Of a stretch of 64,000 nt of DNA, positions 1-64,000 are shown piece by piece. Position numbers and translations under genes: made by a program. Location: contig CAYXYF010000001.1 of the NCBI GenBank assembly GCA_964469265.1, forward strand, positions 138,766 through 202,765. Reading direction: 5' to 3'. Each line of letters begins with the position of its first letter. Position 1 is the first letter of the stretch. The DNA comes from an uncultured Bdellovibrionales bacterium. Its GTDB lineage: Bacteria > Bdellovibrionota > Bdellovibrionia > Bdellovibrionales > JAEYZS01. The notes beneath the pieces are model-generated. The model did no database searches. It saw only the letters and a list, made by a program, of their open reading frames with translations, and was not told the DNA's origin.

Positions 1-553
1 CCATGGCAAAATCAATATTTGCCTCAAGGTGCGCTAACACCCAAGTGGTTTTACTCTGAATTTCTTTAATTCTTTCGCTGAGCTCGCCTTTTAGTTGTCT
101 TAAAGAACTCTCAGCTGCCCGCTTTGTTTCACTCTGAATAAGAGTAAGGATGCTTTCCGCTTGCAGAAGATCAATTCGTCCTGACATAAAGGCCCTGAAC
201 GTAAACTCGCCCCTTTCGGCCAACCTACAACCTGCCATAATTAAGTTTTGTATGATTTCTTCAGAAATCACGGGGCTCCCGTGACAGGAGATCTCTACTG
301 TCTCATCTCCCGTAAATGACTTTCCTTGTTTAAAGTAAGTCATTAAAACTTCATCAATATTTTTTGAATTATCAAGAGTCCTCAAGTTCGTGTAATAAGC
401 GCGGTGGGACTCCACAGATTCAGGAAGGTCGGCAAGCTTACGACAATACGTCAGCGCCTTTTGACCGCTCACTCTGATGACTGAGATTCCCCCATGTCCT
501 GAGGGCGTCGCTACGGCGCAAATTGTATCGTCGACTTGTCTATAGTTATACAT
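1..553 (-). CDS. mnmE: tRNA modification GTPase MnmE (TrmE), N-terminal part; the gene runs off the left edge
   Basis: Not in the ORF track because there is no stop in the window. Manual minus-strand translation from the ATG at 553 gives MYNYRQVDDTICAVATPSGHGGISVIRVSGQKAL...CHGSPV..., the conserved MnmE N-terminal domain pattern. It sits in the canonical position after yidC-jag and overlaps the jag stop by 8 nt. Confidence 0.85.
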   Translation of the reverse strand, partial: MYNYRQVDDTICAVATPSGHGGISVIRVSGQKALTYCRKLADLPESVESHRAYYTNLRTLDNSKNIDEVLMTYFKQGKSFTGDETVEISCHGSPVISEEIIQNLIMAGCRLAERGEFTFRAFMSGRIDLLQAESILTLIQSETKRAAESSLRQLKGELSERIKEIQSKTTWVLAHLEANIDFAM

Positions 554-1085
554 TTGCTCTTTTTGAACTCTCGGGTCTATCCCCTTTGGAAGGATAGATT
601 TTAATTTTTTTAAAGTGGCCTTCGCCGACAGAGCGGCTCTTTACTCGACCATCTTCCGCTAAGTACTGATGGATCACTTTTCTATCCTTCGGCGCAAGAG
701 CACGGAAGTACACAGACTTGTTTTTATCTAAAGCAATTTTCTTTAATTTGTCCGCAAGCTTTATTAGCTCTTCGCTTGCCTCTTTTCTGTAACCATTAGA
801 ATCGCACACGACGTTTATTTTTTCGGTTGGAAGTTGGTGTTGCAAAACACGCTTTAAATAAAGTTGAAAAGCATCTAAGAGCTGGCCTTCTTTATCCACT
901 AGTTCCTTTTGATCATTTCCGAAAATTTCTACTTCGATGTTTTCTTCATCTTTAGACGTAAGATCATACGAAAGATCGAAGTTTGCATGACCAAAAATTC
1001 CGTCCAAAGTTTCTTCGATAATTTGGATTGCAGTTTCACTTGGCTGGCTTTTCTTTCCACCAAATATCTTATTTAAAATTCCCAT
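546..1085 (-). CDS. jag: Jag/KhpB RNA-binding protein (Jag_N, KH-like, R3H)
   Basis: 179 aa with an R-x-x-x-H (RKVIHQYL) R3H-like C-terminus. Conserved yidC-jag-mnmE synteny. Confidence 0.8.
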   Translation of the reverse strand: MGILNKIFGGKKSQPSETAIQIIEETLDGIFGHANFDLSYDLTSKDEENIEVEIFGNDQKELVDKEGQLLDAFQLYLKRVLQHQLPTEKINVVCDSNGYRKEASEELIKLADKLKKIALDKNKSVYFRALAPKDRKVIHQYLAEDGRVKSRSVGEGHFKKIKIYPSKGDRPESSKRANV

Positions 1086-1115
1086 CTTCTTCTCCTCCTA
1101 CAGAGACATTATTTT

Positions 1116-2726
1116 CTAGTTCAGTTTCGTAACTACGCCTACTTGCTCGCCCGCGCTGGATTTGTCTTTCATGATCAGATATTGCTGTATAATCCCAAAC
1201 AGAGTGCTTACGAATATATACAAAGTAAGCCCGCTTGGAAGCGAAATCATCATTAGAGAAAAAATCACAGGCATAATTTGCATAACTTTTGCCTGAGCTG
1301 GATCCATCGTCGTTGGAGTAATTTTTTGTTGAATAAACATAGTAAGGCCCATCAATACTGGCAGAACGTAAAAGGGGTCTTTAAGGCTCAAATCCTTAAT
1401 CCATAACATAAAAGGAGCTTGATAAAGCTCAATACTCTGAGCCAACACATTATATAAGGCGATAAAAATCGGAAGCTGCAATAACATAGGCAAGCATCCA
1501 CCGATAGGGTTTACCTTCTCCCTTTTCATTAATGCCATTGTCTCAAGCTGAAGCTGTCTTGGATCCTCTTTATATCTCTCTTTGAGAGATTTTAGTAATG
1601 GCTGAATGACTTGCATCTTCTTCATTGAACGATAAGAAGTAATGTTCAGAGGCAACAAAATCATTCTAATCAGAAGAGTCACAATGATAATGGCTACACC
1701 ATAGTTTCCTACAAGCGAGTAAAGGAACTTTAAGAGAAGTAAAATTGGCTTTGCAATGACCGAGAAGAATCCAAAATCAATGATCTCTCCAAGGCGACTA
1801 TCAACTTGTTGGAGCAGTTTTAATTCTTTTGGTCCTATAAAAGTTTTTGAAGAAAAACTCTTAACCGCACCGCCAGCTTGTACATACTTTAAAGAACCAA
1901 CAGCAACACTTCTATCTAAGTCCACTCGAGCAGAAAAACTTGGCGCAAGATCAGACTCATCGATGATGGCTGTCGTAAAATAATGTTTTCCTATGGACGC
2001 AATTGAAACATTACGAAATTCGTCATCAAATATTTTTGAATCTTCTGGATCAATTCGAATGACTTCGGAGGAGCCTGAGTGAGATACAAAAACAACTTCA
2101 TAATCAAACGACGGCATCAAAAACGACGAAGATTTATCCTTAATGATTTCTTCTGTTAACATCAGTTCCACAATAGCTGGCACTTCAGACATCTCTGTAT
2201 TTGAAACCACAGTATGTTTTACAGGATCCACTGTAAGTGTTCTTGTAACGGTCATTGAGCCTGCTTGCCCAACTCCCCTAAATTCTGTATCGCTAATCTT
2301 TTCCAAACTAAAGTGCACAGAATTGCCGTTAATTTTTAATTCCCCGAGGTAATTTTCCTTACCGCCATGAGATAACAAAACTTCTGTTCCATCTCTTTCG
2401 CGAAACTGATTGAGTTTTATATTTCGCAGTCCCATACCACGAGATGAAATTTCAAAAGTAAAAGGCTCACTCTGGAAGCCAATAACTTCTTCAACCCCAT
2501 TTGCAGATGCACTCTCAGAGGCTTCCGTAGGGGCCGTCGTTTCTTGATGAGTCGGAATAGATTCAAGGCCCTTTTCAACAACTTTTTGAATTTGTTCTGG
2601 CGAAGTCACTGGATATTTTTTTGAAAGGTAATACTGCCATCCAAAGATACATCCAAACACCAAAAGAATTGCAAATAACGTTCTTGGGTCAAAGAAATTA
2701 TCATTTTTATTGTGCGGTAGATTCAT
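1116..2726 (-). CDS. yidC: membrane protein insertase YidC
   Basis: 536 aa with an N-terminal TM, a large periplasmic domain and a C-terminal multi-TM insertase core (...KKMQVIQPLLKSLKERYKEDPRQLQLETMALMKREKVNPIGGCLPMLLQLPIFIALY...). Synteny with rnpA and yidD. Confidence 0.92.
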   Translation of the reverse strand: MNLPHNKNDNFFDPRTLFAILLVFGCIFGWQYYLSKKYPVTSPEQIQKVVEKGLESIPTHQETTAPTEASESASANGVEEVIGFQSEPFTFEISSRGMGLRNIKLNQFRERDGTEVLLSHGGKENYLGELKINGNSVHFSLEKISDTEFRGVGQAGSMTVTRTLTVDPVKHTVVSNTEMSEVPAIVELMLTEEIIKDKSSSFLMPSFDYEVVFVSHSGSSEVIRIDPEDSKIFDDEFRNVSIASIGKHYFTTAIIDESDLAPSFSARVDLDRSVAVGSLKYVQAGGAVKSFSSKTFIGPKELKLLQQVDSRLGEIIDFGFFSVIAKPILLLLKFLYSLVGNYGVAIIIVTLLIRMILLPLNITSYRSMKKMQVIQPLLKSLKERYKEDPRQLQLETMALMKREKVNPIGGCLPMLLQLPIFIALYNVLAQSIELYQAPFMLWIKDLSLKDPFYVLPVLMGLTMFIQQKITPTTMDPAQAKVMQIMPVIFSLMMISLPSGLTLYIFVSTLFGIIQQYLIMKDKSSAGEQVGVVTKLN

Positions 2727-2743
2727 GTTGTCTTTTACCTCTG

Positions 2744-3055
2744 TTAGTTCGTGTTTTTACACTCTGGAACAGGATCAAAACCCTTTGCCCCAAACGGTCT
2801 ACATTTAAGTAGACGTTTCGTCGTTAATATAAATGCGGTTTTAAAATTATACTGATTAAAAGCTTGCGTCGCATAAGCGGAACACGTCGGGTGAAACCGG
2901 CACGCGCCCCCTAGAATTGGTGATAAAACAATCTGATAGGACCTTACCAATGTCAGCGCGATAATATTTAGAAACTTATCGAACTTTTTTAACGGCTGAG
3001 TCGAGTTCGTCTTTGAACTCTTTGAATGTAAGTTTTCGAAAATAACTGGCATCAC
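2744..3055 (-). CDS. yidD: membrane protein insertion efficiency factor YidD
   Basis: Conserved motif LSPILGGACRFHPTCSAYATQA. The start is uncertain: the ORF overlaps the rnpA 3' end by 80 nt and there is no internal ATG. Confidence 0.8.
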   Translation of the reverse strand: MMPVIFENLHSKSSKTNSTQPLKKFDKFLNIIALTLVRSYQIVLSPILGGACRFHPTCSAYATQAFNQYNFKTAFILTTKRLLKCRPFGAKGFDPVPECKNTN

Positions 3056-3326
3056 TATTTGCTCTAATAATAACGTTTACATCAAAGTGTTTTTCAGGGT
3101 GAAAACGCAAGTTTCTGAAATATTCCCTACACCATCTTTTAAGTCGATTTCTAAGGACTGAGCCTCCCACTTTTTTGGGAATGATCCAGCCGTATCGATT
3201 TGTGGATTCGGAGTTTTGTAGGTAGTTGAGAATTAACCAACTATTTGCGTATATTCTTTTCCCTCTTTTTTTGAGAGTTTCAAAATCACTTTTGCGACGT
3301 AAGGTTGTTATCTTCTTATTTGCCAC
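2976..3326 (-). CDS. rnpA: ribonuclease P protein component
   Basis: 116-aa basic protein with ...[15 protein letters not shown].... Lies immediately downstream of rpmH. Confidence 0.85.
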
Positions 3327-3465
3327 CAGCAGAAACCGTTAGTTTTTTTCTGCCCTTTGCTCTTCTTTTTGCGATAACAGTTTGGCCGCCACGAGTTGCC
3401 ATACGTGCTCTGAAACCATGAGTTGCTTTACGACGTTTTTTGCTTGGTTGATACGTCCTTTTCAT
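3316..3465 (-). CDS. rpmH: 50S ribosomal protein L34
   Basis: The internal ATG at 3465 gives [27 protein letters not shown]..., with GGAGG a few nt upstream (3472-3478 region on the minus strand). The 87-aa ORF-track version is an upstream extension. Confidence 0.95.
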
Positions 3466-3698
3466 TTCCTGTTCCTCCGTTTGAAGTGTAGTCGAAATGT
3501 ATACAATACCTATTCGAAATATATAAGGATTTTTTAACTTCCCAATATCTAAATAAAGGGCAGATAAATCATGACGCATCCCTGCCTGTCAAGATGTTGA
3601 AGTTTTATGCATCAATACCATTGATCATACGAGAAATTATTGCTACATCCACCTATCTTGTAATAAACCCTTTTCTAGTATTTGCAGGGGGCAAAATC

Positions 3699-5102
3699 TT
3701 GGAATCTCACATTTGGGACTCAGTAAAAAAGAATATTAAAATCAAGAATCCAGACAATGCTTACCTAAAGACATGGTTTGATCCCATTGAACTTCTTGAT
3801 ACTGAAGAGAGCCATAAGGGCACTGTGTTCAAACTGGGTGTCCCAACGGATTTCCATAAGTATTGGATATCTGAGAACTTTTTAGACCGTATTTGCCAAG
3901 AAATTTCATCCGTAGTTCAAAAACCTTTTGAAATCGAGCTCATTGTTTCACCAGAGTTAGATAATTCTGAAGCTGCGCCTACGGAGCCCTCGCCAGCGGC
4001 AGCTATCCATCCAAAAGCTGCAGCAGAAGCTCAAGCAGAATTAAGCTACTCAAGCCCTGCAAAATCTCTAAGACAGGTGCTTAATGCTGAATATACTTTT
4101 TCCACGTTTGTTGTCGGAAGAAATAACGAGTTTGCCCATGCGGCTTGTTTTAACGTCGCAAAAAATCCAGGCGGCGGTTACAACCCACTTTTTATTTGCG
4201 GTCCTTCAGGCATGGGTAAAACGCACTTGCTCAATGCTGTTGGTAACCACATTCAAGATAGTTTTCCTCAACTTAAAATTCGCTACGTTTCTACGGAAAC
4301 TTTTTTAAATGAGTTTGTCTCTGGAATTCGTCGTGGGGACATGCCAAAACTTCGAAAAAAATATCGCGATGATTGCGATGTTCTCTTGCTTGATGACATT
4401 CAAGTTCTAGGGCGAGGAGAAGCTTTTCAAGAAGAGTTTTTCCATACTCTTAATGCATTTTTTGATCGCGGCCGACAAGTTGTGGTCGCTAGTGATCGCA
4501 TGCCTCGAGAAATCACAGGTCTTGAAGATCGCATTCGAACCCGTTTGGAATGGGGTCTTATTGCAGATATTAAGATGCCGGATGTGGAAACACGAGTGGC
4601 TATCCTTAAATACAAGGCTGAAAAAAAGGGCCTTCTCGTGCCTGACGATGTGGCAAACTACATAGCTCGTATTTCAAAAAGATCCATTCGAGAACTTGAG
4701 GGCAACCTCAATAAAGTCAAAATGTTCACTGAATTAAGAGGGTTACCTATTAGCCTTGATTTGGCTAAGCATGTTTTGGTTAACCATTCATCAGAATCTC
4801 AGCAGCTGACTGTTGAGGATATTCAAAAAATGGTAAGTGACCACTTTCAAATTAAAATCTCTGATCTTAAATCGACCAACCGTTCAAAGCCCATTGTCGT
4901 TGCAAGGCAAGTTGCCATGTATTTGGTCAAAACATATTTAGAGAAATCCTTAGTTGATATTGGTAGAGCTTTCGGAAATCGCGATCACACAACTGTTATC
5001 AGCGCTTTGCGTCGGGTCGACGAACTACAGGAGAAAGATTCAGATTTACATAAGGATATCGAAGATTTAAGAAGGAAGATCCACAATACCACAGGGGTGT
5101 GA
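3699..5102 (+). CDS. dnaA: chromosomal replication initiator protein DnaA
   Basis: Walker A GPSGMGKTHLL, DDIQ box, and the C-terminal DNA-binding helix region ...VARQVAMYL...GRAFGNRDHTTVISA. I favour the TTG start at 3699 (AGGGGG 8-13 nt upstream; the protein then begins MESHIWDSVKK...). The ORF-track ATG at 3594 adds a hydrophobic, non-DnaA-like 35 aa. Confidence 0.93.
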   Translation: MESHIWDSVKKNIKIKNPDNAYLKTWFDPIELLDTEESHKGTVFKLGVPTDFHKYWISENFLDRICQEISSVVQKPFEIELIVSPELDNSEAAPTEPSPAAAIHPKAAAEAQAELSYSSPAKSLRQVLNAEYTFSTFVVGRNNEFAHAACFNVAKNPGGGYNPLFICGPSGMGKTHLLNAVGNHIQDSFPQLKIRYVSTETFLNEFVSGIRRGDMPKLRKKYRDDCDVLLLDDIQVLGRGEAFQEEFFHTLNAFFDRGRQVVVASDRMPREITGLEDRIRTRLEWGLIADIKMPDVETRVAILKYKAEKKGLLVPDDVANYIARISKRSIRELEGNLNKVKMFTELRGLPISLDLAKHVLVNHSSESQQLTVEDIQKMVSDHFQIKISDLKSTNRSKPIVVARQVAMYLVKTYLEKSLVDIGRAFGNRDHTTVISALRRVDELQEKDSDLHKDIEDLRRKIHNTTGV

Positions 5103-5335
5103 ATGTGGACTGTGGATAAGCGATGTGGGAAACAAGTGGGTTGGGTGTGGAACCAATCTTGTCCCCAAAATGATGCAAGGAGCGCTGTTTATTATTGATA
5201 AGTTTTTCCACACCAAATATGTAGTATTTCCAGGTATTTGAATCGTAATATCGGTTATCAACGGACCTACTACTACTACTGTATTTTTATATAGATATAT
5301 AAATAGTTATAAGAGACAAATTTTAAGGAAAAACA
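5077..5335. other. candidate chromosomal replication origin (oriC): DnaA-box cluster plus AT-rich unwinding region in the dnaA-dnaN spacer
   Basis: Perfect TGTGGATAA at 5111-5119. One-mismatch TTTTCCACA at 5204-5212. Weaker TGTGG-core boxes at 5104, 5124 and 5146, plus AGATCCACA at 5077-5085 and TTATCAACG at 5255-5263. (TAC)4 at 5268-5280 is followed by a ~90% AT stretch at 5281-5325 (GTATTTTTATATAGATATATAAATAGTTATAAG). Confidence 0.6.
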
Positions 5336-5337
5336 AG

Positions 5338-6465
5338 ATGGAATTAAAAATCAAACGAAGTGATCTTTTAGACCTTATCGGCAAGACTCAAAATATCGTT
5401 GAGAAGAGAAACACAATGCCTATTTTGGTAAATGTTCTCTTAGAAGCAAAAGATAATGTTTTAAAAGTATATGCAACAGATCTTGAAGTGAGCCTAACTG
5501 ATGAAACTTCTTGCAAAGTCACTTCATCTGGAAAAGTAGCAGTTGATGCAAAACAACTTTTTCAGATTGTTAAAGAGCTTAACGAAGACGGAATTATTCA
5601 GCTTAAGAGCAAAGAGAATAACTGGTTAATTATTCAGCAAGGAAAAGCTTTATTTAATTTAGTGGGTAAGAACCCAGAAGAATATCCCATCTTCCCGACT
5701 TACACTTCAGACAATTTTGTAAAAATTAAATCTTCAACTCTCAAAGAAATGATTGAGAAAACAATTTACAGCGTTTCAACGGATGAAACTCGATACCACT
5801 TGAACGGCGTTTTTTTTGAACAGATTAAAAACGGTAATTCTTTTCAGTACCGAATGGTAGCAACAGACGGTCACAGATTGTCATTGGTAGATCGTGAAAC
5901 TGGATTCGAAGTTGGAAGCGAAGTGAAGTTTGATCGTGGAGTTATTATTCCGCGTAAAGGTTTATCTGAAATTTCTAAGATACTTGAAACTTCAATGGAA
6001 GATGTTGAGTTCACTGTTGAAGGCCCGCAATTAATTTTAAAAAATAATTCAGCAGTGTTAATGATTCGTTTAATTGAAGGAAAATATCCAAACTTCTTAC
6101 AACTAATTCCAAAATCTTTATCTCGTCATATCGTAGCTTCACGTCACGAGCTCATTCAGAGTTTAAAAAGAGTTTCTTTGTTATCCAACAAGAAATCTAA
6201 AGGCATTACTGTTACCCTTTCTCAAGGAACAATGTCCATCACGAGCAATAACCCTGAATTAGGTGACGCTAAAGAAGAGATTCAAGTTAACTATGACGGT
6301 GAAGAAATTAAAATTGGTTTTAATGCTAGATACCTATTGGATATTCTAAATAGCTTCAATGAAGACGAAGTTGAAATTGAACTTAATGATCAACTTTCTC
6401 CAGGACTATTCAGACCAAAGCAAGACAACAAGTATACTTGTATCGTCATGCCTATGAGAATTTAA
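5338..6465 (+). CDS. dnaN: DNA polymerase III beta sliding clamp
   Basis: 375 aa with three-domain clamp length and pattern (MELKIKRSDLL...TDGHRL...). dnaA-dnaN-recF synteny. Confidence 0.93.
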   Translation: MELKIKRSDLLDLIGKTQNIVEKRNTMPILVNVLLEAKDNVLKVYATDLEVSLTDETSCKVTSSGKVAVDAKQLFQIVKELNEDGIIQLKSKENNWLIIQQGKALFNLVGKNPEEYPIFPTYTSDNFVKIKSSTLKEMIEKTIYSVSTDETRYHLNGVFFEQIKNGNSFQYRMVATDGHRLSLVDRETGFEVGSEVKFDRGVIIPRKGLSEISKILETSMEDVEFTVEGPQLILKNNSAVLMIRLIEGKYPNFLQLIPKSLSRHIVASRHELIQSLKRVSLLSNKKSKGITVTLSQGTMSITSNNPELGDAKEEIQVNYDGEEIKIGFNARYLLDILNSFNEDEVEIELNDQLSPGLFRPKQDNKYTCIVMPMRI

Positions 6466-6509
6466 GTTTTCATAGCGGCCTGAGTATTTCTTAATAGGTA
6501 AAACTTTAA

Positions 6510-7628
6510 GTGCGCTTAAAAAATTTAAGTCTTTATAACTTTAGAAATATCGCACAGGCTAATGTTGAATTTAAGTCGCATGTAAATATTTTTAAAGGCC
6601 TTAACGGACAAGGAAAAACCAACTTTGTTGAGTCCATTTATCTTCTCTCAAAGGGTAAGAGCTTTAGAACTTTTGATATTGGTCATTTAATAAAATCTGG
6701 TTCTGCTGAAGGAACCAGAGCCTTCGGTCAATTTTTATCAGACAACACTTCAAACGAAATTGAATTAAAGATTCTCAATCATTCCAAAACACACAGCTTA
6801 AATTCTAAAAAAACAAACTCATTAAAAACCTTTAAAGCTTTTCCAGTCATTTTGTTTTCACCAGAGAGTTTATCAGCTGTGAAGGAAGGTCCTGAGGTTC
6901 GGCGCAATCTCATAGATGAAACTTTAGTGCTAGAAGACGAAGCCCACATTAAAACCTTACAAAATTTTAGGAAGATTTTAAAATCAAAAAACCTCGTTTT
7001 AAAACAATTCAAGCAAGGAAAAATCAACTCCTCTCAGGCAAGAGATATTCTCTCTGGTCTTAATCCTGTTTTTTTAGAACATTCCGTTGAGCTTATGAAC
7101 CTGCGTACGAAAATTATCAAAAATATCCACCTCACTTTTCAACAATCCTTAGCGGAAATCACAGGCAAAAATGTGGATATACGTGTGAATTATGTGCCTA
7201 ACTTTTCAGAGGGTAAAAGTGTCGATTTTGCTAATACATTGCGTAATAAAATCGAGCAAAATATCGCCATAGAGATGGCTTCTGGACTGAGTTTATACGG
7301 TCCTCACAAAGATGATATTGTTTTTGAGTATAACGGGTCAGACAGTCGGTTTTATTGCTCTCAAGGCCAACAGAGAGCCCTTATTTTAGCGTTTAAATTC
7401 AGCCAGATCTTGTATCATAAGGCTATTTATGGTTATTATCCTATATTAATTCTCGACGACGTTTTGTCGGAATTTGATAGGGAAAAAAGATCATTTCTCA
7501 TACAGTTCTTAAACAAAAACGAAGCGCAGACATTCTTAACGACAACTGACGTGGACGACTCACTTGAGCCTTCAAATCTGGATATGTCTGTGTTGAATGT
7601 GGATCAGGGTAGGCTTCTTGAACTGTAA
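6510..7628 (+). CDS. recF: DNA replication and repair protein RecF
   Basis: GTG start. Walker A GLNGQGKTN, SMC-like signature ...CSQGQQRAL..., Walker B ILILDDV. Confidence 0.9.
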   Translation: MRLKNLSLYNFRNIAQANVEFKSHVNIFKGLNGQGKTNFVESIYLLSKGKSFRTFDIGHLIKSGSAEGTRAFGQFLSDNTSNEIELKILNHSKTHSLNSKKTNSLKTFKAFPVILFSPESLSAVKEGPEVRRNLIDETLVLEDEAHIKTLQNFRKILKSKNLVLKQFKQGKINSSQARDILSGLNPVFLEHSVELMNLRTKIIKNIHLTFQQSLAEITGKNVDIRVNYVPNFSEGKSVDFANTLRNKIEQNIAIEMASGLSLYGPHKDDIVFEYNGSDSRFYCSQGQQRALILAFKFSQILYHKAIYGYYPILILDDVLSEFDREKRSFLIQFLNKNEAQTFLTTTDVDDSLEPSNLDMSVLNVDQGRLLEL

Positions 7629-7654
7629 AAATATAGATCTATCAAAAGATTTGA

Positions 7655-10090
<2,436 letters not shown>

Positions 10091-10099
10091 GGCGTAGAG

Positions 10100-12580
10100 A
10101 TGGAACCAGTAGAAAATAAAAATGTAATTAGTGTCGATATTAATAAAGAAATGAAGGAAGCATACCTTCAGTATTCAATGAGCGTGATCGTCGGACGTGC
10201 TCTTCCTGATGCACGAGACGGATTAAAGCCAGTTCATCGTCGGATTCTTTTTGCGATGAAAGAGATGGGAAACTACCACAATAAACCCTACAAAAAATCA
10301 GCAAGAGTTGTAGGTGATGTTATTGGTAAGTACCACCCTCACGGCGATACAGCAGTTTACGATACAGCAGTTCGTATGGCTCAAGACTTTTCATTAAGAT
10401 ACCCGCTGGTTGATGGGCAAGGAAACTTTGGTTCCATCGACGGAGATAGCCCAGCTGCGATGAGGTATACGGAAATCCGTATGACTAAACTTGCAGAAGA
10501 GCTTTTAAATGATATTGAAAAAGAAACGGTTCAGTTTGGTCCTAACTATGATGACTCATTAGAGATCCCGCATGTTCTTCCAGCTAAATTTCCTAATCTA
10601 CTTGTCAACGGAAGTTCAGGAATCGCAGTTGGGATGGCAACAAATATTCCCCCGCATAATTTATCTGAAGTCATTGATGCCTGTATTGAGATTATTAATA
10701 ACCCAGAATGTACTTTTGCGGATCTTTTAAAACATGTGAAAGGGCCTGACTTCCCTACGGCGGGAACAATCGCTGGTCGTTCGGGAATCATTGACGCTTA
10801 TAAAACTGGCCGCGGTGGAATTACATTAAAAGCAGTTTGTGAAATTGAAACTTTCGGCAACGAGCGTGAAAGAATTATTGTTAAAGAACTTCCGTACCAA
10901 GTGAATAAGGCAAAGCTCATCGAGAACATAGCCGATCTTGTAAAAGATAAAAAAATCGAAGGAATTTCAGATATCCGTGATGAATCCTCTCGTGAAGGAA
11001 TGAGAGTTGTTATTGATATTAAGCGTGGCGATTCTGGTAATGTTGTTTTAAATCGGCTTTATAAATTTACACAACTTGAAACCCGCTTTGGAATTATTCT
11101 GTTGGCTCTTGATAAAGGTAGTCGTCCAAGGATTTTCAATCTCAAAGAAGCATTGGAAGCATTTGTTCAACACAGAAGAGAAGTTGTTACTAGACGTTGC
11201 ATCTATGACTTAAAGAAAGCGGAAGCACGCATTCATATCTTGCACGGGTTAAAAACAGCTCTTGATCATGTCGATGCAGTAGTTGAAACCATCAGAAAGA
11301 GCCCAGACGGCCAAACTGCAAAAGCTAACCTTATCGCAAAATTTACACTCTCGGAAGTTCAAGCACAAGCCATCTTGGATATGCGTTTACAAAGACTCAC
11401 AGGTCTTGAGCGTCAAAAAATTCTTGATGAAATTGCTGAGATCGAAAAACAAATTACCTGGTTAAAGATGGTTCTTGGCGACGTCCAAGAAATTTATAAA
11501 ATCATTGTTCAAGAGTTAGAAGAAATTAAAAAGAACTATGGTGATGAGAGACGAACACAAATTTCTCAAGAAGAATCTGAAGCTCTTGAAGATGAAGATC
11601 TCATTCAAAAAGAAAACGTGATGGTAACAATCACTCACAGCGGTTACATTAAGCGCATTCCGATTGAGACCTACCGCGCACAACGACGTGGTGGGAAAGG
11701 TTTAAAAGGCATTGAAACCCGAGAAGAAGATTTTGTTACCAATATTTTTACAGCAAATACTCACACTACGCTTTTGGTCTTTACCGATAAGGGAAAAGTT
11801 TACTGGTGTAAGGTCTTTAAACTTCCTGCGGGAACTAGAACTTCTAAAGGAAAAGCCATTGCAAACGTAGTTCAATTAGCTTCCAATGAAAAAGTCCAAG
11901 CTATCTTACCCGTTGAAGAGTTTTCTTCTGATCAGTTTGTAGTCCTGGTTACGAAAAACGGAATTATTAAAAAGACATCCCTTGATAATTTCTCTAATCC
12001 AAGACCATCAGGAATTATTGCATTAACGACGGACCTCGATGATTCCTTGGTTTGTGCACAGTTGACTTCAGGACGCGATGATATCTTTGTTGCAACAAGA
12101 AAAGGTATGTCTATTCGTTTCAGCGAGGAATCTGCTCGACCGATGGGAAGAACTGCTCGCGGTGTAAAAGCTGTGACACTAGGTAAAGAAGACCATGTGA
12201 TAGGTTGTGAAATCATAACTCCAGACTGTAAAAAAACAGTCTTGATGGTTACTGGTAAAGGTTATGGCAAACGAACCGAGACAAGTGAATATCGCTCACA
12301 GGGCCGCGGTGGCGTAGGGATCATTACTCAGAAAGTAACAGATCGAGTTGGAGATGTGATCTCAACAATCTTGGTTAGCGATGATGAAGATGTCATGCTT
12401 ATGACAGATAAGGGACAAGTTATCCGTATTAACTGCAATAAGATTTCTGTTCTCGGGCGTAACACTCAGGGCGTGAGATTGATTAATGTTAATGAATCTG
12501 AAATTGTCTCAAGTGTAGCGCGAGTTGCGAATGAAGATGAGGGCGATTCAGGTGAATCACCAGCTCCAACTCTTCAGTAG
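10100..12580 (+). CDS. gyrA: DNA gyrase subunit A
   Basis: 826 aa with GKYHPHGD (QRDR region), [10 protein letters not shown] (catalytic Tyr) and a C-terminal beta-pinwheel region. Confidence 0.97.
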
Positions 12581-13373
12581 AGTTTTAGTTCTTATCTCAT
12601 GCGTGCTTTTACTGGGTTGTGAAAGCCGTACTGGCGAGTCCGCTCTAAAGGCTGCTCGCCAAAAAGCAAATACCAATCCTAAAGAAGCACTCAGCCTTTA
12701 TAGCCGCGTAATGCAAGTTAATAAAAATGAACCAATTGCACTAACAGCAGCTCTAGAGGCTTCAAGTCTTTGTCATAAAGAAAAGTCGTGCGCTGAAAAT
12801 GAAGAGTATTATTTAAGATACATTATTAAAAATTCAGACTCAGAGGCCGAGCAAATCCAGGCACAAAAACGTTTGGCTGAAGGTTATTACGAAAAAGGTT
12901 TTTATCCTCACGCAATTAATGAGATGAACCGCCTCCTCTCAAAATCAAATTTTAAAGACGGACGCTTAGAGATAAAAATTAAACTGGCAAAAAGTAACTT
13001 CTATATAAAAAACTTTTACCAATCCGAAGTTGAACTCAATTCTTATCTTAAAGAAGCAAAAACTGACGAAGACCGGTTTCATGGCTACCTACTTCGTGCA
13101 GACATTAATGCTGCCAATAAAAAATATAAAGATGCCATGGAAACCTATAAAGAAATTCAAGCACAGTTTAGGGATTTGTACTTTAGAAATCAGGTTTATA
13201 TGAATGAGGCTCTTTTACTTGAAGAACAAAAGTTCTTAGATGAGGCCGTGGTTGTTTTAGAATCTGTCAGAGATCATGTTGATCAAAACAGAGATTTTAT
13301 TGATTCCAAAATTGAACGCCTTAAAGAGCGAAAAGCCTTGATGCCAGGGGCATCAGGACGCCTCCGAAGATAG
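12525..13373 (+). CDS. TPR-like repeat lipoprotein (hypothetical)
   Basis: Lipobox LLLGC after a hydrophobic segment, followed by helical repeat-like sequence. The start is uncertain: ATGs at 12525, 12531 and 12537 all overlap the gyrA 3' end. Confidence 0.55.
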
Positions 13374-13386
13374 GGATAGGAAAAAA

Positions 13387-13581
13387 ATGGGAAAACGAGA
13401 ATATCTGATCTTTTTAGGCCTGGTTTTCGAACTGGTTGGGCTAGTGATTGCCCTTGTTTACGCAGGGTATTATTTAGATAAGAAGATGGGATGGTCTGGA
13501 GTTGGCATTACTGGCGGCGCTGTACTGGCGTTAGTTATCTGGGTTATGCATCTGATGATGGCATTTAGGAACGTGAAGTGA
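13387..13581 (+). CDS. AtpZ/AtpR-like small membrane protein (putative F0F1-ATPase accessory subunit)
   Basis: 64 aa with two TM helices and a G-x-x-LD-K motif (AGYYLDKKMGW). Lies directly upstream of atpI-atpB-atpE. Confidence 0.6.
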   Translation: MGKREYLIFLGLVFELVGLVIALVYAGYYLDKKMGWSGVGITGGAVLALVIWVMHLMMAFRNVK

Positions 13582-13988
13582 TGTTAAAACTCTTATTTGT
13601 GTTACAACTTGCTTTTGGGCTCTTATTTACAGGAATTATCTACTTTGTAGCCGGATCTGTTGCATCGATTTCCTTTCTCACGGGAGCCATTTTTGCGAGT
13701 TTAAATACTCTGTTTTTAGTCTTCATCGTCAGTCGGCTTTTTAGGAAAAAATCAGTTGCCCCAACCTTGATCCTCATTATATTTAAATACACGATTTTTG
13801 GGTTAAGCCTATACTTCCTCGTAACCTCGCAACTTTTAGTCGTTTCGTGGTTCGTCGTTGGTTTAAGTATTTTACTTCCGACGATAATTGGCCTAACAGT
13901 AATGCATATAAAAAAGATTAAGCAGGACGAGAAGCTCCAAAGTAAAATCAATAAGGAAAGAGATAAAACAAGCTATGGTACATTTTAA
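13578..13988 (+). CDS. atpI: ATP synthase protein I (AtpI)-like membrane protein
   Basis: 136 aa with about four TM helices. Its start is translationally coupled (ATGA overlap) and it lies immediately upstream of atpB. Confidence 0.6.
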   Translation: MMLKLLFVLQLAFGLLFTGIIYFVAGSVASISFLTGAIFASLNTLFLVFIVSRLFRKKSVAPTLILIIFKYTIFGLSLYFLVTSQLLVVSWFVVGLSILLPTIIGLTVMHIKKIKQDEKLQSKINKERDKTSYGTF

Positions 13989-14685
13989 TTGGACTCAATT
14001 AATCCCAGGAGTAGGTCATCATTATATTCACGTCGCTACTGCTGCCGTGACGACTCTACTTCTTACTATCTTTAGTCTACTCGCTTACCGCGCATATAAA
14101 AAGAACCCCGACTACACTCCTGCGGATAAATTTTCTATCCGAGCCATCGCAGAAGTCATGACAGAGTTTATTAGCGGCTTGGTAGATACCGTTGTGGGTC
14201 CGCACGGGAAAAAGTATGTTCCGATGTTTGGAGCAATCTTTGTTTATATTCTTATCAATAACTTCATGGGCCTTCTTCCAGGAATGACTCCAGCAACCGA
14301 CAACTTCAATACAACACTTGCCGTAGGGATGTTTACATTTATTGCTTACATGTTGCTTGGAATTAAGGAACATGGCGGTGCTTATATAAAACAATTCACA
14401 GGGCACTTACCTTTAAACCTTTCGCCGATTCTTCTTCTTTTACCGTTGATGTTTGTGATTGAGTTAATTTCTCACGCAGTAAGACCTATGAGTTTGGGTC
14501 TTCGTCTCAGAGGAAACATGGTGGGTGACCATACCGTTTTAGGTATTTTCACAGATCTCGTTCCCGTTGGAGTACCAGTAGTATTCTATCTACTTGGTAT
14601 CTTCGTATGTTTTATTCAGGCATTTGTTTTTACGCTACTTTCAATGGTGTACGTATCCATGGCAGTAGCACACGACGAACACTAA
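13975..14685 (+). CDS. atpB: F0F1 ATP synthase subunit a
   Basis: 236 aa with the conserved Arg helix ...[17 protein letters not shown].... Confidence 0.9.
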
Positions 14686-14708
14686 TCTTTTCTAAAAGGA
14701 GAATTATA

Positions 14709-15032
14709 ATGAAAAGAATGTTTGCACTTATCGCTCTTATGTTCGCAGCAGTTCCTGCGTTTGCACAGGAAGCTGCTACAGAAGTTGTTAACACAGCTAC
14801 TTCTTCACAAGCTGGCCTTTTAGGTCTTGCGTCTGCTTTAACAATTGCAGTTGCTGCATTTGGTGGAGCTCTTGGACAAGGTAAAGCTGCACAAGCTGCT
14901 CTTGACGGAATTGCGAGAAACCCAGCTGCTCAAGGAAAGCTTTTCGTACCAATGATTATTGGTCTAGCTCTTATTGAGTCTCTTGTTATTTATGCTTTCG
15001 TAATCGCGTTCATGCTTTTAGGTAAGTTCTAA
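14709..15032 (+). CDS. atpE: F0F1 ATP synthase subunit c, with an N-terminal signal-peptide-like extension
   Basis: ATG at 14709 (AGGAG 8 nt upstream). The C-terminal ~72 aa is a canonical c-subunit hairpin ([21 protein letters not shown]...[17 protein letters not shown], carboxylate Glu). The first 19 aa, [19 protein letters not shown], look like a Sec signal peptide. Confidence 0.9.
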
Positions 15033-15065
15033 TTATAACTTAAATAGCTAAAAAAAATAGAAAGA

Positions 15066-15093
15066 CCCAAGGCTCAGTACCTTGGGTTTTTTT
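15066..15093 (+). terminator. intrinsic terminator after atpE
   Basis: CCCAAGG-ctcagta-CCTTGGG hairpin followed by T7. Confidence 0.8.
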
Positions 15094-15562
15094 ATAGGCA
15101 CTTTACGTGACGGTACTCGGTTTTTCCCAGTAGCCATAGCGCCCGACGCTTTTCCACGGGACAAACATATTCATAAAGGGTTTCGTACTCTTCTGATGAA
15201 TCTGGGGACTTAATCAAAACATCCTTTGATTTCACCTCTAAAATTGTATGAAAGGTCTGAGTAACTAGTTTCAAGTTTTCTGGGTGAAGCTTTATTACAA
15301 ATCCAAAGCCCCCGCTCAAGCGCGTTGCGAGATCAAGATCGTAATCATCTTCAAGGTGTTTTCTAAGGTAGATGATTACTGCATTATATTTAGACCCAGG
15401 TTTTGCAATAAGTGCGACGTTATTGGTTTCTGAGTCAAAAACCCTTACTGAAACAATCTCAATGACGTGCTCTGAGTTTTCGTCGCTAATTATGACGCTC
15501 CCGAGGGAAGCCGCTCTGGCTTGAAAACAAAACAACATCAGTACTATGAGTTTAATATACAT
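15092..15562 (-). CDS. hypothetical secreted protein
   Basis: 156 aa with signal peptide MYIKLIVLMLFCFQARA and two C-terminal Cys. I recognise no family. Confidence 0.5.
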   Translation of the reverse strand: MYIKLIVLMLFCFQARAASLGSVIISDENSEHVIEIVSVRVFDSETNNVALIAKPGSKYNAVIIYLRKHLEDDYDLDLATRLSGGFGFVIKLHPENLKLVTQTFHTILEVKSKDVLIKSPDSSEEYETLYEYVCPVEKRRALWLLGKTEYRHVKCL

Positions 15563-15635
15563 CCTAACCTCTGGAAGCTTTTTGATCTAATAAGCGTTTA
15601 CTAGAAGTCGGGGCATTTTCCCATTTAAGATTTCG

Positions 15636-18179
15636 TCACATCTTTCCTAAATGTTTCTTGAGATATTGAGCCGTGTAGGATTGTTTATTCTTCATGATGC
15701 TACTAGGATGTCCTTGGGCAATGAGCTCTCCGCCCTTCTCTCCACTCTCGGGTCCAAGATCAAGGATATAATCACTAGATGCGATAATATCGAGGTTGTG
15801 CTCGATAACGACAACGGTGTGTTCTTGCTCAACAAGACGATGCAATAGTTCTATAAGCTTTTTAGTATCTTCAAAATGTAAGCCCGTCGAAGGCTCGTCA
15901 AGAATATATAAAATTTTTCCAGCGCGTCTTTTAGAAAGCTCTTTAGATAATTTTATTCTCTGAGCTTCTCCTCCCGAGAGTGTAATTGAACTTTGCCCTA
16001 ATGTTAGATAGTCAAGACCTACGACATGAAGGATCTCGAGTTTCTGTTTGATGTAAGGTTGTTTATCAAAAAACTCCAAGGCCTCTTGAACGCTCATGTC
16101 CAAGACATCTGCGATGGATTTCCCCTTAAATTTAATATTGAGAGTTTCAGGGTTATAGCGTTTTCCGTTACAAACATCGCATTTGACATAGACGTCGGCC
16201 ATAAAGTGCATTTCGACTTTGATATGTCCGCCGCCTTGGCAAGCCTCACAACGCCCACCTTTGACGTTAAAACTAAATCTCCCAGGCTTATAGCCTCGCA
16301 ATTTTGATTCGGGAAGTTGTGCAAACAGGTCCCGAACTAATGAAAATAGGCCTGTATACGTGGAAGGGTTTGAGCGAGGCGTTCGACCAATTGGTTTTTG
16401 ATTGATCTCTATTACTCCAGAGAACTTCTCGAATCCAGAAATTTTATCAAACGGGCTTGGGCGATAATCTCGAATATAAAACTTATTAGAAAGATATTTA
16501 TAAATAGTATCGATCACAAGCGTACTCTTGCCGCTACCTGATACGCCAGTAACAGAGGTCATAGCTTGTAGCGGAATCTTTGCTGAAATATTTTTAAGGT
16601 TATTTCCAGAGGCGTTCTCTACGCTTAAGAACTCCTTAAATTCTTTTTCTGGACGCAAGTGATAGGCGACCTCTCGTTTAGAAAGATATTTTCCAGTAAG
16701 ACTATGTTTTGATCTTTCAATCTCCTCAGGTGTACCTTCGGCAAGAATCTCTCCGCCGTATTTGCCAGCGCGAGGTCCGATATCAAGAACATGATCAGCC
16801 ATTCGGATTGTATCTTCATCATGCTCAACAATAACAATAGTATTTCCCTTGTCCTTGAGTTCAGTTAAGGCCTTTAAAAGTTCGAATTGATCTCGCGCGT
16901 GGAGGCCAATACTAGGCTCATCAAGAACGTAGAGAACACCCACCAGTGGAGATCCAAGCTGATTTGCGAGTCGGATTCTTTGCGCTTCACCGCCTGAAAG
17001 AGAGCGTGTTGACCGAAACAAATTCAAATGGGATAGGCCCAGACGGAGAAGAAAGCTAATCTTATAATTAATTTTATATATTAGTTTTTGAAGTATCTTC
17101 TCTTCGCGTCCTGAAAGAGTTAAAGAATTTATCCATTCTAAAATATCTTTAAAGTTCATGGCGCTAACTTGATGGATGTTTTTCTCTTCAACGTAAACAG
17201 CAAGGGCCTCTTCTCTTAAACGCGAACCCTCGCAAGTAGGACATGTATCGCCTTCCTCGTAGAGATCTTCTCCGTCATCAATTTCTTCATGAAGATCTTC
17301 AAGATCTGCTTCCTCAAGTGTACCTAGGCCACTGCATGATGGGCAGTATCCACGTGGATCATTAAAGCTAAAAAGCCGTGGTTCTAAATCTGGTGGTGAA
17401 TACTGACAGATTGGGCATGAGGCATCTTTTGAATAAGCCTTGTAGGTTTCATCTGATATGTTTTCAATAGCGACTGCGCCTTTTGCTAATTTCAAGGCAA
17501 CGTTGATGCTTTCTTCTAATCTTTTTTCAAGACCTTCTTTGACGACTAGACGATCAATGACAATATCAATGTTGTGTGTTTTTGTTTTCCGAAGTTTTGG
17601 TGCCTGTTCAAGCTCATAATATTCGCCGTCAATTTTTGCCCGAACAAATCCTTTTTTAAGCCACCCTTCAAATTCTTTCTGAAATTCTCCCTTTTTGTTT
17701 CTTATTACGGGCGCCAAGATATGAATCTTTGTTCCAGCTTTCAGAGATAAGGTTTCTTGAATAAGGCGATCAACGTTGAGCTTATCAAGTTCAATATTAT
17801 GCTCAGGGCAAATTGCCGTTCCAATTTTACTAAACAAGAGTCTGAAATAATCATAGATTTCCGTAATTGTTCCGACGGTAGAGCGTGGAGAAGCAACAGT
17901 TGTCTTTTGTTCGATGGATATGGTGGGCGAAAGACCAACGATGGAATCAAGATCTGGTTTTTTTAGTTGCTCTAAGAATTGGCGCGCAAAGGTTGAAAGA
18001 CCTTCAACATAGCGACGTTGTCCTTCTGCATAGATTGTATCAAATGCAAGAGTCGACTTACCGCTACCGCTTATTCCAGTGATAACCGTAATCTTATTAC
18101 GAGGGATGAACACATTAATATTCTTAAGATTGTGTTCTCGGGCCCCCTTAATAAAAATGCCGTCTCTTTTTTCAACCAT
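15636..18179 (-). CDS. uvrA: excinuclease ABC subunit UvrA (short form, insertion domain missing)
   Basis: 847 aa with two ABC modules (GISGSGKSTL, GVSGSGKSTL; LSGGEAQRI twice) and Cys pairs CPIC, CPSC, CPTC and CEAC..CDVC. The segment between CPSC and CPTC is only ~30 aa. Confidence 0.93.
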   Translation of the reverse strand: MVEKRDGIFIKGAREHNLKNINVFIPRNKITVITGISGSGKSTLAFDTIYAEGQRRYVEGLSTFARQFLEQLKKPDLDSIVGLSPTISIEQKTTVASPRSTVGTITEIYDYFRLLFSKIGTAICPEHNIELDKLNVDRLIQETLSLKAGTKIHILAPVIRNKKGEFQKEFEGWLKKGFVRAKIDGEYYELEQAPKLRKTKTHNIDIVIDRLVVKEGLEKRLEESINVALKLAKGAVAIENISDETYKAYSKDASCPICQYSPPDLEPRLFSFNDPRGYCPSCSGLGTLEEADLEDLHEEIDDGEDLYEEGDTCPTCEGSRLREEALAVYVEEKNIHQVSAMNFKDILEWINSLTLSGREEKILQKLIYKINYKISFLLRLGLSHLNLFRSTRSLSGGEAQRIRLANQLGSPLVGVLYVLDEPSIGLHARDQFELLKALTELKDKGNTIVIVEHDEDTIRMADHVLDIGPRAGKYGGEILAEGTPEEIERSKHSLTGKYLSKREVAYHLRPEKEFKEFLSVENASGNNLKNISAKIPLQAMTSVTGVSGSGKSTLVIDTIYKYLSNKFYIRDYRPSPFDKISGFEKFSGVIEINQKPIGRTPRSNPSTYTGLFSLVRDLFAQLPESKLRGYKPGRFSFNVKGGRCEACQGGGHIKVEMHFMADVYVKCDVCNGKRYNPETLNIKFKGKSIADVLDMSVQEALEFFDKQPYIKQKLEILHVVGLDYLTLGQSSITLSGGEAQRIKLSKELSKRRAGKILYILDEPSTGLHFEDTKKLIELLHRLVEQEHTVVVIEHNLDIIASSDYILDLGPESGEKGGELIAQGHPSSIMKNKQSYTAQYLKKHLGKM

Positions 18180-18196
18180 ATTAATATTTCGCTTTT

Positions 18197-19573
18197 TTAA
18201 AGAAGAGGATTTACTATTTTTTCAATCTCATCTTTAAGTTCTTCAAGACGACCTAACGAGGTCGCTTCAAAGCGCAGTACAACCACTGGCTGGGTGTTTG
18301 AAGCTCTTGCTAAAAACCATGAGTCTTTAAACTGGACTCTAATCCCATCGATCGTAATGACGTCTGCGCTTGGAGTAGAAAGATATTTCTCTTTTATTGT
18401 TTCAACGATTAAATGCTTTTTTTCTTCAGTCGTGTCTATTCTAATTTCTGGCGTGTAAAAAGCTTCAGGTAAGTCTTTAATGAGATCGGAAAACGACCTC
18501 CCTGTTTTTTTAAGGATTTCTATTACTCTTAGGCCCGCATAGGGAGCATCATCATACCCAAAGTTTCTGTCACTAAAGAAAATATGTCCGCTTAGTTCTC
18601 CACCGAACGGCGCTTTTTCTTCTTTGATTTTTTGTTTGATAAGACTATGACCTGTCTTCCACATAATGGGTGTGCCCCCATGTTTTGCAATATCCTCATA
18701 AAGTCTATGAGAACACTTCACATCGCCGACGATTTTATAAGGCTCCCCGCCCTTATGATCTTTTAAGATAGATCGACTGATTAAAACCATAAGCTCATCG
18801 CCTAAAATCATTTTGCCAGTTTCATCGACAACACCAATACGGTCAGCATCTCCGTCAAAACCAATACCAATATCAGCTTTTTGATCCAGAACTGCCTTCT
18901 TCAGTGCGGTTAGATTCTTTTCTACCGTAGGATCAGGGTGATGGTTCGGAAAAGTTCCGTCGGGTTCTTCAAATAGAATTGTAGGTTTTAAGCCACAAGC
19001 CTCATAAAGCCTTCTTGCTATGATCCCTCCAGCGCCATTACCGCAATCTAAGATCACATTTATTCCTGAGAGATCACTAAATTCTTCTTTGTATCGAGCA
19101 ACGTAATCATTAAAAATATCTAAAGACTCAGTTGTACCTTGGCCCGTGATGTAGGAATTGCTTTCAATAATTTTACGCAACTTCTGAATGTCTTCACCAT
19201 AGATAGTGTTTTTACCGAGGGAGATTTTAAAGCCGTTGTACTCTGGCGGGTTGTGGCTTCCTGTCACCATAACGCCACCATCAATATCTTTATAAAAGAA
19301 AGTCGCAAAGTAAGTCATAGGAGAGGTGACAAGCCCAAGACGTTTTACGTTAAAGCCAGAGTCATTGAGTCCTTTTGTTAGCGCCTCAACAAGTTTAGGA
19401 CTAGAGAGCCTGGCATCTTCGCCTACGGCAATAGTTGCATTTGGTTTTTTATTTACCGAGAAGTGAAGGGCGGCGTACGCTCTTCCAAGTGCATAGACAA
19501 AATCCTCATCGTAATGTTCGCCAACCACGCCGCGAACATCGTATTCTCTAAATATAACTGGGTTCATTACCAT
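18197..19573 (-). CDS. phosphomannomutase/phosphoglucomutase (alpha-D-phosphohexomutase family)
   Basis: 458 aa with the active-site loop TGSHNPPEYNGFK and metal loop GFDGDADR. Confidence 0.88.
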   Translation of the reverse strand: MVMNPVIFREYDVRGVVGEHYDEDFVYALGRAYAALHFSVNKKPNATIAVGEDARLSSPKLVEALTKGLNDSGFNVKRLGLVTSPMTYFATFFYKDIDGGVMVTGSHNPPEYNGFKISLGKNTIYGEDIQKLRKIIESNSYITGQGTTESLDIFNDYVARYKEEFSDLSGINVILDCGNGAGGIIARRLYEACGLKPTILFEEPDGTFPNHHPDPTVEKNLTALKKAVLDQKADIGIGFDGDADRIGVVDETGKMILGDELMVLISRSILKDHKGGEPYKIVGDVKCSHRLYEDIAKHGGTPIMWKTGHSLIKQKIKEEKAPFGGELSGHIFFSDRNFGYDDAPYAGLRVIEILKKTGRSFSDLIKDLPEAFYTPEIRIDTTEEKKHLIVETIKEKYLSTPSADVITIDGIRVQFKDSWFLARASNTQPVVVLRFEATSLGRLEELKDEIEKIVNPLL

Positions 19574-19613
19574 TTCTACTTACCTTTGAAAAATTTAGTA
19601 AATTGACGGATTA

Positions 19614-20570
19614 CTATACTAACTTTAGAGCAGTTTGAATAGCGTTAATCATGGATGTGGGGTCGGCTTTGTTTTTACCGAAAAGATCTTTTGCCGTCCC
19701 GTGGTCAACGCTTGTCCGAATGAAGGGCGTATTTAAAGAAATTTGTACTCCATGAAGTTTTTTGTGAAGCATTTTAAAAGGAATTAGTCCTTGATCATGA
19801 TACATGGCAATAAATACACCGTATTTTTGATACTGAGATTCCTGAAATGCGACATCTGGTACGAGGGGCCCATAGACTGGAAAATTGTGTTTCTGGGCTT
19901 CCCTGATTGCTGGAGATATAATCTCTTTATCCTCGTGACCGAGCTGCGGAAGCTCACCAGCGTGGGGGTTGAGCCCAAGCACTCCAATTCTTTGAGCTCT
20001 CCTCGGAAGTTTGAGCATTTTTAAAAAACTCGTAGCGCATGCAAAAATATCAAGTAAAAGGGATTTTGAAATTCTTGAAGGCACATCCCTTATGGAAACA
20101 TGGTCGCTTACCAAGATAACTGAAAAAAGTTTTCCGATAAACGCCATATAAATATTTTGCTCTTGGTTGATTAGCCTTCGCATGATGTCTGTATGACCCT
20201 TATCGCTTAAGCCAGATTTACGTATAAGTTCCTTTGAAAGAGGCGCCGTCACAATCCCATGAATTTTTTCATCAAGAGCAGCCCTTACACCCTCTTCAAA
20301 GCACAGAGCAGGATTAAGAGGCGTGTGTATTTCAATAATCGTATTAGAGCTAAATTTTTCTGATAGAGCTTCTTTAAGGCTTTCAACTGTTGTAACTGAA
20401 AATTTCTTTCTAATCTGCGGAAGATATTTTTTTTCTGATAAAGGATTTCTAAAATATAAAAATTGAATTCCGCGCTTTGGTCCAATCTTATTTAAAGCTT
20501 TTGCTGAGACTTCAAAGCCAATTCCGTCAACATCTCCAGTGGTAATAAGGACACGCTTCTGCTTTGACAT
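19614..20570 (-). CDS. pdxA: 4-hydroxythreonine-4-phosphate dehydrogenase PdxA
   Basis: 318 aa with TTGDVDGIGFEV, LNPHAGE and TSVDHGTA. surA-pdxA synteny as in enterobacteria. Confidence 0.88.
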   Translation of the reverse strand: MSKQKRVLITTGDVDGIGFEVSAKALNKIGPKRGIQFLYFRNPLSEKKYLPQIRKKFSVTTVESLKEALSEKFSSNTIIEIHTPLNPALCFEEGVRAALDEKIHGIVTAPLSKELIRKSGLSDKGHTDIMRRLINQEQNIYMAFIGKLFSVILVSDHVSIRDVPSRISKSLLLDIFACATSFLKMLKLPRRAQRIGVLGLNPHAGELPQLGHEDKEIISPAIREAQKHNFPVYGPLVPDVAFQESQYQKYGVFIAMYHDQGLIPFKMLHKKLHGVQISLNTPFIRTSVDHGTAKDLFGKNKADPTSMINAIQTALKLV

Positions 20571-20571
20571 C

Positions 20572-21516
20572 TTATGAATTTATTTTGATAAATGAACTTA
20601 GTTTGCGCTCTTCGATCCAAAACTTAAACTGCTGCGCAAAAGCCTTTTCGTAAAGAATATTTTGTATTTCATTTTTTTTCGCTTCAAACGCCGGGTCTTT
20701 AATAATCTTCTTAGATACGAGCTTTACGATATGATACCCGAGCCTCGTAGGCACCACACCTGTGTGAGATCCTGCAGAAAGGTTTGCAACTGCTGTTTCA
20801 AGTTCTTTTAAAAACTCCCCACTTTTAAAGTTTCCGAGAAATCCACCGCTAGTAAAGTTGGGATCCTCACTAAACTGCGATGCAAGGTTATCAAAGGATT
20901 CGCCAGCATTTAACTTTGCAAGTACACTTTCTGCTCTCCGTTTTGCCCCTTCTTTGTCGCCACCTTTTGGGAGAAAGAGGATGTGTGCTAGTGAATACTC
21001 ATAGCTTGTGACGGAGCTACCTTTGTAATTGTTCATATAATAATTTTGTATTTCGTCATCTGTGATTCTAATTTTTGAAGAAATCATTTTCTGAATTAAC
21101 GCCTGTCGCTCCAGTCGCTGTTTCATAAAGTGTTGGTATTCTGAAAAAGATATTCCTTCTTTTTTAAGAGCGGCAATCAGCTGTGCCCGAGTCATTTTAT
21201 TGCCGCTCGCAATTTTTGTTATTTCTTGGTCTACTTTTTCAATCGTTACAGAAAGATCATTTCTTTTAACTTCAGACTCAATAAGGCGCTCGTTGATCAT
21301 GTGTTCAACAAGAGCCTTTCTATTTTTGAGTAATTTATCTTTATCTGAGATAAGAAGATCGTCGACGAACTTCCCTTTTTTCAGCTGTGCTTTGTAATTT
21401 GTAATATCTTGTTCTGTGAGAATCTCGTCATTTACAATGGCCACAATGCGATCAACGGTCTCAGCATAGGATGCAATGCCGATGAGTAAAGTGAAGGCTA
21501 GAATAAAGATTTTCAT
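20572..21516 (-). CDS. surA: SurA-like periplasmic chaperone / parvulin peptidyl-prolyl isomerase
   Basis: 314 aa with a signal peptide, a SurA_N-like helical domain and one PpiC rotamase domain (...GGFLGNFKSGEF...GYHIVKL). Confidence 0.7.
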   Translation of the reverse strand: MKIFILAFTLLIGIASYAETVDRIVAIVNDEILTEQDITNYKAQLKKGKFVDDLLISDKDKLLKNRKALVEHMINERLIESEVKRNDLSVTIEKVDQEITKIASGNKMTRAQLIAALKKEGISFSEYQHFMKQRLERQALIQKMISSKIRITDDEIQNYYMNNYKGSSVTSYEYSLAHILFLPKGGDKEGAKRRAESVLAKLNAGESFDNLASQFSEDPNFTSGGFLGNFKSGEFLKELETAVANLSAGSHTGVVPTRLGYHIVKLVSKKIIKDPAFEAKKNEIQNILYEKAFAQQFKFWIEERKLSSFIKINS

Positions 21517-21518
21517 AA

Positions 21519-22505
21519 CTACTCTCCTAGTGGCCTAACCTGAATAGAATTTATGGCCGCATCATTCTTAAGTACTCGTGATAATCGCAATTGCTCTTCA
21601 AGCCAAGCTGTATATATTGCATGTTCCTTATTTCCACGAGCGATTCTGTCAACTTGATCACGGACATCTTCAAATCGTAGAGTCTGCTCAGCCCTTTTCC
21701 CTATGACCTCGAATATATGATATCCATAGGGACTTGTGTGGACGCCACTTCGTTGTCCGACTCGCATATTAAATGCTTTATCAAATACTTCTAATGTACC
21801 TTTTTCAACCCATCCTACATCACCACCACGCTTTGCTTCTGGTGCAACAGAATATTTTTCAGCAAGCTCCGCAAAGTCCATGGACGGAGTAAGATTATGA
21901 TAGAGGCGATTAGCGGCATCTTCGTTGTCAAACACGATCTGTCTGATGCGAACCTGTGGTTTGCGTTTAAAATTATCCTTATGGATATTGTAATAAGATT
22001 TAAGCTCCTCTTCTGTCGGAGGCTGTGTTTTTGCAGCCAAAGAGTGGAAGACTTTCTTTTGCAGTAAGCGACTTTTGATTTGGTCTTGCCAACTGCTCAT
22101 CGAGATTTGCGTTGTGCTTATAGCCTCTTTAAAAGAAGCATCGTCAGGATAATTCTTTCGAATTTTTAGGATCTCTTCTTCAACCTCTTGTTCGGTGACG
22201 CTTACGTCGTTTCGCTCAGCCCACCCAGCAATAAGGGCAGAATGGATAAAGTTTTCAACGATTTTATTTTTTGCAAAATCAACGATGTGGGTGTCTTTTG
22301 CAAGGAGAGTATCGTAGCTTTCAAGATTGCCAGCTAAGCGCTCAGAAAACTCTCTCGCTGTTAACTTGCGCTCATTGACCTGAATCAAAACGGTATCTGC
22401 TAAGGTGTTTCTATTGTGAAGGTCAAAATAGAGCGTAACCCCTACAAAGAGAAGGGCCAAGATTCCTCCCCAGAATAGTATGACAAGGTACTTTTGTTTT
22501 TTCAT
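21519..22505 (-). CDS. PpiC/parvulin-type peptidyl-prolyl isomerase, membrane-anchored (PpiD/PrsA-like)
   Basis: 328 aa with an N-terminal TM and a rotamase domain (...GGDVGWVEKG...GYHIFEV). Confidence 0.7.
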   Translation of the reverse strand: MKKQKYLVILFWGGILALLFVGVTLYFDLHNRNTLADTVLIQVNERKLTAREFSERLAGNLESYDTLLAKDTHIVDFAKNKIVENFIHSALIAGWAERNDVSVTEQEVEEEILKIRKNYPDDASFKEAISTTQISMSSWQDQIKSRLLQKKVFHSLAAKTQPPTEEELKSYYNIHKDNFKRKPQVRIRQIVFDNEDAANRLYHNLTPSMDFAELAEKYSVAPEAKRGGDVGWVEKGTLEVFDKAFNMRVGQRSGVHTSPYGYHIFEVIGKRAEQTLRFEDVRDQVDRIARGNKEHAIYTAWLEEQLRLSRVLKNDAAINSIQVRPLGE

Positions 22506-22529
22506 CGTTTAGTAACTTATGGTTACGAA

Positions 22530-23357
22530 TTATAGTTTTTTAGTGAAAGTCTTTACTTTATATTTTGACTTTAATTTCTCGAAGAATTCGTCGAATAAAA
22601 CTTTCTTTTTAGATTCTTTTACTGCTGCATTGAGCTTCACTTTATCAGCGTCTTTATATGGCTTTTTGCCAGTGAGCTTAATAATGTGGAAGCCAAACTT
22701 CGTTTCTACAAGAGGAGATATTGCATTATTAGAAAGTTTAACAGCGGCATTGTAATACTCAGGCAACAACGTTGTGTCGGTGTGCCATCCGATGTCTCCA
22801 CCGTTTTTCTTAGAAATAACATCATCGCTATATAATTTCACGAGTTGCTCAAAGGGACGCTTGCTCTTTTTAACTTCTGCATAGATTTCATTAGCTCTCT
22901 TTTTTGCAGCTTCAACTTCCGAAGGACGCGCGCGCTCTTTTAATTCAATAAGGATATGGCTTGTTCTGATTTCTGGATGTTTATTGTAGTAGTTTCTCAT
23001 TTCACGCTCAGAGACCTTAATAGCGTCAACTTTTTTACCGATTTCTTTTTCAATGAGATCGACATAAAGAACTTGGCGGATTCTTTCCTGCACGACAGGA
23101 TCGTTTCTTAGGTTTCTTTTCTCCGCTTCCATGACTCCAACTTCGTAACGAACTAAGTCTTCAAGAAAAAGATCTTTTGCTGGGGGGTTGAATGCATTTT
23201 TGACGACTTCTTTGTATTTTTCATTGAATTCTTTTTTGGTGATGTTTTTCCCGCCAACAACTGCAACAACATCGTTTTCTTGTGCAAAAGATGTGAGGGT
23301 AAAAAACAATACTAAAGCAATTCCAAGTACTCTTGCTAATCTGTTGAAAATAGACAT
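22530..23357 (-). CDS. PpiC/parvulin-type peptidyl-prolyl isomerase, secreted
   Basis: ATG at 23357 preceded by GGGAGGA; the ORF-track TTG at 23369 lies inside that RBS. Signal peptide, then a rotamase domain (...GGDIGWHTD...GFHIIKL). Confidence 0.7.
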   Translation of the reverse strand: MSIFNRLARVLGIALVLFFTLTSFAQENDVVAVVGGKNITKKEFNEKYKEVVKNAFNPPAKDLFLEDLVRYEVGVMEAEKRNLRNDPVVQERIRQVLYVDLIEKEIGKKVDAIKVSEREMRNYYNKHPEIRTSHILIELKERARPSEVEAAKKRANEIYAEVKKSKRPFEQLVKLYSDDVISKKNGGDIGWHTDTTLLPEYYNAAVKLSNNAISPLVETKFGFHIIKLTGKKPYKDADKVKLNAAVKESKKKVLFDEFFEKLKSKYKVKTFTKKL

Positions 23358-23409
23358 AAATCCTCCCAAAAAAGTATCTTAAAAAGTATCTACTAACTAT
23401 GGGGTCAGT

Positions 23410-24069
23410 TCAAGAAGTTCGGTGCAATTCTTGGGCGGCTAGTTGACCTGCGGCATTAATGGCATTCTTCAGTTGATCGGCAAGCTCTGGACTGCGTGGG
23501 TCGTCATCTCGAGAGATAGGAGACAGAGGTTTTCCCCAGACAAGATGCACCTTTGCAAAAGGCCGTGGCATGAATGTTTTATTCCAGCTCTTCTCAAAAG
23601 AAATTTTAGAAGTTGTGGCAACTCCTCCAGGATAAATTTTTGCATTCAGAAGTTTTGACAGCTCAAATACTCCTGGTTTGGGTTCGTAGATAGGCCCTCT
23701 TGGTCCGTCGACAGGAACAACAGGAATATATCCAGACTTCGCCAGTCGAATTAATCCTTTTAAACCCTGAATTGCTTTTTTAGAAGATGAACCTTTTGAG
23801 GTTTTTGCCCCAAGCCAAGTTAAAACTCTCGCCATTAATTGGCCATCGTTACTTATCGAAGTCATTGTAGCAAACTGGTAATGATCGGCATAAGAGATCA
23901 TGGCAAGCTCGTGGCCATGCCAGAATGCAAATACAATGGGAACATTGTTTTTAATGTCCCCCTGAAGCTCTTCGTTGGAGTGAAGTGATTTGCGCCAAGT
24001 TAAAGACCAAATCCGATATACAACAAATACAAGCGCTGCAACCACAAAAGATTTGGCCTTTTTAAACAT
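23410..24069 (-). CDS. DUF374 family protein (lysophospholipid acyltransferase-like)
   Basis: 219 aa with an N-terminal TM, FWHG and the characteristic ...VPVDGPRGP... motif. Confidence 0.65.
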   Translation of the reverse strand: MFKKAKSFVVAALVFVVYRIWSLTWRKSLHSNEELQGDIKNNVPIVFAFWHGHELAMISYADHYQFATMTSISNDGQLMARVLTWLGAKTSKGSSSKKAIQGLKGLIRLAKSGYIPVVPVDGPRGPIYEPKPGVFELSKLLNAKIYPGGVATTSKISFEKSWNKTFMPRPFAKVHLVWGKPLSPISRDDDPRSPELADQLKNAINAAGQLAAQELHRTS

Positions 24070-24077
24070 AGTCTACC

Positions 24078-25040
24078 TTAGTGTTGGAGAAGCTTTGAAA
24101 ATTCCTCTTTCAGTTTTGGAAGAATCTCAAATGCATCACCCACTAAACCGTAGGTTGCTTTTTTAAAGATAGGTGCTTCAGGGTCTTTGTTAATAGCGAC
24201 GATGACCTTGCTTGAGCCCATACCCGCCATATGTTGAATTGCTCCTGAAATTCCAGCAGCAATGTATAAGTTAGGCGCAACAGTTTTTCCTGTTTGGCCG
24301 ACCTGCATAGCATGTGGAACCCAACCAGCATCAACGACGGCTCTAGATGCTCCAACTGTTGCTCCAATCACCTCTGCAACGTCTTCAAGAAGCTTAAAGT
24401 GTTCAGGGCCCTTCATTCCACGGCCACCCGAAACAATGATAGAAGCTTCTGTTAAGTCAGGCTTTGCTGAAGAACTCTTAACGACTTCTTTTGTTTTGAC
24501 CTTTGTTTCAGAGGGGTTAAACGCTTCTTCAAGCACTTCGCAATTTGAAGTGCTTTCACTCGGCTGAGGGAGTTGATTTGGTCTCATCAATACGATTTTG
24601 ATTTTGGACTCAGATGTAAACTCTGCGGTGGCTACAACTTTACCCGAATAAAGAGGTCTTGTTGCGCTAACATTGGTCCCATCAATTTTAATTCCGATGC
24701 AATCGCCAACAATTCCTGAGTCATATTTTGCGGCAACTCGTGGAAGCAAATCTTTTGCGGTCATAGATCCAGAGGCTAAAATCACATCGGGGGAAAATTT
24801 CTCAATAGCTTTTTGAAAGCACGAAAAGTAGTGAGTGGAGTTGTAATCTTTTAAATCTGCGCTTGAAAAAGCAAAAGCCTTTTGAACGGAGTAGTTTTTT
24901 AAAGCTTCAGCCACCGTCCCAGAATTTTCACCAATAAGAATAGCTGCAACGTCGTGCCCTTGGGTCGCGCTCAACAATTCAAGAGAGCTTTTTTTGATCT
25001 TGTTGTTTGCAAATTCAATAAATACTAAAACTTTTGCCAT
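24078..25040 (-). CDS. etfA: electron transfer flavoprotein subunit alpha
   Basis: 320 aa with the C-terminal FAD-binding region ...YIAAGISGAIQHMAGM.... Confidence 0.9.
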   Translation of the reverse strand: MAKVLVFIEFANNKIKKSSLELLSATQGHDVAAILIGENSGTVAEALKNYSVQKAFAFSSADLKDYNSTHYFSCFQKAIEKFSPDVILASGSMTAKDLLPRVAAKYDSGIVGDCIGIKIDGTNVSATRPLYSGKVVATAEFTSESKIKIVLMRPNQLPQPSESTSNCEVLEEAFNPSETKVKTKEVVKSSSAKPDLTEASIIVSGGRGMKGPEHFKLLEDVAEVIGATVGASRAVVDAGWVPHAMQVGQTGKTVAPNLYIAAGISGAIQHMAGMGSSKVIVAINKDPEAPIFKKATYGLVGDAFEILPKLKEEFSKLLQH

Positions 25041-25041
25041 T

Positions 25042-25812
25042 TTAAATCACCTTTGCTTCTTCTCTTAACAGTTGAACTAGTTTTTTTGCTTGTTCTTGTG
25101 GCTCGCCACCAATCATCTGAACTTCAGGTCGTTCAGGCGGTAAGGCAAAGTTTGAATACTTTACTTTAACAGCGGCAGGGTCCACTGAAACATCAGCTAA
25201 ACTCAATTCCTTAATGGTCTTCTTCTTTGCTTTCATAATGCCAGGAAGAGAGGCATATCTTGGAGTGTTAAGCCCTTTATTAGCTGTAATCATCGCGGGA
25301 AATTGTACTTCAATGATTTCTTTTGCTCCGCCCTCGATCTCTCTTTCAAGAAGCGCGCCGCCTTCTGTGTAATCGGCTTTGGAGACAGAAGTGATATGCG
25401 GAATATCTAAAAAAGCGGCAACCATTTGTCCCACTGAAAAGTTGTTGTCATCAATAGCAGCTTTGCCAGAAAAAAGAAGGTTTACTTCGCCAACTGTTTT
25501 TGCAGCATTTGAAAGTGCCTTTGCAACATTGTAGTTATCTAAAGTTTCTGGAGCATCAACTACGATGGCCTCGTCTGCCCCCATTGCTAATGCCGTTCTT
25601 AAAGCATCCACAGCTCGCCCTTTTGGTCCAACTGTTATCACATGAACTTTTGTCTCTGGTTTTGCCGCTTTAAGTTTTAAGGCTTCTTCCACGGCAAATT
25701 CGTCGTAAGGATTCATGATCCACTTAATGCCAGCGGTGTCTATTCCATCACCACTTAGCTTTATTTTAGTTTCCGTATCTGGAACCTGCTTGATACAAAC
25801 TAGAATGTTCAT
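25042..25812 (-). CDS. etfB: electron transfer flavoprotein subunit beta
   Basis: 256 aa starting MNILVCIKQVPDTE.... Lies directly upstream of etfA. Confidence 0.9.
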   Translation of the reverse strand: MNILVCIKQVPDTETKIKLSGDGIDTAGIKWIMNPYDEFAVEEALKLKAAKPETKVHVITVGPKGRAVDALRTALAMGADEAIVVDAPETLDNYNVAKALSNAAKTVGEVNLLFSGKAAIDDNNFSVGQMVAAFLDIPHITSVSKADYTEGGALLEREIEGGAKEIIEVQFPAMITANKGLNTPRYASLPGIMKAKKKTIKELSLADVSVDPAAVKVKYSNFALPPERPEVQMIGGEPQEQAKKLVQLLREEAKVI

Positions 25813-25889
25813 TGGCTTTCCCTTTCAATAATGACCGAAAATTTGAGGCTTAGACTATGTCAAAACAAATCTGGGGTCAAAAAACAAAA

Positions 25890-25919
25890 CTATCCACATG
25901 ACTCACATACTTATCCACA
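25890..25919 (+). promoter_or_regulatory. pair of phased DnaA-box motifs in the etfB upstream region
   Basis: CTATCCACA (25890-25898, 1 mismatch) and TTATCCACA (25911-25919, perfect). Same orientation, starts 21 bp apart, 78-107 bp upstream of the etfB start. Confidence 0.45.
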
Positions 25920-26136
25920 TATCTAGGTGTCAACTCTGCACCACCCCACTAGATGTAGTATTTAAAAGGGCTAGTTTTTAAGGAATGCTGCGTGTTAAAT
26001 CCTTTTTTAACCCCCTTTCTCTTTTGGGTGGTCTAAACTAGAGGAAGATTTACAGCTCTGTGTACATCCAAAGTCATTTTTCACCATAAGCTAAACATCT
26101 CATCGCTCTAAACCGAAAAAGTGCAATGAGGTTATT

Positions 26137-26424
26137 ATGAAAAAATTCGGACAGATCATGAATGAGTTGGGGTTTAACCCAAATGCTTCTCCAAGCAGCA
26201 AGGCTGCTTTTGTAAAGTATTTGGCAAAGCAAGCCTACAATGTCGATTTAGAAGTCCCCGAAATTTATCACTCTGAAGAACAATCAGGAGATGTCACTTT
26301 AGATTCTTTCTTAGGAAAGAGCCATTCAAATTCAAATGTAAAAAACTTGTTTGATCGCACAAAAAAATCAAACGCACCAGAGCAGCTGGAATTTTCATTT
26401 GAGGAATTAAAGAAGGCCGATTAG
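26137..26424 (+). CDS. hypothetical small protein
   Basis: 95-aa ORF with GAGG 7 nt upstream of the ATG. I recognise no family. Confidence 0.45.
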   Translation: MKKFGQIMNELGFNPNASPSSKAAFVKYLAKQAYNVDLEVPEIYHSEEQSGDVTLDSFLGKSHSNSNVKNLFDRTKKSNAPEQLEFSFEELKKAD

Positions 26425-27296
26425 TAATCGTTTTCTTTTAAAAACTTTTCCGTTTTTAAATTTACAAAATCAGGCATGTCGAGTTGCGTGCAGTGTGTTC
26501 CGTGCGGAACAACAATATACTCACTACCCTTAATTTTTTTATGTAAAACTTCCTGAAATTCAATCGGTGTCACAGAATCTTTTTGTCCACCAATAATAAG
26601 CGTTGGGCAAGTCACTCGGTCAAGAACACCAGTTCCATCGTATTTCATCATTTGCTCGAAGAGTGTTAAAAAAACATCGGTTTCAATGGCAGCAACACCC
26701 TTAGCGTAAATTTCGATATCTTGGAAACCTATAAGATTAAGATTAAACCCTCCGCCAAGAGCTGAGAGCCTCATAGCAAGTGGATTGGTAACAGTCTTCT
26801 TCCATAAGTAAGAAAAAGTCTCAGGTAGAACATCATAGCCTTGCTTTGCGAATGAGAAAACACCGTTTACAACATCTGTTCCAAACATTCCATTTAATGG
26901 ATTTGATGCAAAGCCATTTATAAAAACAAGATTTTCAAAAATAGAGGGATTCATATCATAGGCGCGCACCAAAATCTGACAGCCAAAAGAGTGGCCCCAA
27001 AAGCTTGCTTTCTCGTAGCCAAGATGGTTCAGAAGAAGCGGTACATCCCTTGCGATGGCATCAAGAGATAGGTTTTCTCTGTTTTTGGGAATTTCTGAGT
27101 TGTGGTGCCCACGCAAATCAAAAACAATTGTTTGGTAGTTTTCAGAAAAATATTTGAGTTGATGATGCCAATGATTAATGAGGCAAGCTATACCGTAGGT
27201 TAAAACAAGAGGCTTGCCCTTTCCGCGCACCTCATAATAAATCGGAGTGCCATCAAAACTCTCAAAGTAACCTGTTTTTTTCTCAAACTGCTTCAT
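26421..27296 (-). CDS. alpha/beta-fold hydrolase
   Basis: 291 aa with nucleophile elbow GHSFG and a C-terminal His (VPHGTHC). Confidence 0.8.
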   Translation of the reverse strand: MKQFEKKTGYFESFDGTPIYYEVRGKGKPLVLTYGIACLINHWHHQLKYFSENYQTIVFDLRGHHNSEIPKNRENLSLDAIARDVPLLLNHLGYEKASFWGHSFGCQILVRAYDMNPSIFENLVFINGFASNPLNGMFGTDVVNGVFSFAKQGYDVLPETFSYLWKKTVTNPLAMRLSALGGGFNLNLIGFQDIEIYAKGVAAIETDVFLTLFEQMMKYDGTGVLDRVTCPTLIIGGQKDSVTPIEFQEVLHKKIKGSEYIVVPHGTHCTQLDMPDFVNLKTEKFLKENDY

Positions 27297-27975
27297 CTAA
27301 ATATCCGATTTCAAGTATGGTGTTGCCGATAGTCAGATCGACATTGCCGTGAAGAACTTCTTTTGTTTTCTTAGCACCATTAATAGTAAAGACATTGTCT
27401 CCGATAGATTCAATTACGATATTGTTATCCTTTTGTACAATGGATAAACAAAGTCCATCAAGCTCTTGATCAAGTATACACAAATCTGTTGATTGTGGGC
27501 CGATTGATCTTGGACCATAACCTAAAATCCACTCTCTGCCTTCGTGAGCACCTGATTTGATGTGGACGTAGAGACATTTTTTAAAAGGGTATATTGAAAC
27601 GGGAACTTGCGGGGCTTCAAATTTTTTCAAGTACTCAAATATAGATTCTCTCCATTCGCTTAAATTTGAAGAGGAAGTTTTTTTAACGTCAAATTCGCTA
27701 AGTATCTCAAAATTCGTAGAACCAATGGTGATAACAACGCCTGGAACTAATTTGATCTTTTTAATCGCATTGCCATCAACAAAGCTGCCATTTGTGGAAT
27801 TCATGTCGAGATAAAAGAGCGCACCGTCTTCTTCGATAATTTTTGCGTGAATAGAAGATGCTTTTGTGTCTTTGAGGTTAATGTCCGCCCGCGAGCGCCC
27901 TAACGTGACAGAGCTTTGAAGCTTAAAAAGATCGTTACTTCGCGGACCAGAGGTAATCTTTAAATACAAATCCAT
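27283..27975 (-). CDS. FHA domain-containing protein
   Basis: 230 aa. The N-terminal FHA is canonical (VTLGRS...SSIHAKI...NSTNGSFVDG). The C-terminal half looks like a second, degenerate FHA-like beta domain. Overlaps the downstream hydrolase gene by 14 nt. Confidence 0.8.
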   Translation of the reverse strand: MDLYLKITSGPRSNDLFKLQSSVTLGRSRADINLKDTKASSIHAKIIEEDGALFYLDMNSTNGSFVDGNAIKKIKLVPGVVITIGSTNFEILSEFDVKKTSSSNLSEWRESIFEYLKKFEAPQVPVSIYPFKKCLYVHIKSGAHEGREWILGYGPRSIGPQSTDLCILDQELDGLCLSIVQKDNNIVIESIGDNVFTINGAKKTKEVLHGNVDLTIGNTILEIGYLDEAV

Positions 27976-28188
27976 TCCTCCATTATATAAAAAATATTAG
28001 AAATATCTATAGCTTAGGATCTTTGGTCGGGTCCAAATTCAGCCAGCCGTCCTTTGAACGGTCTTCACTGCTGAACAAAGAGTTTGCATCCTTACCCCTA
28101 TCCATGGCATAAAAGTCGTCTTTGAAACCCTTGCTCCAACTTTGAGATTGGGGCCAAAGTCTACCGACTGGAAACCGAAAGGATTATA

Positions 28189-28620
28189 ATGAAAAAGCCT
28201 GTAACTATCCGCCCTTACGAATCAATCGTTATCATGAAAGCTGATACGCCTGAAGAGAAGCAAAAAACTCTTTTCAAAAGAAACAAACAAATCATTGAAT
28301 CACATAATGGCGAGTTTTCTCATATCGATACTTGGGGCAAGAGACGTTTAGGTAACCCAATCAAAAAAGAAAAAACGGGTATCTATTTTCACAGTACTTT
28401 TACAGCAAACACACAAACTGTGGCAGAGCTAGAGCGTACAATGAAAATTAATGATGACGTTTTAAGATACGTTCACATCAAATTAGATGAAGGCACAGAT
28501 CTTACAAAGCACGTTCAAGAGTTCAAAGACTCACTCAGTGCCGCTCAAGCTCGAGAAAAAGAAAGAGAAAAGAACTTTGAGAAGGCTCGTGCGCAACGAC
28601 AAATGAAGCCGTCTGTATAA
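28189..28620 (+). CDS. rpsF: 30S ribosomal protein S6
   Basis: 143 aa with ...RPYESIVIMKAD...IDTWGKRRLGNPIKK...YFH... and a K/E-rich C-terminal tail. Confidence 0.92.
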   Translation: MKKPVTIRPYESIVIMKADTPEEKQKTLFKRNKQIIESHNGEFSHIDTWGKRRLGNPIKKEKTGIYFHSTFTANTQTVAELERTMKINDDVLRYVHIKLDEGTDLTKHVQEFKDSLSAAQAREKEREKNFEKARAQRQMKPSV

Positions 28621-28629
28621 TTCAAATAA

Positions 28630-29487
28630 ATGATTTCAACGCAAAGGTTATTTTCGGCGTTATTTCTTCAAGTTTCGTGTGTGCTGCTGACCTTGAGTAC
28701 GGGAGTATTCGGAGCGGCACCCTTACTTCTGTTAAAGAGAACGTCGGATACTATTAATTTTATCTTCCTTCAGCTGTTAACGATAACAATTGCGCTTTAT
28801 TTTAAAGTCCACATTCTGGCCCTAATGATATTTTGTCTTTCGGTTCTCATTCTTTCTTACGCTCTTTTAGAAGCAAAACCAATCCTCACAAAAACGGCCA
28901 CATCTGTGGCCCTGGCCTCTGCCGTGTTTTTTGGGACGCTATTTTTGTGGGTGCATTTTAATGAAGGCGCAGGCTTTGGAGAATGGCTCACCCTAAAAAC
29001 TGAGTCCTATATCGCCCAGACCAAGTTAATTGTAGGGGAGATGAGCTTTGAAACGCAGACGTTGGTGAATCAAATCCCTTCAATTATCTTTATTTTCTTT
29101 GCTGTAAATGTTTGGGTTGCGATCTTTTTTGATTCTCGCGCTCAAAAACGCATGGGCTATGTTTCTGCAGACTCTGAGCTTAAAAATTTCCGCACCCCCG
29201 AGGCTTACATTTGGGTAGTAATAGCGTCATTGTTATTTTCTTTTGTGCAGACGCCAATTCCAGGTTTACAGGAGGCCGCATTAAATATCCTGAATGTCTC
29301 GCTTTTGCTGTATTTTTTTCAAGGGCTTTCCGTGCTGTCATTTTTAATGGAAGTTTTAAACTTTGGTTCGTTGCTTAAAATCATCGTCTACTTTATATTC
29401 GTTGCTCAACTCTTGCTTCCGATATGTTTGGGTATATTGGATTTTTGGTTGAATTTTAGGAATAAAATCTCTAAAAAAGCACATTGA
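28630..29487 (+). CDS. polytopic membrane protein, possibly DUF2232 (YybS-like)
   Basis: 285 aa with about 7 TM helices. The family call rests only on position directly upstream of rplI-dnaB, as for B. subtilis yybS. Confidence 0.4.
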   Translation: MISTQRLFSALFLQVSCVLLTLSTGVFGAAPLLLLKRTSDTINFIFLQLLTITIALYFKVHILALMIFCLSVLILSYALLEAKPILTKTATSVALASAVFFGTLFLWVHFNEGAGFGEWLTLKTESYIAQTKLIVGEMSFETQTLVNQIPSIIFIFFAVNVWVAIFFDSRAQKRMGYVSADSELKNFRTPEAYIWVVIASLLFSFVQTPIPGLQEAALNILNVSLLLYFFQGLSVLSFLMEVLNFGSLLKIIVYFIFVAQLLLPICLGILDFWLNFRNKISKKAH

Positions 29488-29523
29488 GTAAATTTAAATA
29501 GGATACAAACAAGGAAGAGCTTC

Positions 29524-29967
29524 ATGAAAGTTATATTAAAATCAGATGTAAAAAACGTAGGTAAAGTTGGCGAAATGGTTAACGTCGCAACAGGGTATGC
29601 AAGAAATTTTTTATTTCCTAACGATCTTGCAAGTGAAGCTACTGAAAAACGATTAAGAGAATTTGAACACATAAAGAGAATGGCTCAAGCAAAAAAGAAA
29701 AAAGCAATGTCTGATAAAAAAGACGTGCTTCAAAAGCTTTCGGGCAAAACCATTACGTTCAAAGCAAATGCATCAGATACAGATAAATTATTTGGTTCCA
29801 TCACTGCAGGGGATATCGCACGGGAGCTAGAAAAAGAAGGCTTTAGTGTAGATCGCAGAGATGTGATTCTGGATGACGTGATCCGAATTCTTGGCCAACA
29901 CAAAGCTTCAGTTAGCTTTGGTGAAGGACTTGAAACAGAAATTCTTGTTTCGGTAGAACGAGCTTAA
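29524..29967 (+). CDS. rplI: 50S ribosomal protein L9
   Basis: 147 aa starting [32 protein letters not shown].... Confidence 0.95.
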
Positions 29968-30038
29968 GACACCGTAGTTACGACAAAAATATACGTAGTT
30001 AGTTTTTTGTTAAATTTGTATTTGGCAAGGGGGGTTTT

Positions 30039-31448
30039 TTGAGAGTTCTTCCGCACAACATCGAAGCTGAACAATCTATTCTTGGTTCCGTGATGTTGGA
30101 GCCAGAAAAGTGGGACGAGGTCAGTGACACGATCTCTGAGGAGCACTTCTATAAAAACGCTCATAAAACAATTTACTCTGCCTTTCGTGAACTCAGTCTC
30201 AAGGGTCAGCCGATTGATATTTTAACGATCTCAGAACTTCTCACTAAAAATAATGATATCGATGCCATTGGCGGTGCTTCTTATCTTGCGGAAATACTTA
30301 ACCTCACACCGACGACGGCGAATTTAAAATCGTATGTGGACATTGTCGTTGAAAAATCCATTTTAAGAAAAGTCATCGGAGAATGTCAGTCTCTTGTCGC
30401 AAGGGCTTATGATCAAGATTACGAGAACATTGGTACTTTCCTTGATAATGCAGAGGCGAGTATATTTTCGATCGCTGAAAAGAAAAAGGTTGAAGGCTTA
30501 ACGCCTGCTAATGAAATTTTGAAATTGAACATGCAGCGAATAGACGAGCTCTATAATGCTGGCGGCGATGCCGTAACAGGGATCTCATCAGGGTTTACAG
30601 ATCTTGATAAAATGACGGCGGGTTTTCAACCAGGAGAGCTCACGATCATTGCAGCACGGCCGTCCATGGGTAAAACTGCGTTTAGTTTAAATATTGCAAC
30701 TCATGCTTCCGTTCGCGAAGGCAAAAAGGTTGCCTACTTCTCTCTTGAGATGGGTCAAGAGTCTTTGATGCTAAGAATGTTAGCCTCAGAGTCTAAGATT
30801 GATATGGGCTTGATGAGACGTGGAAAAATTCCGGACTCAAGCTGGCCAAAACTTATCAACACTGTGAGTACATTGAGTAAATCGAATCTTTATATTGATG
30901 AGACCTCTGGAATTAGCCCATTTGAAATCCGTGCCAAATGCCGTCGATTAAAAGCAACGCACGGCTTAGACATGATCATGGTCGATTACCTTCAGTTAAT
31001 GAGCATGAAGCAATCAAAGGTGGAAAGCAGAGAGCGAGAGGTTTCAGAAATTTCTAAAACTCTTAAAGCCATCGCAAAGGAACTCAAGGTTCCTGTGGTT
31101 GCTCTAGCTCAGCTCAATCGCGGCGTAGAGGGCCGCTCTGATAGACGCCCTATGCTTTCAGATCTTCGTGAATCGGGCTCAATAGAGCAAGATGCAGACG
31201 TTATCATGATGATTTATCGTGATGATTATTATGAGCGTGAAAACTCTGAGCAAAAAGGAATTGCAGAAATCATTGTTGGTAAGCAAAGAAACGGTCCGAC
31301 TGGAGTCGCAAAGCTTGCATGGCTTGCACAGTATGGGCAGTTCGCAAATTTAGCGCCAGAAAGTTTATCGCAGTTTACTCCGCCAGCCCCGAAGGAAGGA
31401 TCTGCAAAACCGAAGGGCCCCCTCCCGAATTTTGCCCCTAATGTTTAA
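30039..31448 (+). CDS. dnaB: replicative DNA helicase DnaB
   Basis: TTG start. LPHNIEAEQSILG N-terminus, Walker A ARPSMGKTAF, and ...LAQLNRGVEGR...DLRESGSIEQDAD.... Confidence 0.95.
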   Translation: MRVLPHNIEAEQSILGSVMLEPEKWDEVSDTISEEHFYKNAHKTIYSAFRELSLKGQPIDILTISELLTKNNDIDAIGGASYLAEILNLTPTTANLKSYVDIVVEKSILRKVIGECQSLVARAYDQDYENIGTFLDNAEASIFSIAEKKKVEGLTPANEILKLNMQRIDELYNAGGDAVTGISSGFTDLDKMTAGFQPGELTIIAARPSMGKTAFSLNIATHASVREGKKVAYFSLEMGQESLMLRMLASESKIDMGLMRRGKIPDSSWPKLINTVSTLSKSNLYIDETSGISPFEIRAKCRRLKATHGLDMIMVDYLQLMSMKQSKVESREREVSEISKTLKAIAKELKVPVVALAQLNRGVEGRSDRRPMLSDLRESGSIEQDADVIMMIYRDDYYERENSEQKGIAEIIVGKQRNGPTGVAKLAWLAQYGQFANLAPESLSQFTPPAPKEGSAKPKGPLPNFAPNV

Positions 31449-31561
31449 TAGTTAGGCGCGTAATCCAGACCGATGTCTAGATTTCTATAACACACCAAGT
31501 ATGCATTAAAAGATTACCCTTTTTTTGGTTTGATGATGTCATTCCAATAGAGGGGTTTAGC

Positions 31562-31753
31562 ATGGAAGATAAACTTTTTGATTCGATCATACAGAAAACA
31601 GGGTTGCCGCAGGAGCTGATATCCAACGAGTTCCTGCAAAAAATACAAGACAAGGGTTTTGATAAGTCGACAATTACTTTGGAGCAAATACGGATTGTTC
31701 TGGCAGAGTACCTGCAGGACGTTATCCTGCAGGCAAAAGAAGATTTTAAATAA
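31562..31753 (+). CDS. hypothetical small acidic protein
   Basis: 63-aa ORF, predicted helical. I recognise no family. Confidence 0.35.
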   Translation: MEDKLFDSIIQKTGLPQELISNEFLQKIQDKGFDKSTITLEQIRIVLAEYLQDVILQAKEDFK

Positions 31754-31825
31754 TTGTGGGGCTTGCGAAGTTGCTCATCTCATACGACCCACTGATGTGT
31801 TGGACCCAAGTAGATAAATTTGTAA

Positions 31826-32134
31826 TTACGTTAAAGAACGGACCTTTATTTTATAGCCGTCCATTTTCTTCTTTAGTGTGTTTCTGTTAATTCCTAACAT
31901 TTTAGCGGTCTTAACTTGGTTTCCGCGGTGAACTTTCAAAGCAAGCTCAATAAGAGGCTTCTCTACTTGTTCTAAGACAACGTCATATAGACCATTTAAT
32001 TCAACGGATGTTTCTTGTTGCTCGTCAAATAAGACTTCTAGTTTTGATCTTACAAGCTTTTCTAAACTTACTGATTTTAAATTTGCAACGAATAGGTGAT
32101 TAGGTTGAAAAGCGTCTGTTGTAGTATTCTCCAT
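31826..32134 (-). CDS. Fis-family DNA-binding protein (HTH_8)
   Basis: 102 aa with C-terminal HTH ...GNQVKTAKMLGINRNTLKKKM.... Confidence 0.75.
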   Translation of the reverse strand: MENTTTDAFQPNHLFVANLKSVSLEKLVRSKLEVLFDEQQETSVELNGLYDVVLEQVEKPLIELALKVHRGNQVKTAKMLGINRNTLKKKMDGYKIKVRSLT

Positions 32135-32196
32135 TTGATCGCGGCTCCTGTTTCAGTTTTAGAGTTAGTGGTTTAACTTTATTTTTGTAGTGAGTG

Positions 32197-32832
32197 TTAT
32201 ACACCTTTTGTCTCTAGAGGCCAGATATATTTATGCATTTGCAACTGCATTCTTACTTGACATCCGTCTTTTAGAATCCACTGAGCAAGCTCGGCTTCAC
32301 TCACAACTCCATGACTCGGACTAAATAAGACAACCCGTCCTTTTGAGAGGTGTGTTTGTACAAAACTTTTTGACCAATGGAAATCTTTTTCTGAACAAAT
32401 TACGAATTTAAATTCATCTTGAGCAGTAGTATGGGAAATATTATCCAAAAGAAATGAATCTGCCGCGCCGCTATCGGGAGTTTTTACGTCGATAATTTTC
32501 TTGACACGTTTGTCGACTAATTCAACTTCAATAGCACCGCTAGTTTCGATTGAAACATGATAATCTAAATCACAAAGTCGCTTCATGAGTTCTAGTGTTT
32601 GCTTTTGCGACAGAGGTTCACCGCCCGTTACGCAAACATATTTTGCGGGATAAGATTGAATTTTTTCGATGATCTGCTCTAGCGAGATTTTTTTACCTTC
32701 ATAATAAGCGTATTGAGTATCGCAGTAGGTGCAGCGTAAAGGACACCCAGAGGTCCGAACAAAAACTGTCGGTACGCCTGCCCAGCTGGACTCACCTTGA
32801 ATACTGAAAAATATCTCGTTAATTTTTATCAT
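32197..32832 (-). CDS. queE: 7-carboxy-7-deazaguanine synthase QueE (radical SAM)
   Basis: 211 aa with IFFSIQGES...GCPLRCTYCDT... and GGEP. Confidence 0.85.
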   Translation of the reverse strand: MIKINEIFFSIQGESSWAGVPTVFVRTSGCPLRCTYCDTQYAYYEGKKISLEQIIEKIQSYPAKYVCVTGGEPLSQKQTLELMKRLCDLDYHVSIETSGAIEVELVDKRVKKIIDVKTPDSGAADSFLLDNISHTTAQDEFKFVICSEKDFHWSKSFVQTHLSKGRVVLFSPSHGVVSEAELAQWILKDGCQVRMQLQMHKYIWPLETKGV

Positions 32833-32909
32833 TGGTTTCTCGATTAAAGTCCTAATGATTTAAAAGCCCCGACTACCAAAGTCAATACAAGTTGGATTAT
32901 GATTAGGAT

Positions 32910-35336
32910 ATGTCGAAAATGATTGAAAAATTTCAAAGAGATATTGTCGTTATTTTGTGGTTAGCGGGAAGTGTATTCTTATCCTTAGCCTTGTTTAGTT
33001 ACAATCCAAATGACCCGTCTTTAAATACCACAGGAACGTCTTCCGTCGTTCAAAACCTATGTGGTTATTTTGGTAGTTTCCTATCAGATATCTTTTACCA
33101 AGTTTTTGGGATTAGCGCGTGGGTCTTCGTTTTGGCGGGAATAAGAAAAGCCTACTTTCATCTGAGCCAAAGAAATTCTACTAGAAAGGTCTCAGGTCAT
33201 ATTTCAGTAGTATTTTTTGCGTTGTTTATCGTAACAGCTTCATCTCTTGTGTCTCTTTATTTTTCTGAAACCAAAATCTTTAATAGCACTATCTACGCAA
33301 GTGGCCTTTTAGGCTTATTTGCTACAAAGGGGCTGATCACAGTATTTAATAAAGCTGGTGTTTCAATTATCCTTTGGAGCACGATTTTAGTTCTTACAAT
33401 TTTATACACTGAAAAATCCTTAAAAGAGTTTAAAGATATTCTGTTGCCAGTTTCTTTAAAGCGCTCACTGATCAACTTGAAAGACTCTATGGTCATGTTT
33501 TTTAAAGGTCTCTTTAAAAGTGTAAAAATCCACAAGCCAAAGCGCCCTACCGTAGAATCAAAAACACTAAATGCCCTTGAAGCTAGAATCATCAAAGCAT
33601 CAGAAAAAGAAAGTGATGATGATGAATTTGAAGACGACGAACTAGAAGAGCTTCATGAGCTTGAAGAAATCGCAGAAGAATTAGGAATTGAAGAAGACGA
33701 TGATGATGAGCCCATGGGCGCAGAGGCAGAGAGAAAGCCTCACTTTATCATTCAGAAGATGAATGAAAGAAAGTCTCACATCACTCAAGCGGAACATAAA
33801 AAAATTAAAAGAATAGAAAAATGGGAATTACCAAAACTCTCCATTCTTGAGTCTGCGCCTGCAAAAGGCTTAAAGGTTGATGAAAGAGCAATTAAAGAAA
33901 ACACTTTCTTACTAGAAGACAAACTTTCCCAGTTTTCAGTCAAAGGCCAAGTGGTTGCGGTCAGGCCTGGCCCAGCGGTGACCATGTATGAGTTTAAGCC
34001 GAATGCAGATGTTAAAATTTCTAAGATCACAGAGTTAGCAGATGATATCTCTCTTGCACTAAGTTCTGAATCGGTGCGGATCATAGCGCCCCTGCCTGGC
34101 CGCGATGTGGTTGGCATTGAGAGCGCTAACCCCAATAGAGCACCAGTTTATCTTAAAGAAATCGTTGAAGATAAAACCTTCTGGGATGAAAAAGTCAGGC
34201 TTCCAATTGCGTTGGGTAAAGAAGCTGGCGGTGATCCTAAGACCGTCGATCTTAGAAAGATGCCACATTTACTCGTTGCTGGAACAACGGGCTCAGGGAA
34301 ATCCGTTTTTATTAATTCCTTATTAACGGGCCTACTCTTTAAACATTCGCCAAAAACATTAAAATTAATCTTAGTGGATCCAAAGCAAGTGGACTTGGCA
34401 GCGTTTCATAATGTGCCCCATTTAATAATGCCTCCAATTAAGGAACCCAAAAAAGCAGTTGTTAGCCTGCGTTGGGCAGTTCGAGAAATGGAAAAGCGTT
34501 ATCGTTCGATGTCGAGATTTAAAACCCGAAGCATTGAAGAATTTAATAAAGCTGTATCCGATCTCTCAAAACAACAGGCTTCAGGACATCAAGCTTACAA
34601 CGACGAGCTTGAAGCGCAGAACAGATCAAATGTTGAGGGTTATTACCATAATGAAATACCTTATATTGTTATCATCGTGGAAGAGTTCGGCGATCTTATG
34701 GCCGTGGATAAATCCAATACGGAGCAACTCATTGTTCGGTTGGCGCAAATGGCACGTGCATGCGGAATGCATTTAGTGTTGGCTATGCAGTCCCCTCGTC
34801 GCGATGTCGTAACGGGATTAATTAAAACCAATATTCCTGGGCGCATCAGCTTTAAAGTTGCTAGTAAAACAGATTCTCGAATCATCCTTGACGAAGCTGG
34901 AGCAGAAAGACTACTTGCCCAAGGAGATATGTTGTTCTTGGCTCCAGGTGTTTCTAAGCCGCAAAGACACCATGGAGCGTGGGTCTCAGAACCCGAGATT
35001 CATGCTCTGACCTCGTTTTGGTCTAAACAGTCTGAACCTGATTTTGATCCAGCGGCAATGAAAGTATTGAGCGGCTCTGGCGGCGGATTTGAATTCTCCG
35101 ATGGCTCTTCTGGAACATCCTTTGATGGTGAACCCGAAGAGGGCTCAGATGAAAGATACGATGAGCTTCTGGCTTATGTGTCGGGGCTTAAGGAAGTGAG
35201 CGCTTCTTTGTTGCAAAGAAAGTTCCGTCTGGGTTATCCAAGGGCAGCAAGGATCATTGAGATCTTTGAAAAAGAAGGGGTTGTTGGTCCCTCAAATGGT
35301 AGCAAGCCGCGCCAAGTACTAATCAATAAATTGTAA
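32910..35336 (+). CDS. ftsK: DNA translocase FtsK
   Basis: 808 aa with N-terminal TM helices, an acidic linker, Walker A GTTGSGKSV, and a C-terminal winged-helix gamma domain ...LLQRKFRLGYPRAARII.... Confidence 0.95.
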   Translation: MSKMIEKFQRDIVVILWLAGSVFLSLALFSYNPNDPSLNTTGTSSVVQNLCGYFGSFLSDIFYQVFGISAWVFVLAGIRKAYFHLSQRNSTRKVSGHISVVFFALFIVTASSLVSLYFSETKIFNSTIYASGLLGLFATKGLITVFNKAGVSIILWSTILVLTILYTEKSLKEFKDILLPVSLKRSLINLKDSMVMFFKGLFKSVKIHKPKRPTVESKTLNALEARIIKASEKESDDDEFEDDELEELHELEEIAEELGIEEDDDDEPMGAEAERKPHFIIQKMNERKSHITQAEHKKIKRIEKWELPKLSILESAPAKGLKVDERAIKENTFLLEDKLSQFSVKGQVVAVRPGPAVTMYEFKPNADVKISKITELADDISLALSSESVRIIAPLPGRDVVGIESANPNRAPVYLKEIVEDKTFWDEKVRLPIALGKEAGGDPKTVDLRKMPHLLVAGTTGSGKSVFINSLLTGLLFKHSPKTLKLILVDPKQVDLAAFHNVPHLIMPPIKEPKKAVVSLRWAVREMEKRYRSMSRFKTRSIEEFNKAVSDLSKQQASGHQAYNDELEAQNRSNVEGYYHNEIPYIVIIVEEFGDLMAVDKSNTEQLIVRLAQMARACGMHLVLAMQSPRRDVVTGLIKTNIPGRISFKVASKTDSRIILDEAGAERLLAQGDMLFLAPGVSKPQRHHGAWVSEPEIHALTSFWSKQSEPDFDPAAMKVLSGSGGGFEFSDGSSGTSFDGEPEEGSDERYDELLAYVSGLKEVSASLLQRKFRLGYPRAARIIEIFEKEGVVGPSNGSKPRQVLINKL

Positions 35337-35393
35337 TTGCAGATGAGGCCTTTGTGCCTTGTCAGGCATGGTCGCTCATAGTACAAATAAGCA

Positions 35394-36269
35394 ATGAAAT
35401 TAGCGGTATATTTTCTCTCACTGTTTATTGCGAGCGCAGCCCTTGCTCAAGCAAAGGTCGAAAGTTCAAAACAAAAAGAAAACTACAAAGACATCATCAA
35501 AAAAGCTCAAAATCTCACCGTGCAGAAAGACCGTTTGCAAGGCGCCAAAGTCATTGTTCGAGTTTTAGAACATGATAACCTCAGTAAAAAAAATCGCGAG
35601 GAATTAAAAAAGGCGCTCCAAGAAATCTCTTCTCTTTTCTATACGGAAAAGACTCAAAAAACTTTCGAATATGCAAAATCCCTTCTCAGAGATTCGCCAC
35701 AAGAATCTTTGGATAAATTTAAACAAGCCTTAGCAGAAGAACCAAGCAATGTGACTATTTTGTTGTGGGCAGCTAGAAACGCCCTTTATCGAGGGAAGTG
35801 TGATGAGGCCGAAGCTTACACATCAAATGCTTTGGCGGTGAATCCCTTCCATTCTTATTTGCAATTAGCAAGACTTCAGGCGCTGGCTTGTGTACAAAAA
35901 TTTTCAGAGTTTGACAAAGCTCTTGAGGAATATAAAACCATAGAGGCCGAACATCCTTTATTTTTCTCATTAGTAATGGCGCAGAATCTTTTTCATGAAA
36001 AAAAATATTCTCGGGCATCTTCATACATCGAAAAAGCAAAAGAAATTGATAGGGATTATCCAGAGATTTATTACTGGGAAGTCCAAATCGGAGACAAACT
36101 GGGGGAATCGGTTCGTAATGCGGTCCTCAGATTCGTAAGGGGCTGCCGAATACTGAGCGTTGCTGATTATTTTAAGTATGAGGCCGAGCCAAGACTTTGC
36201 CAGCAGTATAAGTCCTATGAAAATGAGTATAAAAATATTATTGAACGCGGAAAAAAGGAATTCGATTAA
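35394..36269 (+). CDS. TPR repeat protein, secreted
   Basis: 291 aa with signal peptide ...ASAALAQA and TPR-like helical repeats. Confidence 0.6.
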   Translation: MKLAVYFLSLFIASAALAQAKVESSKQKENYKDIIKKAQNLTVQKDRLQGAKVIVRVLEHDNLSKKNREELKKALQEISSLFYTEKTQKTFEYAKSLLRDSPQESLDKFKQALAEEPSNVTILLWAARNALYRGKCDEAEAYTSNALAVNPFHSYLQLARLQALACVQKFSEFDKALEEYKTIEAEHPLFFSLVMAQNLFHEKKYSRASSYIEKAKEIDRDYPEIYYWEVQIGDKLGESVRNAVLRFVRGCRILSVADYFKYEAEPRLCQQYKSYENEYKNIIERGKKEFD

Positions 36270-36487
36270 TGAAAAACATTTTAAAGGTTATGCTATTGGT
36301 TCTACCCCTTTTACTTTTAGAAGTAGCGTGCGGAGTTAAGGGTGATCCAATTCCACCTAAGATCCCGTCGGAATTGGGCCGAGGCCAGCCAACTTATAAA
36401 GGTGCAACAGAAGAGTTGGCCTTTCCAACCGTGCCGCCAGTAGTTGTTCCGACAGCAGAGGATGCAAAGAAAAAGAATAAAAAATGA
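36269..36487 (+). CDS. small lipoprotein, LptM (YifL)-like
   Basis: 72 aa. The lipobox plus motif ...VACGVKGDPIPP resembles E. coli YifL ...TGCGLKGPLYFPP (recalled from memory). Lies immediately upstream of dapF, as in E. coli. Confidence 0.55.
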   Translation: MKNILKVMLLVLPLLLLEVACGVKGDPIPPKIPSELGRGQPTYKGATEELAFPTVPPVVVPTAEDAKKKNKK

Positions 36488-37299
36488 GTGATTTAGAGTT
36501 TGTAAAGCTGTCAGGCGCAGGCAACGATTTTATAGTTATAGATTTAAGGCATTCTAGAAGAAAGCTTCCGAAAGCCTATCGCAAGAAGCTTGTAAAAAAA
36601 GTTTGCCATCGCAACTTCGGTGTCGGCGCTGATGGGCTGATATTTTTAGAAAAGCCCCGATCAAAGAAAAATAATTTTAAATGGGATTTCTACAATAAAG
36701 ACGGATCAGATGCGGAAATGTGTTTAAACGCATCACGCTGTGTGATTCGTTATGAATTTGATGTTGTTAAATATAATAAGAAACAAGCTTATTTTGAGTC
36801 TGATGTGGGAGTTGTCTCGGGGAGTAAGGTCGGTAAAAATATTCAGGTCGAACTACCGATTAAAAAACAAAAGGTAGCGCCCCTTGAGGTTTCTACAAAA
36901 GATAAAAAATCAGTTAAGGGCTACTTCGTGAATTCAGGCGTACCCCATTTTGTTGTTTTTCAGAATAAACTTGAGAGTGTTTACTCTATAAAAGAGCTCT
37001 CATCAGAGCTTCGGTTTCATAAAAAATTTAAAAAGCCAGGGAGCAATATTACTTACTGCGAAAAAAAGGGATCAAATATTCGAGCGGTGACGTTTGAAAG
37101 AGGTGTAGAGGATTATACTCTGGCTTGTGGCACGGGAGCAGTCGCGGTGGGCATGGTGTTTGATTCAGAATTCTCTAAAAACCCTGTTACAATCCAAATG
37201 CCTGGTGGAAAGATTAAAGTTACGATGAAAGAAAGTTTTGCAAAAATTGAAGGACCATCTGAAATCATTTGCAAGGGAGTTTTATGTTTGAAGGTGTAA
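36484..37299 (+). CDS. dapF: diaminopimelate epimerase
   Basis: 271 aa with FVKLSGAGNDFIVID. Catalytic Cys contexts are EMCLNASRC and LACGTGA. Confidence 0.9.
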   Translation: MSDLEFVKLSGAGNDFIVIDLRHSRRKLPKAYRKKLVKKVCHRNFGVGADGLIFLEKPRSKKNNFKWDFYNKDGSDAEMCLNASRCVIRYEFDVVKYNKKQAYFESDVGVVSGSKVGKNIQVELPIKKQKVAPLEVSTKDKKSVKGYFVNSGVPHFVVFQNKLESVYSIKELSSELRFHKKFKKPGSNITYCEKKGSNIRAVTFERGVEDYTLACGTGAVAVGMVFDSEFSKNPVTIQMPGGKIKVTMKESFAKIEGPSEIICKGVLCLKV

Positions 37300-38153
37300 T
37301 AACAGCGTTAATAACGCCATTTAAAAACGGCCAAGTGGACTATGATTCTCTTAAAAAACTTGTGCACTCTCAGTTGGAAGGCGGCGTGGATGGCTTCGTA
37401 GTCCACGGCACAACCGCTGAGAGCCCAACAACAACGGCATCCGAGAAAGAAGATATTTTTAAGTTTATTAAATCAGAAGTATCACGACAGGTTCCTCTTA
37501 TTGTGGGAACGGGTTCAAACTCAACTGAAGAGAGCGTTGGTAACTCAAAAGTTGCTGAGCGATGGGGAGCAGATGGAATTCTCGTTGTTGTGCCTTATTA
37601 TAATAAGCCCCCTCAGCGAGGGCTTTTTGAACATTTCAATAAGGTCGCTAACGCCGTTGAGATACCAACTGTGTTATACAATGTTCCTGGACGAACTATC
37701 ACTTCTTTAGAAAAAGAGACTATTATTGCGCTCAGTGAAAATAAAAAAATTGTCGCCATTAAAGAAGCGAGTGGAAATGTGGAATTCGGAGAGTCATTGG
37801 TAAAGAGCTGCAGAAGCGACTTTCATATTCTAAGTGGCGATGACAAAACATCCATGGCGCTTGCAGCTCGAGGCGGCAAGGGGGTCGTTGCGGTGGCCTC
37901 TCACATTATACCAAGACACATGAAAGACACATATTCAAAGATTAAAAGCGGAGATACTGGAGCCCTAAAAAAATATGAGGAGCTTTATCCGCTAATTGAT
38001 AGTCTCTATGTTGAATCTAATCCAATTCCGATAAAATATGCTCTAGAAAAACTCGGAATTATTAGCAGTTGTGAAATGCGCTTACCACTTTCCGCGTTGG
38101 GGAATGATTTAAAACCAATCGTTGATGAAGAAATTAAAAAGGCAGGATTATGA
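37284..38153 (+). CDS. dapA: 4-hydroxy-tetrahydrodipicolinate synthase
   Basis: ATG at 37284 (AGGGAG upstream) gives MFEGVITALITPF...GTTAESPT...YNVPGRT...IKEASG. Confidence 0.92.
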   Translation: MFEGVITALITPFKNGQVDYDSLKKLVHSQLEGGVDGFVVHGTTAESPTTTASEKEDIFKFIKSEVSRQVPLIVGTGSNSTEESVGNSKVAERWGADGILVVVPYYNKPPQRGLFEHFNKVANAVEIPTVLYNVPGRTITSLEKETIIALSENKKIVAIKEASGNVEFGESLVKSCRSDFHILSGDDKTSMALAARGGKGVVAVASHIIPRHMKDTYSKIKSGDTGALKKYEELYPLIDSLYVESNPIPIKYALEKLGIISSCEMRLPLSALGNDLKPIVDEEIKKAGL

Positions 38154-38785
38154 AAAAAGTATTTTTATTCGGCTCCACAGGAAAAATGGGAAAAGAAATA
38201 TCTGCTCTTATTGAAGAAGACTCAGAGCTTGTTACTACCAATAAAATTGAAGAATCTGATGTCGTTATTGATTTTACAAACCAAGAAGCATTTTCTAAAA
38301 ACCTGCAAGAAGCACTGAAACAAAAAAAGCCTTTTGTTAGTGGAACTACAGGGTTAGATGATAAACAATTCTCAGAACTTCAAAAGGCGTCTTCTGCAAT
38401 CCCCGTTTTATGGGCGTCAAACATGAGTGTAGGAATCTCCGTTTTAAATCAGATGCTCGAACAATTAAGAAGCATTAGCGATTATGATTTTTATATTGAA
38501 GAGACCCATCACGTTCATAAAAAAGATTCGCCAAGCGGTACGGCTTTAACAATTAAGAAGGGTTTAGAGGCCTCAATAGGAAAACCTGTTAACGATACTC
38601 TTGCGCTTCGAGGCGGTGGAGTTTTCGGGCAACACAAGGTTATCGCATTGGGGCCAGAAGAAACATTGACCATACAACATGATGCCTTAAATAGAACGGT
38701 TTTCGCGCGTGGAGCAGTTAAGAGTGCAAAGTGGATCATGGGTAAAAAGCAAGGTCAGTATACGATCTCGGATGTCCTTAAATGA
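38150..38785 (+). CDS. dapB: 4-hydroxy-tetrahydrodipicolinate reductase (compact form)
   Basis: 211 aa with GSTGKMG, ...ETHHVHKKDSPSGTAL.... Confidence 0.85.
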   Translation: MKKVFLFGSTGKMGKEISALIEEDSELVTTNKIEESDVVIDFTNQEAFSKNLQEALKQKKPFVSGTTGLDDKQFSELQKASSAIPVLWASNMSVGISVLNQMLEQLRSISDYDFYIEETHHVHKKDSPSGTALTIKKGLEASIGKPVNDTLALRGGGVFGQHKVIALGPEETLTIQHDALNRTVFARGAVKSAKWIMGKKQGQYTISDVLK

Positions 38786-39276
38786 AATTGTCCCTTCATC
38801 GCGCACTCGTTGGTGTGCAAACAGATTTAGACCCGCAACTAACCCTTCATCGACGGGTAGCAAAGGCACTCTATCGTGCGGTTGATATTCACGGTGTCTC
38901 GGGGGTGTATCATTTCCGTGATAGAAGTGATGAAGGTCTATCGGTAGTTTATTCAATTCGAACGCAATCTGAGGCCCAGGGGCTTAAAAACAAAATCGAT
39001 GAAATTCAAAAGGGCATTAAAAGCACTCGTTATAAAATAGAGTTTTTAGCATTCGATGATCTTATAGTGCGCAAACCAGATTTCGTTGTACCGTCAACAA
39101 ACCTTCATATGGTTAAAAGATGGTGTATGCCTGCAGCTGATCTTTGGGGAGATTATATCCATCCTATTGAAGGTAAAGATTTAAAATCTTTGTCAGAAAC
39201 AACTGGCTCACTAGAGAAGATAGAGTTCTATGCGCAAAGTAAATCGCTTCTTGATTTTTTATCTAGGCAGGCATAG
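38782..39276 (+). CDS. hypothetical protein with faint HPPK (FolK)-like pattern
   Basis: 164 aa, coupled to dapB by an ATGA overlap. ...TRYKIEFLAFDDLIV...FVVPSTNLHMVKRWCMPAADLW... loosely parallels HPPK ...RWGPRTLDLDIL...L.LPHP.M..R.FVL.PL.E..., with key residues substituted. Confidence 0.3.
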   Translation: MKLSLHRALVGVQTDLDPQLTLHRRVAKALYRAVDIHGVSGVYHFRDRSDEGLSVVYSIRTQSEAQGLKNKIDEIQKGIKSTRYKIEFLAFDDLIVRKPDFVVPSTNLHMVKRWCMPAADLWGDYIHPIEGKDLKSLSETTGSLEKIEFYAQSKSLLDFLSRQA

Positions 39277-39306
39277 CCTTCAAAAAGAAAACATATTGGA
39301 GTACGT

Positions 39307-39957
39307 ATGAAGTTTTTTATCGACTCAGCAGATATAAACGAAATCAAAGAAGCCCATCGTCTCGGATTAGTTGATGGAGTTACGACAAACCCAAGTCTTG
39401 TGGCTAAAGCAGGAAGACCACTTCCAGAAATCATTAAAGAAATCTGCAATGTTGTAAAAGGCCCAGTTTCAGCAGAGGTTATTAGTCTCGAATCTGAAGG
39501 CATGTATAAAGAGGGAATGGAGCTTGCAAAGATCCACGACAATGTAGTGATCAAAGTTCCTATGACTGAAGACGGCCTCATCGCAGTTCAGAGATTTTCG
39601 GCCGAAAAGATTAAAACAAATGTGACCTTAGTTTTTACTCCCCTTCAGGCTCTGTTAGTTGCAAAGGCTGGCGGAACAATGGTTTCTCCATTTATTGGCC
39701 GACTTGACGATATTGGGGCTGAGGGAATTGAGTCTGTTCGCCAGATGGTCCAGATCTTTAAAAACTACAATTTTAAAACCGAAATATTAGCAGCAAGCAT
39801 TCGAAATCCTATTCATCTTCTGGACGCAGCTTTGGCTGGAGCGCACATTGCGACTATACCATTTAAAGTTATTAAGCAGCTTGCACACCACCCTTTAACA
39901 GACAAAGGTATTCAGATATTTTTAGATGATTGGAAAAAAGCGAACCCACAAAATTAG
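39307..39957 (+). CDS. tal: transaldolase (short type 3B) / fructose-6-phosphate aldolase family
   Basis: 216 aa starting [16 protein letters not shown]...GVTTNPSL, with the Schiff-base Lys context VVIKVPMT. Confidence 0.9.
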
Positions 39958-40399
39958 AACTGGACTTTTGAATAGCCTCATTTTGACCATGCTTATGGTC
40001 CTGTTGGGCTGCGCCTCTGGAGCCTATTCCACCCATGACTATGAATACCCTATTTTGGATATTCAAAATGTAATCGCACAAAAGCTTCCAGAAGGAGTTG
40101 GCGCCATGAACTCCAATCGAAGGGTGCTTTATTCCAATAGATTTTTTGTTAAACAATCCAGTCGAGAAGTTCCACTTATAATGAGAATAGTCATTCGCGG
40201 TGACCGCAGACCATATGGTCTAGATGTTTCCGTAAGAACAGTGTCTGCAAGAAATCCAGATCTCATCGAAGCTTTTGACAATGGAAGTGATTTCCGTGGC
40301 CAAGATTCCCTGGCCAAAAGAGTAGTCACGGAGATTGAAACTGAGCTTGCCCAACGTCGCAAAAACAAAAACATAATTGACGATTTTAGAGCATTCTAA
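39926..40399 (+). CDS. hypothetical lipoprotein
   Basis: 157 aa with lipobox VLLGC. I recognise no family. Confidence 0.5.
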
Positions 40400-40460
40400 C
40401 AGACTGGTATATGTGGTGCCTACTCTAGGATAATGAGTAGTCATAAAACGAGAACCATGG

Positions 40461-42809
40461 ATGGATAGCTTAAGTTTAAATAATGTTTTCAACATTATGG
40501 CAAAAATTATTTTCGGAAGCGTTGTTGCTCTGCCGCTTTCATTGTCGAACTATAGCTTAAGCCATCAAAAAGGAATGAGTTTAAATTATTCCAAAACCGC
40601 TCCTCCCCTAGCAATTTTTGACGACGAACGAATCCCAAGTTTTATCGATGAATTTGTTTTTGATTCAACGAAGAGAGTTTCTCTTAAAGCAACCAAAGTT
40701 TTAAAGCAACGGAAGAAAACCGCTGCCATGGCAAACCAAGTTGCAAAAAAGTTTGCAAGCCTTCAAGCGGCGAATGCGCCAATTAAAGTGCGGGTACGCC
40801 ACCTTGCTGGATTATCGATTACAAAAAAATCTTCTGAAATATTACAAGCAACATTTAAAGATCCTTCCATAGATCACAAAGTAAAATTTGTTCCAGTGAC
40901 ACAAAGCCGATCTGCTGAAGCAAGTCATAACAAAGCTTTTGTTAAGAAAAAAGAATTTGTAAATAACTTAAGACCTACGCTTCGAGCGCGAGTTGAGGCT
41001 GCAGAAGGCTTCGACGAAGTTTTAAACCAAAATTTTATTCCAAAGGTTGAGACCTTCGAACAACGAGCTAAAAACGTTCTATCTCAGTCGGGTTATGTTT
41101 TTCCTAAAAAGGACAAACAACACCAAGAGGCGCAAGCTCCTGAAAACACCCGAAGAACGTACGCACAGAGGGTTATCACCCAGCAAGCATCTCCTGTTAC
41201 TGACCAAAATCATCACAATAGTAGAAATGAGATTGCAAGAAGGTTTGCAAATAGCGGTTATGCACGAGGATTAACACCGCCCAAGGCTAATGGTGCAAAT
41301 GATTTTCAAGAGCCGCCCATTGACGCTAAAGACGAACTTGTAACTGATAAAGCTATTGGTGATACGCATGATAAGAGTATTGCTACTGTGGTTAAAGCAA
41401 CTCAAGGATTAATCTCAGGACCCATTGAAATATCAGGTGGGTTGGCCTTTACAAATAACAATCAGCATATCGTCGTGTATAGACAAATTGCTGGAACAAA
41501 GTATGAATTCGGACAAGTCTTAATCCAAGAGGGTCGGTACGAAATTTATATCGAAGACTTAAGTACTGGAATTGTCGTTGCAGAGCTGATTGATAACGGG
41601 GATATGATTGGTCGAGCAGAGATTTCGATTCCTGAAGTTGTAATGCATGCAAAAGGAAAAGATTTATCAGAGGCGCCACTTGAAATTAAACCCGTGGTCG
41701 ACCGCGTGATTGTTGATACAATCTCAGAATACAATGTCTTTACAAAGAAAAAATCAAAACTAGAAAGCAAGGTGCTCATTGCAGACTCCTTGCCTCACGC
41801 AAGACCCCTTTTAAATTCCACCATTATTATGAAGGCTACGGCAGACGATCATTGGGGGAATATTTCTGTAGGCTCTACTCGCTCACCATTTTTAAATATA
41901 TTAACGCCTGCGTCCACTGTGAAGGCGCTTATTGAAATACTTGGAGTAACAATACCTCCTCAAATTATGGGAATTATTCGGGGGGAAGTGAGTGTTTTAG
42001 GAAAGAAGGTCGCTGGTGCGCAAGTTGAGCTTATGGGCAATACTTCCGCGCAGCCTGTTTATTTTAATTCGTTTATTCCAGACCCTGCTTTAACTCAGAC
42101 ATCAAGTAACGGAGAGTTTGCGTTTGTAGGGTTAACTCCTGGCAGCTACCTTATTCGTGCAAAGTATAACAACAAATATCTATCGCCAGTTCTTGTCCCA
42201 GTTGAAAGCGGTTATATTACTCGCGCAAACTTTGAAGTTCAAAATCCAAGTATCAGTGAAGCCTTTGTATACAATATACAAACAAGTGAGATGATGTCCG
42301 CAAATTTAGGTTTCATTGGCTCAGACCAAGTTGTTCCAGTCCACGCAAGAAAATTGATATCTTTTTCAGGATCAGACGGTGTGCAGTTTCTTGAAGCCAT
42401 TTCCGATGATCCAAACTTTTATATTTCAAGAGTGACAACCGATAAATCGGAAAAAGAAATCTTGGTCCCAATGGTACCTCGCCTATGGCTTTCGCATTTG
42501 TTAAGTCGCTTTAAAATAAACAGAGTGCCTGACACAGGTATTATCATCGGCACGGCCCCGAATCTTCCGTATGCGGTGGAACTCGATCAAAGCGGTTATA
42601 ACAGTGAAACCCAAGTCATTTATTTTGATCAGCAAGGGCAAGCGGTCCCAGGTGCTATGGTCACTCCAGCAGGTGGCGGGTTTGTGATAGTCAACGTCAA
42701 CAGCGGATTCCGCAGTCTAGCGACCCGTTACTATGGAACCGAAAATATCAAGATTTCAACCGTCGTTGTAGATAGTTCTGCAATAAACCTTTTCCCGTCT
42801 AAGCTATAA
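40461..42809 (+). CDS. large secreted protein with carboxypeptidase-regulatory-like (CarboxypepD_reg) domain
   Basis: 782 aa with a signal-like N-terminus (an alternative start is MAKIIF at 40497). ...GAQVELMGN...SSNGEFAFVGLTPGSYLIRAKYN... is a typical CarboxypepD_reg beta-sandwich pattern. Confidence 0.6.
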   Translation: MDSLSLNNVFNIMAKIIFGSVVALPLSLSNYSLSHQKGMSLNYSKTAPPLAIFDDERIPSFIDEFVFDSTKRVSLKATKVLKQRKKTAAMANQVAKKFASLQAANAPIKVRVRHLAGLSITKKSSEILQATFKDPSIDHKVKFVPVTQSRSAEASHNKAFVKKKEFVNNLRPTLRARVEAAEGFDEVLNQNFIPKVETFEQRAKNVLSQSGYVFPKKDKQHQEAQAPENTRRTYAQRVITQQASPVTDQNHHNSRNEIARRFANSGYARGLTPPKANGANDFQEPPIDAKDELVTDKAIGDTHDKSIATVVKATQGLISGPIEISGGLAFTNNNQHIVVYRQIAGTKYEFGQVLIQEGRYEIYIEDLSTGIVVAELIDNGDMIGRAEISIPEVVMHAKGKDLSEAPLEIKPVVDRVIVDTISEYNVFTKKKSKLESKVLIADSLPHARPLLNSTIIMKATADDHWGNISVGSTRSPFLNILTPASTVKALIEILGVTIPPQIMGIIRGEVSVLGKKVAGAQVELMGNTSAQPVYFNSFIPDPALTQTSSNGEFAFVGLTPGSYLIRAKYNNKYLSPVLVPVESGYITRANFEVQNPSISEAFVYNIQTSEMMSANLGFIGSDQVVPVHARKLISFSGSDGVQFLEAISDDPNFYISRVTTDKSEKEILVPMVPRLWLSHLLSRFKINRVPDTGIIIGTAPNLPYAVELDQSGYNSETQVIYFDQQGQAVPGAMVTPAGGGFVIVNVNSGFRSLATRYYGTENIKISTVVVDSSAINLFPSKL

Positions 42810-42922
42810 ACCTTAAATTGTCTGTCGTTGCTCTTAAATATCGAATAATGACTAAGTTTTCCTTGGTTTTTTGTGCGGAATTGGATAAGTAAAGCACAAC
42901 TAATAAGCGAGGGAGGTTATTT

Positions 42923-43879
42923 GTGAGTCAGACTCAACAACAGCAAGTTTTAGAACTTTCGCTCAAGGATTTTACCCACGGAACTCAACAACAGCGAAAA
43001 AAGTTTATCGATGATCTTTTCTTTGGGATGAAGGATCTTGGTTTTATCAACCTCAGAGACCATGGGATTGATTCCAATTTATTAAAGACGGCCTATGAGC
43101 TAAGTGAAAAGCTTTTTAATCTTCCTAACGATACTAAGAAGCAATATGTTTTAAAGGGCACGGGCGGAGCGCGAGGCTATACTCCATTTGGTGAAGAGCA
43201 CGCTAAAGATTCTCCAGTTATGGATTTAAAAGAATTTTGGCATGTAGGACGTGATCCGATTGAAGGTGATCCTAGCGCGAAATATTTTGCGCCAAACATT
43301 TGGCCAAAAGAAGTTCCAGAATTTAAAGAGCTATTTACTCACCTTTATAATGAATTAGATAGAACAGCGTTTATTTTATTAAAGGCTTTAACATATCCTT
43401 TAGAAATTCCAGAAGATTACTTTGATAAACTTGCTGGCGGCGGAAACTCGATTCTAAGACTTCTCCACTATCCGCCGATTCCAGAAGGCGTTGACCCAAG
43501 ATGTGTACGCGCAGCCGCTCACGAAGACATTAACTTAATTACTCTCTTAGTGTGCGCTTCGGCTTCAGGGCTTCAGCTTCAAGATCGTAATGGCAAGTGG
43601 ATGGACGTTGAAACAGCATCGCACTTAATTACTGTCGATGCTGGAGATATGCTGGCTCGAATTACTAACGATGTTATTCCATCGACTACACATAGAGTTG
43701 TGAACCCTGAAAACACAGAAAATAAAAGCCGATACTCTATGCCGTATTTCATGCATGCTCACCCAGAATCTTTACTGGAGTGCATACCATCGTGCAGAGG
43801 AAGCGGAGAGAAATACCCGCCAATTCGCGAACACGACTTCTTAATGCAAAGATTAAAAGAAATTGGTTTATTGAAGTAA
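42923..43879 (+). CDS. 2-oxoglutarate/Fe(II)-dependent oxygenase (isopenicillin-N-synthase-like)
   Basis: GTG start with GAGGGAGG RBS. The H-x-D...H triad contexts are AAHEDINLITLL and STTHRV. Confidence 0.8.
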   Translation: MSQTQQQQVLELSLKDFTHGTQQQRKKFIDDLFFGMKDLGFINLRDHGIDSNLLKTAYELSEKLFNLPNDTKKQYVLKGTGGARGYTPFGEEHAKDSPVMDLKEFWHVGRDPIEGDPSAKYFAPNIWPKEVPEFKELFTHLYNELDRTAFILLKALTYPLEIPEDYFDKLAGGGNSILRLLHYPPIPEGVDPRCVRAAAHEDINLITLLVCASASGLQLQDRNGKWMDVETASHLITVDAGDMLARITNDVIPSTTHRVVNPENTENKSRYSMPYFMHAHPESLLECIPSCRGSGEKYPPIREHDFLMQRLKEIGLLK

Positions 43880-45226
43880 TTAAAGGGAGCTGGTAGAGGG
43901 CCTCTCTACTAGCTTACCGTATTTTTGATTCTTATTTTTAGCTAAAAACTCAGTGACCATTGTTGAAGGGATATGAACAACATATCCCTTTGGAACTCTT
44001 AGGTTCTTTTTAAAAGCATCGTCTTTAATATCAAGATTGTATTTTTGTAAACCGTCTTTGCTGAGCCCCGTGTACTTCATAAGAGTTTTAATAGTAAGAG
44101 ACTGTGTGAGTTTTAGCTCTTGGAACTCAAGTGGGTTCGGCTGCTTTGGGGTGTTGTAGATGTCCTCTTTATACATTTCAGCGTGTAGAGCTGCAATGAA
44201 AGATGCAAAGAAGTTTTGCGATGCAAATCCGAAGGACTTTGCACGATTGCGCATAATAATTCTACCGAGGTCATGGGTCTTATATTGGCGAACGGCCTTT
44301 CTTAAGCTACCCACGCCGTGATTGTATGCGGTTAATGCCAGTGGCCAGTTTTTAAGAATCTTTTTGTTTTGTTTTAAAATTGTAATTGCAGAGTCGGCAG
44401 CCTTTATCGGAGAGTTTCTTTCATCAACAGCTTGGTTCATCAGTAAAAGTTTTTTGCCAACATAAGGCATAACCTGCCAGATGCCGCTTGCACCTACTTT
44501 GCTGACGGCCTTCACATTAAAGCTACTTTCAACAAATGGAAGACGAGTTAATTCGACTGGTAGACCTCGCTCTGTGAATAGCCTTTCAAGTTCTGGCATA
44601 TATAGAGCACTTGTTTCAAGGCCTTGCTCGATAAAGTCTCTTTGGCCAAGTTGTGCGCGAATTCCTTTAAGGGCGTCTTTGAAGACCTTTTTTCTCTTGC
44701 CTGGAACAGAAGCTAGTAAGTCGTAAATTCGTTTTTCTTCTTTTGAGAGCTTTTTATAGTTTTTTCTGTTTGCAAGTTTTTTAATGGTGTTGCGGACGGC
44801 ATCTCTTTGAGTCTTAGAGTATTTTTTGGCAGCATGATACTTTGTCCACTTGTGACCTTTTCCATTATAAATGGAACTTAAATCAATAACTTTATAAACA
44901 ATCCAGGGATAGTCAGCATAGTGAATGACTTCTGTTTGAGCCCCGTACTTCGTATAAATATCAAACCAAAATGAAACCCGTGCCTGAAAATCAGCGGGGA
45001 CTTTGAAATCTGCAGAGATCTTATTTTTGTGATCTTTTAAGATTGCATCTTTATCAAAGTTCTTGGGTTGGGATTTCGCCGCTTCACTTTGATCAATGCT
45101 TGAGATGGCCCGTTGCGATCGTGTTAATGTCGGCTCCATCACTGGAGAAGCAAAAAGCTTGGACTCTGTACCAAAGAAGGTGCCAAACCCAAGTCCTAAA
45201 AATAGATATACATACATGCGTGCCAT
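43880..45226 (-). CDS. lytic murein transglycosylase (SLT domain, MltD-like) with C-terminal LysM-like domain
   Basis: 448 aa with a signal peptide and the catalytic region ...PFVESSFNVKAVSKVGASGIWQVMP...AYNHG.... Confidence 0.8.
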   Translation of the reverse strand: MARMYVYLFLGLGFGTFFGTESKLFASPVMEPTLTRSQRAISSIDQSEAAKSQPKNFDKDAILKDHKNKISADFKVPADFQARVSFWFDIYTKYGAQTEVIHYADYPWIVYKVIDLSSIYNGKGHKWTKYHAAKKYSKTQRDAVRNTIKKLANRKNYKKLSKEEKRIYDLLASVPGKRKKVFKDALKGIRAQLGQRDFIEQGLETSALYMPELERLFTERGLPVELTRLPFVESSFNVKAVSKVGASGIWQVMPYVGKKLLLMNQAVDERNSPIKAADSAITILKQNKKILKNWPLALTAYNHGVGSLRKAVRQYKTHDLGRIIMRNRAKSFGFASQNFFASFIAALHAEMYKEDIYNTPKQPNPLEFQELKLTQSLTIKTLMKYTGLSKDGLQKYNLDIKDDAFKKNLRVPKGYVVHIPSTMVTEFLAKNKNQKYGKLVERPSTSSL

Positions 45227-45392
45227 AGTAACTCTTAATAAAGCAATAAAGATGCCAATATCAGCTCCAATATGGACCTGTTTTCAAGGGTTTGTCTGCG
45301 CGTCGTTTTGAGAAGCTGTAAATAAGTTCGTCAAACGGTGACAAATTTAATGCTGTCCTAGTTTGATACGGCATTATACAATCTAGGAGAGC

Positions 45393-46892
45393 ATGAAAGA
45401 ACACGCAACTGCAGAAGAAAACACCTTCAAACACGCCAAGTATACCGCCATTATTAGCGATATCCATCTAACTGAAGCTGAACCCGAGCGTCCGCCTGGC
45501 GATCTGTGGAAGAAATTTAAGCGAAAAGAGTTCTTTTTTGATGATCTCTTAAGAGACTTCTTTGAGCATATCGATGAGCAATCAGGCGATGATGAAGTTG
45601 AGCTTATTTTAAATGGCGATGTGTTTGATTTTGATGCGGTCATGTCTTTCCCAGAGGACGCCCCCTATAAGATCACGTGGCTTGAGCGGACTAGGGGATT
45701 ATTTCCAGAGGAGCAAAAGGCTTCTTATAAAATTCAAAAAATTCTAAGTGAACATCCCATCTTCGTCGAAAGCCTTCGAAAATTTATTCAAAAGCGCAAT
45801 AGAGTGGTTATCACAATCGGGAATCATGATCTTGAGCTTCACTTTCCTCAGGTCCAAAAAGACATTATCAACGCTCTTGAACTCACCGAAGATGAAAAAA
45901 AACGAGTTCGTTTTTGTGAGTGGTTTTATATCAGTAACGGCGACACGCTTGTAGAACATGGGAATCAGTATGATCCCTACTGTGTTTGTCAAAACCCCAT
46001 TCATCCCTTTGTTCAAAAATTTAATCGTATTGAGCTGAGACTACCCTTTGGAGATCTTGCAGGAAGGTATATGACAAACGGCATGGGATTTTTTAATCCC
46101 CATGTTGATTCCAACTTCATTATGAGCTTTAAGGACTACCTTAAATTTTTTACCAAGTACCTTGTTCGGACTCAGCCCTTAATTATGTGGACGTGGTTTT
46201 GGTCCTCGGTGGCGGTGCTCATACAATCTTCTTTGGATCGTCTCCTTCCCGAGCTAAAAGATCCCCTCACAATGGAGGATCGGGTTAATGATATTGCTTA
46301 CAAAGCCAATGCGGAACCGCGTATGGTTAGGGAGCTAAAAGAACTTGCAGTCAACCCTGCGGCAAGTAATCCCATTCGTCTAGCAAGAGAGCTGTGGCTT
46401 GATCGTGCGTTTATTGTGTTGATTGGATTTATTTTTATCTTCCAGATTTTTACGATCATAAAACTTGCCTATGATATTTCATTTTTTTGGATGTTTATCC
46501 CGCTTTTCATTTTAGTTCCGTTTTTTGTTTTCTACGCAAAGTCCATTGATTCAGATGTGGCCGCAGTCAAAGAGCCCAATGAATGGATTTTAAGTGTTTC
46601 TTCAAGGATGACGAATGTTAGAAGAGTTGTTTACGGTCATACCCATATTGCACGACATGAGTTTATAGGAATAGTTGAGCATTTAAATTCGGGCTGCTGG
46701 ACCCCCGCTTTTTTAGATGTGGAATGCACAAAACCATTTGGCAAAAAGACCTATGTTTGGATTGAGCCAGGCCCCCACGGACAACGGGTCGCGCAGTTAA
46801 GAGAGTTTATTCGTGGAGATTCTTATCAAATCAAGGGTGGGAAACGACACATTAAAGACGATGCGCCCACTGTCATTCATGTTAGCTCTTAG
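45393..46892 (+). CDS. calcineurin-like metallophosphoesterase interrupted by a membrane module
   Basis: 499 aa with motifs ISDIHL, NGDVFDF, GNHD, HGNQYD and then GHTH about 220 aa later. The intervening segment has 2-3 hydrophobic helices. Confidence 0.75.
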   Translation: MKEHATAEENTFKHAKYTAIISDIHLTEAEPERPPGDLWKKFKRKEFFFDDLLRDFFEHIDEQSGDDEVELILNGDVFDFDAVMSFPEDAPYKITWLERTRGLFPEEQKASYKIQKILSEHPIFVESLRKFIQKRNRVVITIGNHDLELHFPQVQKDIINALELTEDEKKRVRFCEWFYISNGDTLVEHGNQYDPYCVCQNPIHPFVQKFNRIELRLPFGDLAGRYMTNGMGFFNPHVDSNFIMSFKDYLKFFTKYLVRTQPLIMWTWFWSSVAVLIQSSLDRLLPELKDPLTMEDRVNDIAYKANAEPRMVRELKELAVNPAASNPIRLARELWLDRAFIVLIGFIFIFQIFTIIKLAYDISFFWMFIPLFILVPFFVFYAKSIDSDVAAVKEPNEWILSVSSRMTNVRRVVYGHTHIARHEFIGIVEHLNSGCWTPAFLDVECTKPFGKKTYVWIEPGPHGQRVAQLREFIRGDSYQIKGGKRHIKDDAPTVIHVSS

Positions 46893-47036
46893 CATATACG
46901 CATAGCGACGTTGGCGCGAGGCGCGTCAATTCGACAAATCTTAAGGATTCGTTAAAATTAACTTCAAAACGAATATATTCGAGTATATTTTAGTTTGAAT
47001 TACAAAAAAAGCTCACCAGAGTGTTTTGGAGGACAA

Positions 47037-47231
47037 ATGGCGGACGTATTAGTAGTAACAAGCAAGGTTAAAAAGTATATCAAAGAAAAAGCGACGATGA
47101 ATACTTCTGCAGAGACAGTGGACGTGCTCAGTAAAGCAGTTCAAGCCCTTTGCGATCGCGGAATTGAAAGCGCTAAAAATGACGGAAGAAAAACTGTCAT
47201 GGCTCGTGATATCAATATTGATCATTTATAG
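47037..47231 (+). CDS. histone-fold DNA-binding protein (bacterial histone, Bdellovibrio Bd0055/HBb-like)
   Basis: ATG at 47037 with GGAGG at 47027-47031. The 64-aa product MADVLVVTSKVKKYIKEKATMNTSAETVDVLSKAVQALCDRGIESAKNDGRKTVMARDINIDHL is colinear with archaeal HMfB, including the GRKT(V/I)xxxDI loop-2/alpha-3 signature. Confidence 0.85.
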   Translation: MADVLVVTSKVKKYIKEKATMNTSAETVDVLSKAVQALCDRGIESAKNDGRKTVMARDINIDHL

Positions 47232-47257
47232 TGCTTACTAAAACTGAAAAATAAATC

Positions 47258-47287
47258 AAAAAAGGCGAGGTCTTCCTCGCCTTTTTT
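47258..47287. terminator. bidirectional intrinsic terminator shared by the histone gene and ligA
   Basis: A6-GGCGAGG-tctt-CCTCGCC-T6. The T-run overlaps the ligA stop codon. Confidence 0.85.
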
Positions 47288-49316
47288 ATTTTATCAACTT
47301 TTGGAAATCATCCCAGGATAAAATCTTTACACCAAGCTCTTGGGCTTTATCAAGTTTTGAGCCCGCAGCCTCACCAGCCAAAACATAGCTTGTCTTTTTG
47401 CTCACGGATCCGCTCACTTTCCCTTTATGGGATTCAATCATAACCTTTATATTATCTCGCTCCATGGGGAGTGTGCCTGTAATTACAAAAGTAAATCCCT
47501 CTAGCTTGTTGGAAGAGACTTTATTTTCCTCTTCCTGAATTTCAACGCCGTTTTGAATTATTCTTTGGATTTCTTTTTTAAAGGACGCTTGTGAAATACT
47601 ATCGATAATCGACTGAGCAACTTTTGGTCCGACGCCCTCAACCGTAACGAGCTCATCAAACTGAGCACCTAAAAATCTCTCAAGAGTACCAAAGTAATTA
47701 GAAATAAGCTTTGCTGTTTGTTCTCCGACAAACCGTATCCCTAGAGAATAAATAAAGCGGGAGAGTGAAGGGTTTCTGCTGCTGTCAATGCTATCAATAA
47801 TATTTTGCGCAGATTTCTCTCCTTGTCTTTCAAGACCAAGAATGTGATCGAGTTCAATTTTAAAAAGATCGGAGTAAGAATGGACAAGCCCTGTATCCAC
47901 AAGTTTATTGATGAGTTTATCTCCGACCTTTTCAATGTTCATAGCCCTCTTTGAGACGAAGTGCTTAAGAGATTCTTTTATCTTGGCATCGCAAACGGGG
48001 TTGGGACATCTTAATACGACTTCGCCCTCGGCTTTAACGGCCTCTGACTGACAAACAGGACAGAGGTTCGGAATCTTGAAGGGTTTTGAATTTTTGCCTC
48101 GCTTGTCTTTTAGAACTTGGACAACCTCAGGGATAACATCTCCAGCCCTGTGAACAATCACATAATCCCCTTCTCGAACGTCCTTTCTGTCAATTTCATC
48201 TTGGTTGTGTAAAGTGGCATTGGTAACGGTAACGCCACCAACTAAAACAGGAGTCATGACGGCAACGGGAGTGAGCGCTCCTGTTCTTCCCACTTGCACC
48301 GTAATTTTTTCGATTTTCGTTTCAGCCTGCTCGGGTTCAAACTTTGCGGCGTTTGCCCATCTTGGAGATCTTGCAATAAAGCCTAACTCTTCTTGAAGGC
48401 TGAGACTATTGACCTTTACAACAATGCCATCAATATCAAATGGTAACCCTTTTCTCACTTTGTGAATATAGTGATAGTAGTCTACGGCCTCTTGTGAGTT
48501 CTTCGCTAAAGTTAAATATTTATCGCTAACTGTAGGGACCCCCCACTCTCTAAATTCTTGAATAACTTCTTTTTGTGTTGAAACTTTTAAGCCTTCGGAG
48601 TCGCCCAGTGCATAGCCATAAAATCGTAAGGGTCGTGAGGCTGCAATCTTTGGGTCCAATTGTCGAATCGTCCCTGCAGACGCGTTTCGCGGATTTGCGA
48701 ATGGAACTTCACCAGCTTCTTGTTGGGCCTCGTTTAGCTTTAAAAAATCATTCTTAAGCATTAAGACTTCGCCACGGATTTCAACAAGCTTTGGCGCTTT
48801 TTTTGTTTTAAGCCTCATTGGAATAGATTTGATAGTTCGGATATTCGATAGCACATTTTCACCAGTAATGCCGTCACCTCTTGTCAGCGCGCCAGTTAAA
48901 ATACCGTCTTCGTAAATTAATTCAATGGCAAGGCCATCAAGCTTGAGCTCACAGAAGTACTCAATATCGCTTTCGCTCGCTAAAACTTTTTTAGCTCGCT
49001 TATCAAAGGCCAAGATGTCTTCGGGTGAATAACTGTTTTGTAAAGAGAGCATGGGCTTTCGGTGTTCCACTTTTTGAAATCGCGAAAGAGGCTGTGCGCC
49101 TACGCGCTGTGTAGGAGAAAGCTCCGATATGATCTCAGGATATGCTTCTTCGAGATTTTTTAGCTCTTCAAATAATTTGTCATATTCGCGGTCTGATATC
49201 GTCGGTCGGTCTAATACGTGGTAACTGGTGTCGTGAATTTGGATTTCTCCGATAAGCTCTTCGTAGCGGCGCTTGATCTCTTTGGTTTTATCTGAAGGTG
49301 GTTGTACCTTTTTCAT
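47286..49316 (-). CDS. ligA: NAD-dependent DNA ligase LigA
   Basis: 676 aa with adenylation motif CELKLDGLA, a Cys4 zinc finger (CPVC...C..C), HhH repeats and a C-terminal BRCT. Confidence 0.96.
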   Translation of the reverse strand: MKKVQPPSDKTKEIKRRYEELIGEIQIHDTSYHVLDRPTISDREYDKLFEELKNLEEAYPEIISELSPTQRVGAQPLSRFQKVEHRKPMLSLQNSYSPEDILAFDKRAKKVLASESDIEYFCELKLDGLAIELIYEDGILTGALTRGDGITGENVLSNIRTIKSIPMRLKTKKAPKLVEIRGEVLMLKNDFLKLNEAQQEAGEVPFANPRNASAGTIRQLDPKIAASRPLRFYGYALGDSEGLKVSTQKEVIQEFREWGVPTVSDKYLTLAKNSQEAVDYYHYIHKVRKGLPFDIDGIVVKVNSLSLQEELGFIARSPRWANAAKFEPEQAETKIEKITVQVGRTGALTPVAVMTPVLVGGVTVTNATLHNQDEIDRKDVREGDYVIVHRAGDVIPEVVQVLKDKRGKNSKPFKIPNLCPVCQSEAVKAEGEVVLRCPNPVCDAKIKESLKHFVSKRAMNIEKVGDKLINKLVDTGLVHSYSDLFKIELDHILGLERQGEKSAQNIIDSIDSSRNPSLSRFIYSLGIRFVGEQTAKLISNYFGTLERFLGAQFDELVTVEGVGPKVAQSIIDSISQASFKKEIQRIIQNGVEIQEEENKVSSNKLEGFTFVITGTLPMERDNIKVMIESHKGKVSGSVSKKTSYVLAGEAAGSKLDKAQELGVKILSWDDFQKLIK

Positions 49317-49444
49317 AACTTTTCCTGCCTAAACTGTAAGAGTTTATATCATATTAAAATAAACATACAACGCATTGCGCGCTGAGATGAATTCTTATGA
49401 TGGAAGATATAGTCTGTACCCTTGTTAAATCTGAGGACAAGGTA

Positions 49445-49732
49445 ATGAATAAAAACGATGTAGAAAAAATTGGTCGCCTCTCGCGGCTCAAGCTATCAAA
49501 AGAAGAAGTCGAGTTTTACACCGAACACTTAACGATGGTTTTAAAACACTTTGAAGAACTGGCGTCGATTAATACTGATGATGTTGAGCCAATGGTGACT
49601 CCCGTTGTTCGCAAACCGTTGATTGCAGAAGATGAAGTTCGACGAACGGTCAGCCCAGAAGACATTCTTAAGAATGCTCCTGAAAAGAGTGGGAACCTGT
49701 TCAGGGTGCCTCCAGTTGTAGGAGTAGACTGA
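49445..49732 (+). CDS. gatC: Asp/Glu-tRNA amidotransferase subunit C
   Basis: ATG at 49445 (GAGGA upstream) gives MNKNDVEKIGRLSRLKLSKEEVE.... The ORF-track start at 49397 is an extension. Confidence 0.9.
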   Translation: MNKNDVEKIGRLSRLKLSKEEVEFYTEHLTMVLKHFEELASINTDDVEPMVTPVVRKPLIAEDEVRRTVSPEDILKNAPEKSGNLFRVPPVVGVD

Positions 49733-51201
49733 TGAAATTTTTAAAACAAAGTCTTCTAGAAACAAGAGCCAAAATTCGCGCTGGGGAAGTTAAGGCAGCA
49801 GATGTTGTGACAGAGTCCCTATCGCAAATTAAGAAATACGATAAAGAGATCAATTCATTTATTACGCTTAATGAACAAGCGCTAAAACAAGCAGAAGAAA
49901 TCGACAAAAAGATAAAAAACGGTGAAGAGGTCGGGCGGCTTGCAGGCATCCCAATTGCTGTAAAAGACTTGTTTTGTACAAAAGGTCTTCGTACGACGGC
50001 AGCTTCAAAAATTTTAAATGATTTTGTACCGCCTTACTCATCAACAGTGGTGGAGAGGCTTGAAGCCGAAGGTGCGATTATAATTGGTAAAACCAATTGC
50101 GATGAATTTGCGATGGGTTCTAGCAATGAGAACTCAGCTTTTGGGAATGTGCAAAATCCATGGAGAAAAGGCCATGTTGCCGGCGGCTCAAGTGGTGGAG
50201 CAGCAGCAGCCCAGGCAGCGCGGTTTGTTCTTGGCTCCTTAGGAACAGACACTGGTGGCTCTATTCGTCAACCAGCTAGTTTGTGTGGCCTTTACGGTAT
50301 AAAGCCTACCTATGGACGCGTGAGCCGCTATGGTGTAATTGCCTACGCATCGTCTTTGGATCAGCCGGGGCCAATGGCATCTTCGACAAAGGATGTTGCA
50401 GAAATTTTAAGTGTCATTGCGGGCCATGATAAAAATGATTCAACATCCTCTCAAGAAGCTGTTCCACATTATGTCGAATCTTTATCCAAAGACATGTCTA
50501 AAATGACAATTGGTATTCCCAAAGAATATTTCAGTGACGATTTAAATCCTGAAATTAAGGAAGTCGTTTTAAACGCGATCGAAAAACTAAAATCACAGGG
50601 CGCAACTTTTAAAGAAGTGAGCCTTCCTCACACCAAGCTTGCAGTTCCAGTCTATTATTTAATTGCAACAAGTGAAGCATCAAGCAACCTGTCTCGTTAC
50701 GATGGCATTCGGTACGGATTAAGAGTTTCATCTCAGGACCTTAACGAACTTTACAGCCAAACGCGCTCAGACGGTTTTGGAACAGAGGTCAAAAAGCGTA
50801 TTATGCTAGGTACATTTGCTCTGTCGAGCGGCTATTATGATGCTTATTACAAGAAAGCGTCACAAGTAAGAAGACTTATTCAACAAGATTTTTTAAAAGC
50901 GTTTACAGATTGTGATGCAATGATTTCACCAGTCACCACTTCAACGGCATTTAAAATTGGCGAGCGAATTAAAAATACAATTTCAATGTATTACAACGAT
51001 ATATTTACCACCTCAAGTAACCTTGCGGGCATTCCTAGCATGAGTATTCCAGGGGGGCTATCAAAGGACGGCCTTCCAATCGGAGTTCAAATCATGGCTC
51101 CGCATTTTAAAGAGCAAACAATTTTTAATATCTCTCAGAGTTTAGAAGAAAATCTTGGAGTTGATTTGGCAATGAAAGGTGGAATGATCGATGGCTTATA
51201 G
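49732..51201 (+). CDS. gatA: Asp/Glu-tRNA amidotransferase subunit A
   Basis: 489 aa with the amidase signature ...GGSSGGAAAA...GTDTGGSIRQPA.... TGATG overlap with gatC. Confidence 0.95.
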   Translation: MKFLKQSLLETRAKIRAGEVKAADVVTESLSQIKKYDKEINSFITLNEQALKQAEEIDKKIKNGEEVGRLAGIPIAVKDLFCTKGLRTTAASKILNDFVPPYSSTVVERLEAEGAIIIGKTNCDEFAMGSSNENSAFGNVQNPWRKGHVAGGSSGGAAAAQAARFVLGSLGTDTGGSIRQPASLCGLYGIKPTYGRVSRYGVIAYASSLDQPGPMASSTKDVAEILSVIAGHDKNDSTSSQEAVPHYVESLSKDMSKMTIGIPKEYFSDDLNPEIKEVVLNAIEKLKSQGATFKEVSLPHTKLAVPVYYLIATSEASSNLSRYDGIRYGLRVSSQDLNELYSQTRSDGFGTEVKKRIMLGTFALSSGYYDAYYKKASQVRRLIQQDFLKAFTDCDAMISPVTTSTAFKIGERIKNTISMYYNDIFTTSSNLAGIPSMSIPGGLSKDGLPIGVQIMAPHFKEQTIFNISQSLEENLGVDLAMKGGMIDGL

Positions 51202-52624
51202 TGATTATGAAACAGTAATCGGTTTAGAGATTCACGCACAGTTTTTGACAAACTCAAAACTTTTTTGCCGTTGTTCTGCTCGCTTCGGCGGTGGCGATAA
51301 TGAAAACACTTGTCCAGTTTGCACAGGAATGCCAGGAGCATTACCTGTATTGAATGAGAAGGTTGTGGAGTTTGCAGTAAAGACAGGCCTTGCTCTAAAC
51401 TGTAAAATCAACACACAGTCGTCTTTCTCTAGAAAAAACTATTTTTATCCTGATTTACCGAAGGGCTATCAGATATCTCAATTCGATGAGCCCGTCTGTG
51501 GCGAGGGCTTTGTAGAAATCATTGTAAATGGTGAAAAAAAGAAAATCGGTATTACAAGAGCTCATATCGAAGAAGACGCTGGAAAATCCACCCACCACGG
51601 TGAGTTTACGCTCGTAAACTTAAATCGTAGCTCAGTACCTCTTTTAGAAATTGTTTCAGAGCCAGATATGAGATCCCCACAAGAGGCTGCCGAATATGCT
51701 CGTACAATCCGATCCATTCTACGTTACCTCGGAGTTTGTGACGGAAACCTTGAAGAAGGTTCCATGCGCTGTGACTGTAACGTGAGTGTAAGAAAAAAGG
51801 GCGAAAAAAAGTTTGGCACAAGAGCTGAGTTAAAAAATATTAACTCTTTTAGATTTATCGAAAAAGCGATTCAGTACGAAGTCGAAAGACAAATTGACGC
51901 TATCGAGGCTGGAGAAACCATTGTCCAAGAGACAAGGCTCTATGACTCTGCAAAAAATAAAACTTTTTCAATGAGATCAAAAGAAGAAGCCCATGATTAC
52001 AGATATTTCCCAGAGCCAGATCTGCTTCCATTAGTGTTTGATGAGGCGTACGTAGAAAAAATAAAAACAAAATTGCCAGAGCTTCCTGCTGAAAGGGCTT
52101 CTCGGTTTTTGAAAGAATATAATATTCCAGAGTACGACGCTCAGATTATTACTTTAGAAAGAGAAATGGCAGACTACTATGAAGTTGTTGTCAAAGTTTG
52201 CAAAAATCCAAAGCTTGCTTCAAACTGGATTTTATCGGAGCTTCTAAGGGAGCTAAACAACTCTAAAACAGATATTGCTGACTGCCCGATAAAGCCTGAG
52301 GCGCTGGGCGAGATGATTGCGCTCATTGATGATGGGACAATATCGGGTCGAATAGCAAAAACAGTATTTGCAGAGATGTACTCCACTGGTAAGTCTGCAA
52401 ATGAAATAGTTAAGAGCCAGGGTTTGACTCAGGTGACAGACCCTGCGGCCATCGAAAAAATTATTGATGAAGTCATGGCGGCAAATCCAAATCAATTAAA
52501 CGATTACCGCTCAGGTAAGGAAAAATTATTTGGATTCTTCGTCGGTCAAGCGATGAAGGCCTCAAAGGGAATGGCCAGCCCAGACGTTCTCAATGAACTT
52601 TTAAAGAAAAAGCTAAAAGGATAA
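51191..52624 (+). CDS. gatB: Asp/Glu-tRNA amidotransferase subunit B
   Basis: 477 aa with ...YETVIGLEIHAQL...KLFC...PGALPVLN... and a C-terminal YqeY-like tail. Confidence 0.95.
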   Translation: MAYSDYETVIGLEIHAQFLTNSKLFCRCSARFGGGDNENTCPVCTGMPGALPVLNEKVVEFAVKTGLALNCKINTQSSFSRKNYFYPDLPKGYQISQFDEPVCGEGFVEIIVNGEKKKIGITRAHIEEDAGKSTHHGEFTLVNLNRSSVPLLEIVSEPDMRSPQEAAEYARTIRSILRYLGVCDGNLEEGSMRCDCNVSVRKKGEKKFGTRAELKNINSFRFIEKAIQYEVERQIDAIEAGETIVQETRLYDSAKNKTFSMRSKEEAHDYRYFPEPDLLPLVFDEAYVEKIKTKLPELPAERASRFLKEYNIPEYDAQIITLEREMADYYEVVVKVCKNPKLASNWILSELLRELNNSKTDIADCPIKPEALGEMIALIDDGTISGRIAKTVFAEMYSTGKSANEIVKSQGLTQVTDPAAIEKIIDEVMAANPNQLNDYRSGKEKLFGFFVGQAMKASKGMASPDVLNELLKKKLKG

Positions 52625-52640
52625 ACTAAAAGGAGTTTTT

Positions 52641-53642
52641 GTGAAGAAGACGATAATTATTCTTGCGATCATGCTGGGAGTAATTGTCGCGCTTTTATCT
52701 ATCATTCCCCTCTTTATTGATATCAACAAACACGTGAAGCCTCTTTTGGTTTCTGCTGTTGAAGAGAACACTGAATTTAAAATCGATTTATCAGATCTCA
52801 AGTTAACGTTATATCAAGGCGTGCGTCTTTCTACAGATGCAGTAAAAATCACGAAAGAAGATTTAGAAATTGTCGTTTCTAAAGTAGAAATCATTGCTCC
52901 CTACTCTGCCCTTCTAAGATCTCCTCAAAAATTGATGGATTCGCTTAAAGTCGGATTAAGGGCTTCAAAAATCTCGATTAACAATAAATTGTTAATCATA
53001 GAGGGGTTTGGGAGTGACCTCGTTAAAACTAAGGATCATATAAGAATTGATAATGGGCGCTTTAGAGCTTTTGACGGCCAAGGGTATGCAACCGCCGTGA
53101 CCAATTTAAGCGGAGATGTCACAACAAATCTTGAATTTGAAGTAAGGAACGGTCGCTGGCCAGTTCAAAAACTAAAAGATGAGCTTATAGAAAAAGTAAA
53201 AGATATACCGCGCGCAGAGAAGCTTGTGCGTGATTTTCACATTGATGATCGTTTTGAATCCTTAAAAGGAAAAATTGTAACGAGCGATGAAACCATAAGA
53301 GTTGAATCTATAAACCTAAATATTCCTGCAAATGAAATCGCCGTTAACGGATCAGGAACAATTGTGAAAAAGCAGCTGAAAATGACGGCGCAGCTTTTGA
53401 TACCTCTTAACAACATACCGTCAGATTTAAAAGCTTCAGATGGGCGCGCAAAGATTCCATTAGACATTGCAGGCACAACCGCTGATCCAAAAGTTATATG
53501 GGACCGAGCCATTGACCTCGTTGTTCGTGCGTACACAAAAGACGAAGGAAAAGAAATTTTAAAAAAAGAAGTTAAAAGGCTTAAAGAGAAATTACTAAAA
53601 GATGAAAAGGTAAAAGATTTCATTGAGGGATTAAAATTTTGA
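52641..53642 (+). CDS. AsmA-family-like envelope protein (short)
   Basis: GTG start with AAGGAG RBS. N-terminal TM anchor, repetitive beta-rich body, and C-terminal ...IPLDIAGTTADPKV... typical of AsmA-like C-termini. Confidence 0.55.
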   Translation: MKKTIIILAIMLGVIVALLSIIPLFIDINKHVKPLLVSAVEENTEFKIDLSDLKLTLYQGVRLSTDAVKITKEDLEIVVSKVEIIAPYSALLRSPQKLMDSLKVGLRASKISINNKLLIIEGFGSDLVKTKDHIRIDNGRFRAFDGQGYATAVTNLSGDVTTNLEFEVRNGRWPVQKLKDELIEKVKDIPRAEKLVRDFHIDDRFESLKGKIVTSDETIRVESINLNIPANEIAVNGSGTIVKKQLKMTAQLLIPLNNIPSDLKASDGRAKIPLDIAGTTADPKVIWDRAIDLVVRAYTKDEGKEILKKEVKRLKEKLLKDEKVKDFIEGLKF

Positions 53643-54535
53643 GAGTGGCTGCAATTGATTTAGGTTCAAATTCATTTTTATGTTTAATTGCGGAAGCAGG
53701 CAAAAACGGTCAGTTAAAAGAACTCTACGATACAATCGAATACGTCAAACTCGGTGAGGGAGTTCATCAAAATAAAGTTTTTAGTGAGGGTGCCCTCAAG
53801 CGAGCTGAAGACGCATTTATTAAATTCGATCGGCTTATAAAAAAGTACAACGTAGATAAAGTCGTATCCGTTGCGACAAGTGCAGCTCGCGACGTTTCAA
53901 ACCGTGATCGCTTTTTTGATCTGGGGAAAAAATATAATATTCCCATTGATATCGTTTCTGGTGAGAGAGAAGCCGAGCTAACTTATCTAGGGGTACTATC
54001 GGGGCGACCTGATCGACCGAATTTTTGTGTGATCGATATTGGCGGCGGATCAACAGAGTTTGCTTATAAAAAACAAGATAAGCTGCATGCAGTAAGTTTT
54101 AATATCGGATGTGTGCGGCTTACAGAATTATTTTTGCACTCAGAACCCGAGGTAGCGACTGAAATCAATGCTTTTAGAAATTATTTAAAAAAGAATTTAG
54201 TGAATATAGATTTTGGTGGTTTAGAGCTTGTCGGAGTTGCAGGAACGCCCACTACCCTAGCATCTCTTCATTTAGAAAAAGATTTTGATCCAACTTTAAT
54301 TGATAATTTTGAATTAACTAAAGGCCATATTGGTCAGCTTATAGAAAAGATGAATAAACTAACCGTTGGAGAGCGAAGACAGCTAAAAGGTATCGACGCT
54401 CCTCGCGCAGACGTGATTATGGCAGGTGCGCTAATTTTGGAACATGTTTTAGAAGAGACAGGCCTTGATAAAATCACGGTCTCAAGCCGCGGAGTTCGTT
54501 ACGGACTCGCGTTTCAAACTCTGGGATGTAAATGA
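53639..54535 (+). CDS. Ppx/GppA family phosphatase
   Basis: 298 aa with RVAAIDLGSNSF...DIGGGSTE... (ASKHA-fold phosphate loops). Confidence 0.85.
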   Translation: MRVAAIDLGSNSFLCLIAEAGKNGQLKELYDTIEYVKLGEGVHQNKVFSEGALKRAEDAFIKFDRLIKKYNVDKVVSVATSAARDVSNRDRFFDLGKKYNIPIDIVSGEREAELTYLGVLSGRPDRPNFCVIDIGGGSTEFAYKKQDKLHAVSFNIGCVRLTELFLHSEPEVATEINAFRNYLKKNLVNIDFGGLELVGVAGTPTTLASLHLEKDFDPTLIDNFELTKGHIGQLIEKMNKLTVGERRQLKGIDAPRADVIMAGALILEHVLEETGLDKITVSSRGVRYGLAFQTLGCK

Positions 54536-54987
54536 AAAAACTTTTATTTATTATAATTCTTAGTTTTTTTTCAGTAAGTTCTTATGGCCAGTTATTTGGT
54601 AAGGTCGACTGCGATCTTATCTTGAAGGCTGAGTTTAAAAAACGGAAAATCCAGGTCTGCAACAAGACTTTAGATGTGGAAATTGCCGATAATGATTGGC
54701 TTCGAAGCATAGGACTTATGTGCAGAAAAGAGCTTGCGAAGGGCTCTGGGATGCTATTTATTTTCGATAGTCCTAGAAAACTTTCTTTTTGGATGAAGAG
54801 CACCTATATACCTTTATCTATTGCCTATTTTACAAAAGATAAAGTCCTAAGAGACGTGTTCCACATGGAGCCACTCAACGATAAAAAGACTTACGTCAGT
54901 ACAAAAGATTCTTTGTATGCTCTTGAAGTTAATCGGGGTTGGTTTGAAGAAAACAAAATTAAGGCTGGCTGTAAACTCGAATTGTAA
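54532..54987 (+). CDS. DUF192 domain protein
   Basis: 151 aa with a signal peptide and ...VEIADNDWLRSIGLM...GMLFIF...FWMKSTYIPLSIAYF.... Confidence 0.75.
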   Translation: MKKLLFIIILSFFSVSSYGQLFGKVDCDLILKAEFKKRKIQVCNKTLDVEIADNDWLRSIGLMCRKELAKGSGMLFIFDSPRKLSFWMKSTYIPLSIAYFTKDKVLRDVFHMEPLNDKKTYVSTKDSLYALEVNRGWFEENKIKAGCKLEL

Positions 54988-55136
54988 CGAGCTAGCCTAA
55001 CAACCGCACGACTAGACCCTCTAGGAAAAAACTCTTTTAACATATGCTCAATTAGTGATTTAATATTTATAGCAGGGTGACGATATGTATTTGTAAGAAT
55101 ATATATTTTTTAATTTAGCAACAAGGAAATTTGCCC

Positions 55137-56477
55137 ATGAAATTCAAAGTACTAACATTATTACTAACCTTAGGTCTTCTGGTAAACGTGGGATGTTCAT
55201 CGTCGAGTCCCGAAGATGTTGATTTAGAAATGGCAGATGCGGAAAACTCTGAGTTCTACGGAGAAGGCGAAGAGTTCGCCGAGGGCGATTTCGTAGACAG
55301 TGCTGACGATTTTGCTGAAGGAAGCTTTGAAGGTGAAGAATTTGCAGGCGGCGAAGAGTTTGTAGACGATTTAGCTCCAACAGATGACTTTGCAGCAGAT
55401 GAAGAAGTTGTAGCTGGTACTGATACTGCTTTTGATAGCGGCGGAGAGTTTGTGGATACATCCTTTGACTCTGCTCCAGCGGAAGAAAGTGTTTTTGAAG
55501 ACACAACGTCTTTTGCTGACGCTCCAGCAGAACCTGCGCCAACATATGATGATAGTTCGTACGCAGACACTTCTTATTCAGATAGTTCATATGAAGACAC
55601 TTCTTATGACGACACTTCTTACAGTGATTCTGGTTATGATACTGCAGGGACTACCAGCTATGATAGCGTTAGCGACACGCCAAGATGGGTTCCTGTAAAG
55701 AAGATCGCGACAATCCCATTTACTAAAAATGGTGTGCTTGTAAACGCTGTTTATCTTGCACGACCAGGTGATGACTTAACATCTATTTCTCAAAAAATTT
55801 GGGGAATGGACAATTCAAGTGAAATTCTGAAGGTGAATCCAAACTTAGCAAATGCTGTTAAGGTTGGTGATAAAGTATATTACAATTCTCCGAAGCGTCC
55901 TCAAGACTCAAGCAGTCTACTGACATATTATGAAGATAATGGAATCGCTGCTCAAACATACGTTTCCCAAGACGGAGATAACATTAGAGCCGTTTCCAAA
56001 AATCTCTTAGGTGATGAGAACTCATGGAAAGAAGTTTGGGCAACAAACTTTGATGTTGAATCAAAAGCTGAGATTGCAGGTGGATTACAGTTAAGATACT
56101 GGCCAGCGGGTGCAGTAGCGGCTCCTTCTTTACCAAGCATGGCGCAAACTATGCCTGAGCCAGTTGAAGAAGCTCCAATGATGCCAGAGCCAACACCTGA
56201 CATGCCCGTTGCGGATTCATCAATGGACATGATGCAAGACGATTTCGCACTTCCAGACGACATGGCAACAGCTGGTACAATGGCAGCAGTTGAGCCGCCT
56301 CCACCGCCGCCGCCACCACAACCTGCTCAAAAAACTGTAGCATCAAGCGAAGAAAAAGACTTAACGTTTATGCTCTCTGCAGGCGGCCTACTGTTGGTCG
56401 GAGTCGGAATACTACTTGGTATTATCAGAAAGGGTAGAGCGCGTAAGATGAGCATGAATACTCATACGCAAATCTAA
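55137..56477 (+). CDS. acidic-repeat LysM-domain envelope protein (FimV-like architecture)
   Basis: ATG at 55137 (AAGGAAA upstream). Lipobox LVNVGC, a ~150-aa D/E/S/Y-rich repeat region, two LysM-like segments, a Pro run (PPPPPPPPQP), a C-terminal TM and a basic tail. Confidence 0.75.
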   Translation: MKFKVLTLLLTLGLLVNVGCSSSSPEDVDLEMADAENSEFYGEGEEFAEGDFVDSADDFAEGSFEGEEFAGGEEFVDDLAPTDDFAADEEVVAGTDTAFDSGGEFVDTSFDSAPAEESVFEDTTSFADAPAEPAPTYDDSSYADTSYSDSSYEDTSYDDTSYSDSGYDTAGTTSYDSVSDTPRWVPVKKIATIPFTKNGVLVNAVYLARPGDDLTSISQKIWGMDNSSEILKVNPNLANAVKVGDKVYYNSPKRPQDSSSLLTYYEDNGIAAQTYVSQDGDNIRAVSKNLLGDENSWKEVWATNFDVESKAEIAGGLQLRYWPAGAVAAPSLPSMAQTMPEPVEEAPMMPEPTPDMPVADSSMDMMQDDFALPDDMATAGTMAAVEPPPPPPPPQPAQKTVASSEEKDLTFMLSAGGLLLVGVGILLGIIRKGRARKMSMNTHTQI

Positions 56478-56507
56478 TTTAAGACAAAATAAAGTCGAAA
56501 CAAAAAA

Positions 56508-56532
56508 CCCAAGCCGAGTGCTTGGGTTTTTT
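56508..56532. terminator. intrinsic terminator (bidirectional-looking) between the LysM gene and the PilZ gene
   Basis: A6-CCCAAG-ccgagtg-CTTGGG-T6. Confidence 0.8.
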
Positions 56533-56568
56533 ATTATCTAAAGAAACTTTTTTTAAAAGTTTGCTTTT

Positions 56569-56937
56569 TTAAATCGCTTTTTTAAAGATAGTCTCAAGAA
56601 TTGATCGGCGATTCTCTCGAGAGGATTCGACAAAGTACATGAGGTCATCAATAAGCTGAACATCACGATTGTTGAATGGGAGGAAATTAACTCCTGCTCC
56701 AGATTCGTTTTTCCAAACGATGGTTGCTTGAATCTTTCTGCGTCTTCCACTGACTTCAAAGTAAAGACAAAGCTTTTCTTGTGTTTGTAGTTTTGCTGTA
56801 TCCGTTTTTAAAAATGCCCCTGTTAAGCTAATATTGGAAAGCACTCCTTTGGAGTCTTGTCTTGCGTAAGACTTCTTATAATTGATATCCAAAGCTAACG
56901 GAATACGTCGCGCTGGGGTCTTGGTTGGCTCCATCAT
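56569..56937 (-). CDS. PilZ domain protein
   Basis: 122 aa with ...RRIPLAL... and the N-x-S-x-x-G motif (SNISLTGAFL). The RxxxR motif is incomplete. Confidence 0.65.
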   Translation of the reverse strand: MMEPTKTPARRIPLALDINYKKSYARQDSKGVLSNISLTGAFLKTDTAKLQTQEKLCLYFEVSGRRRKIQATIVWKNESGAGVNFLPFNNRDVQLIDDLMYFVESSRENRRSILETIFKKAI

Positions 56938-57214
56938 AAAATTTACTCCTCGGCCTATGTAGATATATCGGCATTTATTAGAGAAATTTAAGTATTCTCA
57001 TAGTGAGACAAATGTGTTTCAAAGTGATAAAAAACCAAGGGATACGGCCACTTAAAAAGAAATTTGAATTGAGCATTGACAAAATTCTCAAACTGAAGAA
57101 AATAGAAGAATCCAAGGACTTCAAACCCATTAAAATCCATCACATTATGATCGATCAATGGTAATTCAACCTGTTTTTTAATCAAAAGATTCCATCCACA
57201 AGGAGATAGTATTA

Positions 57215-58828
57215 ATGTCTGAAGAAAAGAAAAGCTCTGAGGAAGGGCAGAAGAAGAGATCATTTCGTGCAAAAAAGCCTGAGTCTCAAGAAGAATCCTC
57301 TGCAGCTCCAGCGAAAGAAGCAAGAGAAACAAAAGAAACCAAAGAAGACTCTCAGCGCGACAGTGGGGGCAATAATGGAAACGGCGGCAGAAGAAATAAC
57401 CGCAACCACGATAGAAAGAATTTCCGTAGAGACCGAAACGATCGAAATGACAGACATAACGACAGACACAACGAGAGATACGAGGCCCAAGATGCTGACA
57501 ACGGCAATGGAGATAATGGCATAAACGGAGATGAAGAAGAAGATATAGCCGTTCAGCTCACCGAAGAAGAAAGAAAAGAGCTAAACTCCAAAGACCTAAA
57601 AACTAAAAACATCACTCAACTCTTAGAACTTGCAAATAAACTTGGTGTTGCTCATGCCGCGGGTATGAGACGACAAGATATGATATTTGAAATCTTAAAA
57701 AGAGCAGCAAGATTTGGAGACATTTATGGTCACGGAGTTCTTGAAATCCTACCAGACGGTTACGGATTTTTAAGATCACCAGATTATAACTACCTTCCAG
57801 GTCCCGATGACATTTACGTCAGTCCGTCACAGATTAGAAGAATTGGTTTAAGAACAGGGGATACCGTTAGCGGAACTGTTCGACCGCCGAAGGACGGAGA
57901 GAGATATTTTGCGCTTCTTAAGATTGAAACCCTTAACCACGAGGCTCCTGAAAAAGCGAAGGAAAAGATTTTATTTGATAACTTAACTCCGCTTTATCCT
58001 GAAAAAAGATTAAATCTCGAGTTCACACCAAACAACTACACAACAAGAGTTATCGACTTAATGTCTCCGCTCGGTAAAGGGCAAAGAGCATTGATTGTTG
58101 CTCCTCCAAGAACAGGTAAAACGGTTCTAATGCAAGAGGTAGCCAATGCGATTTCTACCAATCATCCAGAGGTAAAACTAATTGTATTGTTAATTGATGA
58201 AAGACCTGAGGAAGTAACTGATATGCTCCGAAGCGTGAAGGGCGAAGTTGTTTCATCAACTTTTGATGAGCCGCCAACTCGTCACGTACAGGTTGCAGAA
58301 ATGGTTATTGAAAAAGCAAAGCGTCTTGTTGAGCATAAGCATGATGTGGTGATTCTTTTAGACTCCATCACTCGTCTTGCAAGAGCATACAACACGGTTG
58401 TTCCTCCATCTGGAAAAATCTTATCTGGTGGTGTAGATTCAAATGCTCTTCATAAGCCAAAAAGATTTTTTGGTGCCGCAAGAAATATCGAAGAAGGCGG
58501 TAGCTTAACCATCATTGCAACAGCTCTTATTGATACGGGCTCAAGAATGGATGAAGTTATTTTTGAGGAATTTAAAGGAACAGGTAACGCTGAAATCCAC
58601 CTTGACCGAAAACTCATGGAAAAACGTATTTTCCCTTGCATGGACATCAATAAATCAGGCACTCGAAAAGAGGATCTCCTCATCGATAAGGCCGATTTAA
58701 ACCGAATTTGGATCCTTCGTAAGGTTCTGGCTCCGATGAACGTTGTGGATAGTATGGAGTTCATTTTAGGGAAACTCTCTGAAACCAAATCTAATACAGA
58801 GTTCCTAGCCAACATGGGTGGCAAGTAA
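57215..58828 (+). CDS. rho: transcription termination factor Rho with a ~120-aa N-terminal low-complexity extension
   Basis: 537 aa. From residue ~122 it is colinear with E. coli Rho (419 aa): ...[14 protein letters not shown]..., Walker A PPRTGKT, ...LIDERPEEV.... Residues 1-121 are K/E/S-rich, then N/R/D/G-rich. Confidence 0.96.
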
Positions 58829-59029
58829 GTATTTGAATTAATTAGTTAATTAAGTGGTTTTTTCGGTGCGCCGCAAAAACAGCAGCGCGCCGCTGAGCGT
58901 CTAAAAGAATGTGGAAAAGTCTGTGTACGAAGAGGGTGGGGGGTCCAGTTTTGAAAAATTCGCCCAATCGCTTGATTTTACACCGAAATGATGAGAGAAA
59001 GTTGCACTTCACGTGAAAGGAAAATTGTC

Positions 59030-59245
59030 ATGAAGCCGAACATCCATCCGGAATATTTTGATTCTACTGTCGTTTGTGTTTGTGGAGAAACATACCAAAC
59101 TAAATCGACTAAAAAAGAGTTACGTGTTGATATTTGCAGCAACTGCCATCCGTTTTATACTGGTAAACAAAAACTAGTCGACGTTGAGGGGCGTGTTGAG
59201 AAATTCCAAAAGCGTTACGCAAATTTTTCTCGCAAAACTAAGTAA
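59030..59245 (+). CDS. rpmE: 50S ribosomal protein L31 (Cys-containing, zinc-ribbon type)
   Basis: ATG at 59030 gives [10 protein letters not shown]...CVCGE...[13 protein letters not shown].... Confidence 0.93.
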
Positions 59246-59271
59246 ATTCCTAAAATTTAATTGGCCTTCGT

Positions 59272-60342
59272 ATGTTTAAAAGACTCGACGATGTTGAAAA
59301 AAAATATGAAGGCGTTGCCGAACAAATTCTTAATCCAGACGTAATAACTGATAATAAAAAATACGCAAAGATCATGAAGGAATACTCTACACTCAAAGAG
59401 ATTGTAGATGTTTACCGTGCGTACAAAAAATGTGACCAAGACATCCAAAATAATAAGCAGATTCTTGACGAAGAAAAAGACCAAGATCTGCGGTCAATGG
59501 CAAAAGAAGAGCTGCCCGAACTCGAGAAACTAAAAGAAGAGCTTACCGCTCAGTTAAAAATTCTTTTACTTCCTAAAGATCCTAACGACGATAAAAATAT
59601 CATTATTGAAATTAGAGCAGGCGCTGGTGGTGATGAGGCATCCCTTTTCTGTGAAGAGTTGTTTCGTGCCTATGTTCATTATGCGCAAAACAATCGGTGG
59701 AGTGTTGAGATGCTCTCAACATCAGCATCACCTGTTGGCGGTTTCAAAGAAGTAATTGCAAGCATCTCTGGAGATAAAGTCTACAGCAAGCTCAAATATG
59801 AGTCTGGAGTTCACCGTGTGCAAAGGGTTCCAGAAACTGAAACCCAAGGTAGAGTACACACCTCCACAATTACTGTCGCAGTTTTACCTGAAGTTGAAGA
59901 AGTTGAAATTAACATCAATCCAAATGATTTAAAAATCGATGTTTTCCGCTCAGGAGGATCAGGCGGTCAGAGTGTTAATACAACAGACTCTGCGGTGAGA
60001 GTGACACATATTCCGACTGGTGTAGTAGTCATCTGCCAAGATGAAAAATCTCAAATAAAAAACAAAGCCAAGGCGATTAAAATTCTTGCCGCAAGAATCA
60101 GAAATCTTGAAGAACAAAAGGCAATAAAAGATGCTTCTGATAAACGTCTTGCGCAAATCGGAACGGGTGACAGGTCAGAGAGGATTAGAACATATAACTT
60201 CCCTCAGTCTCGTGTAACAGATCACAGAATTAACCTTACGGTTTACCAAATAGATGATTTGATGAGCGGGAACATGGATATTATGATTGAGCCACTCACG
60301 GCATTTTACCAAGCGGAAGCACTGAAAAACTCACAAGGATAA
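59272..60342 (+). CDS. prfA: peptide chain release factor 1
   Basis: 356 aa with ...RVQRVPETETQGRVHTS... and the GGQ loop SGGSGGQSVNT. Confidence 0.95.
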   Translation: MFKRLDDVEKKYEGVAEQILNPDVITDNKKYAKIMKEYSTLKEIVDVYRAYKKCDQDIQNNKQILDEEKDQDLRSMAKEELPELEKLKEELTAQLKILLLPKDPNDDKNIIIEIRAGAGGDEASLFCEELFRAYVHYAQNNRWSVEMLSTSASPVGGFKEVIASISGDKVYSKLKYESGVHRVQRVPETETQGRVHTSTITVAVLPEVEEVEININPNDLKIDVFRSGGSGGQSVNTTDSAVRVTHIPTGVVVICQDEKSQIKNKAKAIKILAARIRNLEEQKAIKDASDKRLAQIGTGDRSERIRTYNFPQSRVTDHRINLTVYQIDDLMSGNMDIMIEPLTAFYQAEALKNSQG

Positions 60343-60346
60343 TAAA

Positions 60347-61267
60347 ATCAAGATTCAAGATTTAATTTTATCAGCGACAAACTTTTTAAAAGAAAAAAGT
60401 CCCTCGGCTCGTCTTGATGTCGAGTTAATTATTGCAGACACACTGGGATGCAAGAGAACAGACCTGTATGTGAATTCGAAAAAAACTCTAGATCCAAAAA
60501 CACTCCAAGAGTGTCTTCAAAAAATTGAAAGACGCATTCAAGGGGAGCCTATTGCATACATCACAAATAAAAAAGACTTCCTAAATTATACCTTTTTTGT
60601 AGAAGCAGGTGTTCTGATTCCGCGTCCAGAGACGGAGCACATTGTGGAATATGCTCTTCATTGGATAGAAAACCATCCAGATACGATTTCTAATAAACCA
60701 AAGAAGTTTTGGGTCCTGGATCTTGGATCGGGGAGCGGGTGCGTGGGCTTATCGCTTTTAAAAGAAGTATTTAATATTCATGTCGTAGCGGTCGATATTT
60801 CTGCTAAAGCCATTGAGGTTTCAAAAAGAAATGCAAAGAATCTTGATGTTGAAGATCGCTACTCTTTAATTCAAAAAAATGCTGATCTGTTAGAGCCTCG
60901 TGATTTTGACTTTTTAAAAGAAAAGGGCTTTCAAGGAGAGTTTGATATTGTGATTTCAAACCCGCCCTACATTGGCTATGGTGATGTCGACGTTGAGCCC
61001 AATGTTAAAAAATTTGAGCCAGCCGAGGCACTATACTGTGAAGACAATGGGCTTGAGAAGGTCAGAAAATGGTCTACCGTTGCTGGGAATATGTTAACTG
61101 CAAAGGGACTCTGGGTTTTTGAAATTGGCGCCACCCAAGGTCGTGCCGCAGAAAAACTTGTACTGAGTACCGATTTTTTTGCAGACTGCGAAGTTGCGAC
61201 TGATTACTCTGGAAGAGATCGCTTTTTGGTCGTTTTTAAAAAGGACATTGAAGCAATTCAAAATTAA
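60347..61267 (+). CDS. prmC: release-factor glutamine N5-methyltransferase PrmC; the start codon is non-canonical or unresolved
   Basis: NPPY motif (ISNPPYIGYGD) and SAM motif LDLGSGSG. The reading frame is open from 60326, and residues ...KIQDLILSATNFLKEKSPSARLDVELIIADTLGCKRTDLY... upstream of the ORF-track GTG (60470) match the PrmC N-terminal domain. No ATG, GTG or TTG is present there. ATC at 60347 lies 7 nt after AAGGA, and ATT at 60353 is an alternative. Confidence 0.85.
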   Translation: MKIQDLILSATNFLKEKSPSARLDVELIIADTLGCKRTDLYVNSKKTLDPKTLQECLQKIERRIQGEPIAYITNKKDFLNYTFFVEAGVLIPRPETEHIVEYALHWIENHPDTISNKPKKFWVLDLGSGSGCVGLSLLKEVFNIHVVAVDISAKAIEVSKRNAKNLDVEDRYSLIQKNADLLEPRDFDFLKEKGFQGEFDIVISNPPYIGYGDVDVEPNVKKFEPAEALYCEDNGLEKVRKWSTVAGNMLTAKGLWVFEIGATQGRAAEKLVLSTDFFADCEVATDYSGRDRFLVVFKKDIEAIQN

Positions 61268-61275
61268 GGTGAAAA

Positions 61276-62541
61276 ATGGATAAAATAGTCATCGTCGGAC
61301 AAAAACAATTAAATGGAGAAATCTACGCCAGTGGCGCAAAAAATGCGGCACTTCCGTTGTTATTTTCAACCTTGCTTGCTGACGGGAAACACGTTTTTAA
61401 GAATGTCCCAAAGTTGCAAGATATTCAGTCGACCAAAAGTTTACTTGAGCACCTTGGTGCAAAGGTGAGCTGGGAAAATAATAACTTTGTCGTCGAGGGC
61501 CGCCAGGATTTAATTAAAAAAGCACCCTATGACCTCGTCCGAAAAATGCGAGCATCGATTCTTTGTTTAGGTCCGTTGTTATCTCGCTATGGCGAAGCTG
61601 TAGTGAGCTTGCCGGGCGGATGTGCTATCGGAACAAGACCTATTGATAAACATCTTGATGCGATGAAGGCGATGGGGGCTGAAATTGAAATTCAAGATGG
61701 ATACGTCATTGCCACGACAAAAAATAAAAAGCGATTAGTTGGTGCAAATATTGTTTTTGATGGTGTCACTGTGGGTGGAACTGAAAATGCTTTAATGGCG
61801 GCGGTTCTTGCTGAGGGTGAAACCATAATTGAAAATGCTGCAAAAGAACCCGAGGTTGATGATCTTGCAAATTATCTTATTAAGATGGGCGCAAAGATTG
61901 AAGGTGTTGGAACAAGTGTTCTTCGAATCAAAGGTGTTGAATCATTAAAGGCTGCAGAACATAGCGTGATACCAGATCGCATCGAGGCTGGAACACTCCT
62001 TATTGCAGGTGCGATTACAGGGGGAGAGGTCACAGTCACAAACTGTATCCCACAACACTTAGATGCGCTTTTAGATAAGATGCGTGAAAGTGGATTTCAT
62101 TTTGAACTCGAAGCAGATTCAATAACCGTTAAAAGATGTAAAGAGTGGAAAGGTGTAGATGTACAAACATCGCCGCACCCAGGGTTTGCGACGGACCTTC
62201 AGGCTCAGCTTATGGCACTGATGACAGTTGCAAATGGAACAAGCATTATTTCTGAAAATATTTTTGAAAATAGATTTATGCACGTTCAAGAATTAGTTCG
62301 TATGAATGCTGACATTACAACGCGTACACAGGTAGCAATTGTAAGAGGAAAGCCTGGTTGCTTAAAGGGGGCTCCTGTTATGGCGACTGATCTAAGGGCA
62401 TCTGCATCTTTGATTTTAGCAGGGTTAGCTGCTTCAGGTGAAACTCAGGTATTAAGAGTCTATCATTTGGATCGTGGATACGAAAAACTTGAAGAGAAAT
62501 TACAGAAGCTAGGTGCTAATGCAATTCGAACGAAAGAATAA
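61276..62541 (+). CDS. murA: UDP-N-acetylglucosamine 1-carboxyvinyltransferase
   Basis: 421 aa with ...SGAKNAALP... and active-site Cys loop LPGGCAIGTRPID. Confidence 0.96.
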   Translation: MDKIVIVGQKQLNGEIYASGAKNAALPLLFSTLLADGKHVFKNVPKLQDIQSTKSLLEHLGAKVSWENNNFVVEGRQDLIKKAPYDLVRKMRASILCLGPLLSRYGEAVVSLPGGCAIGTRPIDKHLDAMKAMGAEIEIQDGYVIATTKNKKRLVGANIVFDGVTVGGTENALMAAVLAEGETIIENAAKEPEVDDLANYLIKMGAKIEGVGTSVLRIKGVESLKAAEHSVIPDRIEAGTLLIAGAITGGEVTVTNCIPQHLDALLDKMRESGFHFELEADSITVKRCKEWKGVDVQTSPHPGFATDLQAQLMALMTVANGTSIISENIFENRFMHVQELVRMNADITTRTQVAIVRGKPGCLKGAPVMATDLRASASLILAGLAASGETQVLRVYHLDRGYEKLEEKLQKLGANAIRTKE

Positions 62542-62544
62542 ATC

Positions 62545-62610
62545 TTAAACCGCAAACCCAGCGATAAGTAAGACTGCAACGATATAAACCGAAATCAATA
62601 TTTTAATCAT
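62545..62610 (-). CDS. candidate 21-aa hydrophobic micropeptide
   Basis: Below the ORF-track length cutoff. The minus strand reads GGGGAAATGAA-ATG ATT AAA..., giving MIKILISVYIVAVLLIAGFAV-stop, a single TM-length helix. This is purely a sequence-based suggestion. Confidence 0.25.
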   Translation of the reverse strand: MIKILISVYIVAVLLIAGFAV

Positions 62611-62870
62611 TTCATTTCCCCAGTGGGATATTTTTGTCGTACTCTATAAATGCAATTATAATAAGATTAAGCAAAAGTGATGCCACTAGAACGTCCTGTG
62701 AATGGACTAGGAGGGCGATGCATGTCTCTTATAGCCACCAGATTGAAACTATTCCAGTTAGAACAGGGACCGCAGGGCTGCTTTTTACTAGTAAAATCAT
62801 ATATTTAGGGTAAATCAGTTCCAAGCTGGGTGCAAAACCAAAATGGAACCAACCAAAAGGCGGCAGTATT

Positions 62871-63224
62871 ATGGCTTTAAAAGAAGATTGTCTGTTCTGC
62901 AAAATCATTAAAGAAGAAATTCCAGCAGCAAAGATTTATGAATCGGATAAGGTCTTGGCGTTTAAGGATATTGAACCTCAGGCTAAGCACCACTATTTGA
63001 TTATCCCCAAATTCCATGTGGATTCCTTGGCTCATCTTAATGAGGAAAATCTCAACGTTATGACCGAGCTGTTTCAGGCGGCAACCCAGATTGCAGAAGA
63101 ACAGGGCTTTAAAAAAGACGGTTTTCGTAGTGTAATTAACACTGGGGAACAAGGTGGCCAGACAGTGTTCCATTTGCATTTACATATTCTTGCTGGAAGT
63201 AAGATGGGAGCTAGATTTAGTTAA
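62871..63224 (+). CDS. HIT family (histidine triad) nucleotide hydrolase
   Basis: 117 aa with C-x-x-C (CLFC) and histidine triad HLHLHIL. Confidence 0.88.
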   Translation: MALKEDCLFCKIIKEEIPAAKIYESDKVLAFKDIEPQAKHHYLIIPKFHVDSLAHLNEENLNVMTELFQAATQIAEEQGFKKDGFRSVINTGEQGGQTVFHLHLHILAGSKMGARFS

Positions 63225-64000
63225 TGGCTGAGGCTTTATGGAAGTTACAAGATAGAAAAGGTCATTTCTATGGACCGTTTACAACGTCCAAGATTATGGA
63301 GCTTATTTCCAAAGGATTTCTGAAAGGAGATGAGCTTGTTTGCCCAGAAGGCACCGACCGCTGGATTGAAATTACAAATTACCCTGAATTCTATGATGCC
63401 ATTGAGGAAGCGGGTAACTCTGACCAAGCCGAGCGTACACAAGTTGAAATTGAAACTGCGCTCACAAACTTAACAGAGCGCCCAAGAAAACGAGGCCGAG
63501 TTATTATTGAAGACGAAAACTCACCTCCTCCGCGCAAGCCGAGCCACACAAGTACGTCGAGCGATGAAAAAACAAAAGTCTCAAGTGGTTCTAAAAAAGA
63601 TATCCCAACTAAAAAAGAGCGAAGAAAAAAAAGACGCGGCATAAGTCAGCAAAAAAGTCCGTTTGCACGTTTAAAGGATCAGTTCATTAAACCCATCTTC
63701 GATAATGGTGGTCATCGCACGCCAACGGGTCCGCAGTTTAAACCACCAGTCATTGATCTTAAAGAAGAGCAAGTGATCTTTAGGTCACAGAGAAAAAAGA
63801 ATCGAATGATAAACGTTGTTCTGATTCTTGCGGTGGCCTTCTTTGGGTTTTTAGTTTTAAGCAGTTTAGAAAACTATTCGTCAAATCCAGAGGGGAAAAC
63901 AAGACTCCTTTACCCTACTCAGAAGGCAAGTCCCCGTTCTCTTGAAGAAACACAATCAATGCTAAAGCAAAGCTTAGCAGAGTTTCAAAAAGACGATTTT
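63224..64000 (+). CDS. GYF_2 (DUF4339)-domain membrane protein; the gene runs off the right edge
   Basis: Not in the ORF track. Manual translation from the ATG at 63224 (TAATG overlap with the HIT stop) stays open to 64000: MAEALWKLQDRKGHFYGPFTTSKIMELISKGFLKGDELVCPEGTDRWIEI... (GYF-like), then a K/R/S-rich linker and a TM (MINVVLILAVAFFGFLVL). Confidence 0.7.
   Translation, partial: MAEALWKLQDRKGHFYGPFTTSKIMELISKGFLKGDELVCPEGTDRWIEITNYPEFYDAIEEAGNSDQAERTQVEIETALTNLTERPRKRGRVIIEDENSPPPRKPSHTSTSSDEKTKVSSGSKKDIPTKKERRKKRRGISQQKSPFARLKDQFIKPIFDNGGHRTPTGPQFKPPVIDLKEEQVIFRSQRKKNRMINVVLILAVAFFGFLVLSSLENYSSNPEGKTRLLYPTQKASPRSLEETQSMLKQSLAEFQKDDF

Follow-up and report, generated by a model that had tools for sequence, protein, structure and literature searches.

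The closest described relative of the protein studied here is HBb (Bd0055; UniProt Q6MRM1), the histone of Bdellovibrio bacteriovorus HD100. Crystal structures of its apo and DNA-bound forms have been published, together with proteomics, essentiality, DAP-seq and RNA-seq data (PMC10627809, PMC11317129, bioRxiv 10.1101/2025.09.24.678257). Homologs of Bd0055 were found in 67% of Bdellovibrionota genomes (Hocher et al., PMC10627809), and a class of 'bacterial dimer' alpha-3 histones has been drawn by sequence clustering (Schwab et al. 2024). Abundance, localization to the nucleoid, essentiality and an expression peak in the late growth phase have been reported for B. bacteriovorus only (PMC10627809, PMC11317129, bioRxiv 10.1101/2025.09.24.678257), and the in vivo function of HBb is still called unknown (bioRxiv 10.1101/2025.09.24.678257).

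HBb contacts DNA through T8, S9, K10, K12, K16, N22, T23, S24, A25, K52, T53 and R57 (Hu et al. 2024, PMC11317129). Its RD clamp is formed by R51 and D58 and reinforced by D49, and its dimer core comprises V11, L31, I35, L38 and I59 (PMC11317129). How the protein acts on DNA in vivo is disputed: one study describes dimers that assemble end-on into a filament on straight DNA (PMC10627809), and according to the other each dimer bends DNA by about 84 degrees (PMC11317129). Unlike the archaeal HMf histones, HBb has no sprocket arginine and forms neither a four-helix-bundle tetramer nor a hypernucleosome (PMC10627809). It cannot tetramerize and hence does not wrap DNA; the substitutions S45F/A48H/I61L restore wrapping (Hocher et al., PMC10627809). 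In contrast to these strict dimers, the face-to-face (FtF) histones, HLp of Leptospira perolatii (PDB 9QT0-2) and HTkC of Thermococcus kodakarensis (PDB 9F2C), form tetramers that wrap about 60 bp (PMC12701072).

RESULTS

A histone gene between a metallophosphoesterase gene and ligA

The window, which is the whole 64-kb stretch of DNA analyzed, also carries jag, yidC, dnaA, dnaN, recF, gyrB and gyrA. The features relevant to this work are the following.

31826 to 32134, minus strand: Fis-family ORF (the strand is a small correction to the original prediction)
45393 to 46892, plus strand: calcineurin-like metallophosphoesterase, 499 aa, upstream neighbor (Pfam PF00149)
46906 to 46933, plus strand: GC-rich imperfect hairpin just 3' of the metallophosphoesterase stop codon (61-nt fold, -15.9 kcal/mol)
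46963 to 46991, plus strand: putative core promoter, proposed from conservation (-35 TTCAAA at 46963 to 46968, 17-nt spacer, -10 TATTTT at 46986 to 46991)
46970 to 46981, no strand: perfect AT-rich 12-bp palindrome CGAATATATTCG in the putative spacer, one copy in the 64-kb window
47028 to 47032, plus strand: Shine-Dalgarno sequence GGAGG, 4 nt 5' of the ATG
47037 to 47231, plus strand: histone gene, ATG at 47037, 64 aa and TAG stop codon (translation, PDB match, synteny, dN/dS)
47258 to 47287, no strand: intrinsic terminator acting in both directions, common to the histone gene and convergent ligA (13- to 14-bp stem, T-runs on both strands)
47286 to 49316, minus strand: LigA, NAD-dependent DNA ligase, convergent downstream neighbor (Pfam DNA_ligase_aden, OB, ZBD, HHH and BRCT)

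Translation of the window from the ATG at 47037 yields exactly the 64-residue peptide of the original prediction, followed by TAG, and the GGAGG named there as the ribosome-binding site is in place. The TTG at 46995, which the prediction had set aside as an upstream extension, is where the mechanical list of ORFs begins the frame, giving 78 aa. The public record with the identical sequence (P0002) likewise uses a start giving 78 aa, and neither the record nor its cluster bears a name. We take the ATG at 47037 to be the true start because the alignment of orthologs begins at residue 1 (80 of 80 loci, the best 80 of at least 273 relatives), an in-frame start codon upstream of the ATG is missing in 48 of 79 orthologs, a GGAG, GAGG or AGGA core is kept within 20 nt upstream of the ATG in 78 of 79, and HBb itself has 64 residues. 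The confident annotation thus gives the public record a name and trims a start that is 14 codons too long.

The gene lies on the same strand as dnaA, 43.4 kb from it, and is transcribed away from it, a position that fits an abundant and probably essential nucleoid protein. The ortholog is found at about 48 to 52 kb in seven complete Bdellovibrio chromosomes, those of B. bacteriovorus included, and the bd0055 locus shares both the gene neighborhood and the distance from dnaA.

A hidden Markov model (HMM) built from 110 orthologs and run against all 1014 six-frame segments of the window found this gene alone, the next-best segment having an E-value of 0.66; a divergent paralog resembling Bd3044 could escape such a scan. 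An ORF of 64 residues at positions 2 to 196 of the related locus L089, considered as a second histone copy, turned out to encode the C-terminal part of a truncated metallophosphoesterase frame. Neither Rfam nor tRNA scans detected a structured RNA anywhere in the 64-kb window.

The protein is closely related to HBb

In a phmmer search of the PDB, HBb (8fvx_A/8cmp_A) was matched with an E-value of 1.7e-27 over residues 1 to 64 of both proteins; the HBb entries recovered were 8FVX, 8FW7, 8CMP, 9EZZ and 9F0E. The two proteins, each of 64 aa, align without gaps and share 51 of 64 residues (80%), which bears out HBb as the nearest characterized relative over the full length. Far weaker matches were obtained for HTkC (1.3e-06), HLp (2.8e-06) and HmvA (4e-04), and the archaeal histones HMfA, HMfB and HPhA followed at 0.25 to 0.77. 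With the profile of the 110 orthologs as the query, the E-value for HBb (8fvx) was 1.7e-40, and HMk, the Asgard histone HHoB and HMfA/B came within 1e-04 to 0.08.

The original prediction had pointed to the Pfam family CBFD_NFYB_HMF (PF00808). This was the best family, but its score of 19.3 bits (E = 0.0014, residues 11 to 60) stayed just below the gathering score of 21.4. The family was matched at an E-value of 0.01 or better by all 110 orthologs (best, 2.3e-05), and the PDB entries of HBb bear the title 'CBFD_NFYB_HMF domain-containing protein'. The NCBIfam model NF043032 (archaea_histone) gave 24.1 bits (E = 3.5e-05), far under its cut-off of 50 bits; judged by sequence, the protein is related to the archaeal nucleosomal histones and stands outside that family. 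DUF1931 (PF09123) scored 17.4 bits, below its cut-off of 21.8, and only positions 17 to 55 of the 138 in the profile were aligned. Because the Pfam and NCBIfam scores are below threshold, the assignment rests mainly on homology to the crystallized HBb. At the level of sequence, the protein has every feature that defines the 'bacterial dimer' alpha-3 histones (PMC11390915).

The family is large. A protein set clustered at 90% identity contained 1099 relatives at an E-value of 0.001 or better, and most of the best 120 of these have exactly 64 aa. At 50% identity there were 561 clusters under the same E-value limit, doublets and fusions among them. JGI often annotates the members as 'histone H3/H4', whereas at NCBI they are hypothetical proteins.

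DNA-contacting and dimer residues are conserved

All 12 DNA-contacting residues of HBb are identical in the window protein, as are the RD clamp R51-D58 and D49, and S45 and I61 are shared as well. Four of the five residues of the dimer core are as in HBb, and the fifth is a conservative exchange, I35V. The S9-K10 motif, the alpha-1 lysines K10, K12 and K16, and the RKT...D motif are all present. Across the 110 orthologs each of these functional positions is invariant or conserved to at least 90%, save A25 and position 35 (I, V or M). The protein differs from HBb by 13 substitutions (D3, Y14, A19, T20, V28, V35, Q36, A37, D40, R41, I43, N48 and N60). All 13 fall into columns that vary within the family in the alignment of 110 orthologs, so the sequence is not unusual for a member of this family.

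The three sites whose mutation restores wrapping in HBb are S45, N48 and I61 in the window protein. Column 48 holds alanine in 64, asparagine in 19 and serine in 17 of the 110 orthologs, and histidine in none. The comparison with HMfB, for which a sequence identical to PDB 1A7W was used, agrees with the colinearity claimed earlier: AGRKTIKAEDI of HMfB aligns with DGRKTVMARDI. HMfA and HMfB (PDB 1A7W, 1B67 and 5T5K) share with the window protein the order helix-loop-helix-loop-helix and the GRKT...D-I signature, and contact with DNA through paired L1-L2 loops (PMC10627809) is common to both types. The proteins differ in that identity to HMfB is only 25%, alpha-2 of the window protein is shorter by 4 residues and its C terminus by 4 to 5, and it has N48 in the place of H49, lacking both the histidine of the four-helix bundle and the three-turn alpha-3.

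An AF2 model of the monomer, computed with the alignment of 110 sequences, had a pLDDT of 66 and a pTM of 0.41. This moderate confidence is as expected for a monomer that is one half of an obligate dimer. By DSSP, the model has helices at residues 2 to 19 and 25 to 49 and then a turn of three residues, 56 to 58. A Foldseek search of the PDB with this model returned HBb structures as the five best matches (TM 0.67 to 0.71), followed by HLp, HTkC, HPhA, HMfA and eukaryotic H3/H4.

The structural claims of the original prediction stand up well in these analyses. A histone-fold singlet with the GRKT...D signature is borne out by the alignment and the structure matches. The proposed loss of the dimer-dimer surface through truncation of alpha-3 agrees with the one-turn helix 56 to 58, the shorter C terminus and N48 in the place of H49. 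Outcomes that would have spoken against the fold did not occur, as significant matches to histones in the PDB were obtained and the top Foldseek matches of the monomer model are histones.

Synteny and selection identify a positional ortholog of bd0055

We scanned one genome per GTDB species for relatives, found at least 273 and analyzed the best 80, which are 77 to 98% identical to the window protein. By name, nearly all of the 80 belong to Bdellovibrionales, Bdellovibrionaceae, Pseudobdellovibrionaceae, Bdellovibrionota or Oligoflexia; four are labelled just Proteobacteria, Pseudomonadota or Deltaproteobacteria. Of these best 80 of at least 273 loci, 64 have a metallophosphoesterase gene immediately upstream of the histone gene, 72 have convergent ligA downstream, and 59 have gatC-gatA beyond ligA. 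Most of the best 80 Bdellovibrionales loci thus share the arrangement of metallophosphoesterase, histone, convergent ligA and gatCAB genes. Within the same set, the histone (77 to 98% identity) is better conserved than its neighbors LigA (46 to 78%) and the phosphoesterase (49 to 83%).

Purifying selection on the histone gene is extreme. In the comparison with the closest genome (L001), pS was 0.66 and pN 0.020, giving a dN/dS of about 0.012; the medians across 78 orthologs were 0.80 for pS, meaning that synonymous sites are saturated, and 0.16 for pN. The GC content of the gene is 0.38 to 0.40, the same as in its flanks, and that of the host is about 41%, compared with 50.5% in B. bacteriovorus (PMC11317129). 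Horizontal acquisition was rejected in view of the GC content equal to that of the flanks and of the order-wide synteny. The gene was vertically inherited, is orthologous to bd0055 by position and belongs, as an ordinary member, to a known family.

The gene ends at a strong terminator and probably has its own promoter

The strong bidirectional terminator noted earlier is clearly present. The hairpin at 47258 to 47287 has a G+C-rich stem, T-runs on both strands and a folding energy of -22.2 kcal/mol (z = -7.06), and none of 200 shuffled sequences was as stable. Two of its nucleotides lie in the ligA stop codon, and it therefore serves both convergent genes. In the three related loci L001 to L003, hairpins of different sequence occupy the same place, and, by a crude test, 34 of 78 orthologous loci have a hairpin with a T-run.

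Upstream, 144 nt separate the metallophosphoesterase gene from the histone gene. An upstream palindrome had also been predicted, and there are in fact two, the GC-rich hairpin at 46906 to 46933 and the AT-rich palindrome at 46970 to 46981. The former was rejected as a terminator (z = -1.46, without a T-run), so that read-through from the metallophosphoesterase gene into the histone gene is possible. A separate transcript of the histone gene is likely, and the earlier description of the gene as monocistronic and highly and autonomously expressed would follow from the promoter-like conservation described below.

In 12 of 13 close relatives a conserved block, TTTAGCTT[CT]AAAACGAATATATTCGAGTATATTTTA, stands out between flanks that cannot be aligned. 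Within it, the same 12 of 13 have TT[CTG]A[AT][AC], exactly 17 nt and TA[TA][TCG][TC]T, and T1, A2 and T6 of the -10 element do not change in any variant. The counterpart in the window is TTCAAA-17-TATTTT, which we regard as the most likely core promoter; transcription would probably start from this sigma-70-type promoter of the gene's own near position 46998, leaving a 5' untranslated region of about 38 nt. With 8 of 12 consensus positions the element is below the threshold of a consensus scan, which prefers the overlapping candidates TTAAAA-16-TATATT (46952 to 46979) and TCGACA-16-TAAAAT (46931 to 46958). The arrangement TT[CTG]AAA-17-TAT[TC]TT with a palindromic spacer differs from a second conserved motif, TTGTCA-N10-15-TATG[CTA][AC]A, which 28 of 78 related loci carry, those of the B. 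bacteriovorus genomes among them.

The palindrome CGAATATATTCG in the putative spacer is identical in six related loci (L001, L002, L081, L082, L084 and L086). In L003, L083, L087/L088 and L089 one or two changes destroy its symmetry, and the palindrome is absent from the loci of the B. bacteriovorus clade. Because the variants in remoter relatives break the symmetry, CGAATATATTCG may act as an operator or just be a spacer under constraint. It was discarded as a regulon motif within the window: allowing up to two mismatches, the window holds 3 copies (2.7 expected), of which 1 is perfect. To our knowledge, it fits none of the consensus sequences for LexA (TTACN3GTAA), CtrA, Fis, IHF and the DnaA box.

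DISCUSSION

Our analysis identifies the gene at 47037 to 47231 as encoding a histone of the HBb/Bd0055 type. With a probability of about 0.9, we consider its product to be a handshake dimer that bends DNA without sequence specificity, coats it where local occupancy is high, and builds no wrapping core. The analysis itself establishes the homology, the conserved residues, a compatible fold, the synteny, the purifying selection and the terminator; the dimer state, binding and bending of DNA, abundance, essentiality and the identity of the promoter follow by inference. The original prediction was correct about the gene, but it described the physiology of such histones as largely unexplored, and this does not hold: crystal structures, proteomics, localization, a failed deletion, DAP-seq and life-cycle RNA-seq are all available for HBb. 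Family, fold, DNA contacts, abundance, essentiality and the spread among Bdellovibrionota have been published since 2023, and the survey of Bdellovibrionota genomes by Hocher et al. makes the present finding a known one. The only possibly new item is the lineage-specific conserved promoter block with CGAATATATTCG.

How would the protein work? By orthology, we hypothesize that two chains form a handshake homodimer with antiparallel alpha-2 helices, packed through V11, L31, V35, L38 and I59, and that loop 2 is fixed by the R51-D58 clamp with D49 as reinforcement. Such a dimer would have no sequence preference and would contact the phosphate backbone across minor grooves through N22, T23, S24, K52, T53 and R57 of loops 1 and 2 and, in addition, through T8, S9, K10, K12 and K16 at the start of alpha-1. 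Because alpha-3 is a single turn and the tetramer residues are absent, the dimers should not build a wrapping core. The most likely function is that of an abundant, sequence-nonspecific histone-fold dimer that bends or densely coats DNA; genome-wide, bending in the manner of HU, by about 84 degrees for each dimer, the value reported for HBb, is the most likely mode, and dense end-on coating of straight DNA may occur where local occupancy is very high. The likeness to HU and IHF would lie in the proposed mechanism only, that of a small, abundant, nonspecific bending dimer, as fold and ancestry are unrelated. The gene would be transcribed from a probable sigma-70-type promoter of its own up to the strong terminator. 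If the findings in B. bacteriovorus carry over to this organism, as we infer, the protein would be abundant, localized to the nucleoid and essential, and its expression would peak late in growth.

The same protein could instead act in vivo mainly as a nucleohistone filament that sheathes straight DNA, with dimers placed end-on at about one per 2.5 bp, each using one L1-L2 site, and held together by contacts between a basic ridge and an acidic underside and by the exchange of N-terminal tails. A crystal structure of this filament for HBb, FRET measurements in which the DNA ends did not approach each other, and the more than 60 dimers per 147 bp determined by AUC (Hocher et al., PMC10627809) argue for such a filament, as does the sequence of the 110 orthologs, in which every residue of the hydrophobic N-terminal tail V4-L5-V6-V7 and of the C-terminal I61-D62-H63 is invariant or conserved to at least 90%; this is what the tail-exchange contact would need. 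However, the work of Hu et al. revealed a second interface with DNA, T8-S9-K10, along with compaction in TPM comparable to that by HU, ligase-mediated circularization, constrained supercoils and no protection from MNase (PMC11317129), and T8, S9 and K10 are invariant in the 110 orthologs. Since T8-S9-K10 and the N-terminal tail are both at least 90% conserved, conservation does not discriminate between the two modes. Bending is favored genome-wide because full coating of a chromosome of 3 to 4 Mb at one dimer per 2.5 bp would by our estimate take more than 1 million dimers per chromosome, which is implausible across the genome of such a small cell. We therefore regard the filament as unlikely to be the main mode in vivo, while leaving it a sizeable minority chance. 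The protein adds one more natural variant for comparative work on bending versus coating.

Explanations that depart further from HBb fare much worse. An FtF or nucleosome-like histone, whose tetramers would wrap about 60 bp like those of HLp and HTkC, would agree with several shared traits: FtF histones are also singlets with a short alpha-2, a one-turn alpha-3, the RKT motif and RD clamp, and the S-K motif in alpha-1 (PMC12701072). HTkC and HLp, with their similarly truncated alpha-3, are the next-best PDB matches after HBb (E = 1.3e-06 and 2.8e-06; TM about 0.6), and N48, an alanine in HBb, aligns with S52 of HLp, a residue of the tetramer network (PMC12701072). However, identity to these proteins is only about 40% at E-values around 1e-06, and HBb is matched 20 orders of magnitude more strongly than any FtF histone. 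R49, N53 and R55, which act in the HLp tetramer, align with S45, D49 and R51 of the window protein, so that only the arginine of the RD clamp is common to both (PMC12701072). N48 is common in the family (19 of 110 orthologs), and a nucleosome-like assembly is further opposed by the lack of a histidine at the position of H49 in HMfB. We consider this explanation very improbable. If the protein were an NF-Y/CBF-type regulator with sequence specificity, or a DUF1931-type protein that does not bind DNA, it would have no global role in the nucleoid. Such a protein could be suspected from the best Pfam family, which mixes CBF, NF-Y and archaeal histones, and from the weak match to DUF1931 (17.4 bits), but both matches are below threshold. 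DUF1931 proteins are pseudodimeric doublets, with a profile of about 138 positions, that lack the DNA-binding residues (PMC12701072), whereas the window protein is a 64-aa singlet with all HBb contacts, and binding of HBb in DAP-seq was genome-wide and without a motif (PMC11317129); only a very small chance is left for either protein type. The short length of 64 codons and a public record that is nameless and uses another start might suggest a chance or decaying ORF that encodes no functional protein. This is effectively refuted by a dN/dS of about 0.01, by the 77 to 98% of residues kept across the best 80 genomes while synonymous sites are saturated, and by the conserved ribosome-binding site, terminator position and synteny.

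The conserved promoter block allows a more speculative idea, namely that the histone gene acquired its own regulatory switch in this sub-lineage, with CGAATATATTCG as an operator that times synthesis of the histone in the predatory cell cycle. We consider this doubtful. The literature cited here on HBb-type histones reports nothing on the regulation of a bacterial histone gene, and the lineage-specific promoter element is a testable candidate for such regulation. If CGAATATATTCG were an operator, candidate binders would be some repressor, the histone itself or another nucleoid protein. As a side point to this idea, N48, at the former tetramer site, could alter the behavior of dimers toward each other on DNA.

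Replication-origin neighborhood

The window contains the chromosomal replication-origin region (546-12580), in which dnaA is followed, in this order, by dnaN, recF, gyrB, and gyrA.

Features of the replication-origin region
546-1085, minus strand, jag/R3H
1116-2726, minus strand, yidC
2727-3593, 867-bp gap between yidC and dnaA
3594-5102, dnaA

The 867-bp gap is probably the site of oriC. Because the origin region lies within the window, the histone gene is origin-proximal, at 43.4 kb, as it also is in B. bacteriovorus. The whole 64-kb window (1-64000) yielded no tRNA genes and no match to an Rfam family at gathering thresholds.

The Fis-like protein originally noted at 31826-32134 is real: it has 102 amino acids and belongs to the Fis family (Pfam HTH_8; E = 1.4e−15). 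Its gene lies on the minus strand, the plus-strand reading being interrupted by 13 stop codons, and adjoins ftsK.

32910-35336, FtsK

Upstream region and start site of the histone gene

A conserved promoter-like block (46952-46992) lies 5' of the histone gene and is common to 12 of 13 close relatives. Its spacer, invariant in length at 17 nt, holds a perfect 12-bp palindrome, CGAATATATTCG, at 46970-46981. The palindrome may serve as an operator. In contrast, 28 of the 78 related loci, including those of B. bacteriovorus genomes, carry TTGTCA-N10-15-TATG[CTA][AC]A instead of the block found in the window.

The public protein record P0002 is identical to the histone but is given as a 78-amino-acid product starting at TTG 46995, an extension that covers 46995-47036. 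P0003, P0006, and several further cluster representatives likewise exceed 64 amino acids. Comparative evidence shows these longer records to be start-site over-extensions. Among the closest representatives of clusters at 50% identity, many (P0121, P0123, and P0130-P0148) have 120 to 270 amino acids and align with the 64-amino-acid query in two stretches. They are tandem (doublet) or fused HBb-type folds.

Additional open reading frames

Several close relatives have an extra ORF of 101 to 108 amino acids between the histone gene and ligA, which is not present in the window and, among those loci with Pfam data on record, has no Pfam match.

Extra ORF between the histone gene and ligA (coordinates within each related locus)
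L081, 3406-3711
L082, 2958-3263
L084, 3439-3753
L087, 1436-1759

In the window itself, a 58-amino-acid antisense ORF (47049-47225, minus strand) lies wholly inside the histone gene and probably arises only mechanically from the histone coding frame.
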